DNA of 64,000 nt from an uncultured virus (IMG/VR IMGVR_UViG_3300024303_004490). Its lineage: Duplodnaviria; Heunggongvirae; Uroviricota; Caudoviricetes. This document shows positions 1-64,000 of the stretch, piece after piece. Numbering within the stretch: position 1 is the stretch's first letter; every line of letters starts with the position of its first letter. The notes under the pieces were generated by a model that was given only the letters and a program-made list of their open reading frames with translations, was not told the origin of the DNA and searched no databases. A program made the position numbers and the translations under genes. The stretch is from the IMG/VR virus record IMGVR_UViG_3300024303_004490, one strand, 5' to 3'.

Positions 1-411
1 ATGAAACTAATTTTTTGTATTGATGACAAGAACGGCTTGATGTTTAATGGCCGCCGACAGAGCCAAGACCGAGTGTTGCGTGAACGAATTCTTAATTTAG
101 CCACAAACTCACGCCTTTGGATGAGTGATTATTCATCAAGGCAATTTACCGAAGGCGGTAACATAACAATTGATAATGATTACGTTAATAAGGCAGAAAA
201 AGACGACTACTGTTTTATCGAAGATGGTGGATACAACTTTGAAAACTGTACGGAAATAGTCCTTTATAACTGGAACCGTCATTATCCTTCTGACATACAG
301 TTTGATTTCGATTTAAAGGCAAATGGATACAAGCGTGTATCTAAAACTGATTTTGCCGGATCATCACACAAGAAAATCACAGAAGAAATCTATGTCAGAA
401 AGGATGGTTAA
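1..411 (+). CDS. small hypothetical protein with DHFR-like N-terminus
   Basis: 136 aa; the N-terminal LIFCIDDKNGLMF resembles the first strand and loop of the DHFR fold; activity unknown. Confidence 0.4.
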   Translation: MKLIFCIDDKNGLMFNGRRQSQDRVLRERILNLATNSRLWMSDYSSRQFTEGGNITIDNDYVNKAEKDDYCFIEDGGYNFENCTEIVLYNWNRHYPSDIQFDFDLKANGYKRVSKTDFAGSSHKKITEEIYVRKDG

Positions 412-413
412 TA

Positions 414-1730
414 ATGAAAAAGATAAGTAACACCCTTTCTTCTGCCTTGCAGTGGGCATTTGCAGTATTGTGTTTTTTAGGTGTTTTAGTCTATGGTTTT
501 ACCTTTGGTAGCTTTTTGATTTTGCTTGCGGGACTTATAGCAATGCCGATTAAGCCTGTTAGAAAATTCTTGAGAGAAAAACTGAAGGTAAAAACACTCG
601 TTGCTGTTCTTTTATCAATAGTTTTATTCGTTGGTGGCTGTATGGTTATGCCACAGCTTGAGACGGATGTTCCAATAGATGAAACAACAGTTACTACAAC
701 CGAAGAAGAAGAGCCAGCCACCACTGTTGCTCAAACAACCGAAGAGCTAACTTCTGAAGTTGCAACCACGGAAGAACCAACTACCGAACCAACTACCAAA
801 CCAACTACCGAACCAACTACCGAACCAACTACCGAAACAGCAACCTCCTCAATCGTAGCTAATAAAGAGAACTTAAGTTCAAATAAGGTTTCTGTTGCGG
901 ACATCCCCAATTTTTCTGGCAAAGCATATATAGCTGTAAATGGCAACAAACCATATTTCACCGAGTCTGAAATAACCTCAAAAGCCTTTGAGACTTATAC
1001 ATCTCTTGACAGTAATGGAAGATGCGGTGTTGCGATGGCTTGCTGTGGTGCAGAAATAATGCCGGGGCCCGGTGAAGAAAGAGGTAGCATAAGCAGCATA
1101 AAACCGTCCGGTTGGGTTCAAGCTCAATACGATTGTGTAAGTGGTAAATACTTATATAACCGCTGTCATCTTATTGGTTGGCAGCTCTCCGCAGAAAATG
1201 CAAACAGAAGAAATCTTATAACCGGAACAAAATATCTGAATATTGAGGGTATGCTGCCTTTTGAAAATATGGTAGCCGACTACATAAACGAAACCGGAAA
1301 CCACGTTATGTATCGAATAACCCCAATTTTCAAGGGTAACAATCTTGTAGCAAGTGGTGTGCAAATGGAAGCATACTCTGTCGAAGACGGCGGAGATGGT
1401 ATTTGCTTTAATGTTTATTGTTATAATGTTCAGCCCGGAGTTGTGATAAACTATGCTACGGGCAGTAGCTATCTTGAAGGTGGTTCTTCTGAAACCTCAA
1501 CAAAAAAAGAAACAACCACTAAGGAAACAACGACAAAGGCCCCCACTACTACAAATAGCGGTAGCCATAATGTTTCAGCTTCATACATTCTTAATACGAA
1601 TACGAAAAAAGTTCATTACCCCGGTTGTAGGTCCGTAAAACAAATGGCGGATAAAAATAAGCAAGAATATAATGGTAGCCTCGATGACATCTTGTCTCGT
1701 GGATATACAACTTGTGGGAACTGTTTCTAA
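414..1730 (+). CDS. membrane-anchored DNA/RNA non-specific endonuclease with Thr/Pro linker and C-terminal Ada-like Cys/His metal-binding domain
   Basis: N-terminal TM helices; YNRCHLIG..NLITGTKYLN nuclease motif; C-terminal HYPGC..CGNC. Confidence 0.8.
   Translation: MKKISNTLSSALQWAFAVLCFLGVLVYGFTFGSFLILLAGLIAMPIKPVRKFLREKLKVKTLVAVLLSIVLFVGGCMVMPQLETDVPIDETTVTTTEEEEPATTVAQTTEELTSEVATTEEPTTEPTTKPTTEPTTEPTTETATSSIVANKENLSSNKVSVADIPNFSGKAYIAVNGNKPYFTESEITSKAFETYTSLDSNGRCGVAMACCGAEIMPGPGEERGSISSIKPSGWVQAQYDCVSGKYLYNRCHLIGWQLSAENANRRNLITGTKYLNIEGMLPFENMVADYINETGNHVMYRITPIFKGNNLVASGVQMEAYSVEDGGDGICFNVYCYNVQPGVVINYATGSSYLEGGSSETSTKKETTTKETTTKAPTTTNSGSHNVSASYILNTNTKKVHYPGCRSVKQMADKNKQEYNGSLDDILSRGYTTCGNCF
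774..833 (+). repeat. 5 x 12-bp tandem repeat (GAACCAACTACC) encoding an EPTT linker
   Basis: read directly; one copy begins AAACC. Confidence 0.9.
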
Positions 1731-1735
1731 AACAA

Positions 1736-1775
1736 AGGCTCGATGGTAGAAAATATCAACGAGCCTATTATTTTT
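1736..1775. terminator. hairpin terminator between converging genes
   Basis: AGGCTCG...CGAGCCT followed by a T-rich tract. Confidence 0.6.
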
Positions 1776-3355
1776 TATATAGTAACTTCCGTTCCTCCTT
1801 TGAAGAAAAACTGCATCTTCTCATCGTGATATATTACAACCCTGTCAATCATATGTAACCACAGCCTTTCATCAAAATCTGTGAGGGGCTCATCGTTTTC
1901 TTTTAACTGGAACATAAATGCGCCTATAGCTTCAGCTTGTTCTTCTTTACGCTGCCTTTCCGCTTCAAGGGATTTAAGGCTTTTTACGGCTTTGGAATGC
2001 CTTGTTTCAAGTTTAGAATACTTGTGGGAAAACTCCTCCTGGTCTTGCGCCTTCATAGTATTTTCTATTATTGCTTTTTTTATAAGTTCTTCTATTATTT
2101 CTATGTCCGAATACAACTCCTCGATTTTTTCATCAATTTCAGTTGTATCGGTTAGTACTTCTTGCATAATTCTGCAGTTTTCAAGCAGCTCATCACGCTG
2201 TGAAAGGAGTTTATTAAAAGCTGTAATAAAGGCAGTACGTATTGCTTCTTCATCCAGGTGCGATGTGCTGCAATGCTCACCATTTTTGAATTTATTATTA
2301 CATTGCCATATTGTTCTTCGGTATTTACTGTTAGAGTGCCATACCTTTGAACCATAGTAACCACCACAATCACCGCAAACTATGCGAGTTGAAAAAATGC
2401 TGTTACCACTGTAACTTTTTCCCATTTCTTTTCTTCTCTTTAATTCCAGTTGAACTGCTTCGAAGATTTCAGGGGAAACAATAGCTTCGTGGCTGTGTTC
2501 AATATAGTACTGCGGAACTTCGCCTTCATTCTTTTTCATTTTTTTCGTAAGGAAATCCAAGGTATATTCCTTTTGCAATATTGCCGAACCTTTGTATTTT
2601 TCATTCTGCAAAATGCTTGAAATTGTGGAAGGACGCCATTTGGTTTTTCCCGCCGGTGTAGGTATCCCTTCTTGGGTTAAAATATTTGCTATCATACAAG
2701 GAGTTTTTCCATTCAAGAATTCCTTGTATATTCTTCTCACAATTACTGCCTGGCTTTCGTTAACTATTGGAAAATCACCATTACCTTTTTCAAACCCAAG
2801 GAAGTGGCTATACGGAAGTGTAACCTTACCATCGGCGAATCGCTTTCTTTGGCCCCAAGTAATATTCTCGGAAATTGACCTGCTTTCTTCCTGTGCAATT
2901 GAGGACATAATTGTTATAAGAAGTTCACCGCTTGTGTCGAGGGTATGGATGTTTTCTTTTTCAAAAAACACCTCAACACCGATTTCCTTAAGCGTTCTAA
3001 CGGTTGTAAGAGTATCAACGGTATTTCTTGCGAATCTACTAATTGATTTGGTTACAATGAGGTCGATTTTGCCTGCTTCAGCATCATCTATCATTTCTTG
3101 AAATCCGTATCTCTTTTTAATGTTCGTTCCTGAAATACCCTCATCGGTGTATACTTTTACGAAATCCCAGTCTTCATGGGAATTAATATAGTTAGTGTAA
3201 TAATCTATTTGGGCAACATAACTCGTTTTTTGTTCCTCGCTGTCAGTTGAAACACGAGCGTAAGCTGCAACCTTTCTTCGTTTGTTTTCAGCTAATAATC
3301 TTCTTGTTTTTGGGTCTTTTATGGCTGGTATTATCTGAACTATTCTTTCTTTCAT
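1775..3355 (-). CDS. large serine recombinase (resolvase, recombinase, Zn-ribbon and coiled-coil domains)
   Basis: YARVSTD catalytic motif; TKSISRFARN; CGDCG..WQC Zn ribbon. Confidence 0.95.
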   Translation of the reverse strand: MKERIVQIIPAIKDPKTRRLLAENKRRKVAAYARVSTDSEEQKTSYVAQIDYYTNYINSHEDWDFVKVYTDEGISGTNIKKRYGFQEMIDDAEAGKIDLIVTKSISRFARNTVDTLTTVRTLKEIGVEVFFEKENIHTLDTSGELLITIMSSIAQEESRSISENITWGQRKRFADGKVTLPYSHFLGFEKGNGDFPIVNESQAVIVRRIYKEFLNGKTPCMIANILTQEGIPTPAGKTKWRPSTISSILQNEKYKGSAILQKEYTLDFLTKKMKKNEGEVPQYYIEHSHEAIVSPEIFEAVQLELKRRKEMGKSYSGNSIFSTRIVCGDCGGYYGSKVWHSNSKYRRTIWQCNNKFKNGEHCSTSHLDEEAIRTAFITAFNKLLSQRDELLENCRIMQEVLTDTTEIDEKIEELYSDIEIIEELIKKAIIENTMKAQDQEEFSHKYSKLETRHSKAVKSLKSLEAERQRKEEQAEAIGAFMFQLKENDEPLTDFDERLWLHMIDRVVIYHDEKMQFFFKGGTEVTI

Positions 3356-4659
3356 CTGTGTGCTCCTTTTCTCATCAATTCAGCTTGTCTTGCTCTTTCT
3401 TTCATTTCAGGTGTCCAACTGTCTTTTCGTGAAATAGGGACCCAGGTTTTCGTGACCGCATCTCCGTTTTTTAAGAAAAAAACTACTTTATAGTTATTTT
3501 CAATTTTAATTTGCTTAATCTGTGCCTTGATGTATTCTTCGTCGAAAAAATCTATACCCAGGATATCCAAGGTTAAGGTTTTCAGCGTCTCTTCCGGGAT
3601 AGCCTTTGAAGCACAGATGCTTTTTCCTTTGGTGTTATAAGTGTTGCAAATATAAACTACTCTTTTGCTCGTCACTTTTCTTCTATAGGTGTCACCGCAG
3701 TTGCCACAAACAAGCAATCCCGAAAAAGTATAAAGGTTCTTTTTTCTTCCCTTTGGTGAATGCTTGTCAGCTCTCCGTATTAATTCTGCTTGAACCAGGT
3801 CAAATTCTTCCTGGCTGACAATAGCCGGATGACTGTTTTCAACATAATATTGCTGCTTTTCACCATTGTTATATACTTTTTTCTTTGTGATGTGGTTTTC
3901 TATGTATGTTGTCTGCAACATCAAATTTCCGGTATAAGAAAGGTTTTGAAGAATGCACCTTACGCTTGATTTACCCCAGGGTTTCTCATGTCTTGTTTTT
4001 GCTCCTTGTAAATTCAGCGTTTGGGCTATAGCTTCAAGCCCCATACCATCAAGGAAAGAAGTGAAAATAAACCTTACTGTTTCAGCTTCTTTTGGTTCAA
4101 TTTCAAATTCACCATTTTTACATCTGTAGCCGAGCATTGTGCAGTTCCAGGGCAGTCCTTTTTCAAAATTCTGCTTCACCCTCCATTTTTGGTTTTGGCT
4201 CACAGAAAGACTCTCTTCCTGGGCAAACGATGCAAGGATGGTGAGGAGCAATTCTCCAGCACCACTCATTGTATGAATGTTCTGTTCTTCAAAAAACACA
4301 TCAACACCGAGTTCTTTTAGCTCTCGAACCGTCTGCAATAAGGTCAGCGTATTGCGAGCAAATCGTGATATGGACTTGGTTACTATCATATCAATTTTTC
4401 CTTTTCGGCAGTCATCAATCATCCTCTGAAACCCTTCACGATTAACCTTTGTACCGCTGATTGCTTCATCGGTATAAATTCCGGCAAAAGACCATTCGGG
4501 GTTGGACTGTATGAAACTGTTATAATAACTGATTTGTGCTGCCAAAGAATGAAGCATTGCATCTTTACCAGAAGACACCCTGGTATACGCAGCAACTTTC
4601 TTTAGCCTTGCAATGCTCAATGTATCAAACGCTACCCGTTCAATTACTCTTTCCATCAA
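3352..4659 (-). CDS. second large serine recombinase
   Basis: YTRVSSG; TKSISRFARN; CGNCG Zn ribbon; ATGA overlap with the downstream recombinase. Confidence 0.93.
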   Translation of the reverse strand: MMERVIERVAFDTLSIARLKKVAAYTRVSSGKDAMLHSLAAQISYYNSFIQSNPEWSFAGIYTDEAISGTKVNREGFQRMIDDCRKGKIDMIVTKSISRFARNTLTLLQTVRELKELGVDVFFEEQNIHTMSGAGELLLTILASFAQEESLSVSQNQKWRVKQNFEKGLPWNCTMLGYRCKNGEFEIEPKEAETVRFIFTSFLDGMGLEAIAQTLNLQGAKTRHEKPWGKSSVRCILQNLSYTGNLMLQTTYIENHITKKKVYNNGEKQQYYVENSHPAIVSQEEFDLVQAELIRRADKHSPKGRKKNLYTFSGLLVCGNCGDTYRRKVTSKRVVYICNTYNTKGKSICASKAIPEETLKTLTLDILGIDFFDEEYIKAQIKQIKIENNYKVVFFLKNGDAVTKTWVPISRKDSWTPEMKERARQAELMRKGAHR

Positions 4660-4682
4660 AAATCACCTCCTTGGTATGACAC

Positions 4683-4713
4683 ATATTACCTCTGTTATCT
4701 ATTATTATCCAGT
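4683..4713 (-). promoter_or_regulatory. promoter motif ACTGGATA-N17-TAATAT upstream of the recombinases
   Basis: same hexamers and spacing as copies at 29455, 30524, 32377 and 33470. Confidence 0.7.
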
Positions 4714-4716
4714 AAA

Positions 4717-4875
4717 TTACAAACATAAAGTACACGAATTTAAGCCGTATTTTTTGAGCATAATTGTATCAATTTTGTCGTACTCTTCTTCGTTTATTAT
4801 GCCTTTTTCAAGCATAGATTTAGCCAAAGACATCGTAACAATGTACGCATTTTTCTTCTCATTCAGATCTAACAT
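4717..4875 (-). CDS. 52-aa SHOCT-like protein (not in ORF track)
   Basis: MLDLNEKK...MLEKGIINEEEYDKID; GAAAGGGTG RBS; overlaps the end of the upstream gene. Confidence 0.65.
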   Translation of the reverse strand: MLDLNEKKNAYIVTMSLAKSMLEKGIINEEEYDKIDTIMLKKYGLNSCTLCL

Positions 4876-5248
4876 CGTTTTCACCCTTTCTTATGTGGTC
4901 AAGGTAGCAGTCACGGCTGCAATATTTTTGTGAGGGACGTTTAATCGGCAAAAAACTCTGTCCGCAATGTTCACAGAACTTAGGTTTAATAAATCGATGC
5001 TTTATTATTTTTCTATTTCGATTCCACCATTTTGTTTTGCACTCCTCTGAACAGTATTTTTTCGACTTTCTGCCTGGTGTTTGAACGATAGGTTCACCAC
5101 AATATCTGCATTTGCCACTGCCGACCTTATTTCGGGTACAATATGATTTTATGGTTCCGGTAGGAAGATTAAGCTCAATTGCGATTGCTTTATAGCCTTT
5201 ACCCTTGGAGCGTAAATCCCATATCTTTTTTTCTTCAAGTTCGGTCAT
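4859..5248 (-). CDS. HTH plus Cys-rich Zn-finger protein (possible recombination directionality or regulatory factor)
   Basis: KGYKAIAIELNLPTGTIKSY HTH; CxxC and YCSxxC repeats. Confidence 0.7.
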   Translation of the reverse strand: MTELEEKKIWDLRSKGKGYKAIAIELNLPTGTIKSYCTRNKVGSGKCRYCGEPIVQTPGRKSKKYCSEECKTKWWNRNRKIIKHRFIKPKFCEHCGQSFLPIKRPSQKYCSRDCYLDHIRKGENDVRSE

Positions 5249-5261
5249 AACAGCACCTCCT

Positions 5262-5326
5262 TCACCATATGGAGAAAAAGAGAGTTTTTGTCAGGGTGTT
5301 TTATAGCTGTTTTCAGAATTTTTTTA
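5262..5326 (-). promoter_or_regulatory. repeat copy A of a putative phage-sigma promoter
   Basis: ungapped near-identity to 48550-48614. Confidence 0.7.
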
Positions 5327-5339
5327 TAAAAATGGGTAA

Positions 5340-5380
5340 AAAAATATACCCATCGAGGTTTTTACACCTTAATGGGTATC
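5340..5380 (-). terminator. terminator after the moron
   Basis: ATACCCAT...ATGGGTAT stem with a T tract on the minus strand. Confidence 0.6.
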
Positions 5381-5393
5381 CGAATCGGTATTA

Positions 5394-5552
5394 TCAGAAC
5401 AATTTCCCGACAATCCATAAAATACATATAATAGCAACTATCCAAACTAAAAGGTTCGCATTCTCACCACTACCATTTCCACCGCTTTTATTACTGCCTC
5501 CGTTATTGGAAGATGTCATCTTAAAAGCATAAAAATCGTTTAGATCAGGCAT
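5394..5552 (-). CDS. 52-aa single-TM membrane peptide coupled to the upstream moron gene
   Basis: ATG overlaps the end of 5545..7497 with a GAGG RBS; Gly/Asn linker then LLVWIVAIICILWIVGKLF. Confidence 0.6.
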   Translation of the reverse strand: MPDLNDFYAFKMTSSNNGGSNKSGGNGSGENANLLVWIVAIICILWIVGKLF

Positions 5553-7497
5553 TGGTTTCCTCTGTGCAATCTTCAACCATCGCTTCAAGAATTGTTTCAC
5601 CCGAAGGTAAGGCGAAGGGTTCTCTCTCACTTATAACGGAGTCAAAGTAAGGGGTAAGAAAAACACGGATGGTTTCTTCTTGTTTCTCTGCTTTTAATAT
5701 TTTACCAAACAACGGCTTGAATTCTTTTTGTGGAATTTCATCGAGCTTTTCGATGAGCTTATCCATTTCAGTGGCATCGAGCAAATATTCACCAATTAAG
5801 CACGATACTACTGCATTGAAAAGTCTGCCGATTATTTCAGCATCATCTTCTCGTAGCGCATCGCCCACGAGGTCTATGGCTTTCGAGCTTACCATACCAC
5901 CAACAAAACCACCAACGATTCCGACTGCTGTTCCTACACCGGGAGCAACAGCTGTTCCGGCTGCCCCCGCAACTTTGGCGGCAACAACCCCGGCGGCTAA
6001 AGCACCACCAGCTCCACCTGCGATAGAGCCAATAAGTACAGACATATTTTTGGCATATTGCGCCACAGAAATTTTTCTTGAAGCAACCTTATATGTTTCA
6101 GGAATTGAAAAAACGGCAAAAGAAAGAGCCGAGGTTACAGCATTGCTTCGAAGAATTTTTGCTAAATGTTTTGATGCGGCAATACCATAAATTGCACTTT
6201 TACCGGACAGCGCCCTTATGCCATTTACGATAGTAGCTGATGCCTGGAAACCTAACTTTTGAACAACAAACTGACTTGGGGCCATTAATGCGTTGGCAAG
6301 TCCCGTTCTTGCAATCTGCGAAACAACCATATGTTGAACGAAAGAAATACCGAACACTTGAAGACCGGCAGAAACACCTGCCTTAACAGCCTCCTTAATA
6401 TCCCCGGTTCTGCGCCAGGTAAGAAAAACTGTAGCAACGAAGGTTATACCAAAAGCACAGCTACAAATAACGGCTCCGGTTGCAGCATCATAAGCAATAG
6501 ATTCAACCGTGCCAGGCTTTGTGAGATTTACAGCCTGTTTATATGTTAATCGTCCTTTGCGAACAATCTTTTTTGCATCAGCAGGGTCAGTAACACCTGG
6601 AACCTTTCCTTGCTTGATTTTCATTTCAAACCTATTAAGGACAGCCTCGTATTGGTCTTTGGGAACTTCAAGCTGCATAGGCTTATTACCATTCATATAA
6701 CGATACATTCCTGTTTCGCTACTGAAACAAGCCTCGCAAGAGCCTGTTGCTGATTTGTAGTATTTTGTCTGTATAAAAGCTCTGTCTACCCAACGGTCAG
6801 CACCATCTTTTGCATTATCTCTACCTATAACAAAAGCCTCATGCCCCAACATTTTATCCATTATTGTAATTGCTTCTTCCGCCATTTCACCATGTCCGGC
6901 AGGAGAATTGATAGCAGACTTCTGTTCAACAAAAACTGCTGAATCTGCTGATTGCCACGCAGCGACATCAAGAGGTACAACTTTAGCAAGTAATTCTTCG
7001 ATGTCTCGGTCTTCCATAAGGAAATCAAAAGCGTCGGGCTCATCGGTTGCTTTGCTTGATTCGGCTAAAGATTTACATCCATTTATAAAATGTTCTGTAC
7101 ATTGGGGTTCAACCATCAAGGCTCTGTTTTCTTCAGCGTCATCACTAACGAACCAAGATGGCTCAAAATCCTCCCAACGATAGTAGAAAAGGTGCGATTT
7201 TGCTTTTTCCTTTTTACCATCTTTGTTTTTTACCTTTTTGGCTATAACATCAACATTGGTTTTTATGAAAACGCCCTCATCGGTGCAGACTATACCACTT
7301 GGGCGCAAATCAAACTCTGCATCTGCCCACAATATCTGTTGCTCTCTTGGAATGGGAAAAATCTCTTTTATTTTTGACTTTTTTCCTTTGTTAAGTTCAA
7401 CGGGTGATTTACCAAGGGCATCAACAACTATTTGAGCCATTGGGTGTAACTCTGCAGAAATTTCTGTTGCATTGTCAGGAGTTTCTTTCGTAGCCAT
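5545..7497 (-). CDS. moron: YeeR-like protein with putative nuclease-like (E..D..QxK) domain and hydrophobic glycine-zipper C-terminus
   Basis: GHGEMAE..GADRWV..IQTKYY..MQLEVPKDQY..GKVPGVTDP matches my recollection of E. coli CP4-44 YeeR-family sequence; has its own promoter and terminator. Confidence 0.6.
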   Translation of the reverse strand: MATKETPDNATEISAELHPMAQIVVDALGKSPVELNKGKKSKIKEIFPIPREQQILWADAEFDLRPSGIVCTDEGVFIKTNVDVIAKKVKNKDGKKEKAKSHLFYYRWEDFEPSWFVSDDAEENRALMVEPQCTEHFINGCKSLAESSKATDEPDAFDFLMEDRDIEELLAKVVPLDVAAWQSADSAVFVEQKSAINSPAGHGEMAEEAITIMDKMLGHEAFVIGRDNAKDGADRWVDRAFIQTKYYKSATGSCEACFSSETGMYRYMNGNKPMQLEVPKDQYEAVLNRFEMKIKQGKVPGVTDPADAKKIVRKGRLTYKQAVNLTKPGTVESIAYDAATGAVICSCAFGITFVATVFLTWRRTGDIKEAVKAGVSAGLQVFGISFVQHMVVSQIARTGLANALMAPSQFVVQKLGFQASATIVNGIRALSGKSAIYGIAASKHLAKILRSNAVTSALSFAVFSIPETYKVASRKISVAQYAKNMSVLIGSIAGGAGGALAAGVVAAKVAGAAGTAVAPGVGTAVGIVGGFVGGMVSSKAIDLVGDALREDDAEIIGRLFNAVVSCLIGEYLLDATEMDKLIEKLDEIPQKEFKPLFGKILKAEKQEETIRVFLTPYFDSVISEREPFALPSGETILEAMVEDCTEETNA

Positions 7498-7604
7498 AAT
7501 AAGCCTCCGTTTTCTTTGATACTTTAATTATATAATTTTTTTCAGCGAAATCAATAGGTGTGTGCGTTAGTAGATAGTCAAGTCCTATAAAACGGACTCA
7601 CAAA

Positions 7605-7650
7605 ACAAAAAAAAAACGCCCACCGAACCGGTTAAGGCACGATGGGCGTA
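7605..7650 (-). terminator. terminator downstream of the endolysin
   Basis: ACGCCCA...TGGGCGT stem plus long T tract on the minus strand. Confidence 0.7.
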
Positions 7651-7654
7651 ATGG

Positions 7655-8728
7655 TTAGTTGGGGATTTTAAGTTTCTGACCCTCATAAATTGTATCGTTC
7701 TTGAGATTGTTGAGCTTTACAATTTCGGTATATCTTAAACCGCTGCCGAGCTTGGCTTTGGCAATATCCCAAAGGGTATCATTTTCTTTCACTGTGTAAG
7801 TAGTATACGCAGGAGTGGTTGTAGTTGTGGTTGTAGTCTTACCCACAAGCGTGAGATTTTCAATAGCTACCCAGGTGTTAATACCATCCTCGGTCTTTCC
7901 GGTCTTTTTATTAACCTTTTCACCAAGAAGAACACAAGTCTTGCCGCCCTTCTTCACAGCCTTGCCATTCGACTTGGTCTGTGTAACGATGTGGTAATAA
8001 TCATCCTTTACCCATTCGGGAATAGTAGAAGAAGAAGGATTGTACTTCTTTGCAGATTCCTTAAATGCGACCTTTGTGCCTTCCTTGAATGTAGCCTTCG
8101 AGGTGGTGGTTGTTCCCGTTGTAGGTGTCGCAGGCTTTGTTGTAGTTGATGTTTCGGTCTTTTTATCTGCATCAAGAGCTTTCTTGACGTCTGCTCTGAA
8201 GGTATCCATAGACTTACCATGTTTGGGAAACCAATGCATAACATCACCGTGGTTAGTAGCGATACCTTTCTTATAACCTTCGCTGTGGCAGATAATGTTA
8301 TCAGCTGTAAGACCGTAGAGTTTGCAGAGATATACACAGAGTTCAACAGCTTCTTTGTAAACCTTATTGAAGTAGGTCTTATCGGTAAGACCATCCTCGC
8401 AGATTTCAAAGCCGATGTGTGTGTTGTTGGCAGCCCCACCTGCGTGCCAGCCTCTGTGGTCCCAAGGCAATGTTTGGTACGTCGCAATGCTGCCATCCTT
8501 GAGTTTACCGATAAAAGCGTGACAGCAAATCTGTCTGCCACCGGGGGTATAAGTATTCCAGTGGTTACCATAGGTGTTTACACCAAGGTAACCATCATCA
8601 GGACCGACATAACGCTTCAACCAGGGGTTATTAGCCCCGGTTGAATGAACCATTATGCCTTTGACCTTGATTTTCTGATTCGCCTTGTAACAGGCGTTGT
8701 TAGTGAGAATCTGTTTCTTCAGTTCCAT
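7655..8728 (-). CDS. endolysin: N-acetylmuramoyl-L-alanine amidase with C-terminal LysM
   Basis: IMVHST..HAFIG..GWHAG..IGFEICE; YTVKENDTLWDIA LysM; start reassigned to MELKKQ. Confidence 0.9.
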   Translation of the reverse strand: MELKKQILTNNACYKANQKIKVKGIMVHSTGANNPWLKRYVGPDDGYLGVNTYGNHWNTYTPGGRQICCHAFIGKLKDGSIATYQTLPWDHRGWHAGGAANNTHIGFEICEDGLTDKTYFNKVYKEAVELCVYLCKLYGLTADNIICHSEGYKKGIATNHGDVMHWFPKHGKSMDTFRADVKKALDADKKTETSTTTKPATPTTGTTTTSKATFKEGTKVAFKESAKKYNPSSSTIPEWVKDDYYHIVTQTKSNGKAVKKGGKTCVLLGEKVNKKTGKTEDGINTWVAIENLTLVGKTTTTTTTTPAYTTYTVKENDTLWDIAKAKLGSGLRYTEIVKLNNLKNDTIYEGQKLKIPN

Positions 8729-9143
8729 TGCTGTTTTCCTCGTCTTTCTCTTCTTCGTTAATCTGTTCGAGAATTTCCTTGAGCTTCTTGGGGTAAGGCA
8801 TACCGAGAGTTGCCGTGTTCTCAAGAATTGAAATACCTTCATTCGACAGATAGAAGAAGATAACTGCCGAGCGAAGAACCCCTGCATCACCGAGAATGTA
8901 AACATCAAGGATATTGCCTACACCCACGAGTAGGAAAATAAGCACCTTTTTGAAGATGCCCGTAAAACCTACTCTGCTTGAGAGGGTTTTGTTGCTGATG
9001 GCTACCATAATGCCACTCACATAATCGATTACCACAAAGGCAATGAGGGCATAAAGGAAACCATCAAAGCCTCCGAGGAACCAACCTACGACTCCACCGA
9101 AAGCTGTGAATGCTGCTTGAATTACTGTCCAGATGTTTTTCAT
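8700..9143 (-). CDS. phage holin
   Basis: hydrophobic; DYVSG and NEGISILEN motifs; adjacent to the lysin. Confidence 0.9.
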   Translation of the reverse strand: MKNIWTVIQAAFTAFGGVVGWFLGGFDGFLYALIAFVVIDYVSGIMVAISNKTLSSRVGFTGIFKKVLIFLLVGVGNILDVYILGDAGVLRSAVIFFYLSNEGISILENTATLGMPYPKKLKEILEQINEEEKDEENSNGTEETDSH

Positions 9144-9212
9144 AGTTTTTTGCCTCCTTTGACAAAAATTTTTTATATTAAAAAAGGCACCCTGGACGAG
9201 TACCTAATTTCC

Positions 9213-9581
9213 TTATGTTAGCCAACCGGGTCTTTCCGGTATTAGCAAGGTTTCTGTAACATCAAGCCAGGCTTGATACCACAATTGAAGTTCTGCAACT
9301 TGCGTTTCTGAAAGCATCTCATACCATAGTTGGCCTCTGTTAATAATTGGAAAGCACTGCTGTTCTCTCTCAAAACGAAGGTCATCAAGGATATGCTGAT
9401 TGTCAAGTTGTAAGCGTTTATCTTCATCAAAAATAAGAACACCATCTTTTACTTGATAGGCTTCGAAGTTCACTTCAAAGTGTTCAAGGTCAGAAGGTGC
9501 TTCAATTTCTATTCCGTTTGTTAGATTCCCTATTTCGGCATAGCTTTGAACATAGCCGTTTTCATTGATGCGTATTTGCAT
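9213..9581 (-). CDS. small tail-associated protein (possible fibre chaperone)
   Basis: follows the RBP gene; C-terminal WYQAWLDVT..PERPGW. Confidence 0.5.
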   Translation of the reverse strand: MQIRINENGYVQSYAEIGNLTNGIEIEAPSDLEHFEVNFEAYQVKDGVLIFDEDKRLQLDNQHILDDLRFEREQQCFPIINRGQLWYEMLSETQVAELQLWYQAWLDVTETLLIPERPGWLT

Positions 9582-9594
9582 TTTTTATTTCACC

Positions 9595-12105
9595 TCAATT
9601 CACACCAAATACTCTTGATATGTAACCATCAGAACTTCGTGTTGAAATTGTAACTGTTCCGGTTGTACCCGAATAAGACAGCGTAAATGCTACATAATTC
9701 ACCTCATCGGCAAATTGATATTTTAGCCCCGATGTTGTAATCATAGATTTCGGAGTTATCATAGTGCAAACCGCAGAGCCATCTTTCGGTCGCCCCATGA
9801 TGATGTATGCCTTGTGACTACCATAAGTAAAAGTAGCGGACCCCTCCGTAAGCGTTCCTTTATACAAACTCGTACAAGCAAGGCCGAGGTTGCTTCGTGC
9901 ATCTGCCGCCGATGTCGCACCTGTACCGCCTTTACCCAAAGGAATGGTAGCTCCACCCGAATGATAAACTTGGTAGCGTGTTCCGGGATGGGTCTGGTGT
10001 TCAACGTTCGGAGCATAGTATAATGTACCAGAAGCAGAATAAAGTCTGTCCCAGGTTGTTGCACTTCTGTAAAAGTTTATACCTTCACCTTGAGAGTCTA
10101 CAGCATCTTTGAAATATAAGCCGTTAATATTTATGATATCAGAGTTCTGCATATCTATGCCGTAAGCATCATCTACCCAATACTGACCTCCCGTTACTTT
10201 TATAATTTTAGGGGCTATGGTTTGTCCATTTATTATGTTAGCAATAGCATTTGCAACTGTTGTAGCCCCTGTACCGCCTTTCGCAATAGGAACCGCAGAG
10301 GATAATGATGAAGGTGCAACAGAACCGGAAAAAGAAGTTGCTGTAACCGCACCGGATATTTTTGTATCACCCACAACGTGGAGAGCTGCAGTGGGATTTG
10401 GGGTATTGATACCTACTTTTTGTTTTCTCAAGGCTACAAGAGGTGTACCTTGCGGAACAACATAATAAAGATCAAGCGAGGACGAGGAGCCTAAACTATC
10501 TCGTATTTGTATGTGAAAGTCATAAGAGCTTCCCGCATCGAGAGAACAAAGCTCAAGATTTGAAAATGAGAAAGACGAACCACTCTTGGTAACCGATGAA
10601 AGAATGCTCACATATGAGCCATAGCTACTTGCATTGGTTTTCTTGTACCTATACCTTACATAGGTTAAACTATTTTTCTGCGTACTGCTTACGGTCACGG
10701 GGGAAATTGTACCGCTGAAAGTAAGTTGCATTTCGGCTTCAATTTCATTGGTTCGTCTTAATGATAAAGATGAAACTTTCGGCTTTGCATAAGCAATAAC
10801 CGTAATATCCATACTTTTACTTACCGTGTAACCTCTTGAGTCGGTCGCTGTTACAACGACACTTAAAGTACCGGATTTTGAAATAGCACCAACGGTTAAA
10901 GCAGCACCTGTTGTATTCGATTTCGTCACTCCGTTACAAGTAGCAGAATATTTTACAATGCTTGCTCCGTTTTTTGCTGTAGCGGTAGCCGGGGTTACTT
11001 GTAAAGTAGAATAACCTTGTATAAAAAGTTGGTTATTTCCCGTAACTCCTGTGGTAGTTGTGTTCGTATCAGCCACTGTAAAGGCCCCTATCGTGGGTGA
11101 GGAATTACCCGATGAAGTTTGAACAGTAGCTGTTTTTGACGATGCCGAACCAATCTGTGTTGAGCCGTTCAATGTTGTAAGCACGAATGTTCCCGTGAAA
11201 GATTTGATGCTCGCCATCGCATTGAGAAGGGTTGTTCTTTGTGCAGAGGTCAAGGTTATCGTATTATCCGTTGTTCCCTTTGTAAGGGTAATACCGGTAA
11301 TTGTAAGATAAGTTGTGCTGCCGTTTTTAATAGCCAAGGTGTGGCTATATGACGCTTCATAAACCGTTGTTTTCAGAGTTATTTTTACTGTGGATGCATC
11401 AGCCGTTACCGTACCGACCGAAGATAAAACCGAACCGCCGAGGGTTTTGGCAGTTGTTGCTGACGAAGTACCATACACATGGTTACTTTGTTTTCTTGCT
11501 TTTACCTTTACCGAATAAGAAGTGTTCGGCGTAAGACCGGAAAGAGATATACTTGCACTCGTTCCGGCAGTCGTTGAAAACTGCGTCCAAGAAGAACCTC
11601 CGTTTGTGCTGTACTGCCATATATCGGCTTTAGCGGATGATGTGGCTGAAATCTTAAAGCCGTTAGCTGTTATTGAACCTACAGTACATTTAATGGTGGG
11701 TGCAGTACGGTCGATTGCATCGAGGCTTATTGTTGCCGATGCGGTAATTGTACCTATTGAAGTTCCGGCATAAGTACCATCGAAACGCCAAGAGGCAGAC
11801 AGTTTGACCCCAGTCTTTGTACCATCGCTGTTATGATTTACTCGTACTTTTTTTGTTTTTAACAGCTTCGAATGAGCCGTTGATGAATCATCCTCCGAAA
11901 CGGCGGGACTTGAGAACGTTTCGCTTGTTCCGTTAATTGAAACCGTGCAGTCATCTCTTGCACCTACATAAAGGGATGCATATTTCAGATAGACCTTTAA
12001 GGTAACATCAGAATAGTTTCCCGTAACGCTTTGTGTGGCTGACCAGGTACAGTACAAGCCAAGATATGTAGACGGATATTTTGAAAAATTACCACTCAAT
12101 GCCAT
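9595..12105 (-). CDS. receptor-binding / tail fibre protein with FN3 domain
   Basis: Ser/Thr-rich beta protein; LSGLTPNTSYSVKVKA FN3 motif; KVGINTPNPTAALHVVG; two KGGTGAT motifs. Confidence 0.75.
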   Translation of the reverse strand: MALSGNFSKYPSTYLGLYCTWSATQSVTGNYSDVTLKVYLKYASLYVGARDDCTVSINGTSETFSSPAVSEDDSSTAHSKLLKTKKVRVNHNSDGTKTGVKLSASWRFDGTYAGTSIGTITASATISLDAIDRTAPTIKCTVGSITANGFKISATSSAKADIWQYSTNGGSSWTQFSTTAGTSASISLSGLTPNTSYSVKVKARKQSNHVYGTSSATTAKTLGGSVLSSVGTVTADASTVKITLKTTVYEASYSHTLAIKNGSTTYLTITGITLTKGTTDNTITLTSAQRTTLLNAMASIKSFTGTFVLTTLNGSTQIGSASSKTATVQTSSGNSSPTIGAFTVADTNTTTTGVTGNNQLFIQGYSTLQVTPATATAKNGASIVKYSATCNGVTKSNTTGAALTVGAISKSGTLSVVVTATDSRGYTVSKSMDITVIAYAKPKVSSLSLRRTNEIEAEMQLTFSGTISPVTVSSTQKNSLTYVRYRYKKTNASSYGSYVSILSSVTKSGSSFSFSNLELCSLDAGSSYDFHIQIRDSLGSSSSLDLYYVVPQGTPLVALRKQKVGINTPNPTAALHVVGDTKISGAVTATSFSGSVAPSSLSSAVPIAKGGTGATTVANAIANIINGQTIAPKIIKVTGGQYWVDDAYGIDMQNSDIININGLYFKDAVDSQGEGINFYRSATTWDRLYSASGTLYYAPNVEHQTHPGTRYQVYHSGGATIPLGKGGTGATSAADARSNLGLACTSLYKGTLTEGSATFTYGSHKAYIIMGRPKDGSAVCTMITPKSMITTSGLKYQFADEVNYVAFTLSYSGTTGTVTISTRSSDGYISRVFGVN

Positions 12106-12119
12106 AGCTTTTTACCTCC

Positions 12120-14567
12120 TTAGTCAAGAATTACAATATTAAGTCCGTCAGAAGCTGTGGGCATCGGAACGAACTTTGTTTTACCAACGGTAAGCTCACC
12201 GTCAACAGTGGTTTTCTTTGTTATGGTTTCATCCTTATTTAGGGTGAATATTTTCTCATCGTTGTAATAACCGGAAAACTCCGTGTTGTTAATAACCGTT
12301 CTTTGTGGTGAATCGGCATTGGAAACTTCAATACCTCTTCGGTCGATTTTCACCTCGGTGGTGTATATCTCGTTGGGTGCGGGAGTCCATTTCTGAACTA
12401 TAGAACCCTCGGTAATCATAATGTCACCTATATACAAAGAGGCAGCTCTGCTGTATGCGTAAATGGTTATGGTACCGTCTTGCACATCATCGATTACTGC
12501 AGTAAAATCCTGCCAATCAAATGCAGAAGAAGTATTGAATAAATCCACATACTTATCACCGTTATATGTCACACGGAAATAACCTGAGTATGTGCTTGTC
12601 TTTTTTGCTCTCAATGACACCACATAGGAAGTTCCGGTAACAACGCCCGTTATAACCTGGGTAAGGTCAGAATAAGCACCGAGAACGAAGCAAGAATCGG
12701 CTGTCGTGTTATTCTGCGTGTCAGTGGCGCTATTTGAGGATACTGTTCCGCTGTAAGTCCAGTCATCGGATAATCCGTTAAGACCCGATGAGTTTTTCAC
12801 CAGGTTTATACCACCGATGAAACGCTCCGATACTTTGACACCCAAACCTTCAACCGTGTGTTCAAGTTCGGAGATTTTCTCTTGAGCAACAATAAGTTCA
12901 TCGCTTTGATTACCAAGTTCATCGGTTACTGTTTTCACTGTTTCCGTAAGGTCTGATACATAGCTTGTAAGACCTTCGGCTGTTGTTTGAAGTTCAGATG
13001 TTTTCTCGTTTGTTTTTACGATGTCTTCTTGTATACCCTCTATTGAAAGATTTGTCTCTTCAAGGGAAGAGGTTGTTGCATAAGCATTTAAATGCACTTC
13101 GCCCGTTTCCAAGTCCCAATAGGAAGAACCATCTTGTGACTGAAGGACACCCGCTTTGATGATATTGGCAACAAGAGTACCGGAAGTAATAAAATCAGCT
13201 ACGATTTCACCACCGGAGGTTATTGCCGTTGTATAGGGTCCGTTATAACCATTACTGCTGAAACCGAGACCACCCACATTCCAACGCCACACATTTACGG
13301 CAGTGTTAATATCGGGGTTGTCAAGAATAAGCAGTTCATACGGCTGTCCGTTCTCGGAATAGGTATTGATAACCACGTATCCACCGCTTTGACCGGTAAT
13401 AAGACCGGTAGCTCTTTCGATAGCTGCGTTCATCAATTTTGGAAAACGCTCTACTTTTGCCACGGCTTTATCGGTGTTTTCCTGTACCTCGGAAATGGTG
13501 TGCAGCAAGTTCGCACCGGACGCGCCGAGGGTTATGGATACATATTTTTCGGAAAGCGTATCGTAGACCGTGGTTATTACTTTTGCTTTTGCCTTTAAAC
13601 CGAGCTTTGAGTGTCTCACCAACAAAGTATCGCATAAAGAAACTCGTTCCAATACAGTGGCATATTCGGGGTATTTCCATAAAGGTTCAAAGGAAACTTT
13701 GATGTTCGGAATTACAGTGCCGAGAGCATTGTTCTCTATGTATGTGTTTGCTTTTGACCTCAGAGCGGACTCCGTCAACTCTTCTCCTTCAGAGAAAGAA
13801 TCGGAGAAATCCTTGATGAGGGTTTTTCTTGTAGTAAGAGATGTGTCAACCACCGGAAGCAGAACTTCTGAAAGAGTAACAACGGTTTCGTTACCGTCCA
13901 TGTCGCTTGAAACAGCAAAGGGCAAAATATCTGTATATAAAGCGGTGTTGTCATTTTCATGTTCAAGAGCCGTTAGGTTCTTTCCGTATTCAATAACAAC
14001 ACCGGTCTTTGTGCCTCTGCCTTGATGATGAATAATGTGGAAATTATCCCATTCAAATTCGCCACCCCATAAAGACAACATCGAACCTTCAGCACCACCG
14101 AGACAAGCTCTTACGCTTTGGGGCCTGGAAACAGAGAAAGGCTTTGATGAAGAATAGTCTGTACTGCAAATAAAATTATGGGTTGTTGCCGTATTGGAAA
14201 AGATTTTATTCATTACAAGCGGTGCAGACATATTTTCATCCGACCATATTAGCTCTGCAATATTGCAAAGGTCATAAGAGATGTGCTGTGCGTAAACAGT
14301 TATGATGTTTTCAATGGGAGTAGTTATTCTGTAAATTCGGAACAACTGATTATCGGAGGTATCATTCGGTTTAGCTTTTATAAGCCTTTCCGTTTGTATC
14401 TCTGTGTATAAGGGTCCGTTGGTAGGATACTTCAGCACGAGTTCATAGGAGCCGTTTCTTTCCTCAGTAACTTCACAAAAGGTGCAATCCGTAAGAGTTC
14501 CTATGCCGTAGGTTTTGAAGTTGGTAGCGTTTGCCTTGTATAAAACAGGAATCATAATGTCACCCAC
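12120..14567 (-). CDS. Tal-like tail spike / baseplate protein
   Basis: VTEERNGSYEL..YP and QLFRIYRI motifs; coiled coil; lies after Dit. Confidence 0.85.
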   Translation of the reverse strand: MGDIMIPVLYKANATNFKTYGIGTLTDCTFCEVTEERNGSYELVLKYPTNGPLYTEIQTERLIKAKPNDTSDNQLFRIYRITTPIENIITVYAQHISYDLCNIAELIWSDENMSAPLVMNKIFSNTATTHNFICSTDYSSSKPFSVSRPQSVRACLGGAEGSMLSLWGGEFEWDNFHIIHHQGRGTKTGVVIEYGKNLTALEHENDNTALYTDILPFAVSSDMDGNETVVTLSEVLLPVVDTSLTTRKTLIKDFSDSFSEGEELTESALRSKANTYIENNALGTVIPNIKVSFEPLWKYPEYATVLERVSLCDTLLVRHSKLGLKAKAKVITTVYDTLSEKYVSITLGASGANLLHTISEVQENTDKAVAKVERFPKLMNAAIERATGLITGQSGGYVVINTYSENGQPYELLILDNPDINTAVNVWRWNVGGLGFSSNGYNGPYTTAITSGGEIVADFITSGTLVANIIKAGVLQSQDGSSYWDLETGEVHLNAYATTSSLEETNLSIEGIQEDIVKTNEKTSELQTTAEGLTSYVSDLTETVKTVTDELGNQSDELIVAQEKISELEHTVEGLGVKVSERFIGGINLVKNSSGLNGLSDDWTYSGTVSSNSATDTQNNTTADSCFVLGAYSDLTQVITGVVTGTSYVVSLRAKKTSTYSGYFRVTYNGDKYVDLFNTSSAFDWQDFTAVIDDVQDGTITIYAYSRAASLYIGDIMITEGSIVQKWTPAPNEIYTTEVKIDRRGIEVSNADSPQRTVINNTEFSGYYNDEKIFTLNKDETITKKTTVDGELTVGKTKFVPMPTASDGLNIVILD

Positions 14568-15280
14568 CTCGGCATTACATACGCACCGGTTATCCCACCG
14601 GAAAAAGTGAATGTATTTCCGCCGGGATAAAGGATCGGGAAACCTTCACCCTCAACAGCATCGTTTTCCGGTGTCGAACCTTTATAAAAGTTCATAAGGT
14701 CGCTGTCTATTTCGATATACTGCTGAATATTGGAAAAGGTCCAGCTCTTTTTTGAGCCGGGAGAGGTTATTGTAAGAGTTCCGCTACCATTGCCCGTAAG
14801 CATAATATATGGTTTTGCTTCAAAGGCTGTGGGATTTTCAATGACGGTACCGGAAGACACGCTGATTTCATTAAAACCATCTACTGCATATCTGAAAGGC
14901 AAACAAGAAAAGCTGATAGTGAAAACGCCTATTCGATTAAGCTCATCTTCAATATCAAGCTTGCTTGCAAACACAGCCTTTCTGAAATACTTCTCATCGT
15001 AAGTATCACGCAGTTCGTGATAAACATTCGGTTCTGCGTAAAGCCAGGCTTTAACGGCTGAAATCTTATCTGCAAGTTCTTCTTTCGATTTTGCGGGTAA
15101 GAAAACAGAATAGACCACTTGCACATTTCCATATCTGCCATTCGGTGATATTAAATCTCCGTTTCTTCCCGGAATAGCGGTAAATTCAGTTTCATATTTC
15201 GGCGCAGAAAAAACATCCTTCTTTTCGATGCGAAGACCCATATAATCTGAATTCACGCCTGCATATTCAAAGTAGTTCAC
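14552..15280 (-). CDS. distal tail protein (Dit)
   Basis: IPGRNGDL motif, size, and position after TMP. Confidence 0.8.
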   Translation of the reverse strand: MNYFEYAGVNSDYMGLRIEKKDVFSAPKYETEFTAIPGRNGDLISPNGRYGNVQVVYSVFLPAKSKEELADKISAVKAWLYAEPNVYHELRDTYDEKYFRKAVFASKLDIEDELNRIGVFTISFSCLPFRYAVDGFNEISVSSGTVIENPTAFEAKPYIMLTGNGSGTLTITSPGSKKSWTFSNIQQYIEIDSDLMNFYKGSTPENDAVEGEGFPILYPGGNTFTFSGGITGAYVMPRWVTL

Positions 15281-17889
15281 GCAAAGACCACTCCTTTCCT
15301 TTGAGCAAACTGTCCGGCTGTTACAAGAATTTCATTTGTAAGGTCACGGACATCTTCACTCGAATAATTATTGAATTTATCGATGTTAAGCTGAAGAGTA
15401 AGACCACTCGTTTTTGAATGCCCCGTCGGAGCATAGAGCTCGTCTCCAAGACTGCTATCAACAGAAAAATTCGTGGGAAGAGCTGTTGACATATCCTCTG
15501 CGAGAGAATGCATAACATCATTAATGTCTCCGCTCATCTTTTCTGCTGCTTTTACAGCTTCACCACCGTTGCTGTCAATTGAACCGGAGAGACCCTTTAC
15601 AAGCATCTCACCGATCCAAGCCATCTCACGAGAAGGTGATCTGATACCGAAGAAATCACAAATGCCGTCCCAGATGCTGTTTATCCAGGCACTGACCTTG
15701 TTCCATAACCAGGATTTTAAGGTTTGAATACCTGACCATAAACCCTGAACGATATTTTTACCGACATTGGTAATTTTGTAGATTTGTCCGGTTAAGGTAT
15801 TTACAATGCCTGTGATGATTTGAGGTACGGCCTTTACAATACTTGCAATTACAGACGGCAGATTTTTAATGAGTGATACAAGCAAGGTAACACCGACTTT
15901 CGCAATCTTACCTACATTGTTCGTAAAGAGCGTCACAATAGAAGTAACAATCTGTGGAAGAGCTGCTACGATTGTTGTAATAATCTGCGGTAATGAACTT
16001 ATCAAAGAAACAAGTAATCTGACACCAGCCTCAATGATGAGAGGTATATTGCTTAAAATTGCATTGATAACACTTGTAATAATCTGCGGAATAGCAGTAA
16101 GTATTGTTTGAATGATGGTCGGTAGATTTGTAATCAGTGAAGTTAAGAGCTGTATACCTGCGTCAATGATAAGGGGTATCGATTCAAGTAAGAAATTTAC
16201 TATCGCACCGATTACCTCGGGCAGAGCTTCAACCAACACAGGTATTGCTGCGAGAATACCCTCAACCAAGCCAAGCACCAACTGCAAGGCCGCATTGAGA
16301 ATGAGAGGCAGGTTTTCTACCAAGGTAGTACAAATCTGTACAACCATACTGATAATCGATGGTATAAGGGTCGGCAATGCAGTACCTATTCCCATAGCCA
16401 AAGTTGCTACAACTTGTAAAGCTGTCTCAAGTATCATCGGCAAGTTTGCGATTATACCCTCCAGCAGCGTAACTACAAGCAATAAAGCCGCCTCACCGAT
16501 TTGCGGTAACGCTTCGGTAAGACCCGTCAAAATAGTAAAAATAATCTGTGAAGTACTTTCTACTATTTGAGGTAGGTTATCGACAATAGCACCGCCCAAT
16601 GCAGAAATAATCTCACCGACTATTTCAATCATTTCAGGTACGAACTCCATCATAAGGTCAAGAGCTTTCGGTAAAATCCCACCGATTACATCTGACATTG
16701 CTCCTATGTCACCATTTGCATCAAGTATTCCGTTGGTGAACTCACCGAGAAGACCTACGCCTTCTCCGGCAAGCTGTGTCAGGATGGGAAGAAGAACAGT
16801 GCCGAGAGCATTTTTGGCAGCATCAGCGCCGACTGCCAAATACTGAAGTTGGTCATCGAAAGCACCATAAGCATTGAGCATATCATCGCTGATGACATAT
16901 CCGGCAGCTTGTGCTTGTTCACCAAGTTCATTCATTCTTTCAGCTCCGGCTTCAATTAATGGGTTTAATTCCTGCGCGGATTTACCGAGAATTTGCATTG
17001 CAAGAGCATCACGCTCGGTTTCATTTTCCATTTTGCCGAGTGCATCGATAACTTCCCAATATACGGTATCCGAATCACGCATGGTACCGTCAGCATTGAG
17101 AACAGACACACCAAGTGCATCGTAGGCTTCAACGGAGAGTTTGGTACCGTCTTGCACAGCCTTCATCGATTTGATTTGTTTTGCCATCGACTTGGTGAGA
17201 GTTTCGGTAGAAACATCCACAAGTTCAGCGGCATACATATATTCCTGGAGCTTATCTGTGGCAATGCCTGTCTGCGTTGATGTAGTTAAAACATCATCGG
17301 CATAAGCTGCACCTTCTTTTGACATGTCAATAAGAGCCTTGCCGGCGGCAACAGCAGCTGTGCCTACGGCAGCGAAAGCTGTAGCCATTGCTGCACCTAC
17401 TGCCTTACATACACTGCCGAGCTTTTCGAACTTGCCACTGGCATCTTCACTTTCCTTGCCGGCATCTTCGATTTCCTCTCCGAAATCATCTGCATTCTTT
17501 TCTGCATCATCGAGTCCATCGGAAGCCTTTTCGAGTTGGCTATTGTTTTCCTTAAGCTCACTTTCAAGGCCATTAAGGGCTGCCTCAGCGTTGTTTAATT
17601 GTATCTGCCAGTTTTGTGTTCTTCGGTCATTTTCACCAAAAGAAGTGGCGGCATTTTCCAGTGCCGCCTTAAGAGTTTCAATTTTCTGTTTTTGTGCTTC
17701 AATTTCTTTATTTAAAACCTGGTTACGAGCAGTGAGAGCTTCGACAGAGTTATCATTTTTACCGAACTGCGACTGAACGAGCTTCATTTCAGAACCGAGA
17801 ACCTTAAAACTCTGATTAATTTCAGATAAGGCTTTCTTGAACTCTTTTTCACCTTCAAGTCCGATTTTTAAACCGAAATCATCTGCCAT
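15277..17889 (-). CDS. tape measure protein
   Basis: N-terminal coiled coil; 11-residue amphipathic repeats; GIRSPSR C-terminal motif. Confidence 0.92.
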   Translation of the reverse strand: MADDFGLKIGLEGEKEFKKALSEINQSFKVLGSEMKLVQSQFGKNDNSVEALTARNQVLNKEIEAQKQKIETLKAALENAATSFGENDRRTQNWQIQLNNAEAALNGLESELKENNSQLEKASDGLDDAEKNADDFGEEIEDAGKESEDASGKFEKLGSVCKAVGAAMATAFAAVGTAAVAAGKALIDMSKEGAAYADDVLTTSTQTGIATDKLQEYMYAAELVDVSTETLTKSMAKQIKSMKAVQDGTKLSVEAYDALGVSVLNADGTMRDSDTVYWEVIDALGKMENETERDALAMQILGKSAQELNPLIEAGAERMNELGEQAQAAGYVISDDMLNAYGAFDDQLQYLAVGADAAKNALGTVLLPILTQLAGEGVGLLGEFTNGILDANGDIGAMSDVIGGILPKALDLMMEFVPEMIEIVGEIISALGGAIVDNLPQIVESTSQIIFTILTGLTEALPQIGEAALLLVVTLLEGIIANLPMILETALQVVATLAMGIGTALPTLIPSIISMVVQICTTLVENLPLILNAALQLVLGLVEGILAAIPVLVEALPEVIGAIVNFLLESIPLIIDAGIQLLTSLITNLPTIIQTILTAIPQIITSVINAILSNIPLIIEAGVRLLVSLISSLPQIITTIVAALPQIVTSIVTLFTNNVGKIAKVGVTLLVSLIKNLPSVIASIVKAVPQIITGIVNTLTGQIYKITNVGKNIVQGLWSGIQTLKSWLWNKVSAWINSIWDGICDFFGIRSPSREMAWIGEMLVKGLSGSIDSNGGEAVKAAEKMSGDINDVMHSLAEDMSTALPTNFSVDSSLGDELYAPTGHSKTSGLTLQLNIDKFNNYSSEDVRDLTNEILVTAGQFAQRKGVVFA

Positions 17890-17900
17890 GCTAACACCTC

Positions 17901-18722
17901 CTAATCAGTAATTTTTACGGCAACAACTATGCCTTGTCCCGTAGTTGCCGGGTTTGGAGTAATGGCAACGGAAACTATAGTAGGCGGAGTTGTGTCCGGT
18001 ATCTTTTCAAATGTTGCTGTGTATGATTTTGATGTTGTGAAAGCGTTTATAAGATTTGCATCTACACTAAAAGTGCGCGATGCATTTGTGTTGCCATCAG
18101 ACCAGGAAACGAATCTGTACCCGGCAGAGGGTGTAGCTTTTATCGTATAAGAAGTTCCGAATTTATATGTCCCTGCTCCGCTGACAGTGCCACCGCCATT
18201 TGAGTTCACGCTGACAACACAAGACGGTTCCGTATAGTCGATGGCAAAGGATGAGCTTTTCCAATACCACTTTCGGGTGATGGTTGCCGAAAACCATATA
18301 CACAAGTTTTTTGTTCCTGAATAAACTCCGGCTTTTGATGTCATTGAATTAAACATATCCGTCAAACGTTTTGACGTACCATCAATAACACTGTTTTTGT
18401 TAATCGCAGCAGTTAAGTAATCTTTACCCGTTTGAAACAAAGGATCTATTTTGTAGCCACCGGCTGAAAAATATGAATCCGTTTCTGCTTCAAGGTTGTA
18501 ACGACAGTCACCTTTGGTAGAAAGACTGGTTTTAAATTGTAATGTAACTCTTACATCATCAATTCTTGAATATGCTGGAATGTACATCTGCATCTGACTA
18601 ACAGAGGATGAGGCGTTTGTTACAAGTAAACAGTGGGTCATTTTAAGACCGGTGCCCTCTGTATTATCACTACAGAAAGACACAGAACGTGTAGGCATAT
18701 TAATCACGCTCCTTAACAACAA
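17901..18722 (-). CDS. Ig/InlB-B-repeat protein (candidate fibre tip)
   Basis: GGTVSGAG..ATPSAGYRFVSWSDG..ATF repeat; C-terminal partial Ig segment. Confidence 0.65.
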   Translation of the reverse strand: MLLRSVINMPTRSVSFCSDNTEGTGLKMTHCLLVTNASSSVSQMQMYIPAYSRIDDVRVTLQFKTSLSTKGDCRYNLEAETDSYFSAGGYKIDPLFQTGKDYLTAAINKNSVIDGTSKRLTDMFNSMTSKAGVYSGTKNLCIWFSATITRKWYWKSSSFAIDYTEPSCVVSVNSNGGGTVSGAGTYKFGTSYTIKATPSAGYRFVSWSDGNTNASRTFSVDANLINAFTTSKSYTATFEKIPDTTPPTIVSVAITPNPATTGQGIVVAVKITD

Positions 18723-18996
18723 TATCTATATATGCTTTCAACTTTTCAGGTGGAATTTCAACATTCACCACGAGATGATATAAGCCTTTATGCGAGGGGG
18801 ATAAAAATACACGAAGGCATCTGCCGTCAATTTGGCAGACACCCTCGCTTTCAATTGATTCAGTTTTATGCTCAATCAGTTTATATTTTGCATCAGTGAT
18901 AACAATCGTTTCATCAGCATCTTTGCTGCAAACCATAAAGTCGATATACTTTTCTTCACCGAGCAAAAATGTGCGTGATTCAATCACAGTTACCAC
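18700..18996 (-). CDS. 98-aa beta-rich hypothetical protein
   Basis: overlapping starts and stops with neighbours; GLYHLVVNVE Ig-like F strand. Confidence 0.55.
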   Translation of the reverse strand: MVTVIESRTFLLGEEKYIDFMVCSKDADETIVITDAKYKLIEHKTESIESEGVCQIDGRCLRVFLSPSHKGLYHLVVNVEIPPEKLKAYIDIVVKERD

Positions 18997-19279
18997 CGTC
19001 CTTTATAATAACAAGTTCGAGTTTTTGAGGTAGGAGCTGAATTTTATATTTGCTTTCTTTTAAACAAAGATGAACCCTGCCTTTAAGCATATATAGAATT
19101 CCCGTCCAATAAGCAAAATAGCCCTCACTGTCGAGGGCGTAAATCTCTGTAGCGTATTGACCATCAGTCATATCGGGAGGTACGGTGCATTCCCACTCAT
19201 TACCTCCCGTTGGTGTAAACTCAAGGTCAAAGTTATCAGCCTTGCCGTAAACTCGAACTATCTGTCTGTCAGTTCTCAT
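18980..19279 (-). CDS. 99-aa partial Ig-like domain protein
   Basis: WECTVPPDMTDGQYATEIYALDSEG resembles bacterial Ig-like strands E-G. Confidence 0.65.
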   Translation of the reverse strand: MRTDRQIVRVYGKADNFDLEFTPTGGNEWECTVPPDMTDGQYATEIYALDSEGYFAYWTGILYMLKGRVHLCLKESKYKIQLLPQKLELVIIKDGGNCD

Positions 19280-20189
19280 CGACTACTACCGAAATGGTAT
19301 AAGTCTTACCTGCATCGGCAGGATTAGGCTCGATGACAACGGAACGGATAACGGGAGCGTTGGTTTTTACTGTAACAGTCCTTGTAACAGTTGTAGTCTT
19401 GCCGGCAGAGTCTGTTGCGGTAACTTTGATTTCGTTAACGCCTTCATCAAGGGTTATATCCTTGGTAAACGAACCATCACCGCTTACAGTAACCGTACCT
19501 TGGTCCTTTGTACCTACAGAAATCTTAACCGTTACAGGTGTTGAAATACTGTCGGAGGTTGTACCGGAAACAGTGATAGTTTTCTTATTGGTGATTGAAC
19601 CCTGGGTAGGACTTGTAACATTAAGAGAAGGAGCAACTGTGTCAACTGTAAACGAAACGGATTTTGTTACTGCGGCGTTACCATCGTTATCCGATACATC
19701 GATTGATATGTTGTTTTCTCCATCGGGAAGAACGGATGAAGGTGTGTAGGTGCAGTTGTATCCACCCGTGACAGGACTTGAGGAAATCTTCGATACATCG
19801 ACTTTTGCACCGTTAACTTTAAGCACAAGGCTTGAAAGATTAATACCGGAGAAGCCTGATGTCTGTGATACATTATCAAGAATAGTAAATGCAATTGCGG
19901 GTTTGCCATCCGTATTAAGAGCACCATCTGTAGGTGAAATAATACTGATAACAGGAACAACTTTCTCTTTAACAACAAGACGAAGGCTCGAACCGAGGGT
20001 AGAATGGTTACTGTCTGCTGTCGCTGTGTTTCCGGCATCATCAGTAGCCGAAACCGACACAGGATAATAGCCGCCATCAAGATTAAACGATGAACCCTGG
20101 GGAGCATTGAGCGTTGCTTCATAAGCACCCGTTGAAGAGTTATATGTCAAAGTATATGTTTGACCATTTATGGTTGTTGTTACTTGCAT
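19269..20189 (-). CDS. tandem bacterial Ig-like domain protein (candidate fibre shaft)
   Basis: repeated ATDxAG and DxxAP..SP motifs. Confidence 0.8.
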   Translation of the reverse strand: MQVTTTINGQTYTLTYNSSTGAYEATLNAPQGSSFNLDGGYYPVSVSATDDAGNTATADSNHSTLGSSLRLVVKEKVVPVISIISPTDGALNTDGKPAIAFTILDNVSQTSGFSGINLSSLVLKVNGAKVDVSKISSSPVTGGYNCTYTPSSVLPDGENNISIDVSDNDGNAAVTKSVSFTVDTVAPSLNVTSPTQGSITNKKTITVSGTTSDSISTPVTVKISVGTKDQGTVTVSGDGSFTKDITLDEGVNEIKVTATDSAGKTTTVTRTVTVKTNAPVIRSVVIEPNPADAGKTYTISVVVDEN

Positions 20190-20206
20190 ATTCTTTTATC
20201 CTTTCG

Positions 20207-20410
20207 TTAGATTCCGTCGGGGATAATATCATCAATGAAATTTTCCCTTTTCGGTTTGGATATGCCTGTGAATTGTTTGTGGCACTCCCACAGGTCAAGG
20301 AGTAATCCGAAAGGCATCAGCATGGTTTCATCCATTGTAAGATTGAGCTGTGCCATTCCGTAATAAAGAAGTCGAGTAAACAACTCTTCGTCACTTACTC
20401 GACCACTGCG
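20207..20410 (-). CDS. -1 frameshift extension of the tail assembly chaperone (gpGT-like)
   Basis: open -1 frame KRSGRVSDEELFTRLLYYGMAQL...DDIIPDGI reached from A AAA AAC at 20410-20416. Confidence 0.75.
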   Translation of the reverse strand, partial: RSGRVSDEELFTRLLYYGMAQLNLTMDETMLMPFGLLLDLWECHKQFTGISKPKRENFIDDIIPDGI

Positions 20411-20778
20411 TTTTTTGGCTCGTTTTCGCTTTCGATATTACGCTTCGTTCCTTTATACAGAGCCTCTGTAATTGCTGTCTTGTATTCGGCAAATTCAAAG
20501 GGTGTGGTGAGGATTTCAACCTCTTCTTCCGTTAAGAGAGGTTTTGGGGTTTCCTTATTCTTAAGATTGAAAATAAGGATAGACTGATTTGCGAGAAGAG
20601 TAACAAGCCACACAATTTCGGCTATTGCCATTTCAAAGTTTTCACTTTTCATCAGCTTATCACCGAGATTTTCAAGACCGCCGTAACGACTTGCTATTTC
20701 CTTGGTGGCTCTTGTCGAAAGCACAAGTTCGTACTCTTCACCACCGATGGTGATTTTAGCACTGCGTTCGTCAATCAT
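20395..20778 (-). CDS. tail assembly chaperone (gpG-like)
   Basis: follows the major tail gene and ends PKNAVVE with a slippery site. Confidence 0.8.
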   Translation of the reverse strand: MIDERSAKITIGGEEYELVLSTRATKEIASRYGGLENLGDKLMKSENFEMAIAEIVWLVTLLANQSILIFNLKNKETPKPLLTEEEVEILTTPFEFAEYKTAITEALYKGTKRNIESENEPKNAVVE

Positions 20779-20781
20779 TTA

Positions 20782-21384
20782 TTAACCCTCCTCACTTGCT
20801 GCTGAAGCCTGGGAAGGCTCATAAACTTCATCATACCAACCTTTGATGATTGCTGTGTTTACAGAACTGTCACCTTCGGTAACTTCTGCTTTCCAGGGGT
20901 GTTTCCCGTTTGCGGAGGGTTTGTTTCTGCGAAGAATAGTACCCTCAATGGTAGGTGTTGAGAAAGTGATTGAATCGCCCTTGGTAGCAAGGTTAGTAGC
21001 AGGAATGCCGAACTTAACTCTATACAGCCAGTAGTATTTATACTTTCCGTTTGATTTCTTTGCTCTGAAACCGACTGCAACGGGGTCAGCACTGTCCTCA
21101 GTAGAAGAAACAAGTACATAGTTGTCATCAATCGTTGCGCCTGTAAGGTCAGAAGCAACGGAAGCACCGATATCATCGATGCCGAGTGAGAGTGTACCTG
21201 ACTTGAATTCCTTAACGATTTCAGCAGCACCATCATCAGCATAGAGAGTTGCCTCTGCAAGTTCAACCGAAAGTTCTGCTGTCATTGCTTTTGCAAGGGG
21301 TACAGGCTTTGCATAGGTTTCATTGCCGTCTTTGTCTTCGGTAATTTTTGAATAATAAAGTTTATCAAGACCAATGGTAGCCAT
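20782..21384 (-). CDS. major tail protein (phi13-like family)
   Basis: MATIGLDKLYY; LYADDG; VAVGFRAKKSNGKY. Confidence 0.9.
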   Translation of the reverse strand: MATIGLDKLYYSKITEDKDGNETYAKPVPLAKAMTAELSVELAEATLYADDGAAEIVKEFKSGTLSLGIDDIGASVASDLTGATIDDNYVLVSSTEDSADPVAVGFRAKKSNGKYKYYWLYRVKFGIPATNLATKGDSITFSTPTIEGTILRRNKPSANGKHPWKAEVTEGDSSVNTAIIKGWYDEVYEPSQASAASEEG

Positions 21385-21728
21385 TAGATTTCCTCCATTT
21401 CATAATTTTTTGCCACGTCAATGGCATAATGGTGATATCCGGTACTATCCTCATGGGTGATGTACCTTCTATCCGTTATGGTTATATCCGCCTGTAACAA
21501 CAACCGGACTATTTGATTTTTCTTCTTCGTGTAATTTCCCTTGTCAAAAAGAGAAATCCGAACTTCTTGTATTTCGTTTATCGGAAAGTTGTCAGCCGAT
21601 AAAGGAAAAGTATCCACCGTTGGTGTAAGCACGACATAACTTTCCGGGGCAGTATCTGAAAAAACACCCGTTTCGACAGCAATACCGATACTTTCAATAA
21701 TGCTTTTAAGTTCCGATAAAAGGCTCAC
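21384..21728 (-). CDS. tail terminator / completion protein
   Basis: position and size; start reassigned to GTG (MSLLSELK). Confidence 0.7.
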   Translation of the reverse strand: MSLLSELKSIIESIGIAVETGVFSDTAPESYVVLTPTVDTFPLSADNFPINEIQEVRISLFDKGNYTKKKNQIVRLLLQADITITDRRYITHEDSTGYHHYAIDVAKNYEMEEI

Positions 21729-22156
21729 AAACCGCCCACCTCGCTTTCGAGGACTTCTTTCATCCGTGCAATACAAGCGGATTTAGAGGAGGTTTTCGCG
21801 GGTTTCAGAAAGGGTTTAGCAGGTTGTCCGTGCCTTCCATATTCGATGATGTTCGCAATTTTTGCATTGCTTTCACCGTCTGTACGAGGTTCAGAGAAAC
21901 CTATCTTAATATTGTGGTTGCCGTTTCGGTCGAGCTTCACAGAGGAGAGACCTAAACTTCGTTCAAGTTCGCCTGTGGAGCGTGACTCATATTTTGTTCC
22001 GCTGCCTATAACGGAAGAAAGATTACTTTTTACCTTGGCAAGAACAACCTCACCACCGGCTTCAAGAACTCTTTCAGCAACCGCATCACTTTTTTCTGCT
22101 AATTTCGAGAACTTTGTGAGTAAGTCTTCGGGCAATTTTACTGTAACTTTAGCCAC
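21725..22156 (-). CDS. HK97 gp10-like neck protein
   Basis: TGELERS; IEYGRHGQPAKPFLKPA. Confidence 0.85.
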   Translation of the reverse strand: MAKVTVKLPEDLLTKFSKLAEKSDAVAERVLEAGGEVVLAKVKSNLSSVIGSGTKYESRSTGELERSLGLSSVKLDRNGNHNIKIGFSEPRTDGESNAKIANIIEYGRHGQPAKPFLKPAKTSSKSACIARMKEVLESEVGGL

Positions 22157-22499
22157 TTTCTTTTACCTCCTTTGCAAGAACTTCAACATACATTCCTCTT
22201 CCTTTTACATCCTCAACGGAGATTATTTCAAACACTCTGCCATCGCAGTGTATTTGCATTTCGGTTGTTACCGTCAAATGTGGGATTGAACGAAAGCGGA
22301 AAAGTTCTGTGGCATCAGAGAACACAGCTCTGTTTGCCCATCTTTCACTTCCGTGTCTGCCTTCACGATAAGCTCTCACAGAAACAATCACATCGTGGCC
22401 TATGGTTTTGAAGCCTTCGTTATCTATGGATATTCTCTTGCCCGTAATGTAAATGGGAGTATTCATTTTTCCGAAAGACATAAGGCTCACACCTTCCAA
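22149..22499 (-). CDS. head-tail adaptor (head closure protein)
   Basis: FRFR..MQIHCDGRVFEIISV; position. Confidence 0.8.
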   Translation of the reverse strand: MEGVSLMSFGKMNTPIYITGKRISIDNEGFKTIGHDVIVSVRAYREGRHGSERWANRAVFSDATELFRFRSIPHLTVTTEMQIHCDGRVFEIISVEDVKGRGMYVEVLAKEVKESG

Positions 22500-22798
22500 T
22501 CTCTATCGAGTCGTAAAAGAAGATTTACTGTATTCCACACCTGGCTTGATGCCTGGGTGTTGTCCGCAAAGAAACCGCCCGTAGAGCCATCTCTACTTTC
22601 ATAGAAATGGCTTACGAGCATAATTACCGCTTGTTCTGTAGTTGGAGGCATTTTGTTTTCCTTATAGAACCCCTCTTGAATATGTTGATAGCTTTCGGCG
22701 TAGGAAACCGCAGCCGTTATATATTGTAAGAGAAGTGCATCATCGGCTGAATGCTCAAGTATAAGGTTTTGCTTAACTTTCGTTAATAAATGCTCCAT
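22487..22798 (-). CDS. head-tail connector (gp6-like)
   Basis: VKQNL..DDALL..AVIMLVSHFYESR. Confidence 0.85.
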   Translation of the reverse strand: MEHLLTKVKQNLILEHSADDALLLQYITAAVSYAESYQHIQEGFYKENKMPPTTEQAVIMLVSHFYESRDGSTGGFFADNTQASSQVWNTVNLLLRLDRDWKV

Positions 22799-22813
22799 AG
22801 TAGGTCACCTTTA

Positions 22814-24010
22814 TCAAGCACCCATCTGAAGAACCTTAACAGCTTCGGGTACGATAAGTCTCGCATCCACACGCTTGGTGGCAAGGAAACCTACCTGGCC
22901 TGTTGCTGCATAAAGCTCGTTGAGACGCTTGAATGTAACGCCCTGGCGGTCACCAATCCAGTAATATGAAAGGTCACCGAATGCGATAGTCTTCGCGCTT
23001 GCTTCAATACCAGGAACGGAAACAGAAGTATAAACAGGCTTACCAAGGAGAGTATCGGGCTGACCTTCCTTGAGAGCTGCCTGCCAAATATACTGGCCGT
23101 TGTTATCCTTGAGCTTGCGAATTGCAGCGATGGTTGAATCGTTAAGAAGCCATACAGCTTTCTTTCTGTAAGGCGCACGAAGTGAGTAATAAAGGTTGAT
23201 GATTTCATCAGCTGTGATTTCAGTTGCGGATGCAGCTGTTACACCGACTTCAGCACCCTCTGCATCAGTAAAGAGACCGAGAGGCTTACCATTACCGTTA
23301 CCGATAAGGAATGCTTCCTCTTCGGCACTGCTCATACGCTTGGTGAATTCATCACGGAAATATCCTTCAAGGTCAAATGCAGAGTCATTAAGAAGCTCTT
23401 CGGAAACCTTAATAAGAGCTGTGAGCTTGTGAGCGCCGATTGACTTCTGACCGAATGTATCATCACTTTCGGGAATAGCACCTGCTTCTTCAACCCAAGA
23501 AGCAACGCCACGGGATGCAACAACAGGAATTCTGTGAACACCTGTTGAGGTTGTAAATGTGTGTGCAAGTTTACGGAAGATAAGATCATCGTGAAGAGCT
23601 GTGATGAGGTTCTTCTCAAAGGTTTCAGGAACAAGGAAACCGCCCTCGGTATCCACACCTTCGCTCAAAGCGTTACGCACTTCAATAGAAGAACGGTCAC
23701 GCATCTGATTCCAGAACGCATTCTTGTATGTATCGGAAGCTCTGCCGGTCTTGTCATCGGTTTTCTTTGCTTCGGGTTTTTCTGTGATGGGTGTGCTTGT
23801 AGGAGCACTAAGCTGACGCTCAAGAGCATCGGCTCTCTGCTGACGTTCGATTTCACGAGTAAGGTCAGCAATTTCCTTTTCCATCTTGTCGTAGGTTTCG
23901 GTATCTTCAGCTGAAAGAATACCCTTGTCGTTTCTGTGCGAATCAAGGAATGCTTTTGCATCTTCCCAGGCCTTTGCACGTGTTGTCATTAATTCGTTAA
24001 TTTTACTCAT
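22814..24010 (-). CDS. major capsid protein, HK97 fold
   Basis: GGFLVPE; SEELLNDS; LKDNNGQYIW; start reassigned to MSKINEL. Confidence 0.95.
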   Translation of the reverse strand: MSKINELMTTRAKAWEDAKAFLDSHRNDKGILSAEDTETYDKMEKEIADLTREIERQQRADALERQLSAPTSTPITEKPEAKKTDDKTGRASDTYKNAFWNQMRDRSSIEVRNALSEGVDTEGGFLVPETFEKNLITALHDDLIFRKLAHTFTTSTGVHRIPVVASRGVASWVEEAGAIPESDDTFGQKSIGAHKLTALIKVSEELLNDSAFDLEGYFRDEFTKRMSSAEEEAFLIGNGNGKPLGLFTDAEGAEVGVTAASATEITADEIINLYYSLRAPYRKKAVWLLNDSTIAAIRKLKDNNGQYIWQAALKEGQPDTLLGKPVYTSVSVPGIEASAKTIAFGDLSYYWIGDRQGVTFKRLNELYAATGQVGFLATKRVDARLIVPEAVKVLQMGA

Positions 24011-24026
24011 AGTAATTTTTCTCCCT

Positions 24027-24749
24027 TCAAGGTTTAATAAGTTCGAGTCTTTTAATAAGCTCGTCATAGGATGTACCGGGTTTAACCGGTTCTTTCGCTG
24101 CTTCGGTTTCTCTTTTTCGAGAGAGTCTTGACATCAGTGAATTTGTCACTGCTTTACGGCTGAAGGTGAAGCTATCTTCAACCTTGAGTGTTTCTTCATC
24201 TTCTGAATCCTTTTTGAAAAGCAAGTCATCGGCAAAACCGAGTTCGATTGCTTTCTTTGCATTCATCCAGGTTTCAGCATCCATGAAGTGGGACAGCTTT
24301 GCACGGGACAGACCCGTTTTGATTTCATAAGCGTTGATGATGCTTTCCTTTACTTCAGCAAGCATATCCATAGCTTTCTTCATCTCATCGCTGTCTCCAA
24401 TGGCTACGGTCAAGGGATTGTGAATCATCATAAGTGCTGTGGGTGACATCAGTACTTTCGTACCTGCCATAGCAATTACTGAAGCGGCGGATGCAGCAAT
24501 ACCGTCAATCTTCACGGTTACATTTCCCTTGTAATCCATAAGCATGTTATAAATCTGTGCGGCAGCAACGCAGTCACCACCGGGTGAGTTAATCCAAACA
24601 ACAATGTCACCCTGACCGGCTTCCAACTCAGCTCTGAACGCCTTGGGGGTGACATCGTCGTCGAACCAACTTTCATCTGCGATAGAACCGCAAAGGTAAA
24701 GGGTGCGAGTTCCATCGTTTTCTGTTTTGAAATTCCAGAATTTATTCAT
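24027..24749 (-). CDS. ClpP-type prohead protease
   Basis: INSPGGD; AASAAS; MMIHNP; ETWM. Confidence 0.93.
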   Translation of the reverse strand: MNKFWNFKTENDGTRTLYLCGSIADESWFDDDVTPKAFRAELEAGQGDIVVWINSPGGDCVAAAQIYNMLMDYKGNVTVKIDGIAASAASVIAMAGTKVLMSPTALMMIHNPLTVAIGDSDEMKKAMDMLAEVKESIINAYEIKTGLSRAKLSHFMDAETWMNAKKAIELGFADDLLFKKDSEDEETLKVEDSFTFSRKAVTNSLMSRLSRKRETEAAKEPVKPGTSYDELIKRLELIKP

Positions 24750-26007
24750 CTGTGGGTTCTTCCTCCTTTTCAGGTATTTGTCCCGCGAATATTCCGGCGT
24801 CGGACATTTTACACATGTTGCCGTTTATAAGGTAAAGGTCGCCACCTTCATCCGCAGGGATTCTGTTAAGATTTTCAAGTTCCCTGATGTCATTAGCGGA
24901 AAGCCAACCGTTCTGTCTGCCGATTGCATAGCCGGACATACGGCTTGCATAGTCGCCACGCAGAAGACCATCTACATTAAACTTGAAGAAAAGCTCACCT
25001 TTTTCTTTTTCGTTTAACAGCACACGGAACAAGGCTTGCTCCCAACGAATCAACCAGGGTTGCAAGGTATAGGTCACGAATTCCAAACTCTGCTGCTCGA
25101 TGTTTGAAAAGCTTGACTTTTCGAGGTCTCCAACCATATGGGGAGGGACTCGGAATATGCGAGCAATTTCATTAATTTGAAATTTCCTCGTTTCAAGAAA
25201 CTGTGCCTGTTCAGGTGAAATACCTATAGGAGTGTATTTCATACCTTCTTCAAGCACGGCTATCTTGTTAGCATTATGGCTACCACCGAAAGTGGACTGC
25301 CAACTTTCACGCACTCGCTGTGGGTCCTTAATTGTTCCGGGGTGTTCAAGCACCCCACCGGGGGCAGCACCGTTAGCAAAGAACTTAGCTCCGTATTCCT
25401 CGCAGGCTATTGCCATACCAATTGCGTTTTTTGCCATAGCGATAGGGCTATAACCGACAAGACCATCGAATCCAAGTCCGGGAATATGCAGAACATCGGA
25501 AGGTGTCAAATATACATTTGAACCCTCCATGGTGTTTGCCTCTTCCTTTGAGTGCGAATAGGTGTAGTAAAGCTGACCTTTATCATCACGGTCAACTGTC
25601 ATTTTGTTTGGCATTAAGGGATACAAGGCAATAACCTCGCCCTTGCCATTTCTTATTATCTGTGCATAAGCATTACCCCAAAGGAGCAAGTGTGTCATCA
25701 GGGTTTCTCTGAAAACGAATGAGCTCATTTCAGGGTTCGGTTCATCGTGAAGAAGTCTGTAAAGCGGATGGTCGATGGCTTTATCCTTACTACCACTCTC
25801 ACCGTAACGATAAAGATGCAACGGCAAACCCGCCAAGGCTTCAGCGAGGATTCGAACACAAGAGTACACAGCCGTCATCTGCATAGCTGAACGCTCTGTT
25901 ACAGATTTTCCCGATGTACTGTTTCCGAAGAAGAAACTGTATCCACTACCCGCTGTACTGTTCGAAGGCTTATCTCTGGAACGAAACAAGCCTGAAAAGA
26001 TGTTCAT
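24742..26007 (-). CDS. portal protein (HK97 family)
   Basis: LLWGNAYA; IARIFRVPPHM; start reassigned to MNIFSG. Confidence 0.95.
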   Translation of the reverse strand: MNIFSGLFRSRDKPSNSTAGSGYSFFFGNSTSGKSVTERSAMQMTAVYSCVRILAEALAGLPLHLYRYGESGSKDKAIDHPLYRLLHDEPNPEMSSFVFRETLMTHLLLWGNAYAQIIRNGKGEVIALYPLMPNKMTVDRDDKGQLYYTYSHSKEEANTMEGSNVYLTPSDVLHIPGLGFDGLVGYSPIAMAKNAIGMAIACEEYGAKFFANGAAPGGVLEHPGTIKDPQRVRESWQSTFGGSHNANKIAVLEEGMKYTPIGISPEQAQFLETRKFQINEIARIFRVPPHMVGDLEKSSFSNIEQQSLEFVTYTLQPWLIRWEQALFRVLLNEKEKGELFFKFNVDGLLRGDYASRMSGYAIGRQNGWLSANDIRELENLNRIPADEGGDLYLINGNMCKMSDAGIFAGQIPEKEEEPTDE

Positions 26008-26074
26008 AAAATCAACTCCTGTTTGTAAATTTTGGTATATAAAAAGCACCTACCTAAAAAACGATAGATGCCTT

Positions 26075-26167
26075 TTATGCTATTCCGAGGATTTCCAACA
26101 GCTTAATAATCTGCACAAGGAAAGCTGTGATGTACAGCCCAGGCAGTACTAAAAGTCCGTGAATCAT
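26075..26167 (-). CDS. 30-aa hydrophobic peptide (not in ORF track)
   Basis: AAGGAG RBS; MIHGLLVLPGLYITAFLVQIIKLLEILGIA; followed by a hairpin at 26042-26076. Confidence 0.45.
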   Translation of the reverse strand: MIHGLLVLPGLYITAFLVQIIKLLEILGIA

Positions 26168-26171
26168 ATGA

Positions 26172-26954
26172 CTACTCCTTTCCATTAAAATCATCAAGCC
26201 TTTTCCTTAATTCAGAAAAGAACACTTTTCCTTTAATTGGCAATCCCTGGGCAGTTCTTTCTTCTTCAAAACTGAAGCGTATTTCAAGTTCTTCTGCCGA
26301 GTAGTTCTTTAAGAACTTACGCCAAGTGTGCTTATCCATATATCTCAACTTTTCCCATAGTTCGGGAAAGTGAGTGCGAAGTTTGCGTAATTCATCAAAA
26401 GACTGAAGAGGACAGCACCAACAGGATACGCGATGGAAGATATCATAAAGACCTTCCCAATCGAAACCTCTCTCTTTGCAGTATTGAAGGCAGTCCTTTT
26501 CGGTCATACCCCAATCAATGAGGGGGTAATTAAACTCGTGTACTCTCTGAGGCTCATCTGCTGCAATGCCGATGTACTGCTCGATTTCATAATCTTTAGA
26601 AAGACCACGGAGATAGTGATTTATTACCCTTGTTTTCAAGGTTGCCGTACACCAACGATTCCTCGGCCCCGCCCAACTGAATCCTTTTCTACCTTGAAGT
26701 TCGGGGTTTCTTCGTTTAGGTTCGTGTTCAAAGAAAAGGTATTCAAAGCTGTCTTTTCCTTTTAGTCTTGTTATAGGTCTGTCAATGTACTTTTCAAGTT
26801 TATCAATGTGTCTGTACATCGCATCAAACTCAAGCCCGGTATCGCAGAACAAAATAATATCCACGGGCATCCCTTCTTCAAGCATTCGAAGAAGCATAGC
26901 CGTGGAGTCTTTGCCACCGGACAGCGATACAATATGTAATTTTGGTTTACTCAA
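26172..26954 (-). CDS. PAPS-reductase-family (PP-loop) protein
   Basis: SLSGGKDS; DTGLEF; RWCTATLK; RVSCWCCP. Confidence 0.85.
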   Translation of the reverse strand: MSKPKLHIVSLSGGKDSTAMLLRMLEEGMPVDIILFCDTGLEFDAMYRHIDKLEKYIDRPITRLKGKDSFEYLFFEHEPKRRNPELQGRKGFSWAGPRNRWCTATLKTRVINHYLRGLSKDYEIEQYIGIAADEPQRVHEFNYPLIDWGMTEKDCLQYCKERGFDWEGLYDIFHRVSCWCCPLQSFDELRKLRTHFPELWEKLRYMDKHTWRKFLKNYSAEELEIRFSFEEERTAQGLPIKGKVFFSELRKRLDDFNGKE

Positions 26955-26966
26955 TGTAAGACCTCC

Positions 26967-28568
26967 TTATATAAATAGAATACCTCGGTCGTCATAAACC
27001 GAAGCACCAGATTCTCCACCACAGCGGATTGCTCGGTCAAGTGCCATTATGAGGGCAACGGCACCGTCAATCTTCTCTGTAGATTTTTCCTTGTCAGGCT
27101 TGATATTTCCCGCCGGATCTGTTCGTATAAAAATGTTATCCATCATCCATCGGAGAACCGGGTGTCCGCTGTGTGCCATTTTTTCTTCAAGGGTAAGCTT
27201 CATCAATTCTTTTGTCGGAGGACTCATGTCCTTAAACCCTTGCCCGAAAGGTACAACAGTGAATCCCATACCCTCAAGGTTCTGAACCATTTGCACCGCA
27301 CCCCAGCGGTCAAATGCTATTTCTTTTATGTTATATTTCTTACCGAGTTCTTCTATGAAGTTCTCGATGAAGCCATAGTGAACAACATTTCCTTCGGTAG
27401 TCTTAAGATAACCTTGGCGTTCCCATACATCATACGGTACATGGTCTCTTCGAACACGAAGGTCAAGGTTGTCTTCCGGTATCCAAAAGAACGGCAGTAC
27501 AGAGTATTTATCATCTTCATCTTCTGGTGGGAAGACAAGAACAAAGGCAGTGATATCTGTAGTGGATGAAAGGTCAAGACCACCATAACATACACGCCCT
27601 TCAAGTGAATCGGGGTTTGTAGGGAACGAGCATTTATCCCATTTGTCCATTGGCATCCATCGTACTGCTTGTTTTACCCATTGATTTAAGCGAAGCTGTC
27701 TAAAACTGTTCTCCTCGGCAGGGTTTTGTTTTGCCGATTCACAGGCTGCCTCTACTTTATCAATGCCTACTGTTATGCCGAGTGAAGGGTTCGCTTTTGC
27801 CCACACCTTCGGGTCAGTCCAATCATCGTTCTCATCTGCTCCATATATAACAGGATAGAATGTAGGGTCGATTTTTCTACCTTCCATTATGTCTTTAGCT
27901 TTTTGGTGAGTTTCATAACAAATACTGTTAGTGTCTGTTCCTGCTGTAGTAATCAGAAAGTATAATGGTTGCATACGAGCATCACCGGAACCCTTTGTCA
28001 TGACATCAAAGAGTTTTCTGTTTGGCTGTGTATGAAGCTCATCAAACAGCACTCCGTGGATGTTGAAGCCGTGCTTTGAATAGGCTTCGGCTGAAAGAAC
28101 CTGGTAGAAACTGTTTGTAGGTTCGTATACAATTCTTTTCTGCGACGCAAGTATTTTTACTCGTTTATTCAGAGCCGGACACATTCTTACCATATCAGCT
28201 GCAACCTCAAAAACGATTGACGCCTGCTGTCGGTCAGCCGCACAACCATAGACCTCGGCTCGTTCTTCACCATCACCGCAAGTGAGCAAAAGAGCAATGG
28301 CGGCTGCAAGTTCCGATTTGCCCATTTTCTTTGGTATTTCTACATATGCATAATTGAACTGTCTATACCCGTTAGGTTTCATTGTACCGAAAAGGTCTCG
28401 GATAATCTGTTCTTGCCAATCAATTAACTCGAAAGGCTTACCCGCCCAGGAACCTTTTGTATGGCAAAGGCACTGCACAAAGTCAACAGCATAATCAGCA
28501 GCATCTTTATCGTAGTAAGAGTCTTTTGACATAAACTTTGTCGGTTTATATTTTTTCAGCTTTCTCAC
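26967..28568 (-). CDS. terminase large subunit
   Basis: PKKMGKSE Walker A; FDELH Walker B; GGLDLS; KIDGAVA. Confidence 0.95.
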   Translation of the reverse strand: MRKLKKYKPTKFMSKDSYYDKDAADYAVDFVQCLCHTKGSWAGKPFELIDWQEQIIRDLFGTMKPNGYRQFNYAYVEIPKKMGKSELAAAIALLLTCGDGEERAEVYGCAADRQQASIVFEVAADMVRMCPALNKRVKILASQKRIVYEPTNSFYQVLSAEAYSKHGFNIHGVLFDELHTQPNRKLFDVMTKGSGDARMQPLYFLITTAGTDTNSICYETHQKAKDIMEGRKIDPTFYPVIYGADENDDWTDPKVWAKANPSLGITVGIDKVEAACESAKQNPAEENSFRQLRLNQWVKQAVRWMPMDKWDKCSFPTNPDSLEGRVCYGGLDLSSTTDITAFVLVFPPEDEDDKYSVLPFFWIPEDNLDLRVRRDHVPYDVWERQGYLKTTEGNVVHYGFIENFIEELGKKYNIKEIAFDRWGAVQMVQNLEGMGFTVVPFGQGFKDMSPPTKELMKLTLEEKMAHSGHPVLRWMMDNIFIRTDPAGNIKPDKEKSTEKIDGAVALIMALDRAIRCGGESGASVYDDRGILFI

Positions 28569-28663
28569 GCTGTTACCTCCTTTATGAGTAATAAAAAAAC
28601 AGCCCTGTAGGCTGCTACGAGAGAAAGAGCCGAACGGCTCCTTCAGTTATATGTGATTAAAAC

Positions 28664-28933
28664 TTACTTGCTAAAATAATGGGTTGAGGAATAACAGTCT
28701 GAACCATCCTCTTCGTTGACCACTTCATCAACAAGGTTGAGGTTGAAGTTATTCTTAATTAGCACATTAAGAAATGCGTGGTCGTGCTTCCAATCACCCC
28801 AGGAAATGTCAATTGCTATCGTTCCATCCGCTGTAAGTTCGACATTGTAATATCTTCCGTTTTCTTCGAGCTTGTTGCCGATGTCTCTTATAAGCTTCAT
28901 CTTATCTTTTCTTGTCATTGCTTTTCCCTCCAT
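28664..28933 (-). CDS. small hypothetical protein (cassette 1)
   Basis: 89 aa, in an operon with RBS. Confidence 0.6.
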   Translation of the reverse strand: MEGKAMTRKDKMKLIRDIGNKLEENGRYYNVELTADGTIAIDISWGDWKHDHAFLNVLIKNNFNLNLVDEVVNEEDGSDCYSSTHYFSK

Positions 28934-28936
28934 TTC

Positions 28937-29203
28937 TTATTTTGCCATTTGCTGAATGCACCAGGCAATTGCGTGTCCGTTGTCTTCAAACGAAACTTCA
29001 GAGGTTTTTATAAGGGAAATTCTGCATTCGCAATCTGCAAGTCCGGTTTCTTCAGGGGTTTCAATGAACTCCCAAATCTCTGCGATAAATCCGCCTCTCC
29101 AATTTACATCTGTTACGAAAACCTTGTCTCCGTACTGTAAAACGGCTCCGTAGCTTGCTGAAACATTGCACTGTAATTTTTCCATTGTTGTAAAGCCTGC
29201 CAT
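28937..29203 (-). CDS. small hypothetical protein (cassette 1)
   Basis: 88 aa, AAGGAGG RBS. Confidence 0.65.
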   Translation of the reverse strand: MAGFTTMEKLQCNVSASYGAVLQYGDKVFVTDVNWRGGFIAEIWEFIETPEETGLADCECRISLIKTSEVSFEDNGHAIAWCIQQMAK

Positions 29204-29216
29204 TGTTTTGTCCTCC

Positions 29217-29423
29217 TTAATCGTTGATTACCACTGCTTTGTAGTATCCGAAAGCGTCTCTTGCAATTCCGTAGTTGCATTCAACCCCGTACTTGCGGTC
29301 AAAGGCTTTTGCTTTCTTCGCAAGGTTTGTAGCTGCGTTTCTGCTTTCTTCTCTTGTCATTCCTTCGAAGCGGTATTCTCCGGTCTTCTGAAGGGTGCGA
29401 ATCTGTTCGTTAAGGTTTGTCAT
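29217..29423 (-). CDS. small hypothetical protein (cassette 1)
   Basis: 68 aa, GGAGG RBS, first gene after a repeat promoter. Confidence 0.65.
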   Translation of the reverse strand: MTNLNEQIRTLQKTGEYRFEGMTREESRNAATNLAKKAKAFDRKYGVECNYGIARDAFGYYKAVVIND

Positions 29424-29432
29424 TGTTGTGTC

Positions 29433-29538
29433 CTCCGTTCTTTATTGTGTACTCATATTAACTCTAAAAGCACATAATATCCAGTCATTTCGGAGATATA
29501 TATTACACAAACATTAGGCTTAAATACTGTGTATATTT
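29433..29538 (-). repeat. promoter-containing direct repeat R1
   Basis: ACTGGATA-N17-TAATAT plus TACACA-N18-TGTGTA; similar to R2 and R3. Confidence 0.85.
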
Positions 29539-29577
29539 GTACGAGAGAAAGAGCCTATAAAAGACTCCTTCCTGTTA

Positions 29578-30009
29578 TTATTTTATGCCGTTGTCGAACC
29601 TTTCTTTAAGGTAGCAATAGCAATAGATGTTATATTCGCCTTTGTTCGGATTCAAGCGAAAGAGGTATGTGTGTTTCTCTGTATCCGCTCTGAACCCGTA
29701 ATGGTTTCTGTCATCGTTAAAAGCACTGTTCGGGTTCGCATTACAGTATGCTTTAAGACGCTCTCTGCAAAAGAGCACTTTTCCGTATTCGGCTGCGAAA
29801 CGAAGGGTGTTTATAACAATGTCGAATTCCTGGGTAAAGGCAGCCGTTTTAAATTCGGTCATCAATTCATTCCAGGTTGAATAAAACTCTTTCCCGGTAC
29901 TGCCGAAATCGGCTCGTAGGTAACCGATGCAACCGAGTTCTTCATACCCGTTGGGGGATTGCTTAAAAGTATAAGGCCTTTCAATTGCTGTTAATGCTCT
30001 GAATGTCAT
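29578..30009 (-). CDS. hypothetical protein (cassette 2)
   Basis: 143 aa; GCIGYLRADFG motif of a type seen in Clostridial mobile elements. Confidence 0.65.
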   Translation of the reverse strand: MTFRALTAIERPYTFKQSPNGYEELGCIGYLRADFGSTGKEFYSTWNELMTEFKTAAFTQEFDIVINTLRFAAEYGKVLFCRERLKAYCNANPNSAFNDDRNHYGFRADTEKHTYLFRLNPNKGEYNIYCYCYLKERFDNGIK

Positions 30010-30023
30010 TTTCTTGCCCCTCC

Positions 30024-30314
30024 TTAACCTTCTACAATCTTGTATCCGTTGTATTTGAAATTCTTAACCATCTCAATGGCTGTTTGAAGAGCTATAACAA
30101 AGTCCTCTGTTTGCTCAATAGTTTTTGTTCCGCAAGCTGACCAGTTGAGTCCGAGCTGAATGGTTGCATTAGGGTCTCCCCAGGTGGGCAACTCGTATGC
30201 TTCGATTCTGTCATCGGAAAGGCGCCTGATTTCCTTTGTAAGGGCTCTGTATTCGTTTCTGAATTCTTCGTAAGCAACTGTCTTTACCATTTTAAAAGCC
30301 TCCTTAACGCTCAA
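30024..30314 (-). CDS. small hypothetical protein (cassette 2)
   Basis: 96 aa, overlaps the upstream gene; start uncertain. Confidence 0.6.
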   Translation of the reverse strand: MSVKEAFKMVKTVAYEEFRNEYRALTKEIRRLSDDRIEAYELPTWGDPNATIQLGLNWSACGTKTIEQTEDFVIALQTAIEMVKNFKYNGYKIVEG

Positions 30315-30492
30315 TTCTGAAAAGGAAATCGCCGTCGTTGGAAACTGCGAAATCGGTTACAATGCAATCATCAAATGTGTCGGGGATAGACTTCATCGAG
30401 CCTTCGAAGTAAGTCTTGTCCAGGCTTGTGTTTGCAAGGGTTACTGTTGCGTTTCGGTTAATCAGTTCGTAAAATTTGTAAAGCTTAATCAT
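30304..30492 (-). CDS. small hypothetical protein (cassette 2)
   Basis: 62 aa directly after a repeat promoter. Confidence 0.6.
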   Translation of the reverse strand: MIKLYKFYELINRNATVTLANTSLDKTYFEGSMKSIPDTFDDCIVTDFAVSNDGDFLFRIER

Positions 30493-30501
30493 TGGAATGT
30501 T

Positions 30502-30608
30502 CTCCGTTCTTTATTGTGTACCCATATTAACTCTAAAAGCCTGATATATCCAGTCATTTCGGAGATATATATTACACAATCATTTGCACAGAAAACTGTG
30601 TATTTTAT
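30502..30608 (-). repeat. promoter-containing direct repeat R2
   Basis: 30540-30608 is identical (69 bp) to 32393-32461; the left part matches R1. Confidence 0.9.
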
Positions 30609-30841
30609 TGCACCATTTCCGCTGTGTGCTTATGGATGACATCAAGGATTTTGTCCTGTTCGGAAACGGGTAGACCGAGAGTTTCAAGAGACTCACGGAT
30701 TCCGCAATCAGGGCATATCATAGTTTCGTTGTCTGTTCTTGAAAGAGCAGGAACACCGTTATATTCTTTTCCGCATTTGGGGCATATACCCCTGCGTGTA
30801 TTATTGGTTTTCATAGTGAACCTCCTTATAACTTTCAGCAT
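30605..30841 (-). CDS. small Zn-ribbon protein
   Basis: CPKCG..PALSR..ICPDCG. Confidence 0.7.
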   Translation of the reverse strand: MLKVIRRFTMKTNNTRRGICPKCGKEYNGVPALSRTDNETMICPDCGIRESLETLGLPVSEQDKILDVIHKHTAEMVQ

Positions 30842-31277
30842 AGGCTTTCATAAGATAAAGCTGTTCGAACCTGAAATTTCTGTAACCCTCACTGCAAACG
30901 GAAATGTATCCGGTGGAGGGTAAACCCAAAGGTCGGTCTTCGTGCATAATGTAAATGAAACAATCACGCTCTCTGACCTTGTCGGTTATAATACCTTTGA
31001 TTTTCAAGCGGAGTTCCTTTTTATAATAGAAGTCCGGATAGCCTTCATATCGGTCGAGTCTTAACTCATCCCTTTCATCGACTTCCCAAACCCCCAAAGG
31101 TACTCTCGAACCCTTTTTCGGTTCGACTGTAAGGTAAGAACCTGTCTTACTGCCTTTGAAAAGCAATTGATAATCTTCAAGCCAGGCCGTGCCTATGACT
31201 TTTGCATTGGGGCAGCGGTAACGCATTTGAGCAACATTCAGGTTGCTACCATAAGCTACATAGTATCGTTTGTTCAT
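30801..31277 (-). CDS. gamma-glutamylcyclotransferase (AIG2-like)
   Basis: YVAYGSNL; LDRYEGYP. Confidence 0.88.
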   Translation of the reverse strand: MNKRYYVAYGSNLNVAQMRYRCPNAKVIGTAWLEDYQLLFKGSKTGSYLTVEPKKGSRVPLGVWEVDERDELRLDRYEGYPDFYYKKELRLKIKGIITDKVRERDCFIYIMHEDRPLGLPSTGYISVCSEGYRNFRFEQLYLMKAYAESYKEVHYENQ

Positions 31278-31392
31278 TTTTTATCATCCTTTCCGAAAGG
31301 GTATCCCTTTCACCACCATAAGGACGGTCAAGCCGTCCGAGGTGTTTATAGGGTCTGTCCCTTCGGTCAATTTTTGGTTAACCGCTGTTCCT

Positions 31393-32343
31393 TCAAGCTG
31401 CGTCTCTTCCGTTACGGAAGGCTGCATCTCCTGTAAGGTTTTTTGTAAGGAAATCTCTTGCTGTTTCAAACTCCTCACCGATGAAACCCAAGCGGAGTAA
31501 CCAGGTTCTCATTGCGTATTTTGGGTTTTCGTTCTGCTGTGGTTTCGAACTTGCTGTTCTTACTTCCTTTGCCATTTGACTGAGGGCAAGGCAAAGCTGA
31601 ATGTAACTTTTAAGCTGTCCTGCGTGGATGCCGTTTCTTCTTTCGGCAGTCGGTGCATCGAATTGGAAAAGCCTGAACTCAACTGTACCCTTTGTGAAGG
31701 TTGCGTGGAGGTTAAGCATATGGTATCTGCTGTCGTTGTAGTGTCCGCTTCTGTTCCAAGAAGCTCCTTGTGTACCGTACCAAATGTCTGCAAGGTCGGA
31801 CATTGTTTTCGGCTTCTTTTGGTTGAGTTTTGAAAGAAATCTTGCATCAACTGTTCGACAGTATCTTTCCATTCTGTAGCTGTCCAGTTTAAGGGATTGT
31901 GCAAGAAGGTCTTCGTGGCTTGCCATGATGTTTGCCAGGTTGCGAAGTGTCTGCGGTGTGTGGCCTTTTGCTCCGATGTGAATGTGAACTCCGCATCCTC
32001 TTGTTGCATCGCTCTTTGCTCCGGCTTTGCGAAGCTTTCTGCAAAGTTCCTGTAAAAGTTCAATGTCCGTGTATTTAAGAATCGGTGTAACAAGTTCGCA
32101 TTTTTGTTCGTCGGGTCCGTTGATGCTGACATCCTTTGAGAATTTCCATTCTCTGCCTTCGCTATCCCAAGCTGACCAGGTTTCGTAGCCGTTTCGTGAG
32201 GCTGTGTATTCGTAGCGGTCTGTGCCGAAAAGCTCGGCTGCAAGGCGGGCTGCATTCTTTCTGGTGATGTTGTTCATTTCAACCTCAACCCCTATGGTCT
32301 GCTTCTTCATTTCCTCAATCTGTCTTTGTGTTTTTGTATTCAT
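31393..32343 (-). CDS. putative amidoligase (COOH-NH2 ligase type 2)
   Basis: IGVEVE; DVSI; ELVTPIL; CGVHIHIG; RYHMLN; GTVEFR. Confidence 0.88.
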   Translation of the reverse strand: MNTKTQRQIEEMKKQTIGVEVEMNNITRKNAARLAAELFGTDRYEYTASRNGYETWSAWDSEGREWKFSKDVSINGPDEQKCELVTPILKYTDIELLQELCRKLRKAGAKSDATRGCGVHIHIGAKGHTPQTLRNLANIMASHEDLLAQSLKLDSYRMERYCRTVDARFLSKLNQKKPKTMSDLADIWYGTQGASWNRSGHYNDSRYHMLNLHATFTKGTVEFRLFQFDAPTAERRNGIHAGQLKSYIQLCLALSQMAKEVRTASSKPQQNENPKYAMRTWLLRLGFIGEEFETARDFLTKNLTGDAAFRNGRDAA

Positions 32344-32376
32344 TTTTGTGTCCTCCGTGTTTCTTAATGTGTCTGT

Positions 32377-32461
32377 ATATTACCGTCAATTCCCTGATAT
32401 ATCCAGTCATTTCGGAGATATATATTACACAATCATTTGCACAGAAAACTGTGTATTTTAT
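32377..32461 (-). repeat. promoter-containing direct repeat R3
   Basis: shares the 69-bp identical segment with R2. Confidence 0.9.
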
Positions 32462-32470
32462 GGTGGATTT

Positions 32471-32701
32471 TTACTCTTCGATTATCTTACAGGAGTCCTC
32501 TCCGTAGGCTACGCCGAGAGACGAACCACAATCCCAACGCACATGGATTGTACCCATATCATCAACAAATCGAACTGTGCCACGACAACCGGGTACAAGC
32601 TTTGTATTATAAGGGTCATCCATTTTTACAAGTTCGACCCTGGTACCCTCCGTATACTTTTCCTTAAGTGATTTTACAACCGCTTCACTTGGGATAATCA
32701 T
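32471..32701 (-). CDS. DUF4314-like SH3-fold small protein
   Basis: GTRVELVKMDDPY..GTVRFVDDMGTIHVRWDCGSSL. Confidence 0.8.
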   Translation of the reverse strand: MIIPSEAVVKSLKEKYTEGTRVELVKMDDPYNTKLVPGCRGTVRFVDDMGTIHVRWDCGSSLGVAYGEDSCKIIEE

Positions 32702-33438
32702 TATTCTTCCTCCTTTTCTTTCTTGTGTCCGTTCTTGAATGCTGCCGAACCCGTAAAGTTCTGAAGCAGAATTTTTCTTTCGGTCTTATATTCCGCACCG
32801 ATGAAACCGAGCCTTAAAAGGAAACAGCGGAAAGCGTACTTTTCATTTTCAACTGTTTTCTCACCTTTGTTAATGCGAGTGAGCTTCTTTGCCATTTCGC
32901 AAAGTGCCGTTACAAAATGCATATAGGCTTTGACTTCATCCGGGTTCGATGTTTCTTTGAACCAGGGAAAATCTATTTTTTCACCGAATGTATGAATGGT
33001 AAGGTTATCTGTACCGAGTGCTTTTTTTATAAGGTCGGCTTTTGAATCAATCAGGTCTTTAAGGTTCTGCAGAGCCTTTTCATCGAAGTGTTCTTTAGGC
33101 ATCTGAATGATGATTCCCATTTCTTCCTGCTCTTCAAGCCTCTGTTCGATGAGCATTTCTTCGATGTCTTCTTCGCTGTAGGCCTCGCTTGTGGTTTCGT
33201 TGCTGAAATCCTCAAGTTCGAACCCCTCATTGTGAAGGTGTTCGAGAAGTCTTTCAACAACCTCTCCGCCGAGTCCGCTGTCGAATGTAAGGGTGCCGTT
33301 TTTGTCAATTGTGAAGCAACCGACCTGGTAAGCAAAGGTAGGGGCTCCGAGATAGTTTACTTCGTGGCCTGCCCATTTTGCTATGGTCAATGCGAGCTGC
33401 TTTCTTTTGTTACCGGGTACATTGTAATTTACTGTCAT
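32701..33438 (-). CDS. phage protein sharing its C-terminal domain with the amidoligase
   Basis: YLGAPTFAY N-terminus; ENEKYAFRCFLLRLGFIG C-terminus. Confidence 0.75.
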   Translation of the reverse strand: MTVNYNVPGNKRKQLALTIAKWAGHEVNYLGAPTFAYQVGCFTIDKNGTLTFDSGLGGEVVERLLEHLHNEGFELEDFSNETTSEAYSEEDIEEMLIEQRLEEQEEMGIIIQMPKEHFDEKALQNLKDLIDSKADLIKKALGTDNLTIHTFGEKIDFPWFKETSNPDEVKAYMHFVTALCEMAKKLTRINKGEKTVENEKYAFRCFLLRLGFIGAEYKTERKILLQNFTGSAAFKNGHKKEKEEE

Positions 33439-33469
33439 TGGTATGACCTCCTTTAAATTTGGTAGTCAC

Positions 33470-33506
33470 ATATTACCGTCAGGTGTGAGATATATCCAGT
33501 CATTTC
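33470..33506 (-). promoter_or_regulatory. promoter repeat R4 (ACTGGATA-N17-TAATAT)
   Basis: read directly. Confidence 0.75.
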
Positions 33507-33615
33507 TGCATATTCGGATGTAGAATAAAAGCCTCAATTTTATGTGCTTTATTGTGTACTATACACACCCCAAAAAAGAACTGTTAGGAAATTCCGAATT
33601 GTTCAAAAGGAGGTC

Positions 33616-33654
33616 AGAGGCATACCGAAAAAGGAGCAAAATCGGTATGCCTCT
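33616..33654. terminator. inverted repeat after the C5 methyltransferase
   Basis: AGAGGCATACCGA...TCGGTATGCCTCT. Confidence 0.6.
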
Positions 33655-33702
33655 GTTTTGGAGGACACATACGCCGAAAGTGCGTAAAATGGAGTTGGTT
33701 AT

Positions 33703-36009
33703 TTAATCAGAGAAAGCATAATAAGCAATGCCGGCAAGAACAAAGAAAACACACGGCAGAGCTACTCCGTTGCCCCACATCTTATACTCTGCAGCATCGG
33801 AGTAGGGGTCGGTTAACCATTTCCTTATTTGCTTTTCTGTTTTCGGCTTTGAAGAGCCGTTTGTTATGATTCTATAAGATTCAAAGACTTCACTCCAGAA
33901 TTGCACATCTTCTTCAGTGGGGTCGCTATTAAGATTTGAACACCACCAATCAGGAAAGCCCTGTAGCCTGGCACATTCTGTGGGTGTAAGTCTTCGAACT
34001 GCATAATGGGGATCTATAATGCCGTTTTGATAACCGGGGTTCGTACCATTCACAAGGGTGTTTGATACATTAGTTCTCGGTGATTGGCATTCCGCTTTCA
34101 TCTGCGGATAAAATGACACCGGTTGTGCTACAGCACCGGGGCCACGGGAAGTGAGCGTAGGTTGTTTGTCTTTTTCAATGCCCGGTTTATACTGTGCGTT
34201 CTGACCTTGATTAAAGGCTGCACGGTCTATTCCGTAGCAAGGTTCATTTACGATTGCAGCATCTTTATAATCTCTTGAAAGAAGAGTTGGAGATTTTTCT
34301 TTTATCGGCTGTGCATAATATCCGGTGGTCATCGAGTAAACCGCGTGTCGGTCAACAGTATTGAGAGTATACATAACATCGGATTCTTTGAAACCATCAC
34401 CTTGGTGAGAGGGTCGAGAACCATTACCTTCAATAACAATAGTTTTATCCTTGACGCAAACAGCGGGTTCACCACCATGAGTACAGGCAAGAGTAGGAGC
34501 AACCTCCTCACTTACACTGCACGAGCTTTTACCCCCACCTTGGTCTACACACACCACAGCAATACCGCCTTGATTGCAACCGGGATTTCCTCCGTTGGCA
34601 TCAAGGGTTCTGCTTGTATCTGCTTCATAAATACCGCTGTGAGGGTTATCGGACAGCATCGCATTTGATTTATCGGCACTAATACCGAAAGGTTGAAGAA
34701 CGCAATTGAAATGGTTTTTGTCAGGCATTCGCTGACTACCACCGGCATTATGAGCTGTAAGGGTTCCGGCTGTTTGTTCACCATCCCAATTACACGGCTC
34801 AAAAAGAGTCTGATCATTGTTGCAAGCGAGGGTTGCCGATTTGTTTTCCTGTATCAAAGGACCCTTCCCACCGCCTTCACAGCCACTGCGTATTTTCATA
34901 ACGAGAGGGACATTCCCTCCACCTGTTCCCATTCGGGAAGTTAGGGTTTGTATTGTTTCACTCTCGTCAAGTTTAACTCTGCTGTCTGCCGGATGATTCT
35001 CAAGAGCGATTGCGGCCGGAACAACCCCTGCACGGAGTGTAGGTGAGCGTTCCTCTTCATATCCTATGGTTCGGCTTTTGGCTGAATGCTCTGTACAAAA
35101 ACCTGCGGACTCCATTACACACGGAGGATGATGTGCTTCGGCTCTTAATGTAGCCGTAACATCTTCTGTTACATCCATTCGGCTTCCGCCTTGGTCATTC
35201 AGAATAATTCCGTTCCTACCTGTGGACATCCCACAGTTCACTCCAAGAGTTGAAGAAACCTCATCGGTTACGACTCCGTTATAGCCATCGAAGCCTGACG
35301 CTCCAACGCAAGTCGAAGAACCTCCGGTAGCTCTTTGCCACGCACGGAAGCTCTCCGCAGAATACCTTGACAGGCCTTCTGACTCAAATAGTATTTTTCC
35401 GGCACTCCTACTTGCAAAATCTGCGACAAGATAGATGCGTTTTCTTCGTTGGGGTACTCCGAAATATTGTGCGTCAAGAACGCGGTAAGCAATGCTCCAT
35501 CCGTCTCCCATGATAAGGTCGGCGTAAGCCCATCTTCCTTTTTCAGGCATAGGCACCTGGGCATTCGGTTCGATGACACCAATGAACGCTTCGAGTACGG
35601 CACGGAAATCTTCGCCTTTGTTTGAGGAGAAGGCTCCGGGGACATTTTCCCAGACTGCGTATCTTGGGTATTTGCCATTTGTGGCACACCTCATTTCTTT
35701 TATAATTCTGATTGCTTCATAAAACAAAACCGACTGTGTTCCATCAAGTCCGGCTCTCTTACCCGCAACTGACATATCCGTGCAAGGAGAACCAAATGAG
35801 ATTATATCGACGGGTTCAACTTCTGCACCATTGATTTTTGAAACATCTCCGTAGTGTTTCATGAAAGGAAGTCGCTTTGTTGTTACCCTTATAGGGAACG
35901 GCTCAATCTCCGATGCCCACACAGGAGTAATTCCTGCAAGCAAACCACCTAAAGGAAACCCACCAGACCCATCAAAGAGACTGGCGAGCGTTAATGTATT
36001 ATCTTTCAT
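33703..36009 (-). CDS. C5-cytosine DNA methyltransferase with very long variable region
   Basis: LFDGSGG (I); GSPC (IV); ENV (VI); QRRKR (VIII); RRLTPTECARLQGFPD (IX); GNGV (X). Confidence 0.93.
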   Translation of the reverse strand: MKDNTLTLASLFDGSGGFPLGGLLAGITPVWASEIEPFPIRVTTKRLPFMKHYGDVSKINGAEVEPVDIISFGSPCTDMSVAGKRAGLDGTQSVLFYEAIRIIKEMRCATNGKYPRYAVWENVPGAFSSNKGEDFRAVLEAFIGVIEPNAQVPMPEKGRWAYADLIMGDGWSIAYRVLDAQYFGVPQRRKRIYLVADFASRSAGKILFESEGLSRYSAESFRAWQRATGGSSTCVGASGFDGYNGVVTDEVSSTLGVNCGMSTGRNGIILNDQGGSRMDVTEDVTATLRAEAHHPPCVMESAGFCTEHSAKSRTIGYEEERSPTLRAGVVPAAIALENHPADSRVKLDESETIQTLTSRMGTGGGNVPLVMKIRSGCEGGGKGPLIQENKSATLACNNDQTLFEPCNWDGEQTAGTLTAHNAGGSQRMPDKNHFNCVLQPFGISADKSNAMLSDNPHSGIYEADTSRTLDANGGNPGCNQGGIAVVCVDQGGGKSSCSVSEEVAPTLACTHGGEPAVCVKDKTIVIEGNGSRPSHQGDGFKESDVMYTLNTVDRHAVYSMTTGYYAQPIKEKSPTLLSRDYKDAAIVNEPCYGIDRAAFNQGQNAQYKPGIEKDKQPTLTSRGPGAVAQPVSFYPQMKAECQSPRTNVSNTLVNGTNPGYQNGIIDPHYAVRRLTPTECARLQGFPDWWCSNLNSDPTEEDVQFWSEVFESYRIITNGSSKPKTEKQIRKWLTDPYSDAAEYKMWGNGVALPCVFFVLAGIAYYAFSD
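35268..35687 (-). CDS. nested alternative-frame gene, M.EcoHK31I beta-subunit-like
   Basis: +1 frame inside the MTase; LSQIL..VPEKYYLSQKACQGILRRA..RGKELP. Confidence 0.7.
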   Translation of the reverse strand: MPQMANTQDTQSGKMSPEPSPQTKAKISVPYSKRSLVSSNRMPRCLCLKKEDGLTPTLSWETDGALLTAFLTHNISEYPNEENASILSQILQVGVPEKYYLSQKACQGILRRASVRGKELPEVLRLALERQASMAITES

Positions 36010-36022
36010 ATATTAACCCTCC

Positions 36023-37273
36023 TTAAAAAAGAGGAATAACATCGTCTTCACCGGAAACCTCGTCAAAACTGTATGTTAAGCCGTCACGCTGCACGGAAAC
36101 TTCTGCCGAAGAGCCGACCTGCTCAATATACCTTTTTACGATTACATCGCAGAACTTCTCATCAAGCTCTACAGTGTAGCAAATTCGGTCGGTCTGTTCA
36201 CAGGCAATAAGGGTACTGCCCGAACCACCGAAGGGGTCAAGGACGATTGAGTTTGACATACTTGAATTCATAATGGGATAGGCAAGAAGCGGTATAGGTT
36301 TCATTGTAGGATGTTCACCGTTTTTCTTCGGCTTATCGAATTCCCAAATGGTCGATTCTTTTCTTCCTGTGTACCACAAATGCTTACCCTTTTTCTTCCA
36401 TCCGAAAAGGCAAGGCTCGTGCTGCCACTGATAAGGACTCCTGCCAAGCACTAATGACTGTTTTTTCCAAATGCAACAACCTGAAAGATTGAAGCCAGCG
36501 TCGTTGAATGCTTTTCTGAAATTCAAACCCTCTGTGTCTGCATGGAAAACATAAATGGAAGCATCATCTGCCATAGCACTTTCAGTGCATTTGAAAGCAT
36601 CAAGAAGGAAATTATAAAATGAATCGTTATCCATATTATCGTTTTTGATTTTACCAGCCGAACCTTCGTAGTTTACATTGTAGGGAGGGTCGGTAATAAC
36701 GAGGTTTGCTTTCTTACCACACATGAGCAGTTCAAAAGTTTCTGCTTTAGTGCTGTCACCGCAGACGAGTCTATGTCTGCCAAGTGTCCACACGTCACCG
36801 GGTTTAGAAAAAGACGGGTTTTGGAGTTCGGCTTCAACATCGAAGTCATCTTCCTTTATCCCGTCCTTAACGCTATCTTTAAATAAATCATCAAGCTCTG
36901 CTGTTTCAAAGCCTGTGAGGCTTACATCAAAATCCGCAGCCTGGAGATCAGTGATAAGAAGAGCAAGTTTATCTTTATCCCACTCACCGCTGATTTTATT
37001 AAGAGCGATGTTGAGAGCCTTTTCTTTTTCTTCTGAAAGTTCGACTACAACGCAGTCAACTTCGGTGTAGCCCATATCCATAAGAACCTTGAGTCGCTGA
37101 TGACCGCCAACAACTTTTCCGGTGGTCTTGTTCCATATCACGGGTTCGACATAACCGAACTGTTCAATTGAACGCTTCAGCTTTTCATACTCGGCATCAC
37201 CGGGTTTGAGGTCTTTTCGAGGATTATATTCCGCTGGCAGAAGTTCTGCTACTTTCTTTTTCTCAATAATCAT
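36023..37273 (-). CDS. ParB-N-terminal N6A/N4C DNA methyltransferase (beta class)
   Basis: YNPR..VVGGHQR ParB domain; DPPY; HPTMKP; DPFGGSGST. Confidence 0.93.
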   Translation of the reverse strand: MIIEKKKVAELLPAEYNPRKDLKPGDAEYEKLKRSIEQFGYVEPVIWNKTTGKVVGGHQRLKVLMDMGYTEVDCVVVELSEEKEKALNIALNKISGEWDKDKLALLITDLQAADFDVSLTGFETAELDDLFKDSVKDGIKEDDFDVEAELQNPSFSKPGDVWTLGRHRLVCGDSTKAETFELLMCGKKANLVITDPPYNVNYEGSAGKIKNDNMDNDSFYNFLLDAFKCTESAMADDASIYVFHADTEGLNFRKAFNDAGFNLSGCCIWKKQSLVLGRSPYQWQHEPCLFGWKKKGKHLWYTGRKESTIWEFDKPKKNGEHPTMKPIPLLAYPIMNSSMSNSIVLDPFGGSGSTLIACEQTDRICYTVELDEKFCDVIVKRYIEQVGSSAEVSVQRDGLTYSFDEVSGEDDVIPLF

Positions 37274-38052
37274 ACGAGACCCCACTCGGCAAATTTCTCA
37301 AAGCCACCAATGTCGCTTATGTATTTTCTTGCCGTTTCTACAATTTCAGAATAAGGAACACCGTTTACTTTCTCATCACCGATTGAACAGCAAAACTCAA
37401 CAGGCTTACCCGTTTTCTGTGCTTCAAGGAAAGCATAAATATTTACGCTCACATCAGCCTTTGATAAGTCCTTACCGTGAAGGCCACCACCGGTTACTCC
37501 ATCGGCCATATCAGAACCGAGCTTTCTGTTTGTAGCACCCGTGTCAACATTAATACCACCGGTCCAGTCACCGAGAGGATTTACCTTTGCGCCGGGATAC
37601 AGTCTTTCAAGAATGCGAGAAGAAACATTGCTCTGACAAATGGTGAGTTCGATGCCGTTGATTATGAACTTACCATCATAAGGGCAGAGACTATATAAAT
37701 CTCTTGCAATATGTGACAGTTCTTTTTGTTCGGGTGTTAAAGGCATACCTTTAAAGATGCCGTTATCACCACAGCGGATTGTATTCTTCTGATTGTTTGC
37801 GAGATGCTTATCCTGGGGTACGATATGAATATCGAAACCGACATTACCTGCAATTCTTGCTATAACCTTGGCTACATCAATTTCATCAATGTCAGCAGAG
37901 GTTTCAACAATCACCGTGCAGTTTCCGTGACCGATAAGAACCTCAACTGCAATCTTGGGGTCTTTTTCTTTTCTGTATGCCAGGTCAACAATACCCCCGG
38001 CAATTCTGTCCGCTATCTTATCAGGATGCGAAGGGTTTACTTTTTCAAACAT
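37270..38052 (-). CDS. metK: compact S-adenosylmethionine synthetase
   Basis: HPDKIAD; GDNG; DTGATNRK; GGGLHGKDLSKAD; start reassigned to MFEKVNP. Confidence 0.85.
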   Translation of the reverse strand: MFEKVNPSHPDKIADRIAGGIVDLAYRKEKDPKIAVEVLIGHGNCTVIVETSADIDEIDVAKVIARIAGNVGFDIHIVPQDKHLANNQKNTIRCGDNGIFKGMPLTPEQKELSHIARDLYSLCPYDGKFIINGIELTICQSNVSSRILERLYPGAKVNPLGDWTGGINVDTGATNRKLGSDMADGVTGGGLHGKDLSKADVSVNIYAFLEAQKTGKPVEFCCSIGDEKVNGVPYSEIVETARKYISDIGGFEKFAEWGLV

Positions 38053-38086
38053 AATGTTAATCCTTTCCGAGCTGTATGCTCTTTGT

Positions 38087-38644
38087 TTATTTTCTTCCCT
38101 TGCGAGCTTGCAGCAAACGCTCCATAGCATCGTCCTGGGGTGTTGCACCTCCATACTCTCCGGTGCAGTTTTCTTTGACAATCTGGAAAATCTCCATCCA
38201 CAGTCTGTTGGTCTGTGACATGAAGTTTTGAGCCATAGCTACATAGGGACTCTGAATCGCATTACCCGTCGTTGGGTGTTTCGCAAGGAAACCGAACTCG
38301 GTAATTGCCGTTTCGCATTGAATCCATCTTGCTACGCTCATCGCATATCTTTCCAGGAGCTGCGGTGAAACCAAGGCGGTACATTTTCTTTCCGCCAACC
38401 ACTGCCAGGTTGTTTCATACACATCGGCAGCTATCAGTTTCTTACCGTCTTTTTGGGTTGCAGATAACATCTCGGAAGGTTTCGGCATCGGTTGACCTTC
38501 TAAATCGACTGAATCATTATTAAAGTCGATGACAGTCAGCTTTCTTTTTCCGGGGTTTCCTTCAGCAATTTTATCTGCAAGAGGCTTCTTTTTAGCACCC
38601 GAGCCAACACGAGCGCCGCCTCTATTGGTGCCGTCTTTTGCCAC
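38087..38644 (-). CDS. terminase small subunit (P27 family)
   Basis: RGGARVGSGAK; GNPGKRKL; QSPYV. Confidence 0.88.
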   Translation of the reverse strand: MAKDGTNRGGARVGSGAKKKPLADKIAEGNPGKRKLTVIDFNNDSVDLEGQPMPKPSEMLSATQKDGKKLIAADVYETTWQWLAERKCTALVSPQLLERYAMSVARWIQCETAITEFGFLAKHPTTGNAIQSPYVAMAQNFMSQTNRLWMEIFQIVKENCTGEYGGATPQDDAMERLLQARKGRK

Positions 38645-38659
38645 TTTTTTACCTCCTTT

Positions 38660-38762
38660 TTAGTATTTAGGGGTTAATACCCCCTTTGAAATCGCGGTTT
38701 TGTGCGTGATACCCCACGCCCGTTGCACAAAAAATTAGTCGTGGAGATTTTGACCGCCCCTA
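38660..38762 (-). other. probable cos/packaging region
   Basis: G-rich GGGGCGGTCAAAATCTC..GGGCGTGGGG between HNH and terS, the usual cos location. Confidence 0.5.
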
Positions 38763-38765
38763 CCA

Positions 38766-39125
38766 TCAGGAGTTGTGCCATCTGTCACCACGCTCTGCAT
38801 GAATTTTTGCGTGACAACTCTTACAAAGAGCTATGAGGTTATCTCGGCTGTGTGTTCCACCTTCTGACAACGGTTTCTTATGATGAACCTCTTGTGTCGG
38901 TACGAGTTTGCCATCAGCTTGACACCTCTCACACAGTGGGTGTTCTTCAACATACTTGTCTCTGATTCGTTTCCAGGCTCTACCATACCTACGACGTACA
39001 GCAGGGTCTCTGTCATACTTCTCGTAGCGTTTGGCTTCAGCCTTGGTGTGTTCTTCGCAAAACCTACCATCCGTAAGGTTAGGACATCCAGGATGAGAGC
39101 AAGGTCTCTTCGGTTTCTTTGGCAT
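38766..39125 (-). CDS. packaging-associated HNH endonuclease
   Basis: PLCERC..VHHKKPL..NLIALCKSCHAKIH; start reassigned to MPKKPK. Confidence 0.9.
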   Translation of the reverse strand: MPKKPKRPCSHPGCPNLTDGRFCEEHTKAEAKRYEKYDRDPAVRRRYGRAWKRIRDKYVEEHPLCERCQADGKLVPTQEVHHKKPLSEGGTHSRDNLIALCKSCHAKIHAERGDRWHNS

Positions 39126-39293
39126 TGGGTTCACCTTCTTTCCGGGCAAAACGAAAACCATCGAAAGTTGGTGTGAACTCTCGATGGCTTTCATTCGCAG
39201 TTTCAAACAGGGTACTAAAACAAAAACTTTAGAAAGGAACTAATAGTTTTATTTTCAAACTCCCTATTATAATAATAACATATGGTGGCAGTC

Positions 39294-39725
39294 TCATTCC
39301 ATCTCTTTTTCTCTCATTGCAAGGAGCTTATCAATTTCTGCTATTGCTTTATCGTGGAGTCGATGAATATGCTGTATACTGTAGTACATTTCTACAGCTA
39401 CTTGTTCCCAGGTTTTGTAGCAAACGTATCTTAGTTCAAGTAACATTTGCAACTCGGGTTCTTTAACAGCTCCGATTAATTTAATAATATCTCTTTTAAG
39501 GTCAACAAGCCTATCAATGTCATCATTGATACTGTGTTCAAGGTCAATGATTTTTACAATAGTATCTTCCATTCTTGACGAGCCACGGTTAGGATTTCGA
39601 GGCATATCAGAGTATGTGGCTGTACATTTAGTAGAAAGGTCGTTCAAGTTAGAAAGAGCTTCAAGCTTGCTGTTAATTCTTTGGTCGAGTTTATAGCCTT
39701 GATTTAAATATTCTCTTGCGTCCAT
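39294..39725 (-). CDS. RinA/ArpU-like late transcription activator
   Basis: LLELRYVCYKTWEQVAVEMYYSIQHIHRLH; upstream of HNH-terS. Confidence 0.8.
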   Translation of the reverse strand: MDAREYLNQGYKLDQRINSKLEALSNLNDLSTKCTATYSDMPRNPNRGSSRMEDTIVKIIDLEHSINDDIDRLVDLKRDIIKLIGAVKEPELQMLLELRYVCYKTWEQVAVEMYYSIQHIHRLHDKAIAEIDKLLAMREKEME

Positions 39726-39727
39726 AT

Positions 39728-41092
39728 TTATACCTCCAATGTCGCTTTTACTGCATCGATGAGAGCAGTTTGTATTTTTTCTTTTCGGTTTAAGGCTTTC
39801 ATAATATTTTCATCGATTGTGCCTTTTGTAATAATGTGGTGAATGACTACGGTTTTGTCTTTCTGCCCCTGTCTCCACAGGCGAGCGTTAGTCTGTTGGT
39901 AGAGTTCCAAGCTCCAAGTAAGACCGAACCATATCAAGGTTGAACCTCCGCTTTGTAAATTCAAGCCGTGTCCTGCAGATGCAGGATGTATGAGGGCAAC
40001 TGGAAGCTCACCTCTGTTCCAACGAATAATGCTATCGGAACTGTCCAAAAGAGAAAAAGGGATGTGCTTGGCTGACAGTCGTTCTTTTATTCTCTCAAGG
40101 TCGTGTTTGAACCAATAGGCTATGAGAACTGGTTTTCCGTTTGCGGCTTCAATAAGGTCTTCAAGGGCATCCAACTTTTTATCGTGAATGGCAAGAACCT
40201 TTTTACTTTCGTTGTACACGGCACCGTTAGCCATTTGGCAGAGTTTGTTTGAAAGCACTGCAGCCGTTGAAGCATCAATCTCTTCATCGCCAAGAGAAAC
40301 AACGAGTTCTCTCTTGAAAGTTTCGTATACTTTCTTTTCCTTTTCTGAAAGAGTAACTGACACTTCGTTCATAACACAATCGGGCATATTCAAGAAGTCC
40401 TTTGCCCTCATAGAAATCGTTATATCGGCTATTTGCTTATGTATGCTTTCTTCTGAACCGGGAAGAGGTTTGTACGAGAAAATCACCTGTCCATTTCTCT
40501 TATCCGGCTGAAAATAATTGTTGCGGTAATGGGTTATGAATTTACCGAGACGCTTTCCCATATCAAGCAGTCTGAACTCTGCCCATAAATCCATAAGTCC
40601 GTTACTGCTCGGTGTACCGGTTAAACCTACAATCCTTTTTATATGGGGTCTTACTTTCATAAGAGAACGGAAGCGTTTTGTTTGATATGATTTGAAGGAT
40701 GACAGCTCATCTATTACAACCATATCGTAATCAAAGGCAGTTCCGCTTTCTTCAATAAGCCACTGAACATTTTCTCGGTTTATGAGGTACACACTTGCTT
40801 TTTTATTGAGAGCTTCTTTTCTTTCAGCCTCTGTGCCTATTGCTACGGCATAGGTTAATCCTTTGAGGTGGTCCCACTTTTTTATTTCGGCAGCCCATGT
40901 ATCTCTTGCTACTCTTAAAGGCGCAATGACGAGTACTTTTGAAATTTCAAAGCGGTCAAAAAGCAGCTCATAAATTGCTGTTAAAGTTATCACCGTTTTA
41001 CCAAGTCCCATGTCGAGGAAGACAGCCGCTATAGGATTGTCCACAATGAACTGTGTTGCATAGGCTTGGTAGTTATGAGGCTTGTATTGCAT
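39728..41092 (-). CDS. SNF2-family helicase
   Basis: DMGLGKT; DELS; LTGTP; QTNARLWRQGQ. Confidence 0.92.
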   Translation of the reverse strand: MQYKPHNYQAYATQFIVDNPIAAVFLDMGLGKTVITLTAIYELLFDRFEISKVLVIAPLRVARDTWAAEIKKWDHLKGLTYAVAIGTEAERKEALNKKASVYLINRENVQWLIEESGTAFDYDMVVIDELSSFKSYQTKRFRSLMKVRPHIKRIVGLTGTPSSNGLMDLWAEFRLLDMGKRLGKFITHYRNNYFQPDKRNGQVIFSYKPLPGSEESIHKQIADITISMRAKDFLNMPDCVMNEVSVTLSEKEKKVYETFKRELVVSLGDEEIDASTAAVLSNKLCQMANGAVYNESKKVLAIHDKKLDALEDLIEAANGKPVLIAYWFKHDLERIKERLSAKHIPFSLLDSSDSIIRWNRGELPVALIHPASAGHGLNLQSGGSTLIWFGLTWSLELYQQTNARLWRQGQKDKTVVIHHIITKGTIDENIMKALNRKEKIQTALIDAVKATLEV

Positions 41093-41354
41093 TTATCGTC
41101 ACTCCAATCTGCTCGGCACTGTCTATGCAGTAAACTAAAAAGCCGAGTGATTCTAACTGTCTTTTTCGCTTTACTTGTAGAGGTCTCATTGTTTCACCAG
41201 GTGCTTTCAACTCAATAAAAGCTATCTTGCCCTTTGGGAGGAGTACCAGTCTGTCTGGCACTCCATTTAACCCTGGGCATATAAACTTAAGAGCGAGACC
41301 ACCTTTGGCTTTGACAGCCTTTACAAGTTTTGCTTCGATGGTTTTTTCTCTCAT
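41073..41354 (-). CDS. VRR-NUC nuclease
   Basis: GVPDRL..FIELKAP..LQ; start reassigned to MREKTIE. Confidence 0.88.
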   Translation of the reverse strand: MREKTIEAKLVKAVKAKGGLALKFICPGLNGVPDRLVLLPKGKIAFIELKAPGETMRPLQVKRKRQLESLGFLVYCIDSAEQIGVTINAIQAS

Positions 41355-41586
41355 AAAACCTCCGTGTTTCTCATTGCTGTTGCCCTTGGTGTTTAAAACA
41401 TTTTGTGTATATATGCCTATACGCATTGCCTATGTGTCCTTTTTTCTATACTTATAAACTTTAAGTAGTTAATGGGAAACATAGGCAACAAAGCAGACAA
41501 CTTGCCTAACGGTGTACCCTTGGAGTGTTTACCATTGCCGTTGACAACACCCCTTTAAGGCAACAAATGGAAACGGATTAGATTTG

Positions 41587-43950
41587 TTACTGTTGCTCAT
41601 CGGCAACACGCATATATGTTTTCTGAACCCCATATCCGGGAACTCTTGTTTTACCCGTACCGTTGCCATCGTAGCGTTTCCAACTACCGAGTTTAAAAAG
41701 AATGCCTTCAATTTCATAGGAGTCAGATTTCTTGATATTTTCACGTGGCTTACCGAAACACTCGCACCAAATCTCCATAACGCATACACGGGTGCGTTTA
41801 ATACTGCCTTCAGCTTTTGATTCACCGAAGTCGGAGCCCTCAAGATAAGAACGGCGCTGGTAAAGGTCGAGGGAATCCCAGTTTTCAGGCAATAAACGGT
41901 CAAGATACTCCTGTACGATACCTTCACGGTCATCAGTTTCCATAGCATCTCTCTGCTGAATATATGCCTCTGCTGCAATTTCATCTTTAAGGAAGAGTTC
42001 TTCACCATCGTTGTAATACTGAAGAGCTTCTGCCCAAATCTGATCTACATCGTTAAGTTCCCAAGGCTTGTGTTTGGAATTACCTGTAACTTTGAGTGGC
42101 CAGAAACGACGATTTCCGCTGATATCACGGAGAAATCCGCCATCACTGTTAGTCGTACCAACGATGACACAAGACCTGGGATGGCTTTCAACTGTTGTGC
42201 CGTAAGCCTGGCGGTATTTATCATCAAGGCGTGTAACAAATGATTTAACAACCTCCACATCCATTTTCTTCATACCATTAAGTTCACTGATTTCAAGTAT
42301 CCAGTAACCTTGGAGTTTTTCTGGTGCAGTTTTATCTTTCATGTCAGAAATGGAAAGGGAGTCTGAAAACCACTTCTTGCCGAGCCTTGCGAAAAAGGTA
42401 CTCTTGCCTATACCCTGACCGCCGACAAGAACGAGTATGGAGTCGAATTTTATACCAGGCTGATAAATACGGGCTACAGCTGCAACAAGCGTTTTTCTCG
42501 TTACAGCCCTCACATAGGGTGTATCGGCTGCACCAAGATAATCTATAAGCAAAGTATCAAGTCTGCGTACACCATCCCATTTAAGCGTTGAAAAATACTC
42601 TTTTATAGGGTGATAGAGTCGCTCTGCTGAAGTTACTGCCAGCAGAGCATCTTTGAATTTTGTGGGAGACCACACGCCATAGGTGCGTTCAAAGTAGAGC
42701 TTTGCACAAGCGAGGTCGGTGTCATTCCAACCTGGTTTCACCTGATGCCACGGCAAAGGAGAAATAACATCAATTGTACTTTTGAACTGATTGAATACGA
42801 TGCCCTTAAGATTTGTATCGTGACGAAGAATTGTGCAGATATTACTCATAGTATCTTTGACGTTACCGAACTTATCGAGAGTGAGCTGTGCCTGCCAATC
42901 CTCATCGGAAAACTCTTCTTGAGCCTGCTCTTTTCTTTCCTCTGCAAACACCATTTTTACACGGCTATCATCAAGAGCTATTTCGCACATAGCCTTATAT
43001 GAGGGCAGTTTTGTAACGGGTGCATCGAGAGGTGCATTTTCATCACTGCTACCAAAAAGGTGTAAACGAACCAAGTCAAAGGCGTTCAAGAGTTTTCCGC
43101 ATACAGGGTCAGTAGCATGATGGCTGTATGCGAACTTGTTATCATAAACTACAAGTCCCGCACTGCTGTCCGCGGGTATGTAATCATATCTTCCTTGCAT
43201 TGCCGAGGGTTCGTAAATTTCTGCAAGGTAGGTGTCAATGGCGTCTTCAATCGTATAAGCACGGCAAAATGCTCCGACAATACCTGGTTTTGAGAGAGGG
43301 TCTTGCTGTTCAGAAATGGTGCGTTTCATTGCCGCTGACTGTCTTGAAGATACAGGCCAGGTTGAAGCATCGTGCCAATCGGCATATCTGTTAAGGTAAG
43401 CATCGGGGTCGAGCAGTTCACCGTCACGGCTGTCAAAGAAGAAGTCACCGTTAATCGAGGTTGAAGGCCAATACATAAGACGACAGGCTTCGTATGTGGT
43501 ATCATCGAAAAGGTCTATGCCGATGTCTTTTGCAACCATTCTTGCAACTGCAGGATACTCCTCTTCGGATATATCGCGGGACAGCGGAATAACAAGACGG
43601 AGTCGAGGCTGTTCGGGTGTGTGTTTATGTGTGGAATAGACGCAACATCTGAAGGTGAAGAGCATCAGAATTTTCTGCCAAGTATCGGGAAGTGCGTAGT
43701 CCATGTCAAGAGTCAACGCACTACGGCTGTTAACCATTCCGTTCTTTCTTCTGCCTTCCTTAAGTTCGCCCGCAACGAAACCACCACAGTCTTTAATATC
43801 AGCCTGTGCAGCTCTGCCCATTTTTCGATACTCCTCGACAGTTTCGGGCGTGCGTTTCGTTTGGCTTAATAAGGCAAGGAGGTCTTCCCAGTTGATTTCT
43901 TTATTCTTAAGTTTCTTTTCGAGCCTTTTACCGGCTACAGCGATTTTCAT
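41587..43950 (-). CDS. primase/helicase with VapE domain
   Basis: LTLDMD and YSTHKH primase motifs; GGQGIGKST Walker A; GNRRFWP. Confidence 0.9.
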   Translation of the reverse strand: MKIAVAGKRLEKKLKNKEINWEDLLALLSQTKRTPETVEEYRKMGRAAQADIKDCGGFVAGELKEGRRKNGMVNSRSALTLDMDYALPDTWQKILMLFTFRCCVYSTHKHTPEQPRLRLVIPLSRDISEEEYPAVARMVAKDIGIDLFDDTTYEACRLMYWPSTSINGDFFFDSRDGELLDPDAYLNRYADWHDASTWPVSSRQSAAMKRTISEQQDPLSKPGIVGAFCRAYTIEDAIDTYLAEIYEPSAMQGRYDYIPADSSAGLVVYDNKFAYSHHATDPVCGKLLNAFDLVRLHLFGSSDENAPLDAPVTKLPSYKAMCEIALDDSRVKMVFAEERKEQAQEEFSDEDWQAQLTLDKFGNVKDTMSNICTILRHDTNLKGIVFNQFKSTIDVISPLPWHQVKPGWNDTDLACAKLYFERTYGVWSPTKFKDALLAVTSAERLYHPIKEYFSTLKWDGVRRLDTLLIDYLGAADTPYVRAVTRKTLVAAVARIYQPGIKFDSILVLVGGQGIGKSTFFARLGKKWFSDSLSISDMKDKTAPEKLQGYWILEISELNGMKKMDVEVVKSFVTRLDDKYRQAYGTTVESHPRSCVIVGTTNSDGGFLRDISGNRRFWPLKVTGNSKHKPWELNDVDQIWAEALQYYNDGEELFLKDEIAAEAYIQQRDAMETDDREGIVQEYLDRLLPENWDSLDLYQRRSYLEGSDFGESKAEGSIKRTRVCVMEIWCECFGKPRENIKKSDSYEIEGILFKLGSWKRYDGNGTGKTRVPGYGVQKTYMRVADEQQ

Positions 43951-44294
43951 CTTTTTTTCACCTCACAGTTGTTATTAAAATAGCGAATAGGAATATTCGT
44001 TTCTTTTGCGTGTTTCATTTCAATGCTCATTCCGTTAGAAATTCTGTCACCGAACACCCAAAGTTCAGAGCAAAGAGAAAGGAGGGAAATATCCATCTCC
44101 ATAGCTGTTCTTCTTTCCTCTATATCGTCATCATCCATAAACTGCGGAAATAACAGATGCGGTGCAATTGGTGTGTAGCCTTTTTTTACAGCAAAACGGC
44201 TGTAACGGCGAGCATTGGTTAAGTTCATTTCAACCTCTCCTGAAAAGGGAGAGCAAATATATACAAGGGGTCTTTCTTTTTTCATAAATATCAA
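43947..44294 (-). CDS. DUF4406-like (nucleoside deoxyribosyltransferase-fold) protein
   Basis: VYICSPF..PIAPHL..CSELWVFG..SNGMSIE. Confidence 0.7.
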   Translation of the reverse strand: MIFMKKERPLVYICSPFSGEVEMNLTNARRYSRFAVKKGYTPIAPHLLFPQFMDDDDIEERRTAMEMDISLLSLCSELWVFGDRISNGMSIEMKHAKETNIPIRYFNNNCEVKKR

Positions 44295-46231
44295 TCCTTT
44301 TTATAGAAGTCACAGACATATCCGTCTGCGCGAAGGAGGAGTCCTTTTGCCCATTCTGGGGTTTGTCCCATAACGGAACAAATATCTTCAAGAGATGCAT
44401 CTTTCGGTGCTTCAATGACGGCTTCATCGTGAACATGCATTACGATGTTATATCCGTGGTCATTCAGCCTTATCATTGATTCAGCAAGTATGTCACGGGC
44501 TGTGCCTTGTACGATGTTTTCTACGAGCTTAGGTCCGTAACTTTCAAGTCTGCACCACTTCTTCTGTTCACCGATGCCCTCATAGGTGATGCTTTCACTC
44601 CCGAAAATGTTAGTACCAAGTTTCGGCTTTACATAGCAGAGATTTCTGCCAGATGGTAAGGTTACAAAAAGGATGCCACTTTGGTAGGTAAAGACAACTC
44701 CATGGGTCCTGGTTGTCTTTTTTGTAGAGATACACTCCTTTGCTGCCCGGTCAACATCCCACCACATCTTTACAATATGAGGGTTGGAGTTGCGCCAAGC
44801 TGTTACCAGGGGCTGCAGCTCTTCTTCTTTCAAACCCATATTTAACGCTCCCATAGCCTTCAATGCTCCTACGGAGCCACCATAACCAAGAGCAAGTTCA
44901 GCAATCTTACCTTTCTGTCGGAGATGCCCATTAATGCCATTCTTCTGAACAGGAACATTAAACATCTCGGACGCTGAAGCACAGTAAATATCACCGCCTT
45001 CAGCAAATACATTCTGTCGCCAGTCTTCACCTGCCATCCAAGCAATTACACGCGCCTCTATAGCAGAGAAGTCAGCAACGAAGAAACGGTTGTTTCTTTT
45101 TGGAATAAAGGCTGTACGAATAAGTTCTGACAACACATTAGGTACCGAAGGAAACAGCAGTTCAACCATATCGAAGTTATCACTACGAACAAGCTCTCTT
45201 GCCAGTTCCAGATCTGGCAGATGGTTCTGTGGTAAGTTCTGTACTTGAACCAATCTACCCGCGTATCTGCCGGTCCGATTTGCACCATAAAACTGAATTA
45301 AGCCTCTTGCTCTGTTGTCAGAACATACAACCGTTTCCATAGCAACGAACTTTTTCACAGAACTTTTTGCAAGTTCCTGGCGCAAGGTAAGGGCATCTTT
45401 TACATCACCCTCGCTTTCATCTATCAAGTCTTTAACCGCTGCTTTCGAGAGGGATTCAACCTCTACGCCTTGTTCTGAAAGCCAATCCTTAAGTTGTGTT
45501 GGAGAGTTTGGGTTTTCAAGGTTTGTCAACAGTCGAGCTTTTTGCATATGTGTGTCTCTGAACTGCTCGTCACAGTCAATGGCTCGCCGCACAAAATGAA
45601 TATCAATCATAATGCCCCTGTCGTTAATTTTCTGGTCGAGGTGGTAATTTACCCATTCGCTGTCACTAACAGGAAATTTATGAAGCTTCTCATGAATGCC
45701 GATTTCAGTCTCAACATCACGCTTGTTGTATGCTTTGAATAAATTCCATTTATCGGGGGCATCACTGTAATAATGCCGCTTATATGTTCCGTCTTTTTGT
45801 TTTACTGGTGTGCAGAAATATCGGATGAGGTCTTTGCCTTCTTTGAGTTTCTGCTTTTCAAGACCTAAAACTGCACCTACAGTTTCAAGTGATAAAGGTA
45901 AGCCTAATGTTGCACCCCAAACCATAGTGCAGTACCAGGAAGAGGGGTCAAGATAAATACCCGTGGGGAGTCCGAGATGCTTTGAGAGACATACACGCTC
46001 AAACTGTGCATTGAACGCCCACTTGCGAACATTAGGATCGGTAAGAGCTGTTATAACAGCCGTCGGTATTTGTTCGCCCATAGCAAGGTCAACGACCTCT
46101 ACGGGAGCGGAGTCAATAGAGTAACCAAAAAGCAAAACTTCGAAGTCGGCAGAGTCGACATACTTATAAACACCGCTTTTTGTAAGGTTAACTGAAGAGT
46201 AGGTTTCAAGGTCGATGTAAATATCGTTCAT
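44291..46231 (-). CDS. phage DNA polymerase, family A
   Basis: IDLETYS exonuclease motif; DFSAIEAR; RQKGKIAELALGYGG; HVHDE. Confidence 0.93.
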   Translation of the reverse strand: MNDIYIDLETYSSVNLTKSGVYKYVDSADFEVLLFGYSIDSAPVEVVDLAMGEQIPTAVITALTDPNVRKWAFNAQFERVCLSKHLGLPTGIYLDPSSWYCTMVWGATLGLPLSLETVGAVLGLEKQKLKEGKDLIRYFCTPVKQKDGTYKRHYYSDAPDKWNLFKAYNKRDVETEIGIHEKLHKFPVSDSEWVNYHLDQKINDRGIMIDIHFVRRAIDCDEQFRDTHMQKARLLTNLENPNSPTQLKDWLSEQGVEVESLSKAAVKDLIDESEGDVKDALTLRQELAKSSVKKFVAMETVVCSDNRARGLIQFYGANRTGRYAGRLVQVQNLPQNHLPDLELARELVRSDNFDMVELLFPSVPNVLSELIRTAFIPKRNNRFFVADFSAIEARVIAWMAGEDWRQNVFAEGGDIYCASASEMFNVPVQKNGINGHLRQKGKIAELALGYGGSVGALKAMGALNMGLKEEELQPLVTAWRNSNPHIVKMWWDVDRAAKECISTKKTTRTHGVVFTYQSGILFVTLPSGRNLCYVKPKLGTNIFGSESITYEGIGEQKKWCRLESYGPKLVENIVQGTARDILAESMIRLNDHGYNIVMHVHDEAVIEAPKDASLEDICSVMGQTPEWAKGLLLRADGYVCDFYKKD

Positions 46232-46296
46232 AACAACATCCTTTCAAGTGGGTGTAGGGCAGCAGAGGTTTCCCTCCGCCACCCAACGATTTATAT

Positions 46297-46848
46297 TTAT
46301 GAAAGGAAGTCTTCTGTATCATCAGCTGTGAAATCCTGTGCAGCAGTTGTTTTGCCACCAAGATGCTCACCGTCACGAACCTTCTGAATGTTGCCGAGAC
46401 CACAAGCAATACCCTTATTACCATTGCTGTTGAATGCATAGAAGTTAAGGCTTACACGAACATAGCAACCGGAATAAACTTCACTGCGGTCAAGAATAGG
46501 CTGTACTGAACGGTCAACAATCTGGGGAGGAGTTGTGCTGTTAGCGTTTACGAAATAAGCATTCTTGTATGCTTCATCATCACGCTCGGTGTCGCCATCA
46601 CGAAGAGGAAGTTTAAGAGCGCCATCGGGAGGAATTTTACCTCCGAACTTACCGATGCCGAGCTGCTTTGCAGCTTCAACGGCGGCTCTGATTTTTTCGA
46701 TGGTTTCGGTATCTTTCTTGTCGATGATGAAAGATGCACCGTATTTGGGGGTGCCTCCATTAACGGACTGCGGTTCCCACACATGTTCATAAGAGATACG
46801 AACGGGACCAGTTACTACTTTTGTTGATATGATTTTCTTATTAGTCAT
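46297..46848 (-). CDS. DUF2815 ssDNA-binding protein
   Basis: LPLRDGD; VYSGCY; GLGNIQK; acidic tail. Confidence 0.85.
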   Translation of the reverse strand: MTNKKIISTKVVTGPVRISYEHVWEPQSVNGGTPKYGASFIIDKKDTETIEKIRAAVEAAKQLGIGKFGGKIPPDGALKLPLRDGDTERDDEAYKNAYFVNANSTTPPQIVDRSVQPILDRSEVYSGCYVRVSLNFYAFNSNGNKGIACGLGNIQKVRDGEHLGGKTTAAQDFTADDTEDFLS

Positions 46849-47992
46849 TATTAATTACCTCGATTTCTGTAAAGTCATTTTTAGCATCTGTAGTCATTAT
46901 TTCAGGGCGCTTGTCCGATACTGAAACAAGCGTTGGTTTGCCTTGGGGTTTATGTACCAACGAACCAAGGATTTCTTTGAACGTGGTTTTTCCCATGAGC
47001 TTTTCCATCTCCGTTATCGAGATGAGGCTCTTCTTGTAAATGTCACGATATCCAGCGGCATAGGCTTTTTCAGCAACAGCCTCTTCATCGGTATATTTCC
47101 TTACGGAACGGCTTTCAACGAGCTTGAATCCATTCCACCTTTTGCCGTGATTAATAGCTGCATCCTGGGCATAAGCCTGAATTTCGTTTGCCCACTTGGT
47201 GAGGTCGTCAAGGTGAAGAAGAATATCTTCAATCTCCTCATCTGAAAGAAGAGGTGGGAGTTTAAATTCATACTCTGCAAGCTTCATTTTTGCTTCAGCC
47301 CTTGCACGACATTTAACAGCAGCTTTACAAAAAGTGCAGTGAGAACCAGGAATGAATTCTCCTTCTCCTTTTGCCGCCAAAGCTGCTCTTGGAATAAGGA
47401 ACTCCTCTGCCCAAGACATCAAGTCATCGTATGTGATAGTCCAGGTTGAGATATTCTCTCTTCGCGGCTGATAAATGCTCATAGATACATTCTCAATTTC
47501 ATAAAGGTGGTCATACATCTTTATGGCTCCCAGTGCATAAAGCATCATCTGAGGATTATTAACAGCATCTACGAGAACACCTTGTCCGTACTTGAAGTCG
47601 ATAATATGAACCAGGTTATCGGCTATAATAACGCAGTCACCTGTACCGAACCCTTCAGGAACGAAACAGGAGTAGTCAAGTTTCTGTTCAATGAGGATAA
47701 GGGGGTCAGCACTTTTTTCTTTGGCTTCTGCAATCTTCTCAAGTACGAATTCCACATAGCCGTCGGTGTACATATCCATTTCATCGGAGTCGTACTGTGA
47801 TGTCGGTTTTCGGGAACGCATCTTAAGTGCCTTGCGAAGTTTGTGTTCACATAAAGCGTGTGCAGCTGTTCCTTCGGCTGCCGCTTCACTTTCTCGGTCA
47901 TCAAACTCTCTTTCAAGAACAGCTGATGGTGTGCAATTCAGCCATCTGTGAGAAGATGATGCACCGAGCAAGGCGTGTTTATTTGGGGGCAT
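46841..47992 (-). CDS. DUF2800 PD-(D/E)xK (Cas4-like) nuclease
   Basis: EGTAAH; GTGD..IDFKYG; HCTFC..C; start reassigned to MPPNKH. Confidence 0.85.
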   Translation of the reverse strand: MPPNKHALLGASSSHRWLNCTPSAVLEREFDDRESEAAAEGTAAHALCEHKLRKALKMRSRKPTSQYDSDEMDMYTDGYVEFVLEKIAEAKEKSADPLILIEQKLDYSCFVPEGFGTGDCVIIADNLVHIIDFKYGQGVLVDAVNNPQMMLYALGAIKMYDHLYEIENVSMSIYQPRRENISTWTITYDDLMSWAEEFLIPRAALAAKGEGEFIPGSHCTFCKAAVKCRARAEAKMKLAEYEFKLPPLLSDEEIEDILLHLDDLTKWANEIQAYAQDAAINHGKRWNGFKLVESRSVRKYTDEEAVAEKAYAAGYRDIYKKSLISITEMEKLMGKTTFKEILGSLVHKPQGKPTLVSVSDKRPEIMTTDAKNDFTEIEVINND

Positions 47993-48344
47993 CTGTGAGC
48001 TCCTTCGCTTTAGAAATAAGGTCTTCGAAACTTGCAATGTCGACCTTGCTTAAATTCTGCACACCGTAGGAGCGAATAAGTTCTTGAGCTTCAGCTGTAA
48101 CCTTTGTTCCGAGAATTGCCCTTGCTTCAAGAATCAACTTCTCTTTTTTCTTTTTAAGGTCCTCATCGGTTTCAACTTTCACAGATTCTGTAGGTTCTTC
48201 TTTGATGTTTTCATCACAAGGGGGAGTAGCAATAACTGCGTCCACATAAGCCATTAAACTGTCCGAAAGTTTACGAAGGTTCAGAGCTACATCAAGAAGG
48301 AGTTTGTCCTTATCCATCACACACACCTCCTTCCTTAACTTCAC
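47979..48344 (-). CDS. phage hypothetical protein
   Basis: operon position; start uncertain. Confidence 0.6.
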   Translation of the reverse strand: MKLRKEVCVMDKDKLLLDVALNLRKLSDSLMAYVDAVIATPPCDENIKEEPTESVKVETDEDLKKKKEKLILEARAILGTKVTAEAQELIRSYGVQNLSKVDIASFEDLISKAKELTDAPK

Positions 48345-48510
48345 TGATTGACAGCTTTGATACGCTGTCGCCCGGTACGAGAATTGTTACTTTTCTGCAG
48401 TCACCGAGTAGGAAGCGAAGAATACGTTCACGCATCTTTATGGTTTTACAGAAGACAATGCTGTCCGGGGTTGGCTTTTTGGAAACATTGATTTTAAGAT
48501 TATGTTCCAT
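48310..48510 (-). CDS. small phage protein
   Basis: 66 aa, first gene after promoter repeat B. Confidence 0.65.
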   Translation of the reverse strand: MEHNLKINVSKKPTPDSIVFCKTIKMRERILRFLLGDCRKVTILVPGDSVSKLSISEVKEGGVCDG

Positions 48511-48549
48511 AGCTTTCAGTCCTTTCCGAGAGGTGGTTATGTAGTCCTC

Positions 48550-48614
48550 TCACCATATGGAGAAAAAGGGGCATTTTGTCAGGGTGTTTTTAGGCTTTTT
48601 TCAGAAATTTTTTA
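48550..48614 (-). promoter_or_regulatory. repeat copy B of a putative phage-sigma promoter
   Basis: ungapped near-identity to 5262-5326. Confidence 0.7.
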
Positions 48615-49070
48615 AAAAAATTTTTTAAATCTTTTTTTCGCAGCCTCAATTGACTCGTGAACAGACTGAAATGAGACTCCTTCTGTTTCAGCAATTTCCC
48701 TTAATGTCTTTCCCTCGGCAAGCTGTAAAAGGCGTCTCTGCTGAACCTCGGATAATTTTGAAAATGCATACTCGGTTCGTTTGCTTCGCTCTTCTACTTC
48801 AGCTTGTTTTTTTGCGGCTATTTCTCTTTTTTCATCTTCCGATGTTATGTAGAAATCCACTGTGTGGTCAGCATATGCCATGCCCTCATACTTAGCTTCA
48901 TCCGTTGAAACCGGGCAGTAGTATTTGTGGCGATGGTCACTCGCATCTTCTTTCTTGCGACTTTCCTTAATGCTGATGCCTATGTCATCTTCAACCTCTA
49001 CGGCTGTTCTTTTAATTTCGTAAGTACCTGTCTTTTCGTTGAATGCGTTATATCTGTATTCGATAATCAT
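48612..49070 (-). CDS. sigma-70 region-4 HTH protein (sigma-like activator)
   Basis: LSEVQQRRL..EGKTLREIAETEGVSFQSVHESI; start reassigned to MIIEYR (AAAGGAG RBS). Confidence 0.8.
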   Translation of the reverse strand: MIIEYRYNAFNEKTGTYEIKRTAVEVEDDIGISIKESRKKEDASDHRHKYYCPVSTDEAKYEGMAYADHTVDFYITSEDEKREIAAKKQAEVEERSKRTEYAFSKLSEVQQRRLLQLAEGKTLREIAETEGVSFQSVHESIEAAKKRFKKFF

Positions 49071-49236
49071 AAAAATTGCTCCTTTGGATTTTTCTTGAAA
49101 TCCGCCAGAGCCGCCGAAGATGTCCACCAAAAAGAAAAAGACGGCAGTGTGTGACACACTGATACCTATAATCGGTATTGATATGTCACTGCACGGCCGT
49201 CTTGCGTTCTGGCAGATAACTTTTAATATTCTGTTT

Positions 49237-49398
49237 TTATGCTGCGGTGGTTAAGATGTTTTCAATGTTAAGTGTGCCGTCGGGGTTTGCTGTGATGCGA
49301 GTTTTGCATCCTTTTACTACAATCTCCACAACCCTGCGGTCTTCACTTACATCACAGACGCGCTTATTATTAAGGTTGCGAACTTCACTCATAGGCAT
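49237..49398 (-). CDS. 53-aa hypothetical protein (not in ORF track)
   Basis: AAGGAGG RBS; MPMSEVRNLNNKRVCDV...NPDGTLNIEN. Confidence 0.65.
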   Translation of the reverse strand: MPMSEVRNLNNKRVCDVSEDRRVVEIVVKGCKTRITANPDGTLNIENILTTAA

Positions 49399-49551
49399 TT
49401 CCTCCTTTCTTTATTTCTGTTGTAAAGCAAAAAGCCGACACAAAACATTCAAGGTATAAACCTCTGAATGCTCGTGCCGGCTTGAACTCACTTGGTTCTG
49501 CTCGTCTTTGAGCTGTATATTTTATGCGAATCCCTCACTTGGGGTTTCTGC

Positions 49552-49746
49552 TTACTTTGTTGTTTCTGCTGCTTGAACAATTTGTGTCATCAGCATTCCT
49601 ACAGAAATTGTTTCATAGGCGTTTTCTTTAGCTTTCTTTATTCTTAATGCGTATTCCCCGGTTTCAGTTTTTACTGCTTCTCCGAGAGGAATGTGTTCTT
49701 TAGGGGTGTAGACCATTTTGTTTTTTTTGGGGGTGTTCTCTTTCAT
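49552..49746 (-). CDS. small hypothetical protein
   Basis: 64 aa, AGGAGG RBS. Confidence 0.6.
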   Translation of the reverse strand: MKENTPKKNKMVYTPKEHIPLGEAVKTETGEYALRIKKAKENAYETISVGMLMTQIVQAAETTK

Positions 49747-49771
49747 TCAACTTCCTCCTATCGTTGCTTTA

Positions 49772-50560
49772 TTAATATTTTTCATTGAATTTATTTATAA
49801 AATCAAGAACTTTGTTATTTATATCCGGTGTTTCGATTCGACGTTCAACTGCGGCATACAACTTGGGTAAGAATATATTAAAATCTAAATGTCGAGCCTT
49901 TTCCTCTGTACTTACATCACTATGATTTAATGTTGTACAACATATAGGGTTTGTGTTTTTAAAATCTTTTCCTAATAAATATAATTCGTACACGGTATCT
50001 ATTGTAGAAGCATACGGGGCTGCAAGTTCTGATAAGTTACTCAAGACTAAAGCGATTTTTCCAACGCCATCGATAGAAGCAACATATATATTTTTACAGG
50101 GTGTTGCCGTGTATTTAGGATAGCATAACGATTTATATGTAAGTTCCTCCCAAAATGTTACGCCTACAGTCAAAGGGGAATCTACCGTGCCTAAGCGTAT
50201 TGGAGTTTTTTTAGAAGACTCTTCAAAAACATCTTTAAAATAGTAGTATGCTTTCCAGTCAATTTCTCCACCTTCTGTAAGTTTTAGTAATTTACAAATG
50301 AAATTTAATAGATAGGCATCACCTGGGTTGTGGCTTTCAAAATCAGCAAACAATAATGCATCAACCGATACCTCAAATAAGTTTGCTATTTTTACCAGAG
50401 CCTCTATACTTAATGAAGCTTTGTATTGATTTTTTGAAACCCTCGAAAAGTAACCAGTACTTACTCCTGCAGCTTTTTCTACATCACCAATTTTCATATT
50501 ATTTCTTTTGGTAAGAACATAAATATTATGAAAGAGCTGTCCTTTACTTGTCGCTAACAA
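49772..50560 (-). CDS. XRE-family HTH regulator with large C-terminal domain
   Basis: IGDVEKAAGVSTGYFSRV..IANLFEVSVDALL. Confidence 0.75.
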   Translation of the reverse strand: MLATSKGQLFHNIYVLTKRNNMKIGDVEKAAGVSTGYFSRVSKNQYKASLSIEALVKIANLFEVSVDALLFADFESHNPGDAYLLNFICKLLKLTEGGEIDWKAYYYFKDVFEESSKKTPIRLGTVDSPLTVGVTFWEELTYKSLCYPKYTATPCKNIYVASIDGVGKIALVLSNLSELAAPYASTIDTVYELYLLGKDFKNTNPICCTTLNHSDVSTEEKARHLDFNIFLPKLYAAVERRIETPDINNKVLDFINKFNEKY

Positions 50561-51162
50561 AATTTATCAATCCCTTTCTTTGTCGAATACTGCTATTATT
50601 ATATGCAATATTATTATAAATGTCAGCAGTCGCTGCAATGTTATTGATTTTCGATAGTTAAATTATATCTGAAAGTCACAGTGTTGTCAATATCTATTTG
50701 AATTTTACTTCAAGTAATTTATTTGTAATTTATTGTAGATTTGAATTATAGTTCGAATTTTTTCGAATAAATATTATAAAAAAGTTTGTTTTTCGACAAA
50801 AGATTCATAAAACAAAATTGTAAAAAGTAACACGGATTTTTCAAAAAAAATCTAATTTTGGTATAACTTACAAAGTTAACATTATATTGTATGTCTTTTA
50901 ATAGTAATAATTACAAAATTAACTAAACTTATGTTACTTTTTCCAAAAAAATATAGTTTTTGATAGAAAAAACTAATGTTTCAATTAATTTTCTACACAT
51001 TTATTGTCTAATATCCATTCAATAACACAATTTAGGTATTACTATTTTATGTATACGGTAAGTGACCTACTTCATGTAAAAACGCCGCCAAACTAAAGAA
51101 TTAGCATTTTCGACGCACAATAATATTGACAGTGATTGTTAACCCGATTTATATGCTTATAA

Positions 51163-52404
51163 TTACACATACATCATACCTGGCATCTTAACATTATCCC
51201 TTCCATCAAGTGGCATTTTAAGATTATGCAATAAACAACCGTAAGTAATAGCTTGTTTACCGAAACGGCTGCGAAGGTCCTCAACGGCATCTTCCAGTCG
51301 TTCTCTTTTTTCAATTCTCTGAATATCGGTAAAGAAAGATAACTGTTCGGTCGTAGTTTGTGGTACAAGGTTTATTGCTCGAATGGTTACAGCCCTCACG
51401 TTAGAATGCCAGATGTGTTTTTCCTTGAAAAGTTGATATCCAGCTTTGGCTATTTCTGAGGGCAGTTGTGTTTTCAGCGGTAATTTGCACTGATACTGTG
51501 AGCCGAACAAATCATTACCTCTGACAAATATCTGTACACCGGTAGCGGATAACTGATGCACCCTCAATCGGTGACCGACATCCTGACTCAATGCAAGAAT
51601 CACCCGCCATACCTCATCATCATTTTCAAGGTCAGAAATGCAGGTAATTCCGTGTCCTACAGATTTTACGGGAGAAACAAAATCTCGGTGCATTACTCTT
51701 GAAGAATCCGTGCCGTTGGCATATCTCCAAAGAGCTATACCATTAACACCGAGCAGAAGTTTTAAATATTGAGGATCTGCGTTTGCTACATCCCCGATTG
51801 TATGAATACCTACTCTTGCCAATTTAGCTGTTGTGGCTCTTCCGCAGTATATCATTTCACTACAGTCGAGGGGCCACACCTTTTCTTTGAAGTTTTCCTT
51901 CCGGATTTCTGTGATTGCATCAGGCTTTTTCATATCACTTCCTAATTTTGCAAATATTTTATTGTACGAAACACCGATACTGACAGTCAACCCTAATTCT
52001 TCTCGAACCGAGCGCCTGATTTCTTCAGCTATGGTCATAGCATCTCCGTAAACATATCTGCTGCCTGTTACATCAAGCCAACATTCATCCATACCGAAAG
52101 GTTCAATGAGGTCGGTATATCTTTGATAGATAGCCTGGGTTAGCTTTGAGTATTTAAGGTATTGGTCGTATTGGGGCGGGACAACGATTAAATCCTTACA
52201 TAACTGCTTTGCCTCCCAGTTCACCATTCCTGTTTTTACCCCCGCTTTTTTTGCTTTCTCTGATTTAGCGAGAACAATGCCGTGGCGTTCTTCTGTCGAA
52301 CCACAGACAGCCACAGCCTTTCCTCTTAATTTAGGGTTAAGCATCATTTCCACCGAAGCATAAAAACAGTTTAAGTCACTATGCAAAATTGCTCTTTCCA
52401 TCAA
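51163..52404 (-). CDS. dinB: Y-family DNA polymerase (DinB/UmuC-like)
   Basis: HSDLNCFYASVE; FGMDECWLD; AKLGSDMKKPD; C-terminal QLSFF clamp motif. Confidence 0.92.
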   Translation of the reverse strand: MMERAILHSDLNCFYASVEMMLNPKLRGKAVAVCGSTEERHGIVLAKSEKAKKAGVKTGMVNWEAKQLCKDLIVVPPQYDQYLKYSKLTQAIYQRYTDLIEPFGMDECWLDVTGSRYVYGDAMTIAEEIRRSVREELGLTVSIGVSYNKIFAKLGSDMKKPDAITEIRKENFKEKVWPLDCSEMIYCGRATTAKLARVGIHTIGDVANADPQYLKLLLGVNGIALWRYANGTDSSRVMHRDFVSPVKSVGHGITCISDLENDDEVWRVILALSQDVGHRLRVHQLSATGVQIFVRGNDLFGSQYQCKLPLKTQLPSEIAKAGYQLFKEKHIWHSNVRAVTIRAINLVPQTTTEQLSFFTDIQRIEKRERLEDAVEDLRSRFGKQAITYGCLLHNLKMPLDGRDNVKMPGMMYV

Positions 52405-52427
52405 GAAAACACCACTTTTCTCAAATT

Positions 52428-52560
52428 AACTTCCCAAAAAGTATTGACAATGTGAAGTTGAGAGGTGTATAATCAATGCGTAACTTCTCAAACTTCTCAT
52501 AATTTTATGTTAGCGACAAAAAATGTGTTTGTCAATACCTTTTGTGATTTTGGAGAAGTT
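52428..52560. promoter_or_regulatory. face-to-face sigma-A promoters with repeated AACTTC/GAAGTT boxes
   Basis: plus strand TTGACA(52444)-N18-TATAAT(52468); minus strand TTGACA(52535)-N17-TAACAT(52512). Confidence 0.65.
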
Positions 52561-52591
52561 ACAACTGAAAATTTTTATGGAGGGAATGATT

Positions 52592-53023
52592 ATGACTTTT
52601 TCCGACAAAGTAAAAAGAGCCAGAGAAGTAGCAGGCTTAACTCAAGATGAACTTGCCCAAGCAATAGGTGTTTCTCGCCGTACAATCACTGCTTATGAAT
52701 CCGAAGGAGCAGTGGCAAGACGTTCTACCACAGAAAAACTCGCATACGCTCTTAAGGTATCTGTAAAATACCTCACAGATGAAAAATGCACAGACCCCTT
52801 GGCAGAAATTGAAAAAGATGAATACATTGAACAAGCTCGTGCTTTATATGGTTCAAAGGGTGTTCGTGATATGGATGAACTTCTCAAAGACAATGCAGCC
52901 CTGTTTGCAGGTGGCGACCTTTCGCAAGACCAGAAAGATGCCTTCTTTGAAGCCGTTATGAAAGCTTACATAACTTGTAAAGAAGAAGCTAAAATTAAGT
53001 TCGGCAGCAAGAACAATGGTTAA
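52592..53023 (+). CDS. XRE-family HTH repressor (ImmR-like)
   Basis: LTQDELAQAIGVSRRTITAYESE; GGAGG RBS; start reassigned. Confidence 0.88.
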   Translation: MTFSDKVKRAREVAGLTQDELAQAIGVSRRTITAYESEGAVARRSTTEKLAYALKVSVKYLTDEKCTDPLAEIEKDEYIEQARALYGSKGVRDMDELLKDNAALFAGGDLSQDQKDAFFEAVMKAYITCKEEAKIKFGSKNNG

Positions 53024-53137
53024 GTCCGTATTTTGGGACAGTAAAGATGTTAAACTTTATATGTGGGGATTGAATGCCCTCATTACATAATGTATAATTA
53101 TTTTTGCAAATTGGTAGTCACATTATTATGGAGGTAG

Positions 53138-53950
53138 GTGTGTTTTATGGAAGATAGTAATATTATTCTTTTTCCTGACTTTGAAGCGTTGAAAAAAGAA
53201 GTGGAGAAGTTGAGAACAGAGATATCAATGCTCCTACTTGAAAGAGACGAGCTCAAATTAGTAGTTTGTAAAAATATAGAAACTGCATATATGTTAGCCC
53301 TTGGCAGTCTTGAATATAAGGCTTATGAATTGCATTGTGCTGTATTGCGTTTAAAAAGAAAAATAGACCTTATCCAAGCAAAAAAGAATCGCCAGGAAAA
53401 GGTTGTTCTTATTGATATTGATGAACAGCTCGATGAGGAATTTGCTGAATATCAACAGCACCTCGATGAACAAATTGACAAAATGAATAAGGCGCTCGAC
53501 CACAGTAAAGGTACACCCCTCACTGCAGAAGAGACAATAGAAATAAAGAAAGTTTATCGTAATATTGTGAAAGCACTCCATCCTGACTTGCATCCTGATG
53601 TTACACTTGCCCAACTGCAACTGTTCCAAAATGCAGTTCAGGCGTATGAAAACGGTGACTTGAATAGCTTGCGAATTATCCACGAAATGGTCGCAGACCC
53701 TGTTATACCGGAAGTCGGAGAAAATGGTATGGCATTGTTAACCAAAGAAAAAGAGCGTCTTACAAAATCCCTCGAACTTATCCATCAACAGATTTCAGAA
53801 ATCAAATCAGAGTACCCGTACACTATGAAAGACGTTGTAAACAACCCGGAAAAGATAGAAGAAAAGAAGACCGAACTACAAAGCCTAATTGAAGAACTGA
53901 AAGAAGTATATGATTGGTACGAGGCTCGAATAAAAGAATTATTAAGGTGA
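53138..53950 (+). CDS. coiled-coil protein with central J-domain
   Basis: KKVYRNIVKALHPD motif flanked by long coiled coils. Confidence 0.75.
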   Translation: MCFMEDSNIILFPDFEALKKEVEKLRTEISMLLLERDELKLVVCKNIETAYMLALGSLEYKAYELHCAVLRLKRKIDLIQAKKNRQEKVVLIDIDEQLDEEFAEYQQHLDEQIDKMNKALDHSKGTPLTAEETIEIKKVYRNIVKALHPDLHPDVTLAQLQLFQNAVQAYENGDLNSLRIIHEMVADPVIPEVGENGMALLTKEKERLTKSLELIHQQISEIKSEYPYTMKDVVNNPEKIEEKKTELQSLIEELKEVYDWYEARIKELLR

Positions 53951-53954
53951 TAAT

Positions 53955-54353
53955 ATGAGTGATATTATAAAAAGTGATGAAGGCGGACTCGTTGGCTTGT
54001 TCCACGGAAAAGGAGGAGGCTTATCAATTCCTAAGCCATTTGAAAAAGACATCTACCTTTTTGATAGCTATGTTGCAGGAACAACGCACATTCCGGGAAT
54101 TGAAGAGCTTGAACCACATTTGAATGTTGATGACAAACTTAATTTTTACCGTGAACCGGATAACAAGTACGACCCTAAAGCTATCGTTATAAAAAACAGC
54201 GATGGTATAAAAATAGGTTATGTGCCAAAAGAGGATAATGTTATATTTTCCCGTTTGATGGATGCAGGGAAATTGTTGTTCGGTAGAATCACCCAAAAAG
54301 AGAAAAAAGGAAAATGGCTGAAGATAAATATTAAGATTTACCTTCATGAGTAA
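53955..54353 (+). CDS. HIRAN domain protein
   Basis: VAGTTH..REPDNKYDPKAI..KIGYVPK. Confidence 0.88.
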   Translation: MSDIIKSDEGGLVGLFHGKGGGLSIPKPFEKDIYLFDSYVAGTTHIPGIEELEPHLNVDDKLNFYREPDNKYDPKAIVIKNSDGIKIGYVPKEDNVIFSRLMDAGKLLFGRITQKEKKGKWLKINIKIYLHE

Positions 54354-54385
54354 AATACCTTATATCATTATAATGTAAAGGAGGG

Positions 54386-54946
54386 TTGGCATTGACCTAC
54401 GAGGAAATCCATACTTCGGTTGAAACTCTTGTAAAAAAATATGAAGAGCGTGACCCATTTAAACTGTGTCGTGCAATGGGTATTATTTTGCTTTTTCAAT
54501 CGTTAGGTACTGCACCAGATGCAATAAAAGGTTTCTTTCTTGAAAGCAAGCGAATCCGAACTATTACGGTCAACTCTGACCTCCCAGAAGTAATACAAAG
54601 AATAATAGTGGCTCACGAATTATGCCACGCAGAAAATCATCGAAAAAGCGGCATCCACGCTTTCCATGAAGTAGCAATGTTCGACCAGACCTCTGTCTAT
54701 GAAAAAGACGCCAATCTTTTTGCCGCCGAACTACTTCTTGAGGATAAGGATGTACTTGAGGCTTTGAACCAAGATACAACCTTCTTCACAGCCGCAGCAT
54801 CACTGCGTGTTCCGGCAGAACTTTTAGACTTTAAGTTCCGTGTTATGAAATGGAAAGGTTTTATGTTAGTTGAGCCACCAACAAACGCCCGTAGTAATTT
54901 TATGCGTAACATGGAGGTTCCTGAAAATGCAGACTACTACTGCTAA
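54386..54946 (+). CDS. ImmA/IrrE-family metallopeptidase
   Basis: AHELCH..EKDANLFAAELL. Confidence 0.9.
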   Translation: MALTYEEIHTSVETLVKKYEERDPFKLCRAMGIILLFQSLGTAPDAIKGFFLESKRIRTITVNSDLPEVIQRIIVAHELCHAENHRKSGIHAFHEVAMFDQTSVYEKDANLFAAELLLEDKDVLEALNQDTTFFTAAASLRVPAELLDFKFRVMKWKGFMLVEPPTNARSNFMRNMEVPENADYYC

Positions 54947-55214
54947 ACCTATAAAAGTTTATGTAGCCGTTAAGACGGATTTTTCTGAAGACGGCACAAT
55001 GCTTCCAAGGGAAATCACCTGGGAAGATGGAGAGAAATTTACAATTGAACGAATCCTTGATATAAGACAAGCACCTGCTATGAAAGCCGGCGGTCAAGGT
55101 GACAGATACACAATATTAATCAAAGGAAAACAAAGCTATCTTTTCTTTGAAAGAAGTACGAACCTTACTGGAAATTACATTGGTAGATGGTTTGTTGAGC
55201 GGAAGATTGCGTAA
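54927..55214 (+). CDS. small beta protein, possibly a Y-family polymerase accessory
   Basis: GGAGG RBS; PREITWEDG..KAGGQGDRY..WFVE; overlaps the ImmA stop. Confidence 0.6.
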   Translation: MQTTTAKPIKVYVAVKTDFSEDGTMLPREITWEDGEKFTIERILDIRQAPAMKAGGQGDRYTILIKGKQSYLFFERSTNLTGNYIGRWFVERKIA

Positions 55215-55220
55215 GAGAAC

Positions 55221-55271
55221 AAGAGAAAAAGACATATGGGTTTTTATCTATATTCGTCTTTTTCTCTTTTT
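55221..55271 (+). terminator. terminator
   Basis: AAGAGAAAAAGAC...GTCTTTTTCTCTT. Confidence 0.65.
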
Positions 55272-55394
55272 CGGTCCAAATAAATGTACTTGAAGAAAAT
55301 GTACTATAAAAAGCATTGTTTATTAGGAAATTTTGTGCTATTATGTATAAGTATTATTGTAATGAATCTCAAGTGGAATTAAAGGGGTTAGATT

Positions 55395-56300
55395 ATGAAG
55401 TTAAAGGAATTATCTGCGGACGGAAAAATAGCATATTTGATTAAACCTATCTTAAAAGTTTTACAAGCAGCTGGCGGACAGCTTGAGCGTTCTGAAATTA
55501 AAGAAAGAATTGCCGATATGGATGACCAAATTGCTGACTATGCTGAACTTGAAAAGACATCCAAGAAAACAGGAAATACATACAAAGAATTCAATTTTAA
55601 ATTCAACTTTGCGATTAAAGATTTGTATTTCATTGGATTATTAACCTATACAGATACTTCTCCCGTCACTTTGACTGAAAAAGGTTTATATCTTGATGTT
55701 GATGCTCTTAATGTTCAAAAAGATGTTATTGAAGCGTCAAAGGTACACTGGGAAGAAATAAGCAAAAACAATAAGAAAAATAGGGTTGTTGATGTTTCAG
55801 ATAGTGAAGAAGAAACTCAAGCGGAAGAAAAAATTAAGGACGATTTCAAGGAAATCCTTCTTGCGGCTATTTCAAAAATGTCTCCTAAGAAGTTTGAAGC
55901 TTTCTCAAGAGCGTTACTTAATAAAATGGGAGTCGAATTCACAGAGAAAGGTGTTCAAATCAGTAATGATGGCGGTATAGATGGATATGGTTATCATATA
56001 GATGCAAATGATTTTAGAACAACAAGAGTTGTTATTCAGTGCAAAAGATACAATGTAGCACCCGTTAGAGAACCTGAAATCAATCAGTTCTTAGGGGCTA
56101 TGAATAAATATCAAGCTGATTATGGTGTGTTTATTACAAATGGTAGATTTACAAATGCTGCAAGAATCGCCGCAAGAGAAGGTTCGCCAATTACTTTAAT
56201 TGATGGCAATGAGCTTGTAAGACTTGTAAAGAGATATGAGCTTTACATAACGCCAGTACAAACTTATGTTTTAGATGATTTTTATAATAGCGAAGAATAA
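55395..56300 (+). CDS. mrr: Mrr-family type IV restriction endonuclease
   Basis: N-terminal winged helix; FE..DGGIDG..IQCKRY..FITNGRFT..LIDG. Confidence 0.88.
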   Translation: MKLKELSADGKIAYLIKPILKVLQAAGGQLERSEIKERIADMDDQIADYAELEKTSKKTGNTYKEFNFKFNFAIKDLYFIGLLTYTDTSPVTLTEKGLYLDVDALNVQKDVIEASKVHWEEISKNNKKNRVVDVSDSEEETQAEEKIKDDFKEILLAAISKMSPKKFEAFSRALLNKMGVEFTEKGVQISNDGGIDGYGYHIDANDFRTTRVVIQCKRYNVAPVREPEINQFLGAMNKYQADYGVFITNGRFTNAARIAAREGSPITLIDGNELVRLVKRYELYITPVQTYVLDDFYNSEE

Positions 56301-56365
56301 TTTTTTTTATCATCAACTTCCGATAATTTTTATTATATAGAAGTTGTATTAAGGAGGGCGTAAAT

Positions 56366-58720
56366 ATGAGTCCCGTATTAAGCAAAAAACAAATGACAGA
56401 AGAAGATATTAAGCTTCAGTACATAACCCCAGCTATACAAAGCAAATGGGGTCTTGACAGTATGACTATGGAAACAAGAATCACCGATGGTCGTATTAAC
56501 CTTAAAGGTAATCTTGTTGCAAGAGAAAAGCCAAAAAAAGCTGACTATGTTTTGTATCTTAATAAGTACAAGCCCATTGCCATTGTTGAAGCAAAAGATA
56601 ACAACCATTCTATCTCATATGGACTTCAGCAGGCTAAAACATATGCACAAATGCTTGATGTTCCCTTTGCTTACAGCTCAAACGGTGACGGTTTTCAAGA
56701 ATACGACTTTTTAACAGGAGTAGAGCGAGAACTCTCTATGGATGAGTTTCCCACAGCTGATGAATTAACAGCCCGTTGGGAAGCACAAGGCATAACTGAT
56801 AATGAAAAGAAGGTAATTGCACAGCCTTACTATTCAAGTCAGAATACCTATGACCCTCGTTATTATCAGCGCAATGCAATTAACCGTACTGTTGAGGCAA
56901 TCGCAAAGGGTCAAGACCGTCTTTTGCTTGTTATGGCTACAGGCACGGGCAAAACATATACCGCTTTCCAGATTGTATATCGTCTGTTGAAGAGCAATCT
57001 CAAGAAAAAGGTATTATACCTTGCGGACAGAAACATTCTTGTTGACCAATCTATTCAGCAGGACTTTTCACCACTTGAAAAAACTATACATAAAATCAAT
57101 TTTGCAAAAGATGACCCTGTTACAATAACTTCTCACGAAGTGTATTTTTCTCTTTATCAGCAGCTTGCCGGAAATAGCAATGATGAGGATGATGAAACTG
57201 GCGGCGAAGATGCTGTTGAGCGTTTTGCTAAGCTCTTCAATAAAGATTTCTTTGACCTCATTATAGTAGATGAGTGTCACAGAGGCTCGGCAAAAAAAGA
57301 CAGCAACTGGCGTAAAATTCTTGAATATTTCTCATCAGCTACGCAGATTGGTATGACAGCAACACCAAAGGAAACAAAGTATATTTCGAACATTGATTAC
57401 TTTGGTGAACCGATATACACCTACAGCCTTCGTGAAGGCATTGAAGACGGTTTCCTTGCACCGTTTAAAGTTATAAATATCAAAACAAACATCGGTGAGG
57501 GATGGAGACCTTATAAGGGGCAGCTTGATAAAAACGGCTATGAAATAGAAGATAAAATTTATACCAACAGTGATTTTGACTACAACATCATTCTCGAAGA
57601 CCGTACCTATGAGGTCGCAAGAGAAATTACTGAATATCTTAAGAGTACCGACAGAATGCAGAAAACCATTGTTTTCTGTGCAACAGAGGACCACGCTGAA
57701 AGAATGCGAATTGCCCTTAATAATCTTAATGCCGATATGTGCAAAGAGAATCCTGATTATGTTGTTCGTATCACGGGTTCTGACGCATATGGAAAAAGCA
57801 AACTTGATTATTTTATATCTGTTTCAGCGCCATATCCTGTTATTGCAACAACATCAAAGTTGCTTTCCACAGGCGCGGATTGTAAGATGACTAAACTTAT
57901 TGTTCTTGATGAAATGATTAGTTCTATGACTGAATTCAAGCAGATTATAGGTCGTGGAACTCGTCTTCGTGAAAAAGAAGGTAAAAATCATTTTGTTGTT
58001 ATGGATTTCCGTAATGTAACACGTCTTTTTGCCGACCCTGATTGGGACGGCCCCATTGAGACGGTTGACGGATATGACCCTGACCACAAGCCTGGTGGCG
58101 GAGGTTCAGGCAGCGGTGGAGGTCTTACTCCTCCGGTTGTTCCCACTGAAAAATATATAGTAGATGAAAGAGGCTGCAATGTTCAAATTTTAGGTAAAAC
58201 AGTTTCTGTTTACGATGCAAATGGAAAGCTTCTTCGTCAGGAAAGCATAGTTGACTATACTAAATCTAATATTCTTGGTAAATATGCTTCTCTTGATAAT
58301 TTCATCCGTCAGTGGACCGCTGAGGAAAAGAAAGAGGCTATTAAGAACCTGCTTGCAGAACAAGGGATTGATTTGCAGCAGATGAAAGAAGAACAAGGAA
58401 TGGAAGCTGTTGATGATTTCGACTTTATCTGCCATGTCGCTTATGATAAAAAGCCTCTTACACGCCGTGAGCGTGCTAACAATGTTAAGAAGCGTGATTT
58501 CTTAAGCAAATACAGTGGTGTAGCAAGAGAAGTCCTCGAAACCTTACTTGACAGATATATGAATACAGGCATTTACGAAATAGAAAAAACAGAGGTTCTT
58601 AAACTTGAAGACTTTAAAAAATATGGTAAACCTTCAAAAATCGCATCATATTTCGGTGGCAAAGACGGATATTTAAAAGCGATAAAAGAACTTGAAGAAG
58701 AATTATATAAGGTAGGTTAA
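56366..58720 (+). CDS. hsdR: type I RM restriction subunit
   Basis: ADYVL..IVEAK; ATGTGKT; DECHR; QIIGRGTR. Confidence 0.95.
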   Translation: MSPVLSKKQMTEEDIKLQYITPAIQSKWGLDSMTMETRITDGRINLKGNLVAREKPKKADYVLYLNKYKPIAIVEAKDNNHSISYGLQQAKTYAQMLDVPFAYSSNGDGFQEYDFLTGVERELSMDEFPTADELTARWEAQGITDNEKKVIAQPYYSSQNTYDPRYYQRNAINRTVEAIAKGQDRLLLVMATGTGKTYTAFQIVYRLLKSNLKKKVLYLADRNILVDQSIQQDFSPLEKTIHKINFAKDDPVTITSHEVYFSLYQQLAGNSNDEDDETGGEDAVERFAKLFNKDFFDLIIVDECHRGSAKKDSNWRKILEYFSSATQIGMTATPKETKYISNIDYFGEPIYTYSLREGIEDGFLAPFKVINIKTNIGEGWRPYKGQLDKNGYEIEDKIYTNSDFDYNIILEDRTYEVAREITEYLKSTDRMQKTIVFCATEDHAERMRIALNNLNADMCKENPDYVVRITGSDAYGKSKLDYFISVSAPYPVIATTSKLLSTGADCKMTKLIVLDEMISSMTEFKQIIGRGTRLREKEGKNHFVVMDFRNVTRLFADPDWDGPIETVDGYDPDHKPGGGGSGSGGGLTPPVVPTEKYIVDERGCNVQILGKTVSVYDANGKLLRQESIVDYTKSNILGKYASLDNFIRQWTAEEKKEAIKNLLAEQGIDLQQMKEEQGMEAVDDFDFICHVAYDKKPLTRRERANNVKKRDFLSKYSGVAREVLETLLDRYMNTGIYEIEKTEVLKLEDFKKYGKPSKIASYFGGKDGYLKAIKELEEELYKVG

Positions 58721-58724
58721 AATA

Positions 58725-60203
58725 ATGAGCTTATCAAATTTTGTAAAAAGAATAAGAGATATAATGCGTAACGATGCCGGTATCAACGGTGATGCACAGC
58801 GTATCGAACAGATGGCATGGATGCTTTTTTTAAAGGTTTATGACGCCAAAGAAAAAGACTGGGAATTTGACGACGAAGATTATGTATCAATTATCCCCGA
58901 AGAATGTCGTTGGAGTAATTGGGCTGTCGATGACCGCTCTGGTAATGCAATGACAGGTGATAATCTTCTTAATTTTGTCAACAACACTCTGTTTCCCACA
59001 CTCAAGGGCTTATCTGTCAGCAAAGATACACCCATAAAAAAATCTATCGTTAAGACAACTTTTGAAGATGCAAACAACTATATGAAGGACGGTGTTCTTC
59101 TTCGTCAGGTTATCAATGTTATTGATGAGCTTGAGCTTGATGATTATGAGGAAAGCCACGCCTTCGGTGATATTTATGAAACTATACTTAAAGAGCTTCA
59201 GAGTGCCGGTTCTTCAGGTGAGTTCTATACTCCTCGTGCTGTAACTGATTTTATGGCTAAAATGATTAAACCCCAAATCGGTGAAAATGTCGCTGACTTC
59301 GCTTGCGGTACAGGTGGTTTCCTTACAAGCTGGCTCAAAGAACTTTCAGCTCATATTGAAACAACCGAAGACCAGGAAAAATACGATAATTCAATTTACG
59401 GCATCGAAAAGAAGCAGTTCCCGTATATGCTTTGCATTACAAATATGCTTCTTCACGGTATTGATGTTCCGAAGATTTATCACGACAACTCCTTGCTTCG
59501 TGATGTGCTTGACTACACAGAAGAAGACCAGTTTGAAGTTATTCTTATGAACCCTCCTTATGGTGGCAACGAAAAGAACGAAGTGAAAAATCACTTCCCG
59601 TCAGATCTTGCAAGCAGTGAAACTGCTGACCTTTTTATGTCAGTTATTATGTACAGACTCAAAAAGAATGGTCGTGCAGCTGTTATTCTTCCTGACGGTT
59701 TCCTTTTCGGTACAGATAATGCAAAAGTAGCTATCAAGAAAAAGCTTCTTTCAGAGTTTAATCTTCATACTGTTATCCGTATGCCTCACAGCGTTTTTGC
59801 ACCTTATACATCAATTACTACAAATATTCTTTTCTTTGACAGAACAGGCCCCACAACAGAAACTTGGTTCTACCGCCTTGATATGCCTGAAGGTTATAAA
59901 AACTTCTCAAAGACAAAGCCGATGGAACTCAAGCATTTTGCTCCTGCTATGGATTGGTGGGAAAATCGTGAAGAAATCGCAGTTGATGGTTTTGACAAAG
60001 CAAAGAAATACACTGTTGAAGAGATTGCTGAAAAGAATTATAACATTGACCTTTGTGGTTATCCTCATGAGGAAGAAGAAATACTTCCTCCAAAAGAGCT
60101 CATTCAACAGTATCAGGCAAAAAGAGCAAGTCTTAATGCTGATATTGACCGCATTCTTGCACAGATTACTGATATTTTAGGAATCGATATTACGGAGGAA
60201 TAA
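58725..60203 (+). CDS. hsdM: type I RM methyltransferase subunit
   Basis: GEFYTPR; DFACGTGGF; NPPY. Confidence 0.96.
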   Translation: MSLSNFVKRIRDIMRNDAGINGDAQRIEQMAWMLFLKVYDAKEKDWEFDDEDYVSIIPEECRWSNWAVDDRSGNAMTGDNLLNFVNNTLFPTLKGLSVSKDTPIKKSIVKTTFEDANNYMKDGVLLRQVINVIDELELDDYEESHAFGDIYETILKELQSAGSSGEFYTPRAVTDFMAKMIKPQIGENVADFACGTGGFLTSWLKELSAHIETTEDQEKYDNSIYGIEKKQFPYMLCITNMLLHGIDVPKIYHDNSLLRDVLDYTEEDQFEVILMNPPYGGNEKNEVKNHFPSDLASSETADLFMSVIMYRLKKNGRAAVILPDGFLFGTDNAKVAIKKKLLSEFNLHTVIRMPHSVFAPYTSITTNILFFDRTGPTTETWFYRLDMPEGYKNFSKTKPMELKHFAPAMDWWENREEIAVDGFDKAKKYTVEEIAEKNYNIDLCGYPHEEEEILPPKELIQQYQAKRASLNADIDRILAQITDILGIDITEE

Positions 60204-60205
60204 TA

Positions 60206-61774
60206 ATGACCGGACAACAGCTTAAAAATTCTATATTACAAATGGCTGTTCAGGGCAAACTTGTTCCGCAGGACCCGAATGATGAACCTGCTTCTGTTCT
60301 TTTGGAACGCATAAGAGCAGAAAAGGAAGCCTTGATAAAAGCCGGTAAAATCAAGAAAGAAAAGAATCCTTCTGTAATATTCCGTGGTGCCGATAATTTG
60401 CCTTATGAGAAAGTCGGCAAAAACGAGCCTGTATGCATTGCTGATGAGGTGCCTTTTGATATCCCTGATAGCTGGGAGTGGGTGCGATTAGGCAGTTTGT
60501 TAAGCGTTATAAGTGATGGCACGCATAAAACACCGCATTATGTACCAGATGGTGTTCCATTTCTTTCAGTTCAAAATATTTCGAGTGGGAAGTTTGATTT
60601 CACAAAAATCAAATACATAACACAAGAGGAACATCAAAAATTGATTGAACGAATCAAACCACAAAAAGACGATATATTGTTTTGCCGAATAGGCACATTA
60701 GGAAAAGCTATTAAATGCACTCTTGATTTTGAATTTAGCATTTTCGTAAGTTTAGGGTTGTTGAGACCAGTAGATATTTCAATAACTGACTATTTAGTAT
60801 TTGCAATAAACTCCCCGTTAGGCGATAAATGGATTCACGACAACAAAGTCGGCGGTGGTACTCATACTTATAAAATTAATTTAATCGATATACCGAGAAT
60901 GTTAATTCCCGTTCCTCCTTTAGAAGAACAAAAACGTATTTTTGATAAATTATCAGTATTTGAACCACTTACCGAAGAATACACAACCAAAGAAAATACA
61001 TTATCCATCCTTAATGCGTCGTTTAGTGATATTCTCAAAAAATCAATACTTCAAGAAGCGGTTCAAGGAAAACTTGTTCCTCAAGATGAAAATGACGAAC
61101 CCGCTTCAGTGTTACTTGAGCGTATAAGAGCTGAAAAACAAGCACTGATTAAGGCAGGTAAAATTAAGCGAGATAAGAACGAATCCGTCATTTTCAGAAG
61201 GGATAATTCTCATTATGAGAAGTTGAACGGAATTGAACGTTGTATCGACGATGAAATACCATTCGAAATTCCTGAAAGTTGGCAATGGGAACGATGGGGC
61301 AACATATCGCAAAGCATACAGTATGGCTATAATGCACCCGCAAAAAGTGATGGAAAAATCAAGATGGTACGCATCAGTGACATACATAATAATACTGTTA
61401 AATGGGATTCTGTTCCGTTCTGCGATATTGCCGAAGAGGATATAGAAACTTACCTTTTAAAACCTAATGATATATTGTTTGCCAGAACAGGCGGCACGGT
61501 TGGTAAATCATATTTAGTAACAGAAATTCTTGAAGATGCTATATATGCTGGATACTTAATCAGAACCCGTTATAGTAATGAACTTGTTCCAAAATACTTA
61601 AAGTACTTTATGGAAAGTGAGTTGTATTGGTCTCAATTGCGTTCAGGCACTATTGCCACAGCTCAGCCAAATTGCAATGGTCAAACATTATCAAGAATGT
61701 TGTTGCCTATACCACCAAAAGCGGAACAAGAGCGAATCACGCAAATGATTGATATTCTTTATACAAAGCTATAA
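60206..61774 (+). CDS. hsdS: type I RM specificity subunit (copy in the expression position; two TRDs)
   Basis: two QGKLVPQD..EPASVLLERI conserved blocks, each followed by a TRD ending PP..EQ. Confidence 0.93.
   Translation: MTGQQLKNSILQMAVQGKLVPQDPNDEPASVLLERIRAEKEALIKAGKIKKEKNPSVIFRGADNLPYEKVGKNEPVCIADEVPFDIPDSWEWVRLGSLLSVISDGTHKTPHYVPDGVPFLSVQNISSGKFDFTKIKYITQEEHQKLIERIKPQKDDILFCRIGTLGKAIKCTLDFEFSIFVSLGLLRPVDISITDYLVFAINSPLGDKWIHDNKVGGGTHTYKINLIDIPRMLIPVPPLEEQKRIFDKLSVFEPLTEEYTTKENTLSILNASFSDILKKSILQEAVQGKLVPQDENDEPASVLLERIRAEKQALIKAGKIKRDKNESVIFRRDNSHYEKLNGIERCIDDEIPFEIPESWQWERWGNISQSIQYGYNAPAKSDGKIKMVRISDIHNNTVKWDSVPFCDIAEEDIETYLLKPNDILFARTGGTVGKSYLVTEILEDAIYAGYLIRTRYSNELVPKYLKYFMESELYWSQLRSGTIATAQPNCNGQTLSRMLLPIPPKAEQERITQMIDILYTKL
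61207..61260 (+). repeat. recombination repeat: 54 bp, inverted identical copy at 63199-63252 and core copy near 63823-63840
   Basis: TTCTCATTATGAGAAGTTGAACGG...GAAATACC. Confidence 0.9.
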
Positions 61775-61778
61775 TTTC

Positions 61779-61811
61779 AGGCATACACTTCATTGAGAGG
61801 TGTATGCCTTT
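61779..61811. terminator. hairpin between hsdS and the recombinase
   Basis: AGGCATACAC...GTGTATGCCT. Confidence 0.7.
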
Positions 61812-61815
61812 AATA

Positions 61816-62625
61816 TTACCAATCGACTATTTTATCAACGATTTCTCTTTGCTCGGTTGCTGTTTTGCGAAGGTATATTCGTGTTGTTTCAATGCTTTCA
61901 TGTCCCATAAGGTCAGCAAGAAAAGCAATATCGTTACAGCGGTCAAGAAAGCTTTTTGCAAACCTGTGGCGAAATGAATGAGGATAAACGACAGCAGGGT
62001 CAATACCATATCTCACAGCTAATTTTTTGAGTTGCCCGGATATACCACGGGTGGTAATTCTGTCACCATACTTGTTCAAAAAAATGAAGCCACTTTCCTG
62101 ATGCTTTTCAGCTAACCATGAAAGGGCTTCTTCTTTTAAAGATTGCGGTATGTATATTCGCCTTAACTTGCCGCCTTTTGAGTACAAATCCAAGTGACCG
62201 AGCTTGATATGTTCAACCTTGATTTGTATAAGCTCACTGACTCTTGCGCCTGTCGCTGCCAAAAAGCGAATAACAAAATACCAAAACATTTCATCATCTT
62301 TTTTAAGGCTGTTTTTGAAATATTCATAGTCAGCCTCACTGATGACATTTTCAAGAAAAGCCTTTTGTTGTACTCTTACAAAGGGCATTTTCCATTTTTC
62401 TTTACCCACACTTTCCAAGTAGCAGTTGATTGCTCTGAGCCTTAAGTTCACCGTTTTCGGCTTGTAGCTTTCAATAAGCCACACCTTGTACTCCCGTAGG
62501 TTTTTCTTTGTGACTTCATCGTACTGTTCGCTGAATTGTTTTATTGCAAACATATACGATGAAATCGTGTTTTCTGAAAGGTTTGTACCTCTCAAGTGTC
62601 TTTCAAATTTGTTTTTATCTATCAT
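61816..62625 (-). CDS. tyrosine recombinase (hsdS shufflon invertase)
   Basis: TGARVSEL; KGGK; HSFRH; LMGH..TTRIY. Confidence 0.93.
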   Translation of the reverse strand: MIDKNKFERHLRGTNLSENTISSYMFAIKQFSEQYDEVTKKNLREYKVWLIESYKPKTVNLRLRAINCYLESVGKEKWKMPFVRVQQKAFLENVISEADYEYFKNSLKKDDEMFWYFVIRFLAATGARVSELIQIKVEHIKLGHLDLYSKGGKLRRIYIPQSLKEEALSWLAEKHQESGFIFLNKYGDRITTRGISGQLKKLAVRYGIDPAVVYPHSFRHRFAKSFLDRCNDIAFLADLMGHESIETTRIYLRKTATEQREIVDKIVDW

Positions 62626-62666
62626 AGCGAAAGACCTCCTTTCGCTATAATTATACAGATTGAAAG

Positions 62667-63252
62667 TTATAATTGCTCGATGTACGGCAGCAAAGAATTA
62701 TATGCAGCAACGATACGGTGTTGTTCTTTGAGGGGCGGTAATGCAATTAGTAATTTTTCAATTCTTGCAATTGCTAATTTAGGCTGACCAACCTTAGTTG
62801 TAGCTTCGGCGATTTGAGCCTGAATTAAGGGAGATTGTAATTCTTTAATAAGCCAATCTTGATTTATTATTGTAAAAACAAGCCTATCGGCATTCTCTGT
62901 TAAATTAGCACCATCAAGCTCTCTTGGGATTTTACCTATTCTGCCGATAGTACCAGCTACAGTTATAAATACATCTTCTTTTTTTATGATGTATTTTGAG
63001 ATGCTTGGATAAATGTCTGTCGGCACATATTGTAAATCTTCTGTTGAGACCCAACCGTCCTTCATATCAGAGACACGAATATATATGTGTCCCGTGTTAT
63101 CTTTGATAAGCTTTCTGCCTGCAGGAATACGTTTACCACCTAAAACCGAAGTGATCGTTCCGAGCCTGCACCAACACCAATTTTCAGGAATCTCAAACGG
63201 TATTTCATCGTCGATACAACGTTCAATTCCGTTCAACTTCTCATAATGAGAA
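62667..63252 (-). CDS. hsdS: silent hsdS TRD cassette A
   Basis: begins at the recombination repeat with no RBS or conserved N-block; TRD ending PPLKEQ. Confidence 0.85.
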
Positions 63253-63254
63253 CT

Positions 63255-64000
63255 TTACAAAGCTTCGATAGTTGACAATACTTTGTTTGCAAAATCAACA
63301 ATCCGTTGTTGCTCACTCATCGGAGGAACGGGGATTAACATTTCTGCAAGTTGATTTAGATAAAATCCTTTTTGCGCCGTTCCTGTTGCTTCCTTAATTG
63401 CTTTGTTTTGAAAATATGCGGAGTCAAATACAAGTTTTAAATAATAATTATAAATTAGTGTTGTTATAACAGAAACACTACGTTGGAAACAAACGTTATA
63501 TCCACCTTCGTAAACACAACTTCTTCCTAACGACCCAACAGAGGTAAAAAACAAATCGCCAGTAGTAGCATTGGTACGTAAGTTTTCTTGTTCAAAAACT
63601 TCTTTTGATAAATATCTAACCTTATTTAATTCAACTAACCTATTGTTGTTTATGTTAGTAGACGAAGCCATAATATATTGAGTTTCAAAAGTTTCACCTT
63701 TAGGAGGATTGTGGTCTCCGTCCACAAGCTTTGTGCAAATGCTTTTCAATCTAACCCATTCCCAAGAATTAGGTATCTCAAATGGTATTTCATCATCAAT
63801 GCAAACCACTTCAGAACCACGCTTTTCATAATGAGAATTATCCCTTCTGAAAATGACGGATTCATTCTTATCTTTTTTTATTTTGCCTGCCTTGATTAGT
63901 GCTTGTTTTTCTGCTCTGATTCTCTCAAGCAATACTGAAGCAGGCTCATCATTTTCATCTTGGGGTACAAGTTTGCCTTGAACCGCTTCTTGGAGAATTG
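63255..64000 (-). CDS. hsdS: inverted hsdS segment B (conserved block plus TRD), continues beyond the window
   Basis: QEAVQGKLVPQDENDEPASVLLERI then a TRD ending PPMSEQ. Confidence 0.85.
   Translation of the reverse strand, partial: ILQEAVQGKLVPQDENDEPASVLLERIRAEKQALIKAGKIKKDKNESVIFRRDNSHYEKRGSEVVCIDDEIPFEIPNSWEWVRLKSICTKLVDGDHNPPKGETFETQYIMASSTNINNNRLVELNKVRYLSKEVFEQENLRTNATTGDLFFTSVGSLGRSCVYEGGYNVCFQRSVSVITTLIYNYYLKLVFDSAYFQNKAIKEATGTAQKGFYLNQLAEMLIPVPPMSEQQRIVDFANKVLSTIEAL

Follow-up and report, generated by a model that had tools for sequence, protein, structure and literature searches.

Gene order and half-domain anatomy of the cassette

The window, a 64,000-nt stretch of DNA from an Oscillospirales gut phage, holds a cassette of four tightly packed minus-strand genes (306, 99, 95–98 and 265–273 aa), flanked on one side by the tail chaperone pair G/GT and on the other by the gene for the tape measure protein (TMP) (Table 1). 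This position, between tail chaperone and tape measure, had been proposed in an earlier sequence-only reading of the same DNA, and is confirmed by the open reading frames (ORFs) and by the phrog_2115 and phrog_58 neighbours. The gene layout given in that reading stands as well, but probably not the length of 273 aa: the last gene most likely starts at ATG 18698, which yields 265 aa, because this codon is preceded by AAGGAG at a distance of 9 nt and coincides with the start of the homologues. For the 98-aa gene, GTG 18987 is a possible start. The 205 nt that follow the chaperone gene are not empty but are occupied by the T extension of the G/GT pair, with a slippery AAAAAAC at 20416–20410 and a −1 frame open to 20210. 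The gaps bordering the cassette measure 20 nt to GT and 11 nt to TMP, too short for the cassette to have its own promoter or terminator.

Table 1. Positions of the cassette genes, their domains and the bordering genes in the window
Feature	Position	Strand	Basis or remark
Tail assembly chaperone G, upstream border	20778-20395	-	phrog_2115, E 1.4e-28
T extension of GT, -1 frame	20437-20210	-	frame translation and sequence
p306, putative rod subunit	20189-19269	-	306 aa
p306 N-socket, residues 1-76	20189-19962	-	own-domain HMM mapping
p306 whole Ig domain D2	19958-19635	-	
p306 whole Ig domain D3	19634-19359	-	
p306 C-plug, residues 278-306	19358-19272	-	
p99, putative base subunit	19279-18980	-	99 aa
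p99 N-terminal socket, residues 5-68	19267-19076	-	Pfam Big_3_4
p98, conserved third gene	18996-18700	-	98 aa; probable start GTG 18987, 95 aa
p273, putative tip subunit	18722-17901	-	273 aa; probable start ATG 18698, 265 aa
p273 jelly-roll domain	18698-18225	-	
p273 InlB B-repeat, residues 169-241	18218-18000	-	Pfam Flg_new_2
p273 C-terminal plug	17996-17904	-	plug HMM
Tape measure protein, downstream border	17889-15277	-	phrog_58, E 3e-77

From its N-terminus, p306 consists of strands C–G of an Ig-like domain (the “socket”), two whole Ig-like domains (D2 and D3), and an end that falls just past strands A–B of a further domain (the “plug”). Pfam assigns it to Glucodextran_B with 86 bits and to Big_13 with 61 bits (cut-off 27 each), and residues 179–265, in D3, pass the NCBIfam model Ca_tandemer (NF033510) marginally, with 50.8 bits against a cut-off of 50. 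Residues 4–60 match only positions 45–100 of 108 in an HMM of the protein’s own D2. Reading the plug as strands A–B comes from the AF2 model and not from sequence, an HMM of D3 having no significant match to the plug (iE 0.16). The second protein, p99, comprises an N-terminal socket and a C-terminal beta tail of ~30 aa. Its Pfam match to Big_3_4 (E 7e-11, 42.4 bits, cut-off 27.3) aligns residues 8–67 with profile positions 3–61 of 106, and when the N-terminal HMMs of p306 and p99 are run against giant tandem-Ig proteins, both cover the same ~55 residues of each ~90-residue repeat. In the family the p99 tail often ends in Cys or His, a Cys being present among the final 14 aa of 113/142 short relatives.

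This half-domain anatomy is strictly conserved. All 120 listed p306 homologues end 0–3 positions past the plug model, and 118 of them start no more than 3 positions from the socket model (of the other two, one is truncated and one bears a fused N-terminal plug), the two HMMs having been built from the same p306 homologue sequences that were later scored. Family length is 295–316 aa in 119/120. For p99, the best 150 of 216 representative relatives were examined; 142 of these are short, and in every short one the match begins within the first 10 residues. Termini fixed to this degree are far more than chance. The partial Ig ends that the sequence-only reading had noticed in the 306- and 99-aa proteins are thus borne out by own-domain HMM mapping, Pfam and the conserved termini.

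Successive cassette genes overlap by 11, 17 and 23 nt, with each next gene in the +1 frame, and the domain halves are contiguous across the 306/99 junction, all of which would suit four ORFs that are pieces of one longer Ig-repeat gene, expressed by programmed frameshifting or broken up by mutation. We regard such an origin as highly improbable. Start codons and ribosome-binding sites were found for the cassette genes, and what follows the 273-aa plug is the tape measure gene and not a socket. None of the best 150 of the 216 representative p99 matches is fused to a 306-like protein. Furthermore, the split is kept at 50–55% identity with differing frame shifts and spacings: from p306 to p99 the frame changes by +1 in the window and in locus L005 but by −1 in L003, L004 and L018, and the two genes overlap, meet in an ATGA or stand 11 nt apart, depending on the relative. 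Because the frames and spacings vary in this way, the split reflects neither decay nor recoding, and both a recoding signal and a pseudogene were rejected.

The third protein, p98, is small and all-beta and follows p99 in most loci. It has no match in Pfam, PDB, NCBIfam or PADLOC, and in the ESM Atlas its neighbours are small Ig-like proteins of phages; its earlier designation as an anchor is not supported, since it matches no family.

Putative tip proteins, extra plugs and distribution

The fourth protein carries a jelly-roll domain, an InlB B-repeat and a C-terminal plug. An HMM made from the final 32 residues of the 306-aa family picks up this C-terminus (iE 5e-5 and 3.5e-7), in agreement with the homologous front segment that had been proposed there. 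In the AF2 model (pLDDT 83.5), the jelly-roll resembles carbohydrate-binding modules at Z 6–8, a level common for the tool, so that glycan binding by the tip is no more than a possibility. VIA matches of the tip domain reach Z 8.4, and its ESM Atlas structure neighbours are C1q-like, Mtd_N and collagen fibre clusters (TM 0.53–0.62); both sets of matches are leads only. Members of the p273 family have one of two C-termini, the plug or KIYVGT-type repeats. Elsewhere among phages, other tip-like domains or a bare microprotein carry the plug, and phage vir215 has an N-terminal plug on a 170-aa domain. Such exchange of the connector and of the domains attached to it fits the variable tip expected from the sequence-only reading. 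The second plug of a locus is usually found on a 50–85-aa microprotein, sometimes fused in cis; 27 distinct extra-plug genes encode microproteins of this size with the plug at the N-terminus.

The cassette occurs in at least 445 viral contigs, and 3306 protein relatives were found at E 1e-5 or better. A census covered 100 loci (30 clusters at 90% identity), with 5–6 kb on each side of the rod gene. Nearly half of them (47/100) have a socket–plug gene followed by the p99 socket, p98 and an extra plug, while 21, all of one cluster, have the extra plug fused in cis to the N-socket and keep p99 and p98. In 17 loci the second plug was not detected by HMM. A plug-like ORF after p98 was recognized by eye in the seven HMM-negative loci that were read and in L107, where it is almost identical to a microprotein that the HMM had detected; the ORF in L039 encodes a 324-aa p273-like protein. 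The second plug is present in the examined loci, by HMM in most and by eye in the rest. Comparative genomics, which had been put forward as a check of the early reading, speaks for its split-Ig part, as both the anatomy and the donor and acceptor roles are conserved across ~30 sequence clusters.

Several loci depart from the common arrangement. In L003, L098/100/112, L004 and Flavonifractor phage Chenonceau, a socket-first gene has a plug gene immediately upstream or fused to it. L019, L020 and L077 encode a socket fused to a phrog_18725 domain, which provides a link between rod and anchor domain, and in Chenonceau the rod itself appears, by eye, to be fused directly to a phrog_18725-type domain. 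L077 has three sockets against two plug genes. In L019 and L077 the second socket is of the N-socket class (44–57% identical to the rod’s own N-socket) and is the likely partner of the C-plug. A related form of the cassette is carried by the Flavonifractor plautii prophages Chenonceau and Castelnaud, which are inducible, belong to the OMM12 mouse consortium and offer a model.

The location of the cassette varies too. It sits between G/GT and TMP in the window, and after the distal tail genes in L003, L019, L020, Chenonceau and vir215; it is a self-contained, mobile cargo. The GT/TMP junction of relatives also holds non-structural cargo, so that position alone is no proof of a virion role.

A candidate chain of complementing half domains

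We propose, at about even chances, that the cassette proteins form a defined chain from tip (265 aa) through rod (306 aa) to base (99 aa, perhaps with the 98-aa protein), held together in trans by fold complementation and carried on the virion. As a strand-complementation assembly it would be of a new form, outside the pilus families. Each join would bring together the A–B beta-hairpin plug of one chain and the N-terminal C–G socket of the next, and the joins of this accessory Ig-like rod would be non-covalent, made via two split Ig-like domains. The C-terminal plug of p273 would fill the N-socket of p306, the C-plug of p306 would fill the socket of p99, and the p99 tail, perhaps with p98, would fix the rod to the virion at its proximal end. 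The result would be a single defined chain of ~six beta-sandwich domains, possibly able to bind glycans at its tip, made alongside the tail genes and serving weak, reversible adhesion to the host envelope or to gut glycans. We infer the trans complementation, the virion attachment, the adhesive role and the plug–socket pairing, the last from gene adjacency, one fusion and elimination. The roles assigned early on, with the 273-aa protein as donor only, the 306-aa protein as acceptor and donor, and the 99-aa protein as acceptor only, fit the half-domain data. A covalent isopeptide link between plug and socket was set aside, as the alignments show no conserved Lys in either partner.

The fusion is that of L004, a 351-aa homologue whose AF2 model (pLDDT 91.5, pTM 0.75) has the strand order A (6–15), B (24–34), a low-confidence linker, then C, C', E, F and G, the same as in D3. 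The natural cis fusion is thus modelled as one complete domain, although this proves no more than that the parts are of one complex. Residues 2–134 of the model align with 91 residues of 2c4x (1.6 Å, Z 11.0) and with 84 residues of the 1l0q PKD domain (2.1 Å); the socket alone has only 78 residues, fewer than the 84–91 aligned to these single solved Ig-like domains. Over residues 6–351 the model follows the four-repeat adhesin rod 6xi3 (289 aligned, rmsd 7.1 Å, Z 9.2), and D3 also passes the Ca_tandemer cut-off. With the extended shape so predicted, the C-plug would be remote from the N-socket at the other end of its chain.

Complex prediction of p306 residues 185–306 with p99 gave an ipSAE of 0.37 (runs 0.43, 0.33 and 0.37), against 0.01 for the best control. 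The runs had at least 71% of contacts in common, with a partner pLDDT of at least 55. In the benchmark, whose counts hold roughly here because our own alignments were used, the mark is reached by 116/157 solved complexes and 2/215 mismatched pairs; at values up to 0.60 it is reached by 18/157 solved complexes and by both passing mismatches, and split-domain halves can also pass through likeness to solved folds. Modelling of the 306–99 pair, suggested with the early reading, hence favours the pairing weakly by the tool's own standard, through scores and not through an interface. In a mirror-tree analysis of plug–socket pairing over 23 loci, which does not tell the partners apart, the C-plug correlates with the p99 socket at Spearman 0.30 (partial 0.14) and with the N-socket at 0.57 (partial 0.26), C-plug and N-socket lying in one protein.

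The weak complex score, together with a C-plug/p99-socket correlation that is near zero after control, is also compatible with a lack of complementation between chains. The termini would then be self-sufficient or satisfied within their own chain, for example by the p99 tail entering its own socket or by the C-hairpin packing on D3, and the four proteins would be separate Ig-like decoration or fibre parts that bind otherwise. The p99 tail contributes two or three additional strands, which might complete the socket in cis, and the C-plug of the fused homologue is modelled with pLDDT 93–94 without a partner. On the other hand, a sandwich without two of its seven strands should be unstable alone, the plug-only microproteins would have no evident use, the fused form is modelled as a single complete domain, and the termini of 120 and 142 relatives keep within 0–3 positions of the model ends. 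Taken together, we hold this to be unlikely.

An open-ended polymer is likewise a doubtful alternative, in which 306-aa subunits join head to tail, each C-plug entering the next N-socket, with a plug-only protein as the distal cap (265 aa here, a microprotein elsewhere) and the 99-aa socket-only protein as the base. Fibre length would be set by the cap/rod ratio, and donor-strand logic would have arisen on its own in the cytoplasm, with neither chaperone nor usher. As the sole subunit with both socket and plug, p306 would suit this role, and its predicted extended shape suits linear growth. C-plugs and cap or microprotein plugs are very similar in sequence, and since the likely C-plug partner in L019 and L077 is of the N-socket class, plugs may be promiscuous and class specificity does not forbid self-joining. 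Against this, the cluster of 21/100 loci whose N-socket is filled in cis retains p99 and p98, so one rod unit is enough and a 1:1:1 chain suffices. Overlapping, coupled genes suggest similar protein amounts and no major shaft subunit, and two rod genes were found in 0/100 loci. The repeating 306-aa shaft of the sequence-only reading is therefore not supported.

If the halves of our proposed chain do join in trans, they would constitute a natural non-covalent plug-and-socket connector made from a split Ig fold, in use across a very large set of phages of gut Clostridia. Such a connector would explain how distal tip domains are exchanged without touching the rest of the fibre, with the conserved 50–85-aa microproteins acting as caps. 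It would also open a testable approach to the attachment of phages to strictly anaerobic gut hosts or to mucus, and the plug/socket pair is a possible part for protein engineering.

Comparison with known assemblies

In chaperone-usher pili, the incomplete Ig-like sandwich of a subunit is completed by a segment of the neighbouring subunit, and donor-only, donor-plus-acceptor and acceptor-only subunits occur. The cassette shares the incomplete Ig-like folds and the three classes. Chaperone-usher subunits lack the C-terminal G strand and donate a single strand on an N-terminal extension, whereas cassette sockets keep C–G but lack A–B, and what is donated would be a hairpin of two strands, carried C-terminally by p306 and p273 and N-terminally by the microproteins. 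The N-termini of the cassette proteins run straight into the first beta strand (by eye), and no chaperone or usher genes were matched by Pfam, PHROG or NCBIfam in the four proteins or their neighbours. Unlike chaperone-usher pili, the cassette would assemble in the cytoplasm of a Gram-positive host and would not require a polymer. The pilus analogy of the sequence-only reading accordingly holds as functional likeness, not as kinship. Type V pili of Bacteroidia (FimA/Mfa1) insert the C-terminal strands of one subunit into the next, after a lipoprotein precursor has lost its N-terminal strand by proteolysis. For the cassette, donation by a C-terminal hairpin is weakly indicated by a complex score of 0.37 against 0.01 for the best control. 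The cassette would presumably lack a lipoprotein precursor and a proteolytic priming step; it is set in a phage operon, and no sequence relation to type V pili was found.

Ig-like domains are known on tailed phages, for example in Hoc, at the C-terminus of lambda gpV and in SPP1 gp17.1*, and were reportedly surveyed by Fraser and colleagues in 2006. Like these, the cassette has Big-type domains encoded within a structural operon, a dispensable-looking cargo with presumed weak adhesion. Fraser-type domains are whole and fused to a structural protein, sometimes by frameshift, whereas the cassette domains are split between separate genes with variable junction frames and are not joined covalently to a structural protein. 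Gut-phage Ig-like adhesins, the subject of PMC13370021, share these traits. The best sequence and fold matches of D2 and D3 are Ca2+-stabilised tandem BIg rods (SiiE 2yn3, Lap 6xi3, MpIBP 4p99), with the same DTxAP-style linkers and extended rod shape as predicted for p306. Those adhesins are single secreted chains of thousands of residues, whereas p306 has 306 aa and end domains cut at the B–C loop. By sequence, p306 and p99 match only generic BIg domains in the PDB, and PADLOC matches none of the four proteins. Full-text literature searches outside subscription journals found no account of phage fibres with split Ig domains or with strand complementation, and term searches of the Heliusvirales paper and of PMC13370021 found nothing either.

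Adaptor-based modular tail fibres and spikes, such as the branched tailspikes of G7C and CBA120, dock interchangeable distal modules via a dedicated connector. Modular tailspikes use a separate docking domain for this purpose, whereas the connector of the cassette would be half of an Ig fold.

Split Ig-like domains and their conservation

The 306-aa protein (p306, the rod) carries two whole Ig-like domains, D2 and D3, as the sequence-only reading had proposed, with matches to Glucodextran_B (86 bits), Big_13 (61 bits) and Ca_tandemer (50.8 bits, cut-off 50). The alignment of its residues 1–76 with its own second domain is confined to the back half (HMM positions 45–100 of 108), in agreement with the claim that the protein begins within a repeat. 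When giant tandem-Ig proteins are scanned, the N-terminal HMMs of p306 and of the 99-aa protein (p99, the base) fall on the same ~55 residues of each ~90-residue repeat, and both N-termini therefore represent strands C–G without A–B (the socket); a Big_3_4 match begins at p99 residue 8. An HMM of the 32 C-terminal residues in the 306-aa family, a stretch that holds the plug (a predicted A–B hairpin), also finds the C-terminus of the 273-aa protein (p273, the tip). The proposed homology of these two C-termini and the back-segment nature of p99 were thus both recovered.

At E 1e-5 or better, 3306 p306 relatives were found among 7998 scored. Among the best 120, 119 are 295–316 aa long, and, by HMMs built from these same sequences, all 120 stop 0–3 positions past the plug model and 118 begin at most 3 positions from the socket model. 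The best 150 of 216 representative p99 relatives comprise 142 short socket-first proteins and 8 giant repeat proteins, with no 306–99 fusion. The four ORFs might be thought parts of one longer gene joined by recoding. In relatives at ~54% identity the order 306-like, 99-like, 98-like is preserved, as the comparative-genomics check had sought, yet junction frames and spacings vary, which excludes gene breakage as well as a conserved frameshift and renders recoding highly improbable.

Proposed pairing of plugs and sockets

In the proposed assembly, a second plug (the cap plug, here the C-terminus of p265, which is p273 from its probable later start) would fill the rod N-socket, and the rod C-plug would fill the p99 socket. 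The first pairing is favoured by fusion, gene adjacency and the p99 gene following the C-plug: one cluster has the cap plug fused beside the rod N-socket; in L003, L098/100/112 and Flavonifractor phage Chenonceau its gene lies directly upstream of a socket-first gene; and the rod C-plug is always followed by a p99 socket gene.

AlphaFold2 modelled a 351-aa fused homologue (locus L004; pLDDT 91.5, pTM 0.75) as an N-terminal hairpin (pLDDT 93–94), a floppy 22-residue linker and then strands C to G, with the strand order of whole domain D3 in the first domain. Single solved domains fitted to model residues 2–134 align over more positions than there are in the socket (2c4x: 91 aligned, 1.6 Å, Z 11.0), so the hairpin belongs to the sandwich. 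The whole model aligns with the four-repeat adhesin rod 6xi3 (residues 6–351, 289 aligned, 7.1 Å), and this alignment, together with DTxAP-type linkers, argues that the rod C-plug would point away from the N-socket of its own chain. Upstream of this fused-type cassette, a 165-aa ORF and a 324-aa ORF with predicted membrane segments look, by eye, like an accessory, toxin–antitoxin-like pair.

For p306 residues 185–306 with p99, complex prediction gave an ipSAE of 0.37 versus 0.01 for the best control, with contacts agreeing at least 71% between runs and partner pLDDT of at least 55. Solved complexes passed the ipSAE mark in 116 of 157 cases and mismatched pairs in 2 of 215, with 18 of the 157 and both passing mismatches at 0.60 or under. 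The prediction used our own alignments, which makes these counts approximate here, and split halves may pass through likeness to solved folds. As regards the expected completion of an Ig fold between the two proteins, the score stands clear of the control, in a range that also holds both passing mismatches, and lends weak support to C-plug insertion into p99. That no complementation occurs in trans between chains appears rather improbable.

A defined chain held by complementation has, in our judgement, about even chances. It is favoured because the fused cluster combines a single rod unit with p99 and p98, the cassette genes are coupled and no census locus contains two rod genes. These same observations weigh against the open-ended polymer of 306-aa units originally suggested, which we consider unlikely, even though plugs resemble one another and, in L019 and L077, the likely partner of the C-plug is a socket 44–57% identical to the rod's own.

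The census covered 100 loci, which form 30 clusters at 90% identity and were scanned with our own HMMs. The window's layout (socket–plug, p99 socket, p98, plug) was found in 47, a second plug fused to the rod N-terminus in 21, no second plug by HMM scan in 17, and other or truncated layouts in the remaining 15. By eye, a plug-like ORF follows p98 in all seven loci read from the class lacking an HMM plug and in L107, which holds a near-identical copy of an HMM-detected plug microprotein; in L039 the plug-like segment, again by eye, ends a 324-aa p273 relative. HMM scanning detected 27 distinct extra-plug genes that encode 50–85-aa microproteins with an N-terminal plug, and among the extra-plug finds by HMM only p273 of the window is a large protein ending in a plug.

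Genomic setting and mobility

Oscillospirales phage PV036458.1, from human faeces, matches the window, with 100% over the cassette. On the minus strand, the major tail protein (phrog_88) and then chaperone G (phrog_2115) precede the four cassette genes, which are followed by the tape measure (phrog_58) and the distal tail genes. The space between G and the cassette is the T part of the canonical G/GT chaperone pair, whose extension stops 20 nt short of the first cassette gene; 11 nt follow the last. Judged by ribosome-binding sites, the last gene probably starts at ATG 18698 (265 aa), and the third may start at GTG 18987. Downstream of a Tal-like gene lies the probable main receptor-binding fibre, a distal tail protein of 836 aa containing repeated beta-rich modules.

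Features and their coordinates in the window and related loci
Source	Feature	Coordinates	Strand	Basis
Window	Slippery AAAAAAC near end of G	20416-20410	minus	sequence
Window	T part of G/GT, -1 frame, 76-codon extension, open to 20210	20210-20437	minus	frame translation
Window	p99 family (P0121-P0270), variable C-terminal tail	18983-19075		
Window	836-aa distal tail protein	9595-12105	minus	
L197, Flavonifractor phage Chenonceau, ON453904.1	Plug microprotein + socket-Ig-Ig gene	4824-6188		
L198, Caudoviricetes sp. vir215, NC_092586.1	Same cassette: 314, 126, 93, 205 aa	4986-7208		
L197	SGE[VI]..GEV carrier	4824-4985		
L197	SGE[VI]..GEV carrier	5034-6188		
L098	SGE[VI]..GEV carrier	4805-4969		
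L020	SGE[VI]..GEV carrier	6849-7436		
L004	165-aa ORF + 324-aa ORF	4272-5747		

In 60 of 69 relatives that share the chaperone and tape measure, nothing is inserted between GT and TMP (tape measure), and the remaining nine carry other cargo of 0.86–1.78 kb, including a 427-aa ATPase-like ORF, collagen-like fibre ORFs and a 298-aa ORF with what we take to be a candidate Fic-like motif; examples, from operons related to the window's tail operon, are L126, L130, L141 and L153. This makes the junction a cargo hotspot. The window's cassette occurs there in none of 80 loci examined, and elsewhere it lies ahead of the terminase, behind a head gene or within the tail fibre genes. Given these absences and varied positions, the cassette is a mobile unit; its position in the window is no proof of a tail role, and it must be co-transcribed with tail genes.

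Ends of the proposed assembly and known systems

The domains that accompany plugs are varied and look distal. One plug-bearing protein, p265, combines a jelly roll (AF2 pLDDT 83.5) with an InlB B-repeat; the jelly roll resembles carbohydrate-binding modules and phage receptor-binding domains at Z 6–8 only, a common level, and p265 relatives have either a plug or KIYVGT-type repeats at the C-terminus. In vir215, whose record alone names Methanomassiliicoccales as host, the 205-aa fourth protein bears its N-terminal plug on a 170-aa domain. On the socket side, L019, L020 and L077 have a socket fused to a phrog_18725 domain beside distal tail genes. In Chenonceau, an inducible F. plautii prophage in OMM12 mice according to PMC10197239, the 53-aa plug microprotein gene stops 3 nt before the socket-Ig-Ig protein (probable GTG start 4989), which by eye ends not in a plug but in a phrog_18725-type domain, the rod apparently being fused to it directly. 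These plug-side and socket-side fusions suggest a polarity of anchor, rod, tip. Some plug microproteins and phrog_18725(-like) proteins of tail-fibre-type loci have the C-terminal motif SGE[VI]..GEV in common.

The conserved p98 has no match in Pfam, PDB, NCBIfam or PADLOC. The variable C-terminal tail of the p99 family often ends in Cys (within the last 14 residues in 113/142; C-x0-3-H in 47/142), a hint that the presumed proximal end may hold a metal site or a disulphide.

Searches of openly accessible full texts returned no description of phage fibre proteins connected by split Ig domains. The logic of the cassette is like that of pilus donor-strand complementation, but the cassette lacks three hallmarks of chaperone–usher subunits: a fold missing its C-terminal G strand, a single donor strand on an N-terminal extension, and genes for a chaperone and an usher. 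Its nearest relatives in sequence and fold are the Ca2+-stabilised BIg rods of giant adhesins, and the cassette would be a variation on known strand-complementation assembly.
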